Source: Sulfurirhabdus sp.
Lineage (GTDB): Bacteria > Pseudomonadota > Gammaproteobacteria > Burkholderiales > SMCO01
Length of the DNA: 24,000 nucleotides
NCBI GenBank assembly: GCA_043759595.1
Contig: JAYVLG010000071.1
Coordinates: 5,495 to 29,494 of the forward strand
Direction: 5' to 3'
This document shows, in pieces, positions 1 through 24,000 of this stretch. How positions within the stretch are numbered: the stretch's first letter is position 1; every line of letters begins with the position of its first letter. Made by a program: the position numbers and the translations under genes. The notes below the pieces were generated by a model. The model was not told the DNA's origin, made no database searches, and worked only from the letters and a program-made list of their open reading frames with translations.

Positions 1-225
1 CGGATCAATCAGCAATGTAACACCATTCTTTTGCAAAGCCGTATCATCTTCATTAACCACTTCATCAAAAGTGAAGCCATACTGAAAACCTGAGCAACCA
101 CCACCGCTAACAAACACGCGTAATTTCAGCTCGGTATTTCCTTCTTCTTCGATCAGCTCTTTTACCTTGCTAGCTGCGCTATCGGTAAAATTCAAAGGGC
201 TTTCCATTTCGGTTACAGCATTCAT
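1..225 (-). CDS. erpA: Fe-S cluster insertion protein ErpA (A-type carrier); C-terminal part cut by window edge
   Basis: Own translation from ATG (rc of 223-225) gives [55 protein letters not shown]..., the HesB/IscA/ErpA signature. AGGAG SD at rc of 231-235. Absent from the ORF track because there is no stop in the window. Confidence 0.85.
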
Positions 226-283
226 GATAACTCCTTGCACACATTAAGTTACTATTATCTATCAACTATTGATGATAGGTCAA

Positions 284-691
284 TTATTTAGTCACAGTTT
301 TCAACTCAACTATCGGAGCTGCCTCATTTCCATGGGGATGCACAAGCTTCCCTTCAACAACTGCCCCAAGGTGCATTTCCAGCGTTTTATAGCACACATC
401 ACCTGTGACCCTGGATTTTGATTGAAGTTCCACATATTCAGAAGCATTAACCGGGCCGATCACTGTACCATTAATCACGACATGGGATACATTTATCGCC
501 CCTTCAATCACCGCCTTCTCACTCAGAACCAGCGTACAAGGCTTATCACCATCAGCACTGACACTTCCCTTTATGCAGCCATCAACGTGCAGACCACCTG
601 AAAACTTCACATCCCCTTTCAAGGTTGTACCGGCACCAATCAAACTACCGATCTTGGTTTGAGGTTTACTTCGCTTATTTTTGAAAAACAT
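284..691 (-). CDS. bactofilin (polymer-forming cytoskeletal protein, DUF583/CcmA-like)
   Basis: 135 aa with repeated beta-helical G-x-V/I-x-G segments (TLKGDVKFSGGLHVDGCIKGSV, AVIEGAINVSHVVINGTVIGPV, SRVTGDVCYKTLEMHLGAVVEGKL), typical of bactofilins. Confidence 0.85.
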   Translation of the reverse strand: MFFKNKRSKPQTKIGSLIGAGTTLKGDVKFSGGLHVDGCIKGSVSADGDKPCTLVLSEKAVIEGAINVSHVVINGTVIGPVNASEYVELQSKSRVTGDVCYKTLEMHLGAVVEGKLVHPHGNEAAPIVELKTVTK

Positions 692-704
692 GGCTGATCC
701 TTTT

Positions 705-1454
705 CTAAGATATGTTTACGGTCTGCGTAAACAAGGGTTGTAACGCCCCCTTCTCAAAAACACGCACCTCGACACTTTTCACTTCCGTGCCCGGTGCCAC
801 CTGAAAAATACCTTCAACTCGCTGATAGTATTTAAAATCCAGCGCGACATCCAAAGCATTATTTGATCCAGCACTTGCAATTGGCATCACGATTTTCTTG
901 CCTTTTTGCAAAGTGTTCGCTAAAAATCGAACTCGGCCCTGAAAATCTTGCCCTCTTGTCCCGGATTGCAAAAATAACGACTGGTAATGATATTCGTTGG
1001 GAAAACCACTATGCTCCACCTTAAAACGGTACAAGCGGACTGACGATCCTGCTTTGCCATCCGTGGACATCAAATTACGGAAAAAAGTGATGTCTTCCTT
1101 AAGACGGGCATTTTCATCCTGAAGCGCCTTAGCAGACTTGGCCAACTCTCGTTGCGTAGCCACTTCAACTTCTACCTGTCGTTTGGCCACAACGGCCTCA
1201 GCTTCAAATTTACCGGTTTCACGCTGCAGTTTGGATAAACGTTCTCTCAAGTCAGCCAATTCCTGGCGTGTTTCCCTATGATCCAAACCCGTCAGTGCGT
1301 TTCCTATGTCATACATCCACCAGGCAAGTGCCAGCCCAACTGCAAAAGCTGAAACCACAAACAACCAGCGCCAGTACCAAGGCACATGTGTACGAATCGA
1401 CATCCGTGGTGCGGCAATTCCAAACTTGCGCCTTACCGCCCGAACCAACCTCAT
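705..1454 (-). CDS. membrane-anchored coiled-coil protein of unknown function, co-oriented with bactofilin
   Basis: 249 aa with an N-terminal TM helix ([23 protein letters not shown]) followed by a heptad-rich coiled coil ([24 protein letters not shown]...). The start overlaps the argC stop by ATGA (1451-1454). Confidence 0.7.
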
Positions 1455-2479
1455 GGCAGCAGAGGTATCTGCTCCAGACCCATAGTCTCATCCAGCCGGA
1501 ACATGATGTTCATATTTTGTACTGCCTGACCTGAAGCACCTTTCACCAGGTTATCAATTACTGACAATACGACCACCATATCGCCTTCCTGTTGTCGATG
1601 CACGGCGATACGGCAATAGTTCGCACTCCTGACTGAGCGCGTTTCAGGATGCGAACCAGCTGGCATGACATCGACAAAGTGTTCGTTTTCATAGCGTTTT
1701 TCAAACAACGCCTGCAAATCCACATCTTTAGTAAGGCGCGCATAAAGCGTGGCATGAATACCTCTGATCAACGGTGTCAGATGAGGCACAAACGTTAAAC
1801 CCGCCTGTTGACCTGCCATCAGAGAGAGGCCTTGCTTAATTTCAGGTAAGTGTCGGTGTCCAGCCACACCATAGGCTTTGAAATTATCAGATGCTTCTGC
1901 AAACAGGGCATGCACTTCCGCCTTGCGCCCGGCACCACTGACACCGGATTTGCAATCAGCGATCAGATGCCCAACATCCACAACGCCTGCTTCTATCAGG
2001 GGTAAAAATCCAAGCTGTGCTGCGGTTGGGTAACAGCCGGGGTTTGCGACCAAACGGGCTGTTTTTACTTTTTCCCGGTTAATTTCAGGCAGGCCATATA
2101 CCGCCTCTGCGATTAAATCAGGGCAAGCGTGCTCCATGCCATACCATTTTTCCCATACACCAACATCTTTGATACGAAAATCGGCAGCGAGATCGATAAC
2201 GCGCACACCCGAATCAAGCAGCTCTCGAGTTTGCTGCATGGCAATGCCATTGGGCGTTGCAAAAAACACGACATCACAGCTCTTCAAGGGAGCTTCGCCA
2301 GGGTCAGCAAACTTTAAATTAACTCGACCACGCAAATTGGGAAACATCTCGCTCACCGGCATTCCCGCTTCTTTACGTGAAGTGATAGCCTTCAGTTCAA
2401 CTTTCGGGTGCTGCGCCAATAAGCGAAGCAGCTCTACACCAGTGTAGCCAGTGCCACCGACAATACCTACTTTAATCAC
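1451..2479 (-). CDS. argC: N-acetyl-gamma-glutamyl-phosphate reductase
   Basis: 342 aa with [24 protein letters not shown]-binding N-terminus and the active-site region NPGCYPTA, characteristic of ArgC. Confidence 0.95.
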
Positions 2480-2543
2480 TATCTGCCCCCATCAATTCAA
2501 TTCGAGAACTTTTTATAATAACCATGGAATACCTATTAGGCAA

Positions 2544-2570
2544 TAAAAAAGCCGCCCGAAGGCGGCTTTC
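2544..2570 (-). terminator. rho-independent terminator of rplM-rpsI
   Basis: On the minus strand, AAGCCGCC-TTCG-GGCGGCTT is followed by TTTTTTATT, 20 nt after the rpsI stop. Confidence 0.8.
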
Positions 2571-2590
2571 TAAACAAACGGTAATTAAAA

Positions 2591-2983
2591 TTAACGCTTG
2601 GAGAATTGCTTTGCACGGCGCGCTTTACGCAGACCGACTTTCTTACGCTCAACTTCACGTGCATCACGTGTGACCAATCCTGCGGCTCTCAATTGAGGTT
2701 TCAGGCTTGCATCATACTCAATCAACGCGCGGGTAATGCCATGACGAACTGCACCAGCCTGACCTGATTCACCACCGCCAATCACGTTTACCATGATGTC
2801 AAAGGTACCTTCATGATTGGTCAAGACCAAAGGCTGACGCACGACCATACGGCCAGTTTCGCGAGAAAAATAAATATCTACTGGCTTTTCATTTACCGTG
2901 ATATCGCCCTTGCCTGGCTTAATAAATACTCTGGCAACAGCGTTTTTACGACGACCAGTACCGTAATGATAGTTTCCGACCAT
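2591..2983 (-). CDS. rpsI: 30S ribosomal protein S9
   Basis: 130 aa: [18 protein letters not shown] ... [19 protein letters not shown] ... [11 protein letters not shown]. Confidence 0.97.
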
Positions 2984-2992
2984 GGTTTATCC

Positions 2993-3421
2993 TTAAATAT
3001 CCAATGCTACAGGTTGCTGAGCAATATGTGGATGCTCCGCACCAGCGTAGCACTTGAGTTTTTTCAGCATGGCATAACCTAAGGGACCCTTAGGCAACAT
3101 GCCTTTCACTGCTTTTTCAAGTGCACGACCTGGAAAACGAGCCTGCATTTTTGCAAAGTTTGTTTCATAAATACCGCCCGGATATCCGGTATGACGGTAG
3201 TAAATTTTGTCTTGTTCTTTATTGCCAGTAACACGCAATTTTTCCACATTAGTTACAACGATGTAATCACCGGTGTCTACGTGTGGTGTATAGATTGCTT
3301 TATGTTTACCGCGCAAACGGTGTGCAATCTCGCTAGCGAGACGGCCAAGAACTTTATCTGTGGCATCAACCACAAACCAGTCGTGTGTTACCTCATGCGA
3401 TTTAGCAGAGAAGGTTTTCAT
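2993..3421 (-). CDS. rplM: 50S ribosomal protein L13
   Basis: 142 aa: MKTF...[40 protein letters not shown]. Confidence 0.97.
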
Positions 3422-3461
3422 TCAGAAACCTCAGTCACTTATTAATTTGAGAAAGTCGCAA

Positions 3462-3491
3462 ATTTTATGTCAAAAGCCATCATGTTGTCAA
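3462..3491 (-). promoter_or_regulatory. candidate sigma70 promoter of rplM-rpsI
   Basis: The minus strand reads TTGACA (3491-3486), an 18-nt spacer, then TAAAAT (3467-3462). A second TTGACA (3473-3468) with TCAAAT (3450-3445) could be a tandem promoter. Confidence 0.45.
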
Positions 3492-3598
3492 ACCATAATT
3501 GGATTATTTCTTTTCCTGGCACACTTTAACATTCACTTAGCGTTAGTCCGATTGGCTTTTACCCATCTTACCATGTTTATTTCCACCTTCTGTTTTTG

Positions 3599-3630
3599 AA
3601 AAAAAAAGCGCAACCTATTTAGGTTGCGCT
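3599..3630 (-). terminator. strong unidirectional intrinsic terminator with no annotated gene upstream
   Basis: On the minus strand, a perfect 10-bp stem AGCGCAACCT/AGGTTGCGCT (3607-3616 / 3621-3630) with a 4-nt loop is followed by a run of 9 U (3599-3607). Confidence 0.8.
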
Positions 3631-3703
3631 AAAATCCACCAAAGAAGGGGGATGGAGGAGACACCATCAAGACGCTTATTAAGATGGGGAAGCGTCCAGA
3701 TGT
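3599..3703 (-). ncRNA. candidate ~105-nt small RNA (promoter + terminator defined), function unknown
   Basis: Bounded by the promoter-like TTGCAC-17-GATAAT (3738-3710) and the terminator at 3599-3630. It contains a hairpin GACGCTT...AAGCGTC (3671-3696) and a C/U-rich stretch CUCCUCCAUCCCCCUUCUUU. No ORF longer than 12 codons. Confidence 0.3.
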
Positions 3704-3709
3704 GTTAGC

Positions 3710-3738
3710 ATTATCTAATATAATAATATTTTGTGCAA
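3710..3738 (-). promoter_or_regulatory. candidate sigma70 promoter for the sRNA candidate
   Basis: The minus strand reads TTGCAC (3738-3733), an exact 17-nt spacer, then GATAAT (3715-3710). Confidence 0.4.
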
Positions 3739-3805
3739 CTATTTTTCTCTTCCTCCAGCATTCTTTTATTTACATTTTCTCTTTTTATCTAAAGTGGAAT
3801 CACCC

Positions 3806-4549
3806 ATGAACTGGATTATTGTCAATTTTGTTAGCGCTTTTCTTCTTCCACCGATTAATTTACTCGTATTGGGCGCTGCGGGATTGGCCACCGTGAAAAA
3901 ACATCCACGATTAGGGAAAAGCCTTATCGTTACTTCATTTTTATTTCTTTTTATTCTATCGACCCCATATGCTGCAAGCACATTACTTGGCAGCCTTGAA
4001 ACCTTCCCGGCTGTCACTTCACTCAATCCCAATGCTGGCGCTATCGTTATTTTAGGTGCTGGGGCCAATTCCAGCGCCCCTGAATATGGCGGCGATACAG
4101 TTGACGCCTTAAGTTTACAACGGGTGCGTTACGGAGCATCTTTACAGCGGCGGAGCGGGTTACCGATTTTGGTCAGCGGCGGAAACCCCGCAGGTGACAC
4201 ACCTGTTGGAGTGCTCATGAAAAATGCTTTAGAGCGGGATTTTCAAGTTCCGGCTCGCTGGGTAGAAGACCGTTCCAGTAACACTTATGAAAATGCCATG
4301 TTCAGCTATAAAATTTTGCACCAGTCGGGGATTGACACTATTTATCTGGTAACGCATGCATGGCACATGCCGAGGGCTGTTGCCACTTTTAAAAAGGCAG
4401 GTTTTCACGTTATTCCTGCTCCCACCGTTTTTAGTTCTTATAAACATATCTCGTTAATGGATTTTATGCCTAACGCGCCAGCATTCCTCAAAAGTTACTA
4501 CGCAATTCATGAGATGATCGGGTTAGTGTGGTATCAGATCAAGAATTAA
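3806..4549 (+). CDS. YdcF/DUF218 (ElyC/SanA-like) family membrane protein
   Basis: N-terminal TM helices followed by a DUF218-like core (IVILGAG ... VSGG ... TYENA ... LVTHAWHMPRA). ATG at 3806 is preferred over the TTG at 3731 given in the ORF track. Confidence 0.75.
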   Translation: MNWIIVNFVSAFLLPPINLLVLGAAGLATVKKHPRLGKSLIVTSFLFLFILSTPYAASTLLGSLETFPAVTSLNPNAGAIVILGAGANSSAPEYGGDTVDALSLQRVRYGASLQRRSGLPILVSGGNPAGDTPVGVLMKNALERDFQVPARWVEDRSSNTYENAMFSYKILHQSGIDTIYLVTHAWHMPRAVATFKKAGFHVIPAPTVFSSYKHISLMDFMPNAPAFLKSYYAIHEMIGLVWYQIKN

Positions 4550-4613
4550 CAGGCCATTTACCTGATCTGTTAAGATGATGCGCAAAAATAGTTCATGAAA
4601 AGGATATATTCGT

Positions 4614-5030
4614 ATGAAAGCACGTATTAAATGGGTTGAAGGAGTCAGTTTTTTAGGTGAAACGGAAAGCAATCATGCTGTATTGATGGATGGTTCGCCT
4701 GAAGCTGGCGGGCGTAATTTAGGTGCGCGCCCGATGGAGCTAATACTGCTTGGCTTGGGAGGATGCTCTTCCTTTGATGTTGTCCTCATTCTCAAAAAAC
4801 AAAGGCAAGACATTACCGATTGCGTTGCGGAAATCAGTGCAGATAGAGCTGATAGCGACCCAAAAGTGTTTACCCGAATCCATCTGCACTTTATTGTCAC
4901 TGGAAAAAACTTAAAACCAGAACAAGTTGAACGTGCCATCAAGCTGTCTGCAGAGAAATACTGCTCAGCCTCGATCATGATAGGTAAAACAGCTGAAATT
5001 ACGCATGATTTTGAGATTGTTGAAGTTTAA
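4614..5030 (+). CDS. OsmC family protein (peroxiredoxin-like)
   Basis: 138 aa with PMELILLGLGGCSSFDV and AEKYCSAS, the two-cysteine OsmC/Ohr-type pattern. Confidence 0.85.
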   Translation: MKARIKWVEGVSFLGETESNHAVLMDGSPEAGGRNLGARPMELILLGLGGCSSFDVVLILKKQRQDITDCVAEISADRADSDPKVFTRIHLHFIVTGKNLKPEQVERAIKLSAEKYCSASIMIGKTAEITHDFEIVEV

Positions 5031-5063
5031 ATCCCACCTAAAACAACTTCTACACACAGAGCT

Positions 5064-5091
5064 TTCACCGCAGAGGCGCGGAGGCGCAGAG
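5064..5091 (+). repeat. family A repeat, copy A1 (TTCACC + 3 octamers), solo
   Basis: ttcaccgcagaggcgcggaggcgcagag. It lies between the convergent OsmC-family gene and the 5112-5438 ORF. Confidence 0.9.
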
Positions 5092-5111
5092 AAAACCGCC
5101 TCCCTACTTCT

Positions 5112-5438
5112 TCACGCTGGGTAGCAGCGTACGGCGTAGTAAATATCTTTCTCGATGACTTCAAACAGGCGGTCTATGTTGGGATGTTTGCCGGGGTTCT
5201 GACGCGCATCTTCGGTGTGTTCTGCAAACAAATCCAGTGCTTCCTGTGCGGCTTTGGGGCCGATACCACCCCATTTCTTTGACACGTGATAGTAAACCCG
5301 AAACGATCCCTGGCTGCCCGGCTTGTTTTCGATGCCGGCCTCTACCTCACCGCTTTCTCCAAACAATTTCATATTACCAAAACCATCTGTATTTTCCAGC
5401 GTTGCCAGATTTTCTTGAAAATTCTGCATTGATACCAT
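5112..5438 (-). CDS. conserved-looking hypothetical protein (108 aa)
   Basis: Clean ORF with no overlap. I do not recognise the family. Confidence 0.55.
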   Translation of the reverse strand: MVSMQNFQENLATLENTDGFGNMKLFGESGEVEAGIENKPGSQGSFRVYYHVSKKWGGIGPKAAQEALDLFAEHTEDARQNPGKHPNIDRLFEVIEKDIYYAVRCYPA

Positions 5439-5471
5439 TACTCCTTACGTTTGTTATTACTGTGAAAGACA

Positions 5472-6098
5472 TCACACCCAATATGCGACGGTTGTCATGA
5501 TCTTTGCATTGAGTTTCATTGCTTGCTGAACGGGCTTTGGCAGCGCCACACCGCCATGCTGCAGGGCGGTGGTTGCGTGTTTTGCTTCATCTTCTCTCAT
5601 TTGTACCAGCACAGCATGACTTTTTTCATCTTGCGCTGGCAAACGCTGCAAATGCCCTTCGAGATGTGCGCCCACTTGATGTTCCGTTTCAGCCAGAAAC
5701 CCCAGACTCCATTTATCACCCATTGCACCAGCCAGTGCACCGATGGCCAAGGAGCCGGTATACCATAAAGGATTGAGGAAACTTTTGTGGGTGCCCAATG
5801 CCTGAATCCGGCTTTCGCACCAGGCCAGATGTTCGGTTTCTTCAGCCGCTGCCTGTTCGAGCGCTTTTTGGGTCAGAGGATCTTGCGCGGTCAGGGCTTG
5901 CCCTTGATAGAGCGCTTGAGCACAGATTTCGCCACTGTGATTGATGCGCATCAGGGCACCTGCCAAGCGCTTTTCTGTCTCGGTCAAATCCTGCTCTGGC
6001 AAATCTGCTCCGGGCAAGGGTCTTGCTGTTTGCGCTTTCGCAAACAGGGTACGCAAACCTTTATCAAAATTAATAATGACGTGATCTATATTCAGCAT
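5472..6098 (-). CDS. coq7: demethoxyubiquinone hydroxylase Coq7 (di-iron carboxylate)
   Basis: 208 aa: RINHSGEICAQALYQGQ, EETEHLAWC, GFLAETEHQV, DEAKHA. These are the ExxH di-iron motifs of Coq7. Confidence 0.9.
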   Translation of the reverse strand: MLNIDHVIINFDKGLRTLFAKAQTARPLPGADLPEQDLTETEKRLAGALMRINHSGEICAQALYQGQALTAQDPLTQKALEQAAAEETEHLAWCESRIQALGTHKSFLNPLWYTGSLAIGALAGAMGDKWSLGFLAETEHQVGAHLEGHLQRLPAQDEKSHAVLVQMREDEAKHATTALQHGGVALPKPVQQAMKLNAKIMTTVAYWV

Positions 6099-7399
6099 TT
6101 TCCGGTAAACCCCATTTGCCTGGCCAATAAAGTGACAGGATGTATGACTTCAATTTGCACGCCTTGACTTCGTAGCCCTTGCGCCAGCCACAGGGCGCAA
6201 CCTACATTGGACGTAGCCAGATAAGTTATATCGCACTGACGCAATGCCTTCATTTTATCATCCCGCAGCAAACCTGCCATCTCTGGTTGCTGTAAATGAT
6301 ACAGTCCAGCCGCTCCGCAACATTGGTCATTGCCTGCCAAAGGCTCGATGACTGCCTGAGGAATGCGCGCCAGCAACATATACACTGATTTTTCAGAATG
6401 AAGCACATTGCGCAGTGTACAGGGGTCGTGCACCATAATCCTGGCATCCAGCGGGGTTAAAGTGACGCCCTCCCACCCTTGTGTACGGGATAAGAACGCA
6501 CTGATATCCACGACCTTGGTCGCAATATCAGCTCCCTCCAGACCAATTATGTGATTGTACTCACTTAACATGGCGCCGCAACCGGATGCGGCCGAAATAA
6601 TCGCATCAAGTTTTAACCCTTCAAATGCCCGACTGTTCTGCCTTGCTGACTGTGCCGATTCATCCGTAAAGCCTGCATGCTGGTGCATTGCACCACAACA
6701 CCCCTGCTGCTTGGGAACATGCACCGTATATCCCATGCGAGTCAGCACAAATATCGATGCATTCAGCACTTCAACATCCGTCAAACGTGCCACACAGCCC
6801 AGAAACAGCCCTACCTCTCCTCTCACTGCTCCTTGAACCGGGTAAATTTCATTCCAATTGTGAATGGCAGGCAATTCAGGCAACTCAGCTTCCAACCCTT
6901 CCAAACCAAAATGCTGTAATAAGTTAGATTTTCGGAGCAAGTATTGCAAACCAGATTGCTGGTACAGACGAATTACTCGCCCGATAGATCTTAGTTTAAA
7001 GGGGTTATTTACAACGCTACTTAATGCTCGATAACGTTTAGCCCCTGAGCGAGGGTTTGGCCTGTTTTGTTTAATAAATGATCGAACACCATCCACCACA
7101 CTCCCATATTCCACTTTTGAGGGGCAGGCGTTTTCACAGGCACGACAGGTCAGACACAAATCAATATGCTGGATAAAGCGCTCACTGATGGGCAATTTAT
7201 TTTCCAGCACTGCCTTCATCAAGGCGATACGACCACGCGGAGAATCAGCTTCGGATTTTGTTTTACGATAGGTAGGACAATGGGGCAGACACAGGCCACA
7301 GGCAACGCAGCGATTGGCAGCCTGAATAATTTCATTCAGACCAGCAGAGTGGGGTATTAATGGCAAAACTATCGACATGCTTGCCATTATACGTAGCAA
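6092..7399 (-). CDS. (Fe-S)-binding oxidoreductase, GlcF / heterodisulfide-reductase-like
   Basis: Two 4Fe-4S ferredoxin motifs (CVACGLCLPHCPTY and CLTCRACENACPS) plus two CCG-type cysteine-rich regions (GCCGAM, DQCCGAAG). The true start may be an internal Met at 7387 or 7381. No glcD/glcE adjacent. Confidence 0.8.
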   Translation of the reverse strand: MLRIMASMSIVLPLIPHSAGLNEIIQAANRCVACGLCLPHCPTYRKTKSEADSPRGRIALMKAVLENKLPISERFIQHIDLCLTCRACENACPSKVEYGSVVDGVRSFIKQNRPNPRSGAKRYRALSSVVNNPFKLRSIGRVIRLYQQSGLQYLLRKSNLLQHFGLEGLEAELPELPAIHNWNEIYPVQGAVRGEVGLFLGCVARLTDVEVLNASIFVLTRMGYTVHVPKQQGCCGAMHQHAGFTDESAQSARQNSRAFEGLKLDAIISAASGCGAMLSEYNHIIGLEGADIATKVVDISAFLSRTQGWEGVTLTPLDARIMVHDPCTLRNVLHSEKSVYMLLARIPQAVIEPLAGNDQCCGAAGLYHLQQPEMAGLLRDDKMKALRQCDITYLATSNVGCALWLAQGLRSQGVQIEVIHPVTLLARQMGFTGKC

Positions 7400-7422
7400 A
7401 GCACCAGCACGATCACAATCTG

Positions 7423-7454
7423 AAATAAAAAACGGGCGTCCGAAGACGCCCGTT
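7423..7454 (-). terminator. rho-independent terminator of the porin gene
   Basis: On the minus strand, AACGGGCGTC-TTCG-GACGCCCGTT is followed by TTTTTTATTT, about 40 nt after the porin stop. Confidence 0.8.
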
Positions 7455-7492
7455 TTAAGACACTACAATTAATCTAGCTTAAATGAGCCAAA

Positions 7493-8635
7493 TTAGAAGT
7501 TGTGAATCATACCTACGCTAACACCGCTGGTAGCTTGTGTACCAACAGATCCTGCGTTATCACCATGACCACTAGCTGAAACGCTGTATGCTGGGAACAC
7601 GTTAGAAGTTGAATCGCCGTTTTTGTTGTTGGTTCTAGCATATGTAACATAGGCGGTTGTACGCTTGGACATAGCGTGGTCTGCACCCAAAGCCCACATA
7701 GAAGCACCGGTGTTGCTTACGTTACCAATGTCTTTAGCTTTGTAGTATTGTGCTTTAAGGGTATTAGCAGCATCCAGTTTGAACGCAGCGCCCAGACCCC
7801 AAACCTTACGATCGTCATCGGTATTGGCAGCAGCAGTTGTATTCTTGGTATCTTCATACAAAGCAACCACTTTAGCTACGCCGAAATCATATCCACCGCT
7901 CAGACGCCAAGCTTTAGGTGCATCATTGGTACCGCCAACCTGATGCTTTTCCCAAGCCAAGCCAGCAAATACTGGACCGTTTGCGTAGATAGCAGCAACT
8001 GAGGTTGCGCTTGTAGCACCAATATTGTTTGCAGTACCAGCACCAGTACCAACATTAATGTTGGTAGCATAGCCAGCAATAACTTGGAAACCACTCATGG
8101 ATGGAGAAGCGTACCATACCATGCTGGAAGGACGCAGATCCCAGCTACCGTTAGCTGCAACAGTTGCACCTGCGGCATTAACCAAAGTTGCTGAAGAAAT
8201 CAGGTTACGTGTATCACCCAATGTGTTGTTAAACAGGTCAACCTTACGACCAATGGTCTTGAACGGGGTGTCGTTTTTACCCAGATACACGCCACCGAAG
8301 CCACCGGTTAAACCTGCGAAGGTGTTACCACAACCTACGGTACCACCAGCGCAAGAGGTATCATCGTTACCTGTCCCACCAGCGCTAAAGTAGGTTTGAA
8401 CTTGCCAAACAGCTTTCAGGCCATTGCCCAGATCTTCGTCACCGCTGAAAACGATGTTGGAAGAATTGCTGGAAACGTTGCTCATGGTCTGGTTTTGTGT
8501 GCCACCAGCATTGCCCTTGATTAAGTCGTATGAAAAATTCATTTGACCAGAAATTTTAACGTTACCACCATCAGCCATGGCAACAGGTGCTGCTAAAGCA
8601 CTTGCAATTGCCAATGCGATTAGTTTCTTGTTCAT
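7493..8635 (-). CDS. outer-membrane general porin (Gram-negative porin family)
   Basis: Start taken at MNKKLIALAIASALAAPVAMA (signal peptide, GGAGA SD at rc 8641-8646). The protein is Gly/Asn/Thr-rich with an alternating beta-strand pattern and a C-terminal ...VGMIHNF aromatic terminus. Confidence 0.85.
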   Translation of the reverse strand: MNKKLIALAIASALAAPVAMADGGNVKISGQMNFSYDLIKGNAGGTQNQTMSNVSSNSSNIVFSGDEDLGNGLKAVWQVQTYFSAGGTGNDDTSCAGGTVGCGNTFAGLTGGFGGVYLGKNDTPFKTIGRKVDLFNNTLGDTRNLISSATLVNAAGATVAANGSWDLRPSSMVWYASPSMSGFQVIAGYATNINVGTGAGTANNIGATSATSVAAIYANGPVFAGLAWEKHQVGGTNDAPKAWRLSGGYDFGVAKVVALYEDTKNTTAAANTDDDRKVWGLGAAFKLDAANTLKAQYYKAKDIGNVSNTGASMWALGADHAMSKRTTAYVTYARTNNKNGDSTSNVFPAYSVSASGHGDNAGSVGTQATSGVSVGMIHNF

Positions 8636-8858
8636 GTGTTTCTCCGTAAATTGGTTTGAGTTTACATTTTGCAACTGCCATTTAAAACTCGGCGTCGCAA
8701 AATTTACCTCTCTAAAACTGAGAAGTTGAGCCCATTGTGCCAAAGAGTGAAAAGTCATGACAAGCTTTTAATGAGCAACAGGTAACATTGGTCATTCTTA
8801 TTGTTGTTTTTTTGCAACATTGAATTATGGTCTTGCGAGAATTGCGCAGGGCGGTTTT

Positions 8859-8878
8859 TTACCGCAGAGGCGCGGAGG
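8859..8878 (+). repeat. family A repeat, copy A2 (truncated after 2 octamers)
   Basis: ttaccgcagaggcgcggagg. It is the left arm of an inverted pair with A3. Confidence 0.8.
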
Positions 8879-8970
8879 AAAGCGAAGCTTGTAATAGCTG
8901 TAAACAGTGGCGCTACGGTTTTGCCAGACTGGATACTTACGAATCAAGCAATTTGGAATGCCTTTACTTT

Positions 8971-8998
8971 CTCTGCGCCTCCGCGCCTCTGCGGTTAA
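8971..8998 (-). repeat. family A repeat, copy A3
   Basis: ctctgcgcctccgcgcctctgcggttaa, which matches rc of A5 28/28. Confidence 0.9.
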
Positions 8999-9007
8999 AC
9001 GGCTTTA

Positions 9008-9029
9008 AATGAAAACAGGGAACGTCCCT
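9008..9029 (-). terminator. weak candidate terminator after trpC
   Basis: On the minus strand, AGGGA-CGT-TCCCT (starting at the stop codon) is followed by GTTTTCATTT. The stem is short. Confidence 0.3.
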
Positions 9030-9871
9030 TAACCAAACAACCTTGCCAGCTCCTGACCCGGATCAGAGGCGCGCATGAATGCTTCACCGACGAGGAAGGT
9101 GTGGACGTTGTGATTACGCATGAGTGCGACGTCTTCTGGTTTGTGAATGCCGCTTTCGGTGACGACTATTCGGTCCGCAGGGATGTTTGACAACAATTCG
9201 AGGGTGGTTTCGAGGCGGGTTTCGAAGGTGCGCAAGTTTCGATTGTTGATGCCAATCAGGGGGGTGGTGAGTTGCAGGGCGATATCCAGTTCGGTGCTGT
9301 CGTGTACTTCTACCAGTACGGCCATGCCTAGTTTATGGGCTAGTTTCTCCAGTTCCTGCATGGCGGCAAGATTGAAGGTTGCGGCACCCTCTCCCCTGCC
9401 CTCTCCCATCGAGGGAGAGGGGGTTTGAAAGGCGGCGACTATGATCAATATGGCATCGGCTCCCATTGCGCGGGCTTCGTAGACTTGATACGGGTCTATC
9501 ATGAAATCTTTGCGCAATACTGGCAGGTTACAGGCTGCGCGGGCTTGTTTGAGATATTCTGCATTCCCCTGAAAAAATTGCTCGTCTGTTAATACAGACA
9601 GGCAAGCTGCACCATGTTGGGCGTAGCTTTGTGCAATTTCGGCGGGATTGAAATTTTCGCGTAGCAGGCCTTTGCTGGGGCTGGCTTTTTTGATTTCTGA
9701 AATAACAGCTGATTTGTCGGCCTGAATTTTGTTGCGAATGGCGGCTACAAAATCTCTTGGAGCGGGTTGTGCCTGGGCTTCTGCCTTGACCGCGTGTAAC
9801 GGTTTTGCGACTTTTGCTGTGGCTACTTCTTGCGCTTTGACGGAGAGGATTTTATTTAGGATATCGGACAT
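9029..9871 (-). CDS. trpC: indole-3-glycerol phosphate synthase, carrying an in-frame repeat-derived insertion
   Basis: 280 aa: [55 protein letters not shown]. There is an extra segment [19 protein letters not shown] between ILIIVAA and the following helix. Confidence 0.93.
9385..9423 (+). repeat. family C hairpin repeat, copy C1, inside the trpC coding sequence
   Basis: caccctctcccctgccctctcccatcgagggagaggggg, 37/39 identical to C6 at 12095-12133. It is translated on the minus strand as [12 protein letters not shown]. Confidence 0.9.
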
Positions 9872-9879
9872 AGTTTTTA

Positions 9880-9899
9880 TTCACCGCAAAGGCGCAGAG
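9880..9899 (+). repeat. family A repeat, copy A4 (two-octamer short form)
   Basis: ttcaccgcaaaggcgcagag. The head lies 9 nt upstream of the trpC ATG on the mRNA strand. Confidence 0.8.
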
Positions 9900-9974
9900 T
9901 AATTTAAATTAAGTTCAAGTACACCGGCACAAGAGTTACACATTATATTGCTCATATTTCCTAGCATGGTATTT

Positions 9975-10002
9975 TTAACCGCAGAGGCGCGGAGGCGCAG
10001 AG
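9975..10002 (+). repeat. family A repeat, copy A5 (encodes the C-terminus and stop of the GxxExxY gene)
   Basis: ttaaccgcagaggcgcggaggcgcagag. Its rc encodes ...SAPPRLCG*. Confidence 0.9.
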
Positions 10003-10409
10003 GTTTCTTGGAGCTGGTTCACTAGTCTCTTAATTCCAAGCTTTAGAATGGGAACATTGAAATTAATTAGCAGCCCTACGGTGCATGGGTATAGTTTGAG
10101 ATAGGTTAGCAACTGCGCTTCATGAATTGGGGCTAGTTTTTCGACTGTTTTAAGTTCAATGATTACGCTTCCTTCAACAACCAAATCCAGCATATAACCA
10201 CAATCCAGTTTTATATTCTTATAGCTGACTGGCAACGCTACTTGCCTGCGAAAACTGAGGCCTTGGCTGGATATTTCATAGCACAGGCACTCTTCATAGG
10301 CAGATTCCAACAGTCCGGGGCCTAGCGTACGGTGCACTTCAATTGCGCAACCAATGATCGCCTCGGTAATTTGGTTTTCACTCTGCGCCTCTGCGCCTCC
10401 GCGGTTCAT
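9975..10409 (-). CDS. GxxExxY family protein (PD-(D/E)XK nuclease superfamily fold)
   Basis: 144 aa with [25 protein letters not shown] (GLLESAY is the GxxExxY motif) and [13 protein letters not shown] (D...ExK). The ATG overlaps the trpD stop as ATGA (10406-10409). No SD. Confidence 0.85.
10381..10408 (-). repeat. family A repeat, copy A6 (encodes the N-terminus of the GxxExxY gene)
   Basis: ctctgcgcctctgcgcctccgcggttca. Its rc encodes [10 protein letters not shown]. The octamer order is permuted relative to A5. Confidence 0.9.
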
Positions 10410-11434
10410 TGCACTTTAAACTGATTTGAAAATGCTACCAGTTGTTGCAACTTGGCTTTGGCTGCTCCGTTTTCCAAAACTGCTTGGGCTTTTGCGACCC
10501 CTTCAGCCAGCGTGTCCGCCAGACCGGATGTGTATATTGCCGCGCCTGCATTAAGAGCTACGATATCGCGCGCCGAGCCGGGCTGATTTTCAAGCGCTGT
10601 CATCAACATGGCTTGAGCTTCTTCCAGATTGTGCACTTCCAGCGTGCTGGAACTGCTGGTGGCCAGGCCAAACTGGGCTGGGTTCAATATATATTCTTTT
10701 ACGTTACCGTCTTTCAGTTCTGCTACGTAGGTATCTCCCGCCAGGGAAATTTCATCGAGGCCATCTGCGGCATGCACGACCATGACATGGCGGCTACCCA
10801 GTTCTTTCAGGACATGGGCCAGCTTGCCTACCAGATCTTTGCTGAACACCCCCATCACCTGATTTTTTGCACCGGCTGGGTTGGTCATTGGGCCCAGTAA
10901 ATTGAACAAGGTACGCACACCCAGCTCCCGACGCACAGGTGCTGCATGTTTCATGGCGCTGTGGTGGTTGGGGGCAAACATGAAGCCGACACCGATTTCT
11001 TTTACCGATTGCGCGACCTGATCCGGGGTGACATTCACATTCACACCCAGCACTTCCAGTACATCGGCACTGCCACAAGTACTGGATACAGAACGTCCAC
11101 CATGCTTGGCAACTTTGGCGCCTGCTGCGGCGGCGACCAGTGCGCTGGCTGTGGAGATATTAAAGGTATGGGTGCCATCGCCACCGGTGCCGCAGGTGTC
11201 AACGACATGTTCCAGATCTTGCAGGGGTACTTTGGTGGCCAGTTCACGCATTACGTGGGCTGCGGCAGCGAGTTCGGTGACAGTTTCGCCTTTGCAGCGC
11301 AAGCCGATCAGTATGCCGGCAATTTGTACGGGGGTCATTTCGCCCCCCATGATTTGCTGCATGACTGCGAGCATTTCTTCGCGGGTGAGGTCGCGTTTTT
11401 CTATTAAGGCTGTAATTGCGGTTTTAGCGTCCAT
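10406..11434 (-). CDS. trpD: anthranilate phosphoribosyltransferase
   Basis: 342 aa: [45 protein letters not shown]. Confidence 0.95.
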
Positions 11435-11456
11435 TTATATTGCACCTGTTATTTTA

Positions 11457-11495
11457 CTCCCTCTCCCTTGATGGGAGAGGGCTGGGGAGAGGGTG
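11457..11495 (-). repeat. family C repeat, copy C2
   Basis: Its rc, caccctctccccagccctctcccatcaagggagagggag, is 38/39 identical to C6. Confidence 0.9.
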
Positions 11496-11514
11496 GAGAA
11501 ATAACGTTGGTTCG

Positions 11515-11553
11515 CCCCCTCTTCCTGTCCTTCTCCCACGAGGGGAGAAGGGA
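11515..11553 (+). repeat. family C repeat, copy C3 (diverged)
   Basis: ccccctcttcctgtccttctcccacgaggggagaaggga. It has the same architecture, with hairpin TTCTCCC-ACGA-GGGGAGAA. Confidence 0.75.
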
Positions 11554-11589
11554 CCTGCTAATCAGTTCTCATCCGGAAACATCTGTTTT

Positions 11590-11628
11590 TTCCTCCCCCT
11601 TGATGGGGGAAAGCCAGGGAGAGGATGG
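11590..11628 (-). repeat. family C repeat, copy C4 (diverged)
   Basis: ttcctcccccttgatgggggaaagccagggagaggatgg. Confidence 0.7.
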
Positions 11629-11646
11629 TAACGCCTTGAAATTTAA

Positions 11647-11684
11647 CCCCTATCCCCAGCCCTCTCCCACAAGGGGAGAGGGAG
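11647..11684 (+). repeat. family C repeat, copy C5
   Basis: cccctatccccagccctctcccacaaggggagagggag. Confidence 0.8.
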
Positions 11685-11750
11685 ATGTAGTGTTTCCGGA
11701 TGGGAACTAATTAATATGATCTTATAATGCCGACACCCAAGCTTTTGGCT

Positions 11751-12119
11751 CTACCGCATTAAATGTTGGGTAATGACATCCCATACACCATCCATATTCT
11801 GCAACACATCATGATTCCAGAATCTTAACACTTCAAACCCTTGTGATTGGAGCCAGCTTGTCCTTGTTTCGTCTTTTATTTCATGCACTGGGTCTGCATG
11901 TTTGCCCCCATCCAGCTCTACCACCAATTTTTTCTCGAAGCAGACAAAATCTACCACATAGTTGCCTATGGGTTGCTGCCGTTTGAATTTGCATCCATGC
12001 AACTGTTTGGCTCGCAGTTGCTGCCATAGCTTTTTTTCAGCTTCGGTGATGTTTTTTCTTAGCTGTTTGGCTATGTCGGTTAAATGGTTTGGCACACCCT
12101 CTCCCCTGCCCTCTCCCAT
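11751..12119 (-). CDS. DUF559 domain endonuclease-like protein (Vsr-like PD-(D/E)XK fold)
   Basis: LRKNITEAEKKLWQQLR...FKRQQPIGNYVVDFVCFEKKLVVELDGGKHAD...RTSWLQSQGFEVLRFWNHDV is the DUF559 pattern. The ATG at 12119 (or TTG at 12122) lies in the loop of repeat C6, and the N-terminus MGEGRGEG is repeat-encoded. No SD. Confidence 0.8.
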   Translation of the reverse strand: MGEGRGEGVPNHLTDIAKQLRKNITEAEKKLWQQLRAKQLHGCKFKRQQPIGNYVVDFVCFEKKLVVELDGGKHADPVHEIKDETRTSWLQSQGFEVLRFWNHDVLQNMDGVWDVITQHLMR

Positions 12120-12133
12120 CAAGGGAGAGGGAG
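12095..12133 (+). repeat. family C repeat, copy C6 (contains the DUF559 start codon; ends 1 nt from the trpG stop)
   Basis: caccctctcccctgccctctcccatcaagggagagggag. Confidence 0.9.
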
Positions 12134-12134
12134 T

Positions 12135-12704
12135 TTAAGTGCCTCCGCGCAGAAAATTAGCCAGCATTTCGTGCCCGTATTCGGTAAGTATGGATTCCGG
12201 GTGGAATTGCACGCCTTCTACGGCCAGGGTTTTATGACGCACGCCCATGATTTCCTGATCTTCTGTCCAGGCAGTGATTTCCAGGCAATCTGGCAAGCTT
12301 TCACGTTCGATCACCAATGAATGATAGCGTGTGGCATTGAACGGGTTTGCCAAACCTTTAAACACGCCGATATCTTTGTGATATACCTGTGAGGTTTTGC
12401 CATGCATGAGCTGTTTGGCATGGACTATCTTGCCGCCGAATGCCTGGCCGATACTCTGATGCCCCAGACAGACACCTAAAATAGGCGTCTTTCCTGCAAA
12501 CTGCTTTATTAACGGTACGGAAATGCCGGCTTCGTTGGGTGTGCAGGGGCCGGGAGAAATGACAATATGGGTGGGGTTCAATACGGCCACCTGATTCAGG
12601 TCTATTTCATCATTTCGGTACACCACGACTTCCTGGTTTAACTCTCCAAAATACTGAACGAGGTTGTAGGTGAAGGAGTCGTAATTGTCGATCATTAACA
12701 GCAT
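12135..12704 (-). CDS. trpG: anthranilate synthase component II (glutamine amidotransferase)
   Basis: 189 aa: [26 protein letters not shown] (catalytic Cys), [13 protein letters not shown]. Confidence 0.93.
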
Positions 12705-12709
12705 ATTTT

Positions 12710-12737
12710 TTCACCACAGCGGCACAGAGGCATAGAG
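12710..12737 (+). repeat. family A repeat, copy A7 (decayed, 6 mismatches)
   Basis: ttcaccacagcggcacagaggcatagag. The head lies 6 nt upstream of the trpG ATG on the mRNA strand. Confidence 0.7.
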
Positions 12738-12797
12738 AAAGTCAAAACCATTATTTGAATCTCTTTGATTCGTTTTTTAGCATTGAGCGAGTTGGCA

Positions 12798-14276
12798 TTA
12801 GTCATGGGCTGTTTCCCCCAATCCGGCGAGTACCAGTTCTGCGGCACGTAGCACGGCCCGGGCTTTATTCTGGGTTTCTGTCCATTCGCTTTGTGGTACG
12901 GAATCCGCCACGATGCCGGCGCCAGCCTGGACGTACAGGGTGTCATCCTGAATCACAGCTGTGCGGATGGCGATGGCTAAATCCATGTCACCATTAAATC
13001 CCAGATAACCGACTGCGCCAGCGTAAACACCGCGTTTGGTAGGTTCCAGTTCGTCGATAATTTCCATGGCGCGCACTTTGGCTGCGCCGGACACCGTTCC
13101 GGCCGGGAAGGTGGCGCGCAGTACGTCCATATTATTGAGGCCGGGTTTTAGCTTGGCTTCTACATTGGAAACAATGTGCATCACATGGGAATAATGTTCG
13201 ATATTCATGTTTTCCGTGACTTTGACGCTGCCTGTCTGCGCTACCCGTCCAATGTCGTTGCGACCCAGATCCATCAGCATGAGGTGCTCAGCCAGTTCTT
13301 TGGGATCGGACAGCAAGTCTTTGGCCAAGGCTTCATCTTCTTCACGGGTAATGCCACGAGGGCGAGTACCGGCTATAGGTCTGACAGTGACTTCATCGCC
13401 TTCCTGGCGCACCAGAATTTCTGGCGAGGCACCAACCACATGGAAACCGCCCATGTCGTAATAAAACATGTACGGAGAAGGATTGAGGCTACGCAATGCG
13501 CGATACAAGGAAAGGGGTGAAGCAATAAATGGCTGGCTCATGCGTTGCGACAGCACAACCTGCATGATGTCGCCGTCAAAAATATATTGCTTGGCGCGCT
13601 CAACGGCTGCTTTGAAAGCGTCTTCACCAAATTCGGATACCGCTTGCACTGGCCCAACCGGCGCATGTAATGAAGCATCTACCGGCCGACTCAGGTTCCT
13701 GCCCAATTCATGCAAGCGTTGCTGTGCCAGCAAATAGGCATCAGGAACAAACGGGTCTGCATACACAATCAGATAGAGCTTGCCGGAAAGATTATCTACG
13801 ACAGCCAATTCTTCTGACAAAAGCAGCAAAATGTCCGGCATGTGGAGCGTATCGGGCTTGCTGGATTTGGCTAGTTTTGGCTCAATGTAACGAACGGTGT
13901 CGTAGCCAAAGTAACCTACCAGACCACCCCCGAACCGGGGCAGCCCAGGGCGGGGAGCAACATTGAAGCGCTGCATGTAGTCGCTGATGAAGGCCAGCGG
14001 ATCAGCGACGTCCTGTTGTTCCAGAATGCCTTCGTTATTTTCTACAGTGACCAGATGGCCATGCACACGAATGCGGGTTTTGGCAGGCAGGCCGATAAAT
14101 GAGTAGCGACCAAAACGTTCGCCCCCCTGCACGGATTCCAGCAGGTAGGAGAAAGGCTGATTCGCCAGTTTGAGATAAACCGATAAAGGCGTGTCCAGAT
14201 CGGACAGCATTTCTTTTACCAGCGGAATCCGGTTGTAGCCCTGACGGGCCAGTTCGATAAATTCTTGTTCAGTCAT
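12798..14276 (-). CDS. trpE: anthranilate synthase component I
   Basis: 492 aa: [65 protein letters not shown]. Confidence 0.95.
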
Positions 14277-14281
14277 GATTT

Positions 14282-14309
14282 TTCACCACAGAGACAATGA
14301 GACACAGAG
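14282..14309 (+). repeat. family A repeat, copy A8 (decayed, 7 mismatches)
   Basis: ttcaccacagagacaatgagacacagag. The head lies 6 nt upstream of the trpE ATG on the mRNA strand. Confidence 0.7.
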
Positions 14310-14354
14310 AAAACGTTAAATACAAACCATCCGGCTTGCGCCAAACGTAAGCAC

Positions 14355-14386
14355 AAAAGGACAGCATCGCCATGATGCTGCCTTTG
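14355..14386 (-). terminator. candidate terminator downstream of gph
   Basis: On the minus strand, GGCAGCATC-ATGGC-GATGCTGTCC is followed by TTTTGTGCTT. Confidence 0.5.
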
Positions 14387-14399
14387 TACTGATTTGTGC

Positions 14400-14419
14400 C
14401 TCTGCGCCTTTGTGGTTCA
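14400..14419 (-). repeat. family A repeat, copy A9 (two-octamer short form)
   Basis: ctctgcgcctttgtggttca, whose rc resembles A4. It lies 5 nt from the gph stop. Confidence 0.7.
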
Positions 14420-14424
14420 CGCCA

Positions 14425-15111
14425 TTAAGCCTTTTTAATAAGCTTGACTGCATCCAGCAGCGTTGGCACAACTGCATCCAGATCCAATTCATCCACACTG
14501 CGCCCACGGTTATAACCATAAGGGACGCAGAATACATGACACTTTGCTGCTCGTGCAGCCTGGGTATCATTGAGCGAATCACCGATCAGGAGCAGCTCCT
14601 GCGGGGTAATGCCGAAATGTTCGCAGGCATGCAGCAAAGGCATCGGGTCGGGTTTCTTTTTAGGTAACGTATCACCAGAAAGAATCAGCTCGAAATAATC
14701 GAACAGCCCGGTATCTTTCAACAGCGGCACCGTGAATTTTTCTGCCTTGTTGGTAATACATGCCATGCGGTAACCTGCCTGTTTCATGGCTTGCAACCCT
14801 TCCACTACGCCGGGGAAAGGGCGACTTTGTGCACTGACCACTTGCATATAGTGCTTTTCGTAGACGGGCAGTGCACGGCCGAACAATTCTGCATCGGGTT
14901 CAGCCGTCATATCACGCGTCAGTACGCGCTTTACCAGCCGAGATACGCCATTTCCAATATAGCTTTTTACTGTATCCAGATCAATTGCCGGCAATGCCAG
15001 TTCACTGGCCATACGGGTTGCTGCTTCAGCCAGATCCGGGGCGGTATGCAGCAATGTACCATCCAGATCAATTACGACCGCTTTTACTGCAATAGGAAAC
15101 TTTTCTTGCAT
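14425..15111 (-). CDS. gph: phosphoglycolate phosphatase (HAD superfamily)
   Basis: 228 aa with the VVIDLDGTLLHT HAD motif I, ITNK, and GDSLNDTQAARAA motif IV. It lies in the conserved position between rpe and trpE. Confidence 0.88.
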   Translation of the reverse strand: MQEKFPIAVKAVVIDLDGTLLHTAPDLAEAATRMASELALPAIDLDTVKSYIGNGVSRLVKRVLTRDMTAEPDAELFGRALPVYEKHYMQVVSAQSRPFPGVVEGLQAMKQAGYRMACITNKAEKFTVPLLKDTGLFDYFELILSGDTLPKKKPDPMPLLHACEHFGITPQELLLIGDSLNDTQAARAAKCHVFCVPYGYNRGRSVDELDLDAVVPTLLDAVKLIKKA

Positions 15112-15176
15112 TTGATCATAGCCTTTATTGCGACTGAGAACGCTTACGCATTCTTAGTCAGTATTGTTTGAATATT

Positions 15177-15860
15177 TTAAACTTTTGCCAGTTCAGCGCG
15201 CATTTCTGCGATCACTGTTTCGTAGCGATGCGGATCGCTGTCTTTCCCAGCACCGTAGACAGCTGAACCCGCTACAAAGGTATCTGCACCTGCGCGAGCG
15301 ATTTCGGCAATGTTATTGACCTTTACGCCACCGTCCACTTCCAGCCAGATATCTTTGCCGGTTGCATCGATCAATTTTCGCACCGTGCGCAATTTGTTCA
15401 GCGCCTCAGGGATGAAAGACTGGCCGCCGAATCCGGGGTTAACCGACATAATCAGTACCATATCCAGCTTTTCCAGCACGTGATCCAGATAATGCAACGG
15501 GGTGCCTGGGTTAAATACCATGCCGGCTTTGCAACCACATTCCTTGATCAGACCAATGGTGCGATCGATATGTTCGGAAGCCTCAGGGTGAAAAGTGATC
15601 ATGTTGGCGCCCGCTTTGGCAAAATCCGGGATGATACGATCCACTGGTTTGACCATCAGGTGCACATCAATCATGGCATCGGTCAGCGGGCGGATTGCTT
15701 CGCACACCAGTGGTCCAATGGTCAAATTGGGGACGTAATGATTGTCCATGACATCAAAATGGATAATGTCTGCGCCGGAGGCGAGGACATCGGTAATTTC
15801 CTGGCCCAGTTTGGCGAAGTTTGCAGATAATATGCTTGGCGCAATTTTAAACTTGGACAT
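15177..15860 (-). CDS. rpe: ribulose-phosphate 3-epimerase
   Basis: Start taken at [15 protein letters not shown] (AGGGGA SD). [31 protein letters not shown]. The ORF-track start at 15905 adds 15 unlikely residues. Confidence 0.93.
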
Positions 15861-16044
15861 GACATCCCCTATAAAGATTGAAAGTTTGATCAAACATAAC
15901 TTCAAATTGCATTATGTTTTCTCTAAACGCAAAAACCTTTATTCTACCTTCAAATAGTTGCGCTGGACATAGGGTGCGATTCCAGAATCAATCAATTTAT
16001 GCAAATCACTTGCGAGTTGACCCATTTTCGTGTGCAATAGCGTT

Positions 16045-16428
16045 ATGGCTGATAGCAAAAAATACGAAATTACCGTGACACCAAAAACCGTTTTCATTCC
16101 CGAGCAATCGGATGAAGATAACAACCGTTATGTGTTCGCTTATACCATGACTATTACCAATACAGGTAACATGGCTGCGCAACTGATTAGCCGTCACTGG
16201 TTAATTACGGATGCAGAGAATCAGGTTCAGGAAGTGCGCGGACTGGGTGTCATTGGTGAACAACCCCTGCTCAAGCCGGGTGAGAGTTTTGAATATTCCA
16301 GCGGTACGGCCATTGCCACGCCTGTTGGCACCATGCGCGGCAGTTACCAGATGGTTGCTGAAGACGGCATTAAATTTGATGCCACCGTGCCTGAATTTAC
16401 CCTGAGCATGCCGCGAGTGCTGCACTAA
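16045..16428 (+). CDS. apaG: ApaG (DUF525) protein
   Basis: YEITVTPKTVFIPEQSDEDNNRYVFAYTMTITNTG...SRHWLITDA...VRGLGVIGEQPLLKPGESFEYSSG is the ApaG pattern. ATG at 16045 is preferred over GTG at 16030. Confidence 0.85.
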   Translation: MADSKKYEITVTPKTVFIPEQSDEDNNRYVFAYTMTITNTGNMAAQLISRHWLITDAENQVQEVRGLGVIGEQPLLKPGESFEYSSGTAIATPVGTMRGSYQMVAEDGIKFDATVPEFTLSMPRVLH

Positions 16429-16497
16429 CAAGAACCACTTGCGCTGCGTTCTGGCAACATTTCTTTCAATCAGCGCAAACCTTAGCCTTCAGATTTC

Positions 16498-17094
16498 ATG
16501 TCACTGAAATTCAGCTATTCTCTCATTGCTCCATTCTATGATGCCGCCATTGCCGGTGCATCAGCGAACATTCGTAAAAAAAACCTGCTCAACCTGCCCC
16601 AGGATGGCAATCTGTCCATCCTGATCAATGGCATCGGCACGGGGCTCGATATTCCTTATTTGCCTCATGCTCACCATTACACTGGGCTGGATTTGACTGC
16701 TGCCATGCTTAAGCGGGCGAACGCCAGAATCGGAAAATTACGGATTGATTTAGTGCAAGGGAACAGTCTGGCTTTACCGTTTGCAAATGAAAGTTTTGAC
16801 CATGCAGTACTCCACCTGATTTTGGCGGTGGTACCAGACCCGCTGGCATGCCTGAGTGAAACGGCCCGGGTTCTCAAACCCGGAGGCAGCGTATTGCTGC
16901 TGGATAAGTTTCTGAAGCCCAATCAAAAAGCCTGGTTTCGGCGCGCACTTACCCCACTTTCTGCACAGATCGCTACACGTATGGATGTGGTTTTTGAGGA
17001 TGTGCTGGCTTACGTACCGCAACTTAAAGTTATTTCAGATGAACCTGTGCTTGCAGGAGGATGGTTCAGGGCCATTCACCTGATTAAAACCTAG
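16498..17094 (+). CDS. class I SAM-dependent methyltransferase
   Basis: Motif I ILINGIGTGLD, FDHAVLHLIL, and LKPGGSVLLLD. Confidence 0.8.
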   Translation: MSLKFSYSLIAPFYDAAIAGASANIRKKNLLNLPQDGNLSILINGIGTGLDIPYLPHAHHYTGLDLTAAMLKRANARIGKLRIDLVQGNSLALPFANESFDHAVLHLILAVVPDPLACLSETARVLKPGGSVLLLDKFLKPNQKAWFRRALTPLSAQIATRMDVVFEDVLAYVPQLKVISDEPVLAGGWFRAIHLIKT

Positions 17095-17105
17095 ATTGAA
17101 TTGCA

Positions 17106-17354
17106 TTATTTAACCGGGGTAGGCATATTACGGATCAAATCAAGGCGGATTTTCACCATTACTCCTTCCTGATTTTTGACCAGCACATAATCTGCACCAT
17201 TTTCTTCCAGTATGTCCTGCGGAAAAACATTCCCCATATAGGACATACCTGACTGCTCATCCTGCCAATGCAAATTCATGGACTCATTGCACATGATCGC
17301 AATCGTGAAGCGCTCATGAAAAAAGTGGGGGACGGGGATGTAAGGTTGTGCCAT
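17106..17354 (-). CDS. small protein, possibly Rof/YaeO-like Rho-binding antiterminator
   Basis: 82 aa. The pattern ...TIAIMC...NLHWQDEQSG...DYVLVKNQEGVMVKIRLDLIRNM resembles Rof (LELAC...L.L.DG...EYLVV...LRLDKI) from memory only. Confidence 0.45.
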   Translation of the reverse strand: MAQPYIPVPHFFHERFTIAIMCNESMNLHWQDEQSGMSYMGNVFPQDILEENGADYVLVKNQEGVMVKIRLDLIRNMPTPVK

Positions 17355-17362
17355 AGCTGTTC

Positions 17363-17371
17363 TGATATAAT
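17363..17371 (+). promoter_or_regulatory. candidate extended -10 promoter element for mltA
   Basis: TGaTATAAT lies about 52 nt upstream of the mltA ATG. No good -35. Confidence 0.35.
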
Positions 17372-17422
17372 CCCAGGATAATTCTTTACAAACATGTCGC
17401 TCATTACTCTATCCAAAATTTC

Positions 17423-18637
17423 ATGGAAAGCCAAATCAAAACCGCTTCACCCTTATTTGCCATCCTTTTCCTGTTATTTGGCATCAGTGCCTGTACGACG
17501 GTTTCCAAACCGAAGGTTGCCCCTCCAGCTATCGCACTTCCCCCTGTAGTGACTCCGCCAGTTAGTGTGAAAACTGAACCCGCTGCACCGACGCTGCAAA
17601 TAAGTGACTGGAAAGCTTTGCCTGGCTGGCAGGATGATAACCAGGCTACCGCCTGGGAAGCCTTTCTGCAAAGTTGTAACGGCCTGAAAAATCAGGTTGC
17701 ATGGCAGCAAGTATGTAAATCAGGGCAGCAAATTCAACACCCTGACAGCCAGTCCCTGAGACGATTTTTTGAACAGAATTTCACCCCTTATCTGGCAACA
17801 AACCCGGACGGGACGTCCCAAGGCATGATCACAGGTTATTACGAACCTGTGTTAAGAGGCAGCCGCACCCGCACTGCAAAATACCGCTTTCCACTCTATG
17901 GGGCGCCGGGCGATTTACTCAATATCGAACTGGCTGATGTTTATCCGGAGCTGAAGGGCTTGCGGTTACGAGGCCGCATTCAAGGCAATAAAGTTGTGCC
18001 TTATTACAGCCGTGCTGAAATTGAAAGTGCACAGTCACCGCTGAAAGGGTCAGAATTTTTATGGGTTGATGATGCTATCGACCTGTTCTTTTTGCATGTT
18101 CAGGGTTCCGGCCGTGTGAAACTCGAAAATGGCGAATCTGTGAGAATCGGATATGCCAACCAAAATGGCTTCCCTTATAAATCCATTGGCAAAGTTTTGG
18201 TTGATCGTGGCGAGCTGCCCCTGGAAAAAGCATCTGCACAAGGCATTAAAGACTGGACGCTGAAAAATCCGGGAAAAATGTCCGAGTTGTTAAACAACAA
18301 TGCCAGTTATGTGTTTTTTCGGGAGATGCCGAATCATCAAAATGGTCCGACCGGATCGCTTGGTGTTCCCCTCACAGCCGGACGCAGCATTGCCGTTGAC
18401 CCCCGCTCTATACCACTGGGCGCACCGGTTTTCCTTTCCACCACCTGGCCTAACAGTACCAAACCCCTTAGCCGTTTAGTGATGGCACAAGATACGGGTG
18501 CTGCAATCAAAGGTGGCGTTCGCGCTGATTTCTTTTGGGGATTTGGTAATGATGCGGGAGCACTTGCCGGCCGCATGAAACAGCAGGGGCAATTATGGGT
18601 ATTGTTGCCCAAGGGATACCCGGTTAGCACGAATTAG
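17423..18637 (+). CDS. mltA: membrane-bound lytic murein transglycosylase A (lipoprotein)
   Basis: Lipobox ...LFGISAC, then ITGYYEP, FLHVQGSGRV, YKSIG, SIAVDP, AQDTGAAIKG (MltA/3D domain motifs). Confidence 0.9.
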   Translation: MESQIKTASPLFAILFLLFGISACTTVSKPKVAPPAIALPPVVTPPVSVKTEPAAPTLQISDWKALPGWQDDNQATAWEAFLQSCNGLKNQVAWQQVCKSGQQIQHPDSQSLRRFFEQNFTPYLATNPDGTSQGMITGYYEPVLRGSRTRTAKYRFPLYGAPGDLLNIELADVYPELKGLRLRGRIQGNKVVPYYSRAEIESAQSPLKGSEFLWVDDAIDLFFLHVQGSGRVKLENGESVRIGYANQNGFPYKSIGKVLVDRGELPLEKASAQGIKDWTLKNPGKMSELLNNNASYVFFREMPNHQNGPTGSLGVPLTAGRSIAVDPRSIPLGAPVFLSTTWPNSTKPLSRLVMAQDTGAAIKGGVRADFFWGFGNDAGALAGRMKQQGQLWVLLPKGYPVSTN

Positions 18638-18722
18638 CTCTCATCCGGAAACAACTGCCCCCCTCCCTTTGATGTGGGAGGGCCAGGGAGGGGTATAGCG
18701 TTTCCGGATGAGAACTCATTAA
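18634..18722. mobile_element. nested MITE-like element (family D TIRs around one family C copy) filling the mltA/TonB-like convergent gap
   Basis: ttagctctcatccggaaaca (18634-18653) and gtttccggatgagaactcattaa (18700-18722) are inverted repeats around C7. The ends include the mltA TAG (18635-18637) and the TonB-like TAA (rc 18719-18721). It probably acts as a bidirectional terminator hairpin. Confidence 0.65.
18657..18694 (-). repeat. family C repeat, copy C7 (diverged)
   Basis: cccccctccctttgatgtgggagggccagggaggggta. Confidence 0.7.
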
Positions 18723-19489
18723 TTTTCAGGTTTCAATGGAATACGGAGAATTTTTCTGTCTGGGATTGGCACTTCGTATCGCACTCGTACCATGAAACGG
18801 CTTTTCACCTCTCTGCCTTCCCGTTTGGCAGGGACAAATCGCGCATTGCGGAAAGCGGCTATCGCAGACTCTTCAAAATAGCCTTCCGGAATAGCATCCA
18901 CCACGGAAACATCTTTTACCACCCCCAGCTCATCAATCAAAATAAGCAAAGTTACATCACCTTCAATATTGGCAGCGCTGGCATCTTCAGGATATTCAGG
19001 GTTGATCGATTGCAACGGCTTGGGTTGTTCATCCAGCTGTTTTGCAGGATAGTAAGTCGGGTCTTCCATTAACGGAATATCAAGCGCAGGCAGGCCAGAC
19101 TTTTGCTCACTCAGCACACTGTCGCTTTGTTTTTGCTCAGTATCATCCGATGTCAGTTTTTGAGGTGGCGCAATGGCAGGTTGCGGCTCTTGCACAGGCT
19201 CGGGTTTAGCCTGTTTTACCGGCTCTGCAGTCGGCAAGCTTTTCTCTTTGGCAACCGTTTCTTTTTTTATTTCCACTACTTCTTTTAATAGCGCAGGGGC
19301 TGGTTTGGCATGAGGCTTTACCCCTTCCAGACGCGCTTCAATCACTACTTGTCTGGGCCTGTTTGCTCCGCCTGGTTTGACCTTTATGCCATAAATAATA
19401 CCCAGATGAATGACAAGAGAAAGCACTAATGCCAGCGCAATGCGCTGGATAGTTACCCGACTGATTTTGGTGCAAGCAAAAGCACTCAT
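18719..19489 (-). CDS. TonB-like energy transducer
   Basis: N-terminal TM anchor (IALALVLSLVIHLGIIYGI), a Pro/Lys/Glu-rich spacer (KPEPVQEPQPAIAPPQ), and a C-terminal TonB_C-like domain (PEYPEDASAANIEGDVTLLILIDELGVVKDVSVV...F.PAKREGREV). Confidence 0.8.
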   Translation of the reverse strand: MSAFACTKISRVTIQRIALALVLSLVIHLGIIYGIKVKPGGANRPRQVVIEARLEGVKPHAKPAPALLKEVVEIKKETVAKEKSLPTAEPVKQAKPEPVQEPQPAIAPPQKLTSDDTEQKQSDSVLSEQKSGLPALDIPLMEDPTYYPAKQLDEQPKPLQSINPEYPEDASAANIEGDVTLLILIDELGVVKDVSVVDAIPEGYFEESAIAAFRNARFVPAKREGREVKSRFMVRVRYEVPIPDRKILRIPLKPEN

Positions 19490-19632
19490 CAGAATGATAC
19501 ATCACGCAATATTGTCAGCCAGCCGATCATCGGCAAGTACGCCTGTTCACCCAACATATAATCGCATCACATTCAGTGTTATGATTTACAAAAATAATAA
19601 AAACCTTCTCACATTGACTCGGAAAACCAGAA

Positions 19633-20421
19633 ATGAAAACACCCATGCTTGCTTTATTTTTTGCGTTCGCCTGCCAAAACGTATTGGCCAGTGATACCGT
19701 TACACTCAAAAAAATTTCCATCCAGTCCGGCGATGTTGAGGTGCCTGCCGAAATTGCAGTACCAAAAGGTAATGGCCCCTTTCCGCCGGTATTATACATC
19801 CATGCCAAGCGTGGGTATGACGAAGTCGATCAGCGGCATATCACCACACTGGCAGAACAGGGATTTCTGGTACTGGCTCCCGATTGGCAGAGCGGTCGAT
19901 TTATCGAACGCTGGCCTTCTGAACATAACCCCGCAACCGAAAACGATGTGGAAGCCGCATTAAACGCCCTCCAGAAACTGCCTGATGCCTGCAAAATTCC
20001 CGTGGGCTATGTTGGCTACTCCCGTGGCGGCTATTATTCTATACGGCTTGCCGCGAAGCGTGGCAAAGATATTGCCGCAATTGCCAACTACGCCGGCCAT
20101 ATGCAAAACCCCAACGCACCAGAACCGGAACAACTTTTCAGCATAGCGCCGGAGATTGCCCAGATCACCACCCCCATGCTGTTTTTAATCGGCGAACAGG
20201 ATTTTGAATTGCGCCGCATGAATGGCGGGCGTGCTTTTTATGCACTATACGAACGCGGGGTGCCTGTAGAAATGCAATATTATCCTTTGGCGCGTCGCGC
20301 TTTTGATTTCCGTAACGATCAAAGCCCGGAAGAAAAAATTGCGACCAAGCATGCTCGGGAACGGGTTAAGGCGTGGCTTCTGAAATATATGAAAGTGGAT
20401 AAGAACGGGAAGTGCGGCTGA
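19633..20421 (+). CDS. dienelactone hydrolase family protein (secreted alpha/beta hydrolase)
   Basis: Signal peptide MKTPMLALFFAFACQNVLA, nucleophile elbow GYVGYSRGG, and a DLH-like length. Confidence 0.85.
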   Translation: MKTPMLALFFAFACQNVLASDTVTLKKISIQSGDVEVPAEIAVPKGNGPFPPVLYIHAKRGYDEVDQRHITTLAEQGFLVLAPDWQSGRFIERWPSEHNPATENDVEAALNALQKLPDACKIPVGYVGYSRGGYYSIRLAAKRGKDIAAIANYAGHMQNPNAPEPEQLFSIAPEIAQITTPMLFLIGEQDFELRRMNGGRAFYALYERGVPVEMQYYPLARRAFDFRNDQSPEEKIATKHARERVKAWLLKYMKVDKNGKCG

Positions 20422-20506
20422 GTATTTTTCCGGTCACTATGCGCCAATAAGTGCATTGTGCTGATAGGTGTGTAGAAAGAAATACACGCCTATTCACACA
20501 AATTAG

Positions 20507-20527
20507 TTCACCGCAGAGGCGCGGAGG
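20507..20527 (+). repeat. family A repeat, copy A10 (truncated)
   Basis: ttcaccgcagaggcgcggagg. Confidence 0.8.
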
Positions 20528-20585
20528 GAAAAGCGGTTTCGAGGTGCTTCAGGTTGCGTATGGTGGTCGTTAATGCGCCGAATAA

Positions 20586-20617
20586 CGGTCAATGCACTTC
20601 GCTTATTGACACCCTAC
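20586..20617 (-). repeat. family B REP hairpin, copy B1 (GTAG head on minus strand)
   Basis: The rc reads GTAGGGTGTCAATAAGCGAAGTGCATTGACCG. Confidence 0.7.
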
Positions 20618-20701
20618 AACACGCCTTGCATGCGTTGCAAGTCAGTAAGGCTCTTGGCGACGCAGCAGCCATCCAGAATTTAAGTTCAATCATCTCAATT
20701 G

Positions 20702-20782
20702 TTGGTTATACTAATTTACAGTGTTTGCTAGTATAACCAACATAATCAGTTATACTATAATTGTTCTATTGTTAGTATAACC
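20702..20782. promoter_or_regulatory. double palindromic operator-like site overlapping a TATAAT box, directly upstream of the NTase gene
   Basis: TTGGTTATACTA (20702-20713), 15 nt, then TAGTATAACCAA (20729-20740) form perfect 12-bp arms. GTTATACTA (20749-20757), 15 nt, then TAGTATAAC (20773-20781) form the second. A perfect TATAAT lies at 20756-20761. The gene ATG is at 20786. Confidence 0.55.
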
Positions 20783-20785
20783 ATC

Positions 20786-21847
20786 ATGAACCTTTACACG
20801 GAATTAACCAATACGGCACAAACCGCCTATGCGCAACTTGTTGATGCGGCATTGTCTGCAGAGCATTTACGCTCGGTTGCAGACCTTTCTGGCTCCTTTG
20901 CGGCAAAGACGGTCAAGGGGCACAAATATTGGTACTACCAGTACACCGAGCCGTCAGGGAAGTTGCGGCAAGTTTTCGTAGGACCGGACAATGACGGGGT
21001 TAGAGCACTGATCGAGCGCAAAATACAACCCGCTTCCACTAAAGCGCTTGAACCACTTGCGCGTTCGGCTGAAGCCCTAGGTTGCGCCCCCGTGCTACCG
21101 CGCCATTTCAGAGTAGTACGCCGTCTGGCGGAGTACGGTTTTTTCCAAGCCGGAGGCGTGTTGATTGGCACGCACGCCTTTCTGGCATACGGCAACATGC
21201 TGGGGGTGCAATGGGGCGACGCTTCGCGCACGCAGGACATTGACTTCGCCCATGCAGGCAAGAGCTTGTCCCTCGCCTTACCTTCGAACATCGAGGTGCA
21301 AACGCATGACGCCATTCAATCTCTGCGAATGGGCTTCCTGCCTATTTCCGGGCTATCCTCCAAGGCTGGTGGCACTTACCTCATTCCGCAAGAGCCAGGA
21401 TTCAGGCTGGATTTTCTGACAACGCTTCATCGAGGCGGCGAAAAACCTTACGAACATAAACAATTGCACGTAACCCTGCAACCGCTCAAGTTCATGGAGT
21501 TCTCACTTGAACAAGTGCAACAAACCGTATTGTTCTGCAACGAAGGCGCGGTGGTTGTCAATATACCGCACCCCCTTCGCTATGCCTTGCACAAAGCGCT
21601 GATATCTGGAGAACGCGAAGGTACATTTGCCGTAAAAGCTGGAAAGGATTTGCGGCAAGTGGCATCCCTGCTTTCTTTTTTCAAGGAACACAGAGCGTGG
21701 GAAATCGAAGAGATTTGGAATGACCTGATTACACGCGGCAAGGGATGGACAACCCGAGCGCACAGAGGGATTAAGGTGTTGGACAAAGGGTTCCCAGCGC
21801 TTTGTTTGCATGATTTGTTAAGATTCCCGGATGCTTCGACCAAGTAA
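20786..21847 (+). CDS. nucleotidyltransferase-fold protein, AbiEii/DUF1814-like (GSU2403-type) with ~110-aa N-terminal extension
   Basis: NTase-like GGVLIGTHAFLAYG...RTQDIDFAH, a third acidic strand FRLDFLT, and a C-terminal HKALISGER...KAGKDLRQV resembling the AbiEii K..A...R...RDL..L region. Family recognition is from memory, not a search. Confidence 0.7.
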   Translation: MNLYTELTNTAQTAYAQLVDAALSAEHLRSVADLSGSFAAKTVKGHKYWYYQYTEPSGKLRQVFVGPDNDGVRALIERKIQPASTKALEPLARSAEALGCAPVLPRHFRVVRRLAEYGFFQAGGVLIGTHAFLAYGNMLGVQWGDASRTQDIDFAHAGKSLSLALPSNIEVQTHDAIQSLRMGFLPISGLSSKAGGTYLIPQEPGFRLDFLTTLHRGGEKPYEHKQLHVTLQPLKFMEFSLEQVQQTVLFCNEGAVVVNIPHPLRYALHKALISGEREGTFAVKAGKDLRQVASLLSFFKEHRAWEIEEIWNDLITRGKGWTTRAHRGIKVLDKGFPALCLHDLLRFPDASTK

Positions 21848-21914
21848 ACGTTGAGATTTAATACCAGTTCAGAAATGCGTATAAAAGAAATACACGAGTA
21901 TTCACACAAAATAG

Positions 21915-21942
21915 TTCACCGCAGAGACGCGGAGGCGCAGAG
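21915..21942 (+). repeat. family A repeat, copy A11
   Basis: ttcaccgcagagacgcggaggcgcagag (1 mismatch to A1). Confidence 0.9.
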
Positions 21943-22006
21943 GAAAAGGCTGTTTCGAGGTGCATCAACTCGCTTAGAGTGATCGATAAAGCAACGAATA
22001 AAACAT

Positions 22007-22040
22007 CCGGTGCAATGCGCTTCGCTTATTGACACCCTAC
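22007..22040 (-). repeat. family B REP hairpin, copy B2
   Basis: The rc reads GTAGGGTGTCAATAAGCGAAGCGCATTGCACCGG. Confidence 0.75.
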
Positions 22041-22141
22041 AAGATGCCTTACGCGCGCTATGGCTTACCCCGGCACTTTTAGCAAAATGGGCACGCTGTA
22101 AATAAAGTGGATGATACAAATCCAATTTAGAGGGAAACTAA

Positions 22142-23050
22142 TTGATCAATCTACGAACCACCGTATTTAACACATTGTTGCTTGCCATGTTTTGTCTGCC
22201 AATTAGCAGTTATGCCGCGACGGTGGGGCAACAATTCCGCGACATCATGGCGCAGATTGATGCCAAGTGTAAAAAAGAAAAACTCGGTCCATATCTTGAC
22301 CCAAATGAACCCCCACGCTCAGACAAACGCTCTGATGGTTCCTGCGAAATTCTCAAGGTCAAACCCGCCGACCCGCTGGCAACGGCAGAAGGGCGCTTTG
22401 CCTATTCCATCAAATTGCCACCGCCGCATGACAAGCCGAAAGTCGAATACCGGAAAGGCATGAGCGCGGAGACCTACTTTAAGGAGTTGTGCGCTAAAGA
22501 GGAGGGGGATTTTGTGTTCCGGGTGGTTGATGGAGTGGAGGGGATTACAATTATGCGGCCATTGCCGCAGGTAATCGGCATTCCTTTGTCGCAGGAGTCA
22601 GGGGGGCCAACCGTAGGTTCTTTTGTATCATCTATCAACGGAATATACAGATATGTTGATGCGGTTGAGCTTCTCGAAAACTCAAACACACAAACCCAAC
22701 TAATTCATTATAAAGTTGACCCGAAATTGCCGGTTAACAAACCGCCATACGGTAAGGCGAGTTATGCCATCAAAGAATCGCAAGCGCGCTATGGCTACAC
22801 ATTTCGAAATTCATTTCTGGAAAATAGAGAAATTGGAGTTGTGGGACAGGAATTAATTATTGCAGATCTGCAAACCAATGAGATTCTTGCATTTCGGCGT
22901 AGATTTTCACGATTAAATTTTATGGTTCGTAACTCTGTTCGACCTATGTTAGGCACACCTTGCAGATTAATACCTACCGAAAACTCAGATAACAGATTTG
23001 TCGCAAAAATTCTCAAACCTGCAAAACAAGCTAAAGGAGATCAGAAATGA
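22142..23050 (+). CDS. secreted protein of unknown function
   Basis: TTG start with a GAGGGA SD 7 nt upstream. Signal peptide MINLRTTVFNTLLLAMFCLPISSYA/AT. The 3' third is visibly AT-rich. No family recognised. Confidence 0.6.
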   Translation: MINLRTTVFNTLLLAMFCLPISSYAATVGQQFRDIMAQIDAKCKKEKLGPYLDPNEPPRSDKRSDGSCEILKVKPADPLATAEGRFAYSIKLPPPHDKPKVEYRKGMSAETYFKELCAKEEGDFVFRVVDGVEGITIMRPLPQVIGIPLSQESGGPTVGSFVSSINGIYRYVDAVELLENSNTQTQLIHYKVDPKLPVNKPPYGKASYAIKESQARYGYTFRNSFLENREIGVVGQELIIADLQTNEILAFRRRFSRLNFMVRNSVRPMLGTPCRLIPTENSDNRFVAKILKPAKQAKGDQK

Positions 23051-23151
23051 GCACAATTATTCAAACCTGGTATAACTTTGCTCTGCAACAGTTCGCGCAA
23101 GAGCGCAATAACCAAAGGGCATTGCGCCGCATGCAAGAGATGAGATGCTAA
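23047..23151 (+). CDS. possible 34-codon micro-ORF translationally coupled to the secreted-protein gene
   Basis: The ATG overlaps the upstream TGA (ATGA at 23047-23050). It translates to MSTIIQTWYNFALQQFAQERNNQRALRRMQEMRC. It is below the ORF-track size cutoff, and the overlap is the only support. Confidence 0.2.
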   Translation: MSTIIQTWYNFALQQFAQERNNQRALRRMQEMRC

Positions 23152-23163
23152 CGCCATTTCTGA

Positions 23164-23387
23164 TTATCAACGCGCCCGACATCCAAGTGGCACCTATTTC
23201 CCACTGTCAATCTGTCACAACGTAACGGATGAGTAAAGTAAGAGCCAGCCAGTGTGAACGGCGGTTTTGAGAGCGCTTAATCCGGGACGAAGAAGATTAT
23301 CGGGCACATATGAATTATGAGCATATCAATACGGTGAAGCGTGGTTTGGTTGGGCAGGTGATGGCGGCGCTAAGTTATACATACTAA
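23164..23387 (+). pseudogene. decayed REP-associated tyrosine transposase (RAYT / TnpA_REP) remnant
   Basis: The frame at 23170-23232 gives ..TSKWHLFPTVNLSQRNG*, resembling the RAYT N-terminal strand (GTWFFTVNLRNR). A second frame at 23253-23387 gives CERRF*ERLIRDEEDYRAHMNYEHINTVKRGLVGQV..., matching the RAYT C-terminus (RFWEH.IR...DYR.H.DYI.INPVK.G.V.QV) with W changed to a stop. The central HUH region is missing. Confidence 0.65.
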
Positions 23388-23390
23388 CAT

Positions 23391-23423
23391 CCGGTGCAAT
23401 GCCCTTCGGTTATTGCACCCTAC
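23391..23423 (-). repeat. family B REP hairpin, copy B3 (best palindrome)
   Basis: The rc reads GTAG-GGTGCAAT-AACCGAAGGGC-ATTGCACC-GG: a GTAG head plus a perfect 8-bp stem. It starts 4 nt after the RAYT remnant. Confidence 0.8.
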
Positions 23424-23441
23424 ACAACGCCTTGTTTTTTT

Positions 23442-23469
23442 CTCTGCGTCTCCGCGCCTCTGCGGTTAA
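23442..23469 (-). repeat. family A repeat, copy A12
   Basis: ctctgcgtctccgcgcctctgcggttaa (rc has 1 mismatch to A5). Confidence 0.9.
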
Positions 23470-23481
23470 AAAGGCATTTCT

Positions 23482-24000
23482 CTAGACACCTTTGCGCGCA
23501 ACCATATCCACTAATGCTGACATGCCGTGATGCTTGGTGCCTTCAGCTATAAACTCTTCATGCTCCTGTAAATGCAGGATTTCCATATCGGCAAAATAAT
23601 CCTGCAACATTTTCGGCGTGTACAGATTTTCTACCTGGCCAGGACCACCGGTATTATATTCCAGCTGTTTCGGGGTGTAACCTTGCAATATCAGCAAGCC
23701 GCCCGGCTTGAGTGCTTGCTTGATATGCTCGAACATTTTGGTGCGCTCTTCCTGGGACACAAACTGGATGAAAATGGCCACAATCACATCAAATCGGGCT
23801 TTTCCCCAATCCCAGGTGAGCAAATTCGCTTCTTCAAACTGGATATTTACACCCTTTTCGGCTGCCAGTTTTTTGGCTTTGGCTTGCCCGATGGGCGAAA
23901 TATCCACTGAAAGCACGTTCAGACCTTGCTGAGCGAGCCAGACGCCATTTCTTCCTTCACCATCGGCTACGGCCAGCACTTGCTGGCCCGCTTTTAACAG
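23482..24000 (-). CDS. class I SAM-dependent methyltransferase (TehB-like size/motifs); N-terminus beyond window
   Basis: The reading frame stays open to the window edge (…LLKAGQQVLAVADGEGRNGVWLA is motif I). LKPGGLLIL is the post-I/II motif. Confidence 0.8.
   Translation of the reverse strand: MLKAGQQVLAVADGEGRNGVWLAQQGLNVLSVDISPIGQAKAKKLAAEKGVNIQFEEANLLTWDWGKARFDVIVAIFIQFVSQEERTKMFEHIKQALKPGGLLILQGYTPKQLEYNTGGPGQVENLYTPKMLQDYFADMEILHLQEHEEFIAEGTKHHGMSALVDMVARKGV

Follow-up and report, generated by a model that had tools for sequence, protein, structure and literature searches.

What are two small nuclease genes, each lying between inverted copies of a different short repeat, doing within a trp cluster, and does each gene belong with its repeat? 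The question is raised by a 24,000-nt stretch of Sulfurirhabdus DNA (the window). The answer that we lean towards, with roughly even confidence, is that the cluster holds two compact nuclease-plus-inverted-repeat cassettes and their gene-less derivatives, a RAYT/REPIN-like architecture with other nuclease folds, in which each nuclease may act on its own repeat. Direct support exists for the architecture itself, for a pairing that is both specific and general, for intact catalytic motifs, for purifying selection and for repeats conserved at the nucleotide level.

The trp cluster and its nuclease genes

On the minus strand the cluster reads trpE (anthranilate synthase component I, 12798–14276; Pfam Chorismate_bind, 3.5e-95, and Anth_synt_I_N), trpG (glutamine amidotransferase, 12135–12704; Pfam GATase, 2.3e-63), a 123-aa DUF559 gene, trpD (10406–11434; Pfam Glycos_transf_3, 8.1e-100), a 144-aa GxxExxY/PDDEXK_3 gene and trpC (IGPS, 9029–9871; Pfam IGPS, 3.7e-90), whose Pfam match is split over two stretches and which carries an in-frame family C insertion. 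As the first-pass annotation had noted, all trp junctions are repeat-bearing, each with family A or family C. Its description of the cluster as an insertion hotspot also holds: repeats occupy 5/5 host junctions of the cluster versus 5/20 in the rest of the window (Fisher p = 0.0047; 0.005 when rounded), an enrichment that is real but modest. Gene order and the trpC insertion are the same in Sulfurirhabdus autotrophica, and by this comparison most inserts are old.

The first cassette (9972–10409) contains the GxxExxY gene (9975–10409, minus strand; PF13366, 5.3e-45; TIGR04256, 5.7e-47, 158.9 bits, cutoff 35), whose product conserves the D...ExK motif and gives an AF2 model with a pLDDT of 86. 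The reading frame is bracketed by inverted repeat I12 (26 nt, 92% complementary; 9977–10002 and 10381–10406). The left terminal repeat (10378–10409) encodes the N-terminal MNRGGAEAQ, and the right one (9972–10005) encodes SAPPRLCG and the stop codon, a tail that is disordered in the AF2 model. Among 120 GxxExxY homologues the N-terminal peptide is the same in 117 and the C-terminal one is present in 112; both repeat-encoded ends occur together in 109, and never in DUF559 homologues. The octamer inverted repeats of this cassette vary at purine positions only, and third-codon-position changes are absent despite saturated dS.

The second cassette (11456–12134) contains a YcjD-like, Vsr-fold DUF559 nuclease gene (11751–12122, minus strand; PF04480, 1.5e-43; match to PDB 3HRL at 3e-31) enclosed by 40-nt family C arms that are 98% complementary (inverted repeat I1). 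The right arm (11456–11495) stops 21 nt short of the trpD start codon. The left arm (C6, 12095–12134) matches the TMECO motif (PMC4666352) and supplies both an SD-like GGAG and the protein's N-terminal MGEGRGEG. GEG/PSP ends recur in at least 60 of 120 DUF559 homologues and are absent from GxxExxY homologues. Across both nuclease genes the catalytic motifs are invariant and dN/dS is 0.07–0.22.

Both genes start where the first-pass annotation had placed them, GxxExxY sharing ATGA with the trpD stop and DUF559 offering TTG/ATG starts 12–15 nt after the trpG stop. The proposal that neither gene has an SD of its own stands for GxxExxY and fails for DUF559, where the G-rich third repeat arm, GGGGAGAGGG, is SD-like and lies 5 nt before an in-frame GTG. 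Likewise, repeat-encoded termini at both ends apply to GxxExxY, while DUF559 here has one at the N-terminus only, its stop falling 37 nt before the next repeat, and several such termini vary with the choice of start codon. A sequence scan found no promoter-like or terminator-like site between the passenger genes and the trp genes, and both passengers therefore most likely depend on transcription of the trp operon; GxxExxY would be expressed from that transcript through the start/stop overlap and DUF559 through the repeat-borne SD.

Repeats outside the cassettes

Family A (ACCGCAGAGGCGCGGAGGCGCAGAG) is a tandem-octamer repeat with 12 arms in the window, and a literature search found no published description of it. 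Beyond the cassette ends it forms a gene-less, REPIN/MITE-like inverted pair downstream of trpC (I18, 8855–8999, arms 8855–8878 and 8968–8999; 22 nt, 95% complementary, 99-nt loop, RNA fold z = −6.5) and a degenerate gene-less pair in the gph/trpE gap (14274–14420, arms 14279–14302 and 14389–14420; z = −5.8), where the Sulfuricella counterpart is canonical. The solo arm A4 (9872–9910, arm 9877–9900) has GGTGAA at its end, 8 nt short of the trpC ATG, and is conserved in S. autotrophica. A degenerate solo arm, A7 (12702–12740, arm 12707–12730), lies directly upstream of the trpG ATG; at this trpE|trpG site Sulfuricella carries a canonical F–16 nt–R hairpin (RNA fold z = −10.3). The remaining arms lie at 5063–5094, 20504–20527, 21912–21945 and 23439–23470. 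Gene-less pairs built of cassette arms are present in the window and in the sampled genomes L100 and L133, and 12 kb of Sulfuricella DNA holds 3 of them; some pairs retain ATGAACC, the left end of the GxxExxY gene.

Family C has the three-arm design CCCTCTCCC, loop, GGGAGAGGG, spacer, third arm, by which it is the published BoxC/"TM" intrastrand-triplex motif. Holder et al. (2015; PMC4666352) reported neither a mobility gene associated with that G/C-rich motif (BoxC/TMECO/PIT) nor a flanking gene common to its copies. The family C repeats described here agree with the published motif in design, in their near-identical sequence, in their intergenic placement and in often forming inverted doublets. 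They differ in bracketing a DUF559 gene and in having one copy in frame within trpC and two within a MITE. Seven copies occur in the window, among them the two DUF559 cassette arms and one at 18659–18697. C1 (core 9385–9424) accounts for a 54-nt, 18-aa in-frame insertion in trpC (9377–9430, minus strand) that a TrpC alignment places in the window and S. autotrophica only, being absent from Sulfuricella and the relatives L089 and L091. A degenerate copy lies at 11517–11551.

The repeats listed by the first-pass annotation for the trpG/trpD junction are all present, but part of them forms a separate element, a D-C-C-D composite MITE (11559–11713) in which inverted family D arms (11559–11581 and 11691–11713) enclose C4 (11592–11627) and C5 (11648–11684). 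It has an ATTAG direct repeat on both flanks and is absent from S. autotrophica, a pattern that marks it as a recent insertion distinct from the DUF559 cassette. A related D-C-D element lies at 18632–18721, and these elements indicate a second way for family C copies to move, as passengers of an unrelated family D MITE. No target-site duplication was discernible for family A or C. The TM region at 11435–11562 is 94.5% identical between the window and S. autotrophica, with a trpD dS of 0.68; judged by this comparison, the repeats are conserved at the nucleotide level beyond neutral expectation.

Pairing of gene and repeat across bacteria

The suggestion that each small nuclease gene is tied to a repeat family of its own proved general across bacteria and reciprocally specific. 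Among 80 DUF559 loci from many phyla (the best tblastn matches rather than a random sample, as in each scan of 80, and confined to the short YcjD-like subfamily), a TM hairpin lies within 150 nt in 80/80 and on both sides in 69/80, with the arms being inverted copies of one another. Near the gene TM density is 3.85/kb, 18 times the 0.216/kb of the flanks. Octamer-type inverted repeats flank at least 53 of 77 distant GxxExxY loci (score at least 12, a value reached by 0/385 shuffles); all are tandem 8–10-nt units in the style of TTCACC[AG]C[AG]GAG with lineage-specific variants. In the cross-control, 2/80 GxxExxY loci have a TM hairpin nearby, and octamer runs accompany 48/80 GxxExxY and 0/80 DUF559 loci. 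By these scans, most or all of the sampled relatives show the pairing.

Most other genomes have just two flanking arms within 3–10 kb, and the dispersed repeat family is therefore a lineage-specific part of the picture; many DUF559 loci have no further TM within 10 kb. In E. coli, ycjD is a single-copy gene carried by 3378 of 5426 genomes. Its 3' end falls within a degenerate TM, and a canonical TMECO follows 170 nt downstream. Between fabI and sapF it has taken the place of the eefRABCD operon, on what appear to be two or more independent occasions (PMC12817139). Cassettes are inserted at unrelated loci (trp, nuoF|nuoG, phd|parE). The trpG|trpD junction holds DUF559 here, a third nuclease, GIY-YIG, in Sulfuricella, and is empty in two other relatives. 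The GIY-YIG gene there is flanked by CGTC-tagged REPs (CGTC-ATTCCGGC-GAAA-GCCGGAAT-CCAG), as it is by CGTC-1 REPs in 4/4 loci checked. These repeats, which are absent from the window and provide a third example of the architecture, belong to the CGTC-tagged REP/neisserial dRS3 class, described as having no transposase of its own (Di Nocera et al. 2013; PMC3733652).

How the cassettes may arise and persist

On the favored reading, a gene together with its terminal inverted hairpin repeats would be inherited as a single unit, met repeatedly across bacterial phyla: a GxxExxY/PDDEXK_3 gene that begins and ends with inverted family A copies of ~26 nt in one case, and a YcjD-like DUF559 gene between 40-nt inverted BoxC/TM copies in the other. 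The gene-less arms and pairs of the window would be their non-autonomous counterparts. Each nuclease may recognize the hairpin or cruciform of its own repeat, and cleavage followed by host repair or recombination could copy, homogenize or maintain the repeats and occasionally copy the nuclease gene itself, a role parallel to that of RAYT for REPINs. PD-(D/E)XK, Vsr-like and GIY-YIG nucleases cut DNA and are not known to join strands, and copying driven by a nuclease alone would need the repair machinery of the host.

The analogy with RAYT-REP drawn by the first-pass annotation is sound as to architecture: one small gene, single-copy, vertically inherited and under purifying selection, lies between inverted hairpin repeats that also occur between genes as gene-less singlets and inverted doublets. 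However, RAYT is an HUH/Y1 transposase (PF01797) and the folds here are PD-(D/E)XK (PF13366) and Vsr-like (PF04480), for which action on the repeat is presumed; the chemistry would therefore differ. The cassettes also lack a GTAG tag, and most sampled genomes show just the two flanking arms. Like MITEs and autonomous transposons, they have terminal inverted repeats and short gene-less derivatives that outnumber the gene-bearing copy, but they encode no DDE or other transposase, and families A and C show no counterpart to the ATTAG duplication of the family D MITE.

It is possible, if rather doubtful, that the genes are instead homing-type parasites and the repeats independent of them, spread by another transposase or by MITE hitch-hiking. 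The nucleases would then cut gene-less copies or an empty junction and be copied in by recombinational repair, the repeat being a landing pad. Each gene does lie exactly in the "loop" between two arms, gene-less pairs have unrelated 16–99-nt loops, TM repeats are near-identical across phyla and could serve as a universal target, and the D-C-D MITE shows TM spreading without DUF559. Vsr-like and PD-(D/E)XK homing endonucleases are known (PMC3424549), and like free-standing homing genes such as phage T4 seg/mob, these are small ORFs between conserved genes, dependent on host transcription and alternating at one junction in related genomes; the repeated replacement by ycjD fits as well. Yet 25–40-nt arms are short for homologous repair, the insertion sites are unrelated, many DUF559 loci lack a second TM nearby, and homing genes have neither terminal inverted repeats nor gene-less repeat derivatives. 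Homing genes are sporadic and short-lived, typically decaying after fixation.

GxxExxY behaves otherwise. It is kept at trpD|trpC with both neighbors in all five lineages sampled, and its divergence parallels that of TrpD and TrpC (94/74/71/71% versus 94/72/62/71% for TrpD), with dN/dS of 0.07–0.10, strong purifying selection. The gene thus seems to have been passed on vertically under selection of the kind that host genes experience, and on this evidence is a long-lived resident rather than a transient parasite; the earlier suggestion that such genes parasitize the operon fits it poorly.

The same observations suit a reading that we consider unlikely, namely that these are domesticated residents that serve the host in repair, defence or RNA/DNA processing, that mobility has been lost, and that the hairpins are RNA-level insulators, stabilizers or processing sites that avoid polarity. 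Folding of the inverted repeats gives stems of very high stability (z = −5.8 to −10.3), a stem would bury the GxxExxY start codon and put GGTGA before the next ATG, no terminator-like T-run follows the hairpins on the coding strand, and the repeats are more conserved than neutrality predicts. RAYTs themselves are described as domesticated, single-copy and vertically inherited (PMC5581495). Domestication leaves unexplained, however, a private repeat family for each of three unrelated nuclease folds, the same cassette in unrelated operons and the gene-less copies, one of them inside trpC; TM motifs moreover had neither promoter nor terminator activity according to an earlier study cited in PMC4666352.

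That repeats, confined as they are to intergenic DNA, simply accumulate in any non-coding space and that ORF calls, with their adjustable start codons, run into them is barely credible and is refuted by the TM scan of DUF559 loci, the shuffle test and the reciprocal control (80/80 versus 2/80 and 48/80 versus 0/80); the scan and the shuffle test were run on DNA and independent of ORF calls.

The literature yielded no biochemical or genetic link between either nuclease and its repeat. The paired-cassette reading points to candidates for the enzymes of bacterial repeats to which none had been assigned, such as E. coli YcjD for BoxC/triplex repeats.

The trp cluster in the window and its relatives

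On the minus strand, 9029–14276 holds six open reading frames (trpE, trpG, DUF559, trpD, GxxExxY and trpC), each strongly matched in Pfam or NCBIfam; a 123-aa DUF559 protein is encoded between trpG and trpD and a 144-aa GxxExxY/PDDEXK_3 protein between trpD and trpC. Repeat finding and pattern scans place 12 arms of family A (ACCGCAGAGGCGCGGAGGCGCAGAG, roughly three octamers in tandem) in the 24-kb window; one pair of them, inverted and 26 nt long, coincides with the first and last codons of the GxxExxY gene. Seven copies belong to family C, which is built of a C-rich arm, a loop and two further arms rich in G; the trp cluster holds six of them, one within trpC itself, and two 40-nt family C arms that are 98% complementary bracket the DUF559 gene. 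Gene-less copies account for 10 family A arms and five family C copies. The first-pass annotation had described these genes and repeats, and its description was borne out with minor corrections, all three repeat families being reproduced by these scans. Its further proposal that the cluster is an insertion hotspot is upheld, as a modest enrichment, by the distribution of repeats, which are present at 5/5 host junctions of the trp cluster versus 5/20 elsewhere in the window (p = 0.0047).

The trp coding strand is without promoter-like or terminator-like sites from trpE to the end of trpC. The family A pairs fold into very stable predicted RNA stems (z = −5.8 to −10.3), as does the D-C-D element, in which family D ends enclose a family C copy. 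An Rfam scan of the repeats returned no family match, only sub-threshold miRNA noise. Solo or right-hand family A arms at 9872–9910, 12702–12740 and 14274–14312 precede trpC, trpG and trpE, respectively, and all three end in GGTGAA 7–9 nt upstream of ATG; the end of the repeat may now act as the Shine–Dalgarno sequence for the trp gene that follows. The gph|trpE spacer was considered as the site of a trp attenuator, but this is disfavoured, as the small reading frame there has one Trp codon only and the hairpin with its T-run fits a gph terminator.

The nearest genome found, that of Sulfurirhabdus autotrophica, has the same order trpE-trpG-DUF559-trpD-GxxExxY-trpC, a GxxExxY protein 94% identical to that of the window, and also the 18-aa insertion in TrpC. 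The D-C-C-D element at 11559–11713, with family D arms around two family C copies, is missing from S. autotrophica and carries the direct repeat ATTAG on both flanks in the window, and is thus a recent insertion of a miniature inverted-repeat element (MITE). A GxxExxY gene lies exactly at trpD|trpC in Sulfuricella and two further lineages as well, such that all five lineages sampled have one there. The occupant of trpG|trpD is DUF559 in the window and S. autotrophica, a 94-aa GIY-YIG gene in Sulfuricella, and nothing in the two other lineages, whose empty junctions (L089, L091) are too diverged in sequence to define insertion boundaries.

In Sulfuricella, a canonical family A inverted pair is found at each trp junction, and the stretch between its arms measures 16 nt or about 90 nt, or is the entire GxxExxY reading frame. 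The gene-less pairs have the arms of the cassette, and some also retain the ATGAACC start of GxxExxY. A further gene-less inverted pair 3′ of the Sulfuricella trpC (L003:7240–7480) is built from another octamer-type repeat (TTATCCACGGAT...ACACGGAT / ATCTGTGT...ATCCGTGGATAA); because it differs from family A, one genome can be said to hold more than one octamer family.

GxxExxY genes and octamer repeats

The GxxExxY protein of the window matches TIGR04256 (158.9 bits, cutoff 35) and PF13366 (153 bits, cutoff 22) over its full length. Its GxxExxY motif (GPGLLESAY) and the D...ELK that corresponds to the PD-(D/E)XK catalytic D...ExK are both present and invariant in alignments. The family is very large: grouping at 50% identity leaves about 24,000 clusters.

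Among the 120 closest homologues (69–100% identical; Sulfuricellaceae, Deltaproteobacteria and Verrucomicrobia), the repeat-encoded protein ends are retained almost throughout, with an MNRRGAETQRE-type start in 117/120, an SAPPRLCG-type end in 112/120 and both in 109/120. The close loci all open with ATGAACCGCAGAGG or a near variant, and finish with CTGCGGT and then an A-rich tail (GAA, TAA or AAA). The repeat-encoded C-terminal tail is disordered in the predicted structure (pLDDT 86). Besides trpD|trpC, close homologues occur at nuoF|nuoG and phd|parE. At the former (L087/L088), the start and stop codons of the homologue overlap both neighbours, and at the latter (L090) it sits between PhdYeFM antitoxin and ParE toxin genes; the same inverted repeats are present at each.

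The association extends to distant members of the family. A metagenome scan used an alignment headed by a distant member without repeat-encoded termini; 53 of 77 testable loci had inverted repeats on their flanks that scored 12 or more, and none of 385 shuffles scored that high. Essentially all of these arms consist of tandem 8–10-nt units starting TTCACC[AG]C[AG]GAG, with lineage-specific variants. Despite saturated dS, the octamer-repeat arms vary at purine positions only, and third codon positions are fixed. Extra cognate copies near distant GxxExxY genes numbered five in 105 kb versus 0.008/kb per non-cognate core, a difference in the expected direction that is too small in numbers to carry weight.

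Two candidate explanations of family A mobility were rejected. For a RAYT as the mobiliser, the one candidate is a Y1_Tnp gene found 1.5 kb away from the homologue of L090, and no family A repeats surround it. A TGAA target-site duplication seemed consistent at six sites and proved to be a variant of the canonical TTCACC...GGTGAA ends: distant relatives have perfect ends of this kind with unduplicated outer flanks, and TTCACC stands at the left of one Sulfuricella gene-less pair.

The top GxxExxY family representatives (proteins P0241–P0256) include 260–295-aa forms with two tandem GxxExxY domains, which could stem either from the fusion of neighbouring cassettes or from genuine duplication.

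DUF559, GIY-YIG and their hairpin repeats

The DUF559 protein of the window matches PF04480 over its full length (147.5 bits, cutoff 20.6) and the structure PDB 3HRL (3e-31). Since it scores 109 bits against the NCBIfam YcjD equivalog, for which the cutoff is 218, it is not an orthologue of Escherichia coli YcjD.

By its sequence, family C is the BoxC/TMECO/PIT G/C-rich intrastrand-triplex motif (BoxC/TM), predicted here as a hairpin. Window copies, CCCTCTCCCTTGATGGGAGAGGGCTGGGGAGAGGG for example, agree with Table 1 of the describing paper (PMC4666352) and share the layout of a C-rich arm, a 3–6-nt loop, a complementary G arm, a short spacer and another G arm (∼34–40 nt). Holder et al. 2015 (PMC4666352) found the motif in over 260 genomes, 23 times in E. 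coli K-12, and linked it to genomic instability; they saw the triplex in vitro on a single strand, but neither in vivo nor in duplex DNA.

DUF559 loci were scanned across many phyla with a DUF559 alignment as query, one genome per species, and the best 80 loci were retained; the TM hairpin detector recovers exactly the seven family C copies of the window. A TM-type hairpin lies within 150 nt of the DUF559 gene at 80/80 of these best loci, on both sides at 69, and hairpin density near the gene is 18 times that of the flanks. The pairing is reciprocal: 2 of 80 GxxExxY loci had a TM hairpin nearby, and none of 80 DUF559 loci an octamer run. Between species with a trpD dS of 0.68, the TM region is 94.5% identical.

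In the region 1351200–1351760 of E. coli K-12 (NC_000913.3), the DUF559 gene ycjD ends (...SPSP*) inside a degenerate TM/BoxC. Part of its 3′ end is duplicated beyond the gene, and canonical TMECO no. 9 lies 170 nt 3′ of it. The gene is single-copy, and 3378 of the 5426 complete E. coli genomes (62%) carry it.

TM copies can also be carried by an unrelated element, as the D-C-D MITE at 18632–18721, between mltA-like and tonB-like genes, holds one between its family D inverted ends (fold z = −5.9). Among the repeats, only the family D MITE has a target-site duplication (ATTAG).

The GIY-YIG gene that takes the place of DUF559 at trpG|trpD of Sulfuricella (L003:4590–4980) is flanked by inverted CGTC-ATTCCGGC-GAAA-GCCGGAAT-CCAG hairpins. 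Three homologues in other operons (L173, L174, L175) have the same CGTC repeat type, so hairpins of the CGTC-ATTCCGGC-loop-GCCGGAAT-CCAG type flank 4/4 GIY-YIG loci examined. This repeat fits the CGTC-1 class of REPs (neisserial dRS3). CGTC-tagged REPs are found in five phyla (Di Nocera et al., PMC3733652), and neither they nor BoxC/TM have a known mobility function according to the papers that describe them (PMC4666352, PMC3733652).

Candidate partnerships of nucleases and hairpin repeats

Each gene is inherited with its inverted arms as a unit, and the arms are constrained as nucleic acid. Together with the catalytic motifs, invariant in DUF559 and GxxExxY alike, and the gene-less pairs that share the cassette's arms, these observations argue for partnerships similar to RAYT/REPIN, a reading to which we give an even chance. 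The nuclease would be structure-specific and cleave the hairpin formed by its own repeat, and host repair would then copy the repeat. The first-pass annotation had suggested cognate repeats for small nucleases, and the pairing itself now has support well beyond the window (80/80 and 53/77 loci, with the reciprocal control); its framing of the genes as parasites is doubtful for GxxExxY.

The likeness to RAYT-REPIN lies in a gene between its own inverted repeats, here the 40-nt pair around DUF559 (I1), the 26-nt pair around GxxExxY (I12), 69/80 DUF559 loci and 53/77 GxxExxY loci. Gene-less copies comparable to REPIN singlets and doublets occur in the window and in Sulfuricella, but are rare around most other loci, for which the flanks only were searched. 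The Y1/HUH transposase (PF01797) of RAYT-REPIN is not matched, however, the Pfam matches of the window genes being PDDEXK_3 and DUF559 only. MITEs and transposons with terminal inverted repeats duplicate their target site, whereas no such duplication was found for families A and C, which argues against a classical cut-and-paste transposon.

It is conceivable, if speculative, that GxxExxY with octamer repeats, YcjD-like DUF559 with BoxC/TM, and small GIY-YIG with CGTC REPs (dRS3-like) make up one general, minimal "nuclease plus hairpin-repeat" class parallel to RAYT/REPIN. Nucleases of a single domain would then supply the cognate enzymes for interspersed hairpin repeats of bacteria that have no known mobilising protein, and the elements would spread by structure-specific cleavage and host repair without a transposase.

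A serious but less likely rival is that the nuclease genes are homing-type invaders of repeats already in place. Such invasion would suit the changing occupancy of trpG|trpD (DUF559, GIY-YIG or none), and the replacement of the eefRABCD operon by ycjD between fabI and sapF, apparently in at least two independent events (PMC12817139). A free-standing homing endonuclease gene should come and go among close relatives at one conserved junction, and here the picture is mixed: trpG|trpD varies between lineages, trpD|trpC is occupied in all five, and ycjD is present in 62% of E. coli genomes. A second serious rival, slightly less likely again, sees the genes as domesticated, with hairpins that act on the mRNA. 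It is favoured by the host-like evolution of GxxExxY, which has diverged in step with its neighbours (94/74/71/71% amino acid identity to the window protein in relatives versus 94/72/62/71% for TrpD; dN/dS 0.07–0.10); DUF559 evolves faster (72% identity, dN/dS 0.22), with no decay.

The protein and repeat families were already known, and the pairing of gene and repeat itself appears to be undescribed. A literature search that left out most subscription journals returned no paper on octamer-type repeats, and none of the TM/BoxC and CGTC-REP papers it found ties the three gene families to repeats. The strict reciprocal pairing offers a concrete candidate enzyme for BoxC/TM and CGTC REPs and turns the origin of these repeats into a testable question, for which ycjD, naturally present in some E. 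coli genomes and absent from others, is a handle for a genetic test. The result would also assign a role to two very large protein families that so far lack one, GxxExxY included. Small foreign cistrons can also persist for long inside essential operons, and even within an essential gene, without breaking either.

Elsewhere in the window, a stretch of about 3 kb (20476–23472) lies between inverted family A arms (20504–20527 and 23439–23470) and contains an NTP_transf_8 nucleotidyltransferase gene and a 302-aa reading frame without a Pfam match. Its left end (∼170 nt) is duplicated at 21884–22057, and a 30–55-nt module occurs three times in it (from 20579, 22002 and 23386). Upstream of rplM, at 3600–3663 on the minus strand, lies a match to the Rfam family Betaproteobacteria_toxic_sRNA (RF02278; 61.3 bits, gathering score 50).

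What the first reader, a model, noticed from the sequence alone, without database searches (positions are those of the whole stretch)
9374..9430. In-frame insertion of a family C hairpin repeat inside the trpC coding sequence (about 18 extra residues)
Positions 9385-9423 are 37/39 identical to the intergenic repeat at 12095-12133. Within trpC this copy is translated as ...[39 protein letters not shown].... By my recollection of E. coli and Pseudomonas TrpC, homologs run directly from the ILL(M/I)(L/V)S.L strand into the helix (DD..(Y/M)..LA..A). That puts about 18 extra residues (54 nt) in a beta-alpha loop of the TIM barrel. This copy has no stop codon in any of the six frames (checked by eye). 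It also retains a CTCTCCC/GGGAGAG stem that would fold in the mRNA. The same reading frame (MGEGRGEG) forms the N-terminus of the DUF559 protein. An essential biosynthetic enzyme tolerating a mobile hairpin repeat in frame is uncommon and gives a dated, testable insertion event.
Basis: partly seen in the sequence, partly recalled or inferred. Interest (0 to 1): 0.7.

Follow-up and report, generated by a model that had tools for sequence, protein, structure and literature searches.

The report
Mobile repeat translated inside TrpC enzyme
A 40-base G/C-rich repeat of the BoxC / "triplex-motif" kind sits in frame inside the tryptophan-synthesis gene trpC and is read as a floppy 18-residue surface loop, and because related bacteria carry such repeats at the same codon, this is an old, repeatedly re-used landing site, not a one-off recent insertion.

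Summary
Window 9385-9424 is a near-exact copy of a repeat also at 12095-12134 and 11456-11495. It adds exactly 18 codons (54 nt) to trpC (9029-9871, minus strand), between barrel strand beta4 and helix alpha4. The copy has no stop codon in any frame and contains a 9-bp hairpin.

- **Repeat family.** It is a BoxC/PIT/"TM" intrastrand-triplex motif (Holder 2015), which that paper reports as always intergenic in E. coli K-12.
- **Age.** The insertion is not private or datable. Sulfurirhabdus autotrophica has the same insert (trpC dS 0.56, dN/dS 0.08).
- **Spread.** 113 of the 120 best TrpC homologs carry 8-200 extra residues at the same codon. The states are intact motifs, decayed motifs, opposite orientation, other sub-families, tandem copies, and one allele with a whole DUF559 endonuclease gene in frame.
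- **Level of conservation.** The core is conserved at the nucleotide level: 10/10 third positions identical against 43% in the rest of the gene.

In passing, all 11 DUF559 genes I examined, from several distantly related bacterial groups plus E. coli ycjD, have these motifs within 300 nt, mostly on both sides. I read the trpC copy as a tolerated passenger in a re-used landing site. It is a new variant of a known kind (Rickettsia-type coding repeats).

The parts
9029..9871 (-). trpC (indole-3-glycerol-phosphate synthase), 280 aa; last gene of the operon trpE-trpG-[DUF559]-trpD-[PDDEXK_3]-trpC
   Evidence: Pfam IGPS E 3.7e-90. PDB 6y88 E 1e-83. dN/dS 0.08 against S. autotrophica. AlphaFold mean pLDDT 92.5.
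9374..9427 (-). The 54-nt (18-codon) insertion, [18 protein letters not shown]. It could equally be drawn 3 nt further along as FQTPS...AAT, because F codons flank both ends.
   Evidence: 18-residue gap against 6y88 and 3tsm and against insert-less relatives (AAL-xL..M). Residues 153-162 have pLDDT below 50, with short beta bridges at 149-150 and 165-166.
9385..9424 (-). 40-nt repeat core (TM/BoxC-type). On the mRNA strand it reads ACCCCCTCTCCC-TCGAT-GGGAGAGGG-CAG-GGGAGAGGG-TG, that is C-block, loop, G-block, spacer, G-block.
   Evidence: Pattern and repeat searches. Matches the architecture and sequence of the TMECO table in PMC4666352. Found by my three-block scan, which gave 0 hits in shuffled DNA.
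9399..9421 (-). Hairpin: arms 9399-9407 and 9413-9421 (CCCTCTCCC / GGGAGAGGG), loop 9408-9412
   Evidence: strand folding centroid -19.3 kcal/mol.
12095..12134 (-). Intergenic sister copy overlapping the annotated start of the DUF559 ORF; same orientation as the trpC copy
   Evidence: 1 mismatch in 37. Strict three-block hit at 12099-12131.
11456..11495 (+). Intergenic sister copy in inverted orientation, downstream of the DUF559 ORF and just upstream of trpD. Together with 12095-12134 it brackets the DUF559 gene (98% complementary arms, 599 nt apart).
   Evidence: (I1). Identical over 33/33 nt in S. autotrophica, whereas synonymous sites of trpC differ at 39%.
11751..12122 (-). DUF559 (Vsr-like PD-(D/E)XK endonuclease) ORF, co-oriented with the operon
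   Evidence: Pfam PF04480 E 1.5e-43. Homologs at 50-60% identity occur in distantly related bacterial groups.
11508..11713 (.). Further diverged repeat copies (11508-11553, 11592-11628, 11648-11687). The last two lie inside a MITE-like unit (11559-11713) bounded by TAATNAGYTCTCATCCGGAAAC inverted repeats.
   Evidence: The MITE-like unit is absent from S. autotrophica.
18632..18723 (.). Second MITE-like unit with the same terminal inverted repeats around a diverged repeat copy (18661-18697)
   Evidence: (D3, D14, D16, I20, I23).

Best explanation
What it is. The segment is a translated copy of a BoxC/PIT/'TM'-type G/C-rich repeat (pyrimidine block, loop, purine block, spacer, purine block). It is lodged in the beta4-alpha4 loop of indole-3-glycerol-phosphate synthase.

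How it survives. It behaves as a tolerated passenger. It is 3n long, has no stop in any frame, and emerges as a disordered surface loop held by two short anchor stretches (F148-Q149 and T165-F166). The enzyme stays under strong purifying selection.

Its history. It is not a recent private event. The codon after '..IVAA' has been occupied since before the two known Sulfurirhabdus lineages split. It is also occupied in many other betaproteobacterial TrpCs, with several gains or losses.

Turnover at the site. In some lineages the motif decays into ordinary loop sequence. In others it stays or becomes nucleotide-identical to the currently active repeat family. It can flip orientation, change sub-family or multiply. 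In one allele it has received a complete DUF559 endonuclease cassette in frame.

Inferred mechanism. I infer that an existing repeat copy acts as a landing pad. Repeat-directed recombination or re-insertion, probably tied to the DUF559 endonuclease genes that these motifs flank, keeps refreshing the DNA. Selection on TrpC then lets through only in-frame, stop-free outcomes.

Shown: repeat identity, reading frame, loop position, gene function, distribution, nucleotide-level conservation, and the DUF559-motif association. Inferred: the refresh or homing mechanism and any role of DUF559.
For: Repeat and frame.

Family: same three-block architecture and near-identical blocks as the TMECO sequences of PMC4666352.

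Loop position: AlphaFold pLDDT 92.5 overall and below 50 at residues 153-162, between beta4 and alpha4.

Functional gene: dS 0.556, dN 0.046, ratio 0.08. E59, K61, K121, E188, N209, E239 and S240 are invariant in 40 homologs. The operon context is canonical.

Old and shared:
- The same insert is in S. autotrophica, with 3/54 nt differences where 39% is expected at neutral sites (P 1.5e-8).
- 113 of 120 homologs carry 8-200 extra residues at the same codon, and 61 have a recognisable motif peptide.
- A Fitch count of insert presence gives 10 steps on the tree (bootstrap 6-16) against 50-68 for shuffled tip states.

DNA-level conservation, not peptide-level:
- Third positions of conserved codons are identical in 10/10 codons of the core, against 43% (L085) and 55% (L081) in the rest of trpC (Fisher p 3e-4 and 3e-3).
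- An intergenic copy is 33/33 identical between the two Sulfurirhabdus genomes.

Turnover:
- A decayed core of the same 54-nt length in L083.
- The C-block read in a different frame in L090.
- Opposite-orientation copies (LSPTLPRQGGGG) in the Sulfuricella group.
- CCCCCCTT-type motifs in L089.
- Tandem or nested copies in P0047, P0012, P0067 and P0076.
- A full motif-DUF559-motif cassette in frame in L082/P0111.

DUF559 link: all 11 DUF559 genes examined have a motif within 300 nt, mostly on both sides. All 11 are co-oriented with their neighbours.
Against: - No refresh, conversion or homing event was observed directly.
- Core identity between lineages could also come from independent insertions of a repeat family that is nearly the same across distantly related groups.
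- The TrpC-only neighbour-joining trees are weak at depth, so the number of gains and losses is uncertain.
- The top-120 homolog list is biased towards insert carriers, because candidates are chosen by shared words. In the pattern-based genome scan only 4 of 80 betaproteobacterial loci had an insert.
- A peptide-level role for the loop is not excluded. The flanking F residues are nearly universal in carriers (112/113), and within one clade the insert is about as conserved (82%) as the enzyme (84%).
- Holder et al. found no mobility genes next to E. coli motifs. E. coli has 23 motifs, and only one of them lies beside its DUF559 gene, ycjD.
Confidence: 0.7

Rival explanations
1. One reading: a single, recent, lineage-private insertion of a mobile hairpin into trpC that can be dated by comparison with close relatives lacking it.
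For: 37/39 identity to an intergenic copy in the same window. Imperfect 7-8-nt direct repeats flank the insert (CCTTTCAA / CCTTCAA). Similar direct repeats flank the 12095 copy (TTAAATGG / TTAAGTGC), read.
Against: S. autotrophica carries the same insert at dS 0.56. Relatives at 77-83% identity (L081, L083) also carry inserts with the same outer junctions (TTT CAA AC... / ...GCA ACY TTC). The nearest insert-less TrpCs are only 76-78% identical.
Confidence: 0.03
2. One ancient insertion was co-opted as a functional TrpC loop and is kept by selection on the peptide (PSPxxGEGxGEG with F anchors).
For: Within one clade the insert is about as conserved as the enzyme: 82% against 84%, and 86% for the 12-residue core. 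F148 is present in 112/113 carriers, whereas insert-less sequences have L in 82/83. A shared right junction (A/E/T)TF(N/D)(L/V) appears in several clades.
Against: Identity extends to synonymous third positions (10/10 against 43-55%). Intergenic copies are equally conserved. Many lineages have let the motif decay or replaced it with other sub-families, frames or orientations, and others lack any insert. The tip of the loop is predicted to be disordered.
Confidence: 0.1
3. The repeat is kept in trpC for a cis function of the nucleic acid in the trp operon. Possibilities are mRNA stabilisation or a translational pause through the hairpin, or a DNA structure that promotes local recombination.
For: A stable 9-bp G/C hairpin. 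Nucleotide-level conservation. The motif family forms triplexes in vitro and marks unstable loci in E. coli (PMC4666352; abstract, discussion).
Against: The fold is only z -2.0 against shuffles. An earlier study found no promoter or terminator activity, and in-vivo footprinting did not support a triplex (PMC4666352 discussion). Close relatives work with decayed motifs (L083) or none (L009, P0098).
Confidence: 0.1
4. The locus is a decaying pseudogene or a redundant paralog, so the insertion is tolerated because the gene does not matter.
For: None found. The rest of the genome could not be searched for a second trpC.
Against: dN/dS is 0.08 over 280 codons. The ORF is intact in two species, and Logan assemblies carry 97%-identical cluster members. 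The catalytic residues are invariant. The gene has the canonical position as the last gene of trpEGDC. The AlphaFold model is confident.
Confidence: 0.02

Closest known systems
[quoted passage not shown] 2000, 2002; summarised in PMC10969869)
   Same: A dispersed palindromic repeat found both between genes and in frame inside housekeeping ORFs. It is translated, has no stops, and sits where the fold tolerates it.
   Different: RPEs are about 100-150 bp, are confined to Rickettsia, and encode a conserved peptide. Here the unit is about 40 nt and G/C-rich, belongs to a family spread across distantly related bacterial groups, and re-uses one codon of one gene across many genera. No sequence relationship to RPEs was tested or is expected.
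BoxC / PIT / TM (TMECO) intrastrand-triplex repeats (Holder et al. 2015, PMC4666352)
   Same: The same three-block layout and almost the same blocks (CCCTCTCCC, GGGAGAGGG, GGG[A/T]GAGGG). The family is multi-copy, highly conserved, occurs singly or as inverted pairs, and is linked to local rearrangement.
   Different: In E. coli K-12 the motif is reported as always intergenic and without any associated mobility gene. Here one copy is coding and in frame, and the copies flank DUF559 endonuclease genes.
REP/REPIN repeats with their single-copy RAYT transposase
   Same: Short hairpin repeats in many copies, plus a protein gene flanked by inverted copies of the same repeat.
   Different: The flanked gene here is a Vsr-like PD-(D/E)XK endonuclease (DUF559), not an IS200/IS605-type tyrosine transposase. 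No activity on the repeat has been shown. No RAYT was seen in the window, and I did not search for one.
Free-standing homing endonuclease genes and inteins
   Same: Small nuclease ORFs wedged, co-oriented, between conserved genes of operons (trpG/trpD, trpD/trpC, carA/carB, MCP/cheW). One copy is in frame inside a host enzyme (P0111).
   Different: P0111 was not examined for splicing motifs. Homing has not been demonstrated. Any target would be a repeat rather than a unique host sequence.

Membership tests
BoxC/PIT/TM intrastrand-triplex motif (PMC4666352) | Three consecutive G/C-rich blocks (pyrimidine, purine, purine; stems 6-15 nt, loops 1-6 nt), with the first two complementary | tested here: met
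   ACCCCCTCTCCC-TCGAT-GGGAGAGGG-CAG-GGGAGAGGG. My three-block scan finds it at 9389-9421, with 0 hits in shuffled DNA. Compare the TMECO table.
BoxC/PIT/TM intrastrand-triplex motif (PMC4666352) | Many highly similar copies in one genome | tested here: met
   4 strict and at least 3 diverged copies in 24 kb. The whole-genome count could not be made.
BoxC/PIT/TM intrastrand-triplex motif (PMC4666352) | Intergenic location (as reported for E. coli K-12) | tested here: not met
   This copy lies inside the trpC coding sequence, in frame. This is a descriptive feature of the E. coli set, not a structural criterion.
BoxC/PIT/TM intrastrand-triplex motif (PMC4666352) | Forms a stable intrastrand triplex as single-stranded DNA in vitro | not testable with these tools
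   Only hairpin folding could be computed.
RPE-like in-frame coding repeat | The same repeat is present both intergenically and inside ORFs, in frame and without stops | tested here: met
RPE-like in-frame coding repeat | The insertion sits at a surface position compatible with the host fold and function | tested here: met
   beta4-alpha4 loop with a disordered tip. dN/dS 0.08.
RPE-like in-frame coding repeat | Sequence homology to a Rickettsia RPE family | not tested
   Length and composition differ (40 nt G/C-rich against about 100-150 bp). I claim analogy only.
MITE | Terminal inverted repeats and target-site duplication | tested here: inconclusive
   The 40-nt unit is one hairpin plus a third block, without separate terminal inverted repeats. 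Imperfect 7-8-nt direct repeats flank two of the three near-identical copies. The larger units at 11559-11713 and 18632-18723 do have 22-nt terminal inverted repeats.
Indole-3-glycerol-phosphate synthase (TrpC, PF00218) | Full-length match to the family, catalytic residues present, operon context | tested here: met
   Pfam 302 bits against a cut-off of 27. PDB 6y88 E 1e-83. Invariant E59, K61, K121, E188, N209, E239, S240. trpE-G-D-C order.
DUF559 / Vsr-like endonuclease (the neighbouring ORF) | Match to PF04480 over the whole domain | tested here: met
   E 1.5e-43, residues 14-121 of 123. Nuclease activity is not testable here.

The most novel reading that the evidence does not exclude
BoxC/PIT/TM 'triplex' repeats, whose origin has been unexplained, may be the termini and the landing sites of a selfish cassette spread across distantly related bacterial groups. 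The cassette encodes a DUF559 (Vsr-like) endonuclease. It travels as motif(+)-ORF-motif(-), settles co-oriented inside host operons, and leaves solo motifs or inverted motif pairs behind. On this reading the trpC beta4-alpha4 loop is one such landing pad embedded in an essential coding sequence, where only in-frame, stop-free outcomes survive. This would explain the nucleotide-level freshness of the motif, the orientation flips and tandem copies, and the allele with the whole endonuclease gene translated inside TrpC.
Probability: 0.4. Interest if true: 0.8.

Novelty: new variant of a known kind. Interest (0 to 1): 0.6.

Why it matters
**Repeat biology.** Translated selfish repeats inside housekeeping enzymes are textbook only for Rickettsia. 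Here a different repeat family, spread across distantly related bacterial groups, does the same in free-living chemolithotrophs. It does so at one codon of one enzyme across many genera. That gives a natural series of states (empty, fresh, decayed, inverted, tandem, nuclease-bearing) at a single defined site.

**Protein engineering.** The series is a ready-made experiment on how much a TIM-barrel beta-alpha loop on the catalytic face can absorb, from 8 to 200 residues.

**Origin of the repeats.** The association with DUF559 genes turns an open question into a direct biochemical test with E. coli YcjD or the Sulfurirhabdus protein. The question is what makes and moves BoxC/PIT/TM repeats, and why they mark unstable loci.

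Tried and rejected
- **Genome scan.** It returned mostly insert-less Burkholderiales and did not contain the source genome.
- **Metagenome scan.** I built an alignment meant to force an insert-specific pattern (…IVAAF), but the tool chose GAD[CA]IL[LI]IV. Only 23 loci came back. They were useful but few.
- **Motif-peptide search.** A protein search with concatenated motif peptides, meant to find other host proteins with in-frame copies, found nothing. How common coding copies are outside trpC therefore stays unknown.
- **Motif finder.** My first regex was too rigid, giving 5 hits and none in the window. I replaced it with a three-block scanner.
- **Bootstrapping.** Biopython neighbour-joining timed out, so I replaced it with a numpy version.
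- **Target-site duplication.** Imperfect direct repeats flank two of the three near-identical copies but not the third. I make no firm claim.
- **E. coli fabI-ycjD polymorphism.** The break about 40 nt from the motif in roughly 2,000 genomes is a TetR/RND island in the one genome I opened. It is not a motif or DUF559 presence/absence polymorphism, so it says nothing about mobility.
- **Matching to the genome's own repeats.** The idea that each lineage's trpC motif matches the other motifs of its own locus holds in the window. It does not hold in L106 or L089, so it cannot separate conversion from re-insertion.
- **Rfam.** No known RNA family lies at or near the insert.
- **Literature.** No paper linking DUF559 or ycjD to these repeats turned up in the searchable library.
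Full report
**1. The observation**

The ORF at 9029-9871 on the minus strand encodes a 280-aa indole-3-glycerol-phosphate synthase (Pfam PF00218, E 3.7e-90). Its best solved relative is P. aeruginosa IGPS 6y88 (E 1e-83).

Window 9385-9424 reads CACCCTCTCCCCTGCCCTCTCCCATCGAGGGAGAGGGGGT on the plus strand. The same sequence occurs at three places:
- 9385 (the trpC copy);
- 12095, with 1 mismatch in 37;
- 11459, inverted, with 2 mismatches in 37.

None was found in 100 shuffles. More diverged copies lie at 11592-11628, 11648-11698 and 18661-18697.

HMMER alignments to 6y88 and to Brucella 3tsm open a gap of exactly 18 residues opposite [18 protein letters not shown], which is window 9374-9427. 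The 40-nt core has no stop in any of the six frames. On the mRNA strand it forms a 9-bp CCCUCUCCC/GGGAGAGGG stem with a 5-nt loop. The centroid is -19.3 kcal/mol and the 66-nt MFE is -31 kcal/mol (z -2.0 against shuffles). Every factual element of the finding is therefore confirmed.

**2. Where it sits in the protein, and whether the gene works**

AlphaFold2, run with a 40-sequence alignment, gives a confident TIM barrel (mean pLDDT 92.5, pTM 0.90). The barrel strands are at 55-60, 90-94, 118-121, 140-144, 184-189, 205-209, 235-239 and 258-261.

The insert lies between beta4 (140-144) and alpha4 (168-180). Residues 153-162 have pLDDT below 50, and short bridges form at 149-150 and 165-166. So it is a disordered loop on a short stalk, on the C-terminal (catalytic) face of the barrel. 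By general knowledge of IGPS, this loop carries no catalytic residue.

The catalytic positions E59, K61, K121, E188, N209, E239 and S240 are invariant in the alignment.

The window comes from a Sulfurirhabdus species. Its TrpC, TrpD and TrpG are exact matches to an NCBI contig of 47,323 nt. They fall in the same 90% clusters as the S. autotrophica proteins. Against S. autotrophica (locus L108), trpC has dS 0.556, dN 0.046 and a ratio of 0.08. This is a working gene, not a pseudogene.

**3. What the repeat is**

Read on the mRNA strand, the unit is ACCCCCTCTCCC-TCGAT-GGGAGAGGG-CAG-GGGAGAGGG-TG. That is a pyrimidine block, a loop, the complementary purine block, a short spacer, and a second purine block.

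A full-text search for the blocks led to Holder et al. 2015 (PMC4666352). They describe exactly this layout and almost these sequences as the G/C-rich 'triplex motif' (TMECO in E. coli), earlier called BoxC or PIT elements. An example from their table is CCCTCTCCCTTGAGGGAGAGGGTTAGGGTGAGGGT.

According to the paper:
- the motif occurs in more than 260 genomes;
- it forms a triplex in vitro as a single strand;
- it marks rearrangement-prone loci;
- it is 'always located intergenically' in E. coli K-12;
- no mobility function was found next to it.

The coding location is what is new.

**4. The insertion is neither private nor recent**

S. autotrophica has the same 54-nt insert, with 3 differences in 54 nt against 106 in 843 for the whole gene.

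Among the 120 best TrpC homologs, 113 carry 8-200 extra residues at the same codon. Of these, 112 begin with F, where 82 of 83 insert-less sequences have L. Sixty-one show a recognisable motif peptide:
- PSPxxGEGxGEG in 50;
- the opposite-orientation reading LSP(A/T)L..GG in 6;
- a PPFxKGGxGG sub-family in 9.

Named carriers include Sulfuricella denitrificans, Nitrosospira, Gallionellaceae, Rhodocyclales and Hydrogenophilaceae MAGs, and two Nitrosomonas genomes (L016, L033).

That list is biased towards carriers, because candidates are chosen by shared words. In the pattern-based genome scan only 4 of 80 betaproteobacterial loci had an insert. Sideroxydans, Gallionella, Methylophilaceae, Dechloromonas, Thiobacillus and one Sulfuricella MAG have none.

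On a neighbour-joining tree of 186 TrpCs with the insert columns removed, presence or absence needs 10 Fitch steps (bootstrap range 6-16). Shuffled tip states need 50-68. The insert is therefore mostly inherited vertically, but it has been gained or lost several times.

**5. The site turns over**

DNA from 20 carrier loci shows the following states.

| State | Where |
|---|---|
| Fresh motif, 38/40 identical to the window's | L085 (TrpC 68-69% identical) and L081 (79-83% identical, depending on the alignment) |
| Decayed core, same 54-nt length, same outer junctions (TTT CAA AC… / …GCA ACY TTC) | L083, a relative as close as L081 |
| C-block read one nucleotide out of register with the window's (FPPLPRGGEGRGEG) | L090 |
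| Other sub-families (CCCCCCTT-type, CCCCTCCCCC-type) | L089, L106 |
| Two to four copies in tandem or as inverted pairs | P0047, P0012, P0067, P0076, P0095 |
| A complete DUF559 ORF with motifs on both sides, read through in frame as a 473-aa TrpC | L082 / P0111 |

**6. The conservation is at the DNA level**

At codons whose amino acid is conserved, third positions are identical in 10 of 10 codons of the motif core. In the rest of trpC the figure is 43% (window against L085, Fisher p 3e-4) and 55% (against L081, p 3e-3).

Between the two Sulfurirhabdus genomes the insert has 3/54 differences. About 39% would be expected at neutral sites (P 1.5e-8). An intergenic copy upstream of trpD is 33/33 identical.

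Peptide-level selection on an old loop cannot produce this pattern. It needs nucleotide-level constraint, gene conversion from other copies, or re-insertion from a family that is itself nearly invariant.

The family is indeed nearly invariant. E. coli, Chloroflexi and Sulfurirhabdus copies differ by only a few bases. For that reason, conversion and independent insertion cannot be told apart here.

**7. The link with DUF559**

In the window, the DUF559 ORF (11751-12122, minus strand; PF04480, E 1.5e-43) lies between trpG and trpD. It is bracketed by inverted motif copies 98% complementary to each other.

A three-block scanner found 34 motifs in 990 kb of fetched loci and none in shuffled DNA. 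All eight DUF559 genes in that DNA had a motif within 300 nt:
- the window;
- S. autotrophica (L108, and its duplicate assembly L109);
- two genes in L018;
- L082;
- L089;
- E. coli ycjD.

I then fetched four DUF559 homologs from other bacterial groups. All four showed the same layout:
- Chloroflexi (L111);
- Ca. Wunengus (L112);
- Desulfobacterales (L113);
- a marine alphaproteobacterium, between carA and carB (L114-116).

In these four, a motif in the C-G-G orientation ends 10-60 nt before the start codon, and an inverted motif lies at or just past the 3' end.

In the 11 independent cases the gene is co-oriented with its neighbours. In most it sits inside what looks like an operon: trpG/trpD three times, trpD/trpC, inside trpC, MCP/cheW, and carA/carB. 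About a fifth of predicted DUF559 N-termini (21 of 120) are motif-encoded peptides.

I found no paper that links DUF559 or ycjD with these repeats. Such work could exist outside the searchable library.

**8. How it most likely works**

Shown:
- a repeat of the TM/BoxC family is translated as a disordered loop in a functional TrpC;
- the position is old and widely shared;
- its DNA is kept or renewed at the nucleotide level;
- the family flanks DUF559 nuclease genes.

Inferred: a resident motif is a landing pad for further motif-directed events (conversion, re-insertion, or cassette homing). Selection on an essential enzyme filters these to 3n, stop-free products. The motif makes such products easy to obtain, because it is open in all six frames. 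Where renewal stops, the motif decays into ordinary loop sequence, as in L083, the Nitrosomonas loci and the 'CGPDGLNAGNGEESDP' clade.

I put 0.7 on the passenger-in-a-re-used-site reading and about 0.4 on DUF559 being the agent.

**9. Rivals**

| Rival | Main evidence against | Weight |
|---|---|---|
| Recent private insertion | | 0.03 |
| Co-opted functional loop | third-position identity, alternative frames and orientations, frequent decay or absence | 0.1 |
| Cis-acting RNA or DNA role in the operon | not excluded, but relatives do without it, and the E. coli study found no promoter or terminator activity | 0.1 |
| Pseudogene | dN/dS 0.08 | 0.02 |

**10. Comparison with what is known**

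As a phenomenon it works like the Rickettsia palindromic elements (Ogata 2000, 2002, via PMC10969869). As a sequence it belongs to the TM/BoxC/PIT family.

It differs from both in three respects:
- it is a coding copy of a family described as intergenic;
- one codon is re-used across many genera;
- it is tied to a nuclease gene.

I therefore file it as a new variant of a known kind, with interest 0.6.

Noticed in passing
window 11456-12134; L108, L018, L082, L089, L110-L116: All 11 DUF559 (Vsr-like endonuclease) genes examined have TM/BoxC-type motifs within 300 nt, mostly as inverted copies on both sides. All are co-oriented with their neighbours, mostly inside apparent operons. The set includes E. 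coli ycjD and homologs from Chloroflexi, a candidate anammox lineage (Ca. Wunengus), Desulfobacterales and a marine alphaproteobacterium (between carA and carB). The published description of these repeats reports no associated gene.
   Followed up: partly
window 9975-10409 (-), with repeats at 5063, 8855, 8968, 9872, 9967, 10378, 12702, 14274, 14389, 20499, 21907, 23439: A second nuclease-plus-repeat pair. A PDDEXK_3 ('GxxExxY') ORF sits between trpD and trpC, bracketed by inverted AACCGCAGAGGCGCGGAGGCGCAGAG repeats that encode both its N- and C-terminal tails. The same repeat marks many intergenic spacers in the window. PDDEXK_3 homologs lie in the trp region of 12 of about 110 fetched loci.
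   Followed up: partly
window 11559-11713 and 18632-18723: MITE-like units with 22-nt terminal inverted repeats (TAATNAGYTCTCATCCGGAAAC) enclosing one or two diverged TM-like hairpins. The 11559-11713 unit is absent from the orthologous spacer of S. autotrophica.
   Followed up: partly
L082 1494-2915 (protein P0111, MAG GCA_038929685.1): A 473-aa predicted TrpC with a complete DUF559 domain and flanking motifs read through in frame at the same beta4-alpha4 site. Whether it is active, or backed up by another trpC, is unknown.
   Followed up: partly
window 3600-3663 (-): Rfam match to Betaproteobacteria_toxic_sRNA (RF02278): 61.3 bits against a gathering score of 50, E 2.6e-10.
   Followed up: no
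L110 (E. coli K-12 1349500-1352500) and L117 (O157:H7): In roughly 2,000 of 5,426 complete E. coli genomes, collinearity with the K-12 fabI-ycjD spacer ends about 40 nt before the TM motif. In the one O157:H7 genome I opened, a TetR regulator gene and an RND efflux adaptor gene follow the break. This is consistent with the reported instability next to these motifs.
   Followed up: partly
window 12095-12122: The annotated DUF559 start (TTG/ATG inside the repeat, giving MMGEGRGEG) is probably too far upstream. Most homologs begin about 10 residues later, and a GTG follows the G-rich blocks, which could serve as a ribosome-binding site.
   Followed up: no
window 20476-20634 and 21884-22057: Two direct repeats of about 150 nt, 77-92% identical across the aligned segments and 1,408-1,423 nt apart. 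Both begin with the GCAGAGGCGCGGAGG-type repeat. I did not examine them further.
   Followed up: no

Follow-up and report, generated by a model that had tools for sequence, protein, structure and literature searches.

A predicted nuclease-fold gene bounded by inverted repeats at the trpD-trpC junction

The 24,000-nucleotide stretch of Sulfurirhabdus sp. DNA analysed here (the window) contains on its minus strand the host genes trpD (10406..11434) and, downstream, trpC (9029..9871), and between them an open reading frame (ORF) of 144 amino acids with a predicted GxxExxY (PDDEXK_3) nuclease fold (9975..10409, minus strand). An earlier note, made from the sequence alone, had described this gene as a discrete unit of 434 bp; the discrete unit was borne out, and its length is 435 bp including the stop codon. 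Full-length HMM matches above the curated cut-offs place the protein in the GxxExxY family, both in Pfam (PDDEXK_3, PF13366; E 5.3e-45, residues 12-128, 153 bits, cut-off 22) and in NCBIfam (GxxExxY, TIGR04256; E 5.7e-47, 158.9 bits, cut-off 35). The GLLESAY and D...ExK motifs previously read in it are present as G32-LL-E35-SA-Y38 and D75...E85-L-K87, and all of 33 homologues share E35, E85 and K87, with D75 kept in at least 90%. An AF2 model of the protein (pLDDT 79) gave weak nuclease matches alone in a Foldseek search against the PDB, the best being Cas4 and lambda exonuclease, and sequence and profile searches found no solved structure.

The Pfam and NCBIfam searches returned PDDEXK_3/GxxExxY only, with no DDE, HUH or serine/tyrosine recombinase domain, and no transposase family was matched in Pfam, NCBIfam, PADLOC or PHROGs, in line with the previous claim that the protein lies outside the known transposase classes; the PHROG phage models gave no match of any kind. 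PF13366, for which a search found 23,978 cluster representatives at 50% identity (E up to 1e-3), is a very large separate family without a characterised member, and a review of the superfamily gives its function as 'Unknown' (PMC3424549).

The gene is under purifying selection, with a dN/dS of 0.096 in the comparison with S. autotrophica (0.047 for trpD), which together with the conserved catalytic residues indicates that its function is maintained. Constraint comparable to that on trpD favours the view that the nuclease is domesticated by, or beneficial to, its host (in repair, defence or RNA processing), that its repeats act as an RNA stem (a gate on translation of a possibly toxic nuclease, a coupling relay to the downstream gene or an RNase III processing site) and that it spread by ordinary horizontal transfer and recombination rather than by mobilising itself. 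On balance we regard such a host role as unlikely; among the PADLOC defence models nothing matched significantly, the lone match being Cas4 (E 0.005).

Both ends of the gene are formed by terminal inverted repeats. The left one, IR-L (10381..10409, minus strand; ATGAACCGCGGAGGCGCAGAGGCGCAGAG), comprises three 8-nt sub-repeats, GGAGG and AGAGG among them, and contains the cassette ATG, which overlaps the trpD stop codon TGA as ATGA at 10406-10409, just as the earlier note had it. The right one, IR-R (9974..10002, plus strand; TTTAACCGCAGAGGCGCGGAGGCGCAGAG on that strand), encodes the last codons of the ORF and its TAA stop. A computed repeat search returned inverted arms of 26 nt (9977-10002 and 10381-10406) with 92% complementarity, and by eye the extended arms match at the 25 of 28 positions first reported; the first 10 codons and the last eight (SAPPRLCG*) are indeed both encoded by the arms. 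The absence of a Shine-Dalgarno-like run 5' of the cassette ATG, already remarked upon, also held, and a scan of the minus strand from trpD to trpC found no promoter-like or terminator-like site. It is plausible that translation of the GxxExxY gene is coupled to that of trpD. IR-L and IR-R are each 29/29 identical to their counterparts in S. autotrophica, and the gene cores are identical at 330 of 377 positions (12% different), indicating conservation of the repeats beyond that of the gene core.

An additional copy of the right-end repeat, R' (9877..9900, plus strand; minus strand ...CTCTGCGCCTTTGCGGTGAATAA), places a GGTGA ~10 nt 5' of the trpC ATG and occupies the position of the right end of the Sulfuricella cassette (locus L079). 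It is separated from IR-R by a spacer of 73 nt (9901..9973, minus strand) that is poorly conserved and differs by a 6-nt indel from that of S. autotrophica. IR-R is paired with IR-L in the predicted minimum-energy fold of the RNA. A predicted stem that closes the ORF beside its start codon, arms with Shine-Dalgarno-like and anti-Shine-Dalgarno-like motifs, and the GGTGA 5' of the downstream start all accord with repeats that serve the host at the RNA level.

Occupancy of the junction in related genomes

S. autotrophica, whose TrpD is 94% identical, carries the cassette. Three other relatives, with TrpD 82-86% identical, have an empty trpD-trpC junction consisting of TGA, 6-7 nt and ATG (...GTGGCTTGACCGAAAATGTCC... 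at locus L166). In another relative the junction is occupied by a ParE toxin-antitoxin pair, in Sulfuricella and Thiobacillus by a different GxxExxY subfamily, and in most of 80 betaproteobacterial trp loci it is tight. Identical occupancy in all relatives, which the earlier note had named as a refutation, was thus not observed, and the comparison indicates that in the Sulfurirhabdus lineage the cassette was inserted into a spacer of 6-7 nt between trpD and trpC. In the cassette lineage of this junction the identities of the GxxExxY protein rise and fall with those of TrpD (94/94, 82/79, 74/72 and 69/63), as would also be expected if an old cassette had been inherited vertically and later lost.

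Over the 12.4 kb common to the window and S. autotrophica, nine of nine repeat copies are at conserved positions, with no gain or loss of this repeat family; the differences found were an unrelated 149-nt MITE and a change of one 8-nt sub-repeat. The repeat copies are 89% identical between the two genomes, versus 70% for other intergenic DNA.

Patchy presence among close relatives argues against a benefit to the host. Presence or absence at a site between conserved genes, with no target-site duplication, could instead reflect a free-standing homing endonuclease ('intronless homing'), which in genomes without it would cut the empty junction, or conserved host sequence close by, and be copied in by recombinational repair, the repeats serving for expression or control only. 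Homing endonucleases with PD-(D/E)XK and with DUF559/EDxHD-like folds are established (PMC3424549), the same GxxExxY subfamily is found at trpD-trpC in four lineages, and other nuclease genes (DUF559, GIY-YIG and Uma2) fill the same operon gaps. We nevertheless hold homing to be improbable, somewhat more so than a host role: proteins at least 61% identical to that of the window occupy ~25 unrelated junctions, which is hard to square with a long specific site in the host flanks, and homing leaves unexplained both the conserved inverted repeats with their sub-repeats and the solo and gene-less copies that carry the variant of the resident element (see below).

Gene and repeats are associated across the family

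Flanking inverted repeats are not peculiar to the window. Both consensus termini (CCGCNGAGNCGCNGAGNCGCNGAG) were found in 76 of 80 metagenomic homologues, a sample that was ranked by full-length similarity and so favours copies with translated-repeat ends, and inverted repeats also flank the gene at five of eight trp-operon, four of eight plasmid and four of six viral-bin loci. With a score threshold of 14, flanking inverted repeats were present in 67 of the 80 metagenomic homologues and in none of 305 control segments, whose maximum score was 12. Cassette length in the same sample is narrowly distributed, being exactly 426 bp in 33 and 418-434 bp in 49. The reading of this locus as a mobile element, put forward in the earlier note, is supported by these data and by the empty junctions, every refutation test named there that was run having come out in its favour.

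Each terminal repeat has TT(C/A)ACC on the outside and, next to it, three 8-nt sub-repeats in tandem (CGCNGAGN), whose CGC/GAG positions show at least 95% conservation and whose N positions vary. At other trp junctions the arms are built of CACAGAG, GCAGAGGAC, CACCAAG or CAGGGAGG, the same design with a different sequence, and the design recurs with yet other repeat sequences in Bacteroides, Bernardetia, Sphingomonas and Gemmatirosa; on viral-bin contigs the arms hold AT-rich sub-repeats of 12-13 nt. In all lineages the sub-repeat period is 8-13 nt, with 3-5 tandem sub-repeats per arm, and divergent protein lineages evidently have different repeat sequences. Some family members (in Variovorax, Persicobacter, Fusobacteria and Prevotella) lack the inverted repeats, those of Fusobacteria and Prevotella having direct repeats in their place.

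If the arms acted purely as a stem, compensatory changes would be predicted, but their variable positions show no in-register covariation and their fixed ones hardly vary. Covariation between the arms was examined and rejected: they agreed at 187 of 325 variable positions, versus 144 after shuffling, and the agreement was equally good out of register. Agreement at the variable positions thus reflects lineage composition rather than pairing.

Cassettes occupy tight operon junctions in different phyla

The ~25 distinct junctions that hold cassettes are tight operon junctions, among them nuoF-G, nuoK-L, moxR-DUF58, fabD-G, tad and trp. The upstream stop codon lies at most 24 nt away in 57 of 60 cases and the downstream start at most 25 nt away in 55 of 66, and the right end reads GCGG|TGA in 45 of 70 cassettes. 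Cassettes are nearly always co-oriented with the neighbouring genes. The enrichment of DUF559 (PMC9881135) had prompted the idea of a programmed inversion between the arms, which we rejected: in every case where the neighbouring genes were readable, the cassette ran in their direction.

Other phyla encode proteins 72-74% identical to that of the window, with representatives in a pilin cluster of Deltaproteobacteria and at a nuoK-nuoL junction of Limisphaerales. From such sequence identities we conclude that cassettes spread horizontally between phyla and between operon junctions; near-identical cassettes in different phyla and junctions also speak against a nuclease kept for its service to the host. 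Viral carriage is limited to six loci in 2.9 million viral contigs.

A search of 70 elements (offsets 0-5, lengths 2-6, with a permutation control) detected no target-site duplication. Three exact-protein look-ups returned one context each, and no identical proteins at two loci, so that nothing points to ongoing transposition. This lack of recent movement favours a host role, as does long retention in the moxR-DUF58 and nuo operons (~35 loci at the moxR-DUF58 junction carry the cassette), and strong purifying selection together with long retention could mean that the host benefits. In a literature search on GxxExxY, PF13366, TIGR04256, DUF559 with inverted repeats and the repeat sequences we found no description of such an element, matching the earlier remark that no mechanism had been described for this combination of gene and repeats.

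Gene-less copies of the repeat in the window

The repeat is present in the window in six copies with at most three mismatches (0.00 expected by chance) and, with looser matching, in ~13. Gene-less copies, solo or paired, occupy at least seven sites, among which are the two gene-less pairs that the sequence had already suggested. The first of these lies between trpC and a porin gene (8855..8999, minus strand; arms 8968-8999 and 8855-8878, with 99 nt between them); its left arm is 25/25 identical to IR-R, and the 8855-8878 arm differs from that of S. autotrophica by one 8-nt sub-repeat. The second is a diverged pair between a HAD hydrolase gene and trpE (14277..14420, minus strand), with CACAGAG-like arms at 14389-14420 and 14277-14312 that surround a terminator-like hairpin, and with GGTGA 7 nt 5' of the trpE ATG. 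The gene-less pairs are not simple deletion derivatives, because the DNA that they enclose is unrelated.

A decaying right-end copy stands directly 5' of the trpG ATG (12705..12740, plus strand; minus strand ...GCTGTGGTGAAAAAAT-ATG), and in seven related loci an intact GxxExxY cassette is found at the trpE-trpG junction. A solo copy at 5063..5094 (plus strand), flanked by the convergent genes for OsmC and DUF2322, is 25/25 identical to IR-R, a partial copy with two sub-repeats lies at 20504..20527 (plus strand), and two further copies with one mismatch each lie in opposite orientations at 21912..21945 (plus strand) and 23439..23470 (minus strand). The 'AGGGA' pattern of IR-R recurs in the copies at 5067 and 8971 and elsewhere in only 1 of 152 termini, which indicates that the gene-less copies carry the rare sequence variant of the resident element.

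The trpG-trpD gap of the window is occupied by a sibling cassette (11456..12134, minus strand) with a DUF559 nuclease gene (11751-12122), bounded by a 40-nt inverted repeat of its own (11456-11495 and 12095-12134, 98%). Another repeat of the window, family B, lies in frame inside trpC, and a RAYT-like pseudogene remnant with REP-like hairpins is found at ~23270-23380. At the gathering score no Rfam family matched the repeats, the sole match in the window being RF02278 at 3600-3663.

Solo and paired copies at no fewer than seven sites, in a window that also holds a RAYT-like pseudogene and REP-like hairpins, might suggest that the repeats form a REP/MITE-like family of their own that is mobilised by another enzyme (for example a RAYT) and tends to land at gene ends, the GxxExxY gene being a trapped passenger. 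We give this very little credence. Both arms are at a fixed distance in 76 of 80 homologues from unrelated genomes, with start and stop codons inside them, and divergent protein lineages carry different repeat sequences; moreover, the REP-like hairpins by the RAYT remnant are of another sequence family, and the arms are not GTAG-type palindromes. Copies lying away from any gene are equally at odds with repeats that exist to serve a host nuclease.

A proposed mobile cassette of operon junctions

Since gene and repeats were inserted here as a unit and recur in operon gaps across phyla, the locus looks like an undescribed selfish mobile cassette. The explanation that we favour, with some reserve, is a compact selfish element of operon junctions that carries its own translation signals, spread horizontally and inserted between trpD and trpC. 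Such a cassette would consist of an ORF of ~125 amino acids with a PD-(D/E)XK fold (GxxExxY, PF13366) within two terminal inverted repeats of ~28 nt and, having no promoter-like site of its own, would be transcribed as part of the trp operon. The left repeat would provide the ATG (as ATGA with the trpD stop) and purine-rich Shine-Dalgarno-like motifs, and the right repeat the stop codon together with a GGTGA(A) that faces outward and lies a few bases 5' of the next host start. With translation signals carried in both ends, insertion would not have to be polar. The two repeats could pair in the mRNA, closing off the ORF, and within the same genome cassettes would leave gene-less copies of the repeat.

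The nuclease probably has its own repeats as substrate. We infer that it recognises its sub-repeat arrays as duplex, as a single-strand fold-back or as RNA, and that recognition would drive insertion, excision or maintenance without target-site duplication; the gene-less copies may be made or kept by the same activity, as REPINs are by their RAYT. More tentatively, and as a possibility that we rate below the selfish cassette as such, GxxExxY cassettes may represent a novel class among the autonomous mobile elements of prokaryotes. Its sole enzyme would be a PD-(D/E)XK nuclease of ~125 amino acids whose target is the sub-repeat arrays of its own termini, probably folded back or in cruciform shape, and which moves both the cassette and, acting in trans, the gene-less derivatives into short gaps of housekeeping operons without target-site duplication; the start, stop and ribosome-binding signals that the cassette carries would keep the host operon working, and the DUF559 cassette would represent a second, parallel family.

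The fixed design of the cassette, a nuclease ORF within sub-repeat arms in operon gaps across phyla, gives PF13366 a testable biology. If the nuclease mobilises its own repeats, it would constitute a new class of enzyme for bacterial transposition or homing and could account for a set of orphan intergenic repeats. Even otherwise, the cassette illustrates how an essential operon can take up a foreign gene and be left unbroken, the translational signals being carried in the ends of the insert, which bears on operon evolution, on the design of insertable expression modules and on genome annotation, where N- and C-termini may be repeat-encoded and where some GxxExxY ORFs are presumably misnamed 'NADH dehydrogenase subunit'.

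Comparison with known systems

The cassette resembles REPIN-RAYT systems in that one small nuclease-type gene lies between two inverted copies of a short repeat, in that the same repeat is scattered between genes as singlets and inverted pairs, and in that gene-less copies share the variant of the resident gene. It differs in its enzyme, which has a predicted PD-(D/E)XK fold and is not an HUH/Y1 transposase, and in its repeats, which are made of 3-5 tandem sub-repeats and are not GTAG-headed palindromic hairpins. Unlike REPIN-RAYT systems, it also has its start and stop codons in the repeats, lies inside operons and has moved between phyla.

Free-standing homing genes, such as the seg and mob genes of phage T4, are likewise small nuclease genes wedged between conserved genes, present or absent at a fixed site and without target-site duplication, and I-Bth0305I (EDxHD/Vsr-like) and the PD-(D/E)XK enzyme I-Ssp6803I are homing enzymes with nuclease folds like those of the cassettes. 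However, homing genes have neither terminal inverted repeats nor gene-less derivatives and keep to one target site each, whereas the cassettes do not follow the rule of one lineage, one site.

The gene-less pairs recall the Correia/NEMIS elements of Neisseria and other MITEs, which are short, bounded by inverted repeats and co-transcribed, and can form long stems in mRNA; the Correia stem is a substrate of RNase III. To our knowledge no mobilising enzyme and no cognate protein-coding master copy have been described for Correia elements. They duplicate a TA target, whereas no duplication was detected at the cassettes, which do have a protein-coding master copy. Rickettsia palindromic elements (RPEs) are also short repeats tolerated in expressed genes, just as family B is inside trpC and the GxxExxY arms are translated as protein termini, but they encode no enzyme and do not bound genes in pairs.

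Like integron cassettes, GxxExxY cassettes are compact, promoterless and co-oriented ORFs that are expressed from a promoter upstream, and their imperfect inverted repeat can fold single-stranded. Integron cassettes differ in having attC at one end, an integrase and an attI platform; no integron integrase was found among the genes of the window, repeats lie on either side of the ORF, and the GxxExxY cassettes are scattered in housekeeping operons.

Compared with classical insertion sequences, the cassette has terminal inverted repeats but lacks target-site duplication, a known transposase and, in the three exact-protein look-ups, identical or near-identical copies at other loci. TnsA of Tn7 and the Rpn/YhgA proteins (PDDEXK_2) belong to the fold superfamily to which the GxxExxY protein is assigned, and the PD-(D/E)XK fold has precedent for DNA cutting in transposition or recombination. 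TnsA requires the DDE protein TnsB and Rpn proteins have no terminal repeats; the GxxExxY protein, which in Pfam matches PDDEXK_3 only, falls into neither sequence family.

The GxxExxY gene forms a repeat-bounded unit within the trp operon

The window comes from the core chromosome of a Sulfurirhabdus-like betaproteobacterium (Sulfuricellaceae), and its gene order matches that of the S. autotrophica contig. Its minus strand carries, in operon order, trpE (12798-14276), trpG (12135-12704), a DUF559 gene (11751-12122) in the trpG-trpD gap, trpD (10406-11434), the GxxExxY ORF (9975-10409) in the trpD-trpC gap and, last, trpC (9029-9871). Across its entire core, the 144-aa ORF matched both Pfam PDDEXK_3 (E 5e-45) and NCBIfam TIGR04256 'GxxExxY protein' (E 6e-47). 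Both motifs that the earlier note had read in it, GLLESAY and D...ExK (here D...ELK), were found and are conserved among homologues. Two mutually inverted repeat copies, or arms (9977-10002 and 10381-10406; 24/26 matching, 25/28 on extension), encode the ORF's first ten and last eight codons, and its start has an ATGA in common with the trpD stop. The window holds six repeat copies at no more than 3 mismatches, against none expected, and about 13 at a looser match, every one outside gene bodies. The motif, arm, ATGA-overlap and repeat-count results thus confirm the earlier observation in every particular, the length of the unit being corrected from 434 to 435 bp.

A superfamily survey of PD-(D/E)XK proteins gives the function of PDDEXK_3 as 'Unknown' (PMC3424549), and neither sequence nor profile search found a solved-structure relative of the GxxExxY protein. 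Its AF2 model (pLDDT 79) has the helix/strand order expected for a PD-(D/E)XK core, with Cas4 and lambda exonuclease as best, weak, fold matches. The family numbers 23,978 representatives at 50% identity (E up to 1e-3). It also has fused two-domain members (P0241-P0256, 260-295 aa); those read have no ExK residues in the second domain, which suggests a pseudo-dimer with one active site.

Gene and arms occur together across the family

In a sample of 80 metagenomic homologues, biased to copies with translated ends like the query's, 67 were flanked by an inverted repeat with a score of 14 or more; of 305 length-matched segments drawn at random from the homologues' contigs none was, the highest score being 12. 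Both termini read CCGC-N-GAG-N-CGC-N-GAG-N-CGC-N-GAG in 76/80, and end to end 33 cassettes measured exactly 426 bp and 49 fell within 418-434 bp. Three samples picked irrespective of ends agree with this association, inverted repeats being present in 5/8 cassettes found via TrpD, 4/8 plasmid-borne genes (five phyla) and 4/6 viral-bin contig loci. Judged from these sequences, the gene and its repeats form a single unit throughout the family. Some members (Variovorax, Persicobacter, Fusobacteria and Prevotella) have no inverted repeats, the last two carrying direct repeats in their place. That the repeats are independent and the gene a passenger is very improbable: gene-less copies would suit such an arrangement, and the 76/80 homologues with both termini tell against it.

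Arm sequence varies by protein lineage (CACAGAGA, GCAGAGGAC, CACCAAGA, CAGGGAGG, CGCGAAGN and, in AT-rich DNA, TTACTTAAAATT); the architecture is constant, with three to five tandem sub-repeats of period 8-13 nt and usually an outer TTCACC. Long-form cassettes of 561-586 bp occupy the moxR-DUF58 gap at loci L132, L140, L152, L155, L156, L159, L160 and L164; they have outer CCGCAGAGACGC-type arms and a second inner inverted repeat, GAGAGCGCAGAGGGGGCAGAGGTAA, surrounding the gene, which looks like one cassette nested in another's arms.

A separate inverted repeat of 40 nt, with 98% complementarity, bounds the DUF559 gene (cassette 11456-12134). This cassette occurs in S. autotrophica and locus L167 and is absent from L166, L168 and L169, which hold repeat debris only; the gene shares 75% identity with its S. 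autotrophica counterpart and 83% with that of L167, whereas the flanking genes show the reverse order. In another lineage (L037), an unrelated DUF559 gene lies at trpD-trpC within a different 41-nt inverted repeat (40/41 matching). This parallel case strengthens the class of repeat-bounded nuclease cassettes.

The cassette is inserted at tight operon junctions

A TrpD-based scan gave 80 betaproteobacterial trp loci, and closer relatives came from exact-protein look-ups. In most of the 80, trpD and trpC nearly abut. Three contigs (TrpD 82-86% identical) read trpD-TGA, 6-7 nt (CCGAAA or GCGATAA) and ATG-trpC, and in a fourth (TrpD 80%) a ParE toxin-antitoxin pair fills the junction. Cassettes of the window's subfamily also lie at trpD-trpC in S. 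autotrophica and three more distant lineages (GxxExxY/TrpD protein identities to the window of 94/94, 82/79, 74/72 and 69/63%), the GxxExxY protein diverging as fast as TrpD within the trp lineage. Other GxxExxY subfamilies fill the junction in Sulfuricella and Thiobacillus, and in seven loci trpE-trpG, rather than trpD-trpC, holds the gene. By comparison of these junctions, the unit at trpD-trpC is an insertion, its occupancy pattern reflecting either repeated site-directed gain or an old gain with precise loss.

Other small selfish-type genes were also seen in relatives' trp gaps (Sulfuricella contig L079 4588-4872; L198 1149-1433; L015 6174-6779; L052 4068-4697; L049 2166-2676; L077; L169 4084-4634). 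They comprise a GIY-YIG nuclease (trpG-trpD), an endonuclease recognised by eye from its sequence as Uma2-like, and PhD/YoeB-like, RelE-like and ParE toxin-antitoxin pairs (trpD-trpC). No flanking inverted repeats were found at the toxin-antitoxin and Uma2-like genes in these gaps.

According to neighbour analysis and annotated records, the GxxExxY gene points the same way as the genes on either side of it and occupies narrow gaps in housekeeping operons, in about 25 contexts including moxR-DUF58, nuoF-nuoG, nuoK-nuoL, trpD-trpC, trpE-trpG and fabD-fabG, and also radA, the tad secretin-tadG gap and a pilin cluster. Homing into empty junctions would fit the abutting trpD-trpC pairs of relatives; given this spread of contexts we hold it unlikely. 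In 57/60 cases no more than 24 nt separate the upstream stop from the cassette's left end, and in 55/66 a same-strand start follows the right end within 25 nt. The right end is GCGG-TGA in 45/70, placing GGTGA at ribosome-binding distance from the next gene, and in the window a right-end copy with GGTGA precedes each of trpC, trpE and trpG. The left end is TTCACC in long-form elements and has become ATGAACC or ATGCACC in compact ones, a change that creates the start codon. From the left-end ATG and right-end GGTGA forms we infer that the cassette would supply its own start and stop, and with them a ribosome-binding motif serving the displaced gene.

Mobility and constraint on the arms

Mobility would be favoured by the patchy distribution together with cassettes 72-74% identical to the window's at other junctions of a deltaproteobacterial and a Limisphaerales MAG, and likewise by a rare 'AGGGA' variant common to the resident right arm (IR-R, 9974-10002) and the window's gene-less copies, found elsewhere in 1/152 termini. 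Current activity appears disfavoured: no target-site duplication was found at the cassettes, exact-protein look-ups placed identical GxxExxY proteins at one locus each, and no family-A (arm-type) copy was gained or lost in the 12.4 kb common to the two Sulfurirhabdus genomes.

Across 65 non-redundant elements, conservation is at least 95% at the CGC and GAG positions of each arm, and the five N positions are variable. The two arms match at N positions in 187/325 cases versus 144/325 in shuffled pairs; since agreement out of register equals that in register, lineage composition accounts for it rather than base-pair maintenance. Between the window and S. autotrophica each arm is 29/29 identical and the gene core 330/377, a rate at which about seven differences would be expected in the arms' 58 nt. 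In the 12.4 kb that the two genomes share, identity is 89% in repeat copies and 70% in the rest of the intergenic DNA; the gene-less copies are decaying, one of them having lost an 8-nt sub-repeat. A host-beneficial nuclease with repeats acting at the RNA level would suit both the strong purifying selection on the gene (dN/dS 0.096 vs trpD 0.047) and the predicted mRNA fold, in which the arms pair and close off the ORF. We consider it rather unlikely, as a stem alone does not explain the arm conservation pattern, for which sequence-specific recognition is the simpler reading.

Other repeats and RNAs nearby

A 149-nt MITE lies at 11559-11713 and 18632-18721, with 23-nt terminal inverted repeats (TAATCAGTTCTCATCCGGAAACA) and two hairpins of family B, another repeat family, inside; the S. 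autotrophica site orthologous to 11559-11713 has no copy, so this one was either inserted or lost recently. A family-B repeat (9385-9424) sits in frame inside trpC, adding about 18 residues, and resembles Rickettsia palindromic elements; TrpC of L005, L079 and L002 has no such insert, L166 carries a longer one and in L168 it is degenerate. In Sulfuricella, a ~114-nt insert breaks the trpD frame (L079 5213-5327; tblastn hit split at residues 71 and 58) and may likewise be a repeat inserted in frame.

A RAYT-like (REP-associated transposase) gene remnant at ~23270-23380 (translation ..RRF(stop)ERLIRDEEDYRAHMNYEHINTVKRGLVGQV, assigned by eye, not HMM) is flanked by REP-like hairpins (GGTGCAATGCCCTTCGGTTATTGCACC) at 23100-23133, 23388-23421, 22002-22031 and 20579-20608, and together they make up a repeat system of their own, the third in the window. 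The segments 20476-20634 and 21884-22057, about 160 nt each and 77-92% alike, each join a family-A copy to a REP-like hairpin; downstream of them lie an NTP_transf_8 gene (20786-21847) and an unassigned 302-aa ORF (22142-23050). Rfam RF02278 (Betaproteobacteria toxic small RNA) matched at 3600-3663 on the minus strand (61 bits vs gathering score 50).

Comparison with known systems

Taken together, we lean towards the GxxExxY unit being a selfish operon-junction cassette, whose nuclease would act on its own arms. No description of this gene/repeat combination was found in the searchable literature, subscription-only work lying outside its scope. The cassette differs from an insertion sequence in having neither target duplication nor transposase domain. 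It likewise stands outside the REPIN-RAYT family, having neither an HUH transposase nor hairpin REPs, and outside the free-standing homing genes, not being confined to one site, yet it reads as working alike to both.
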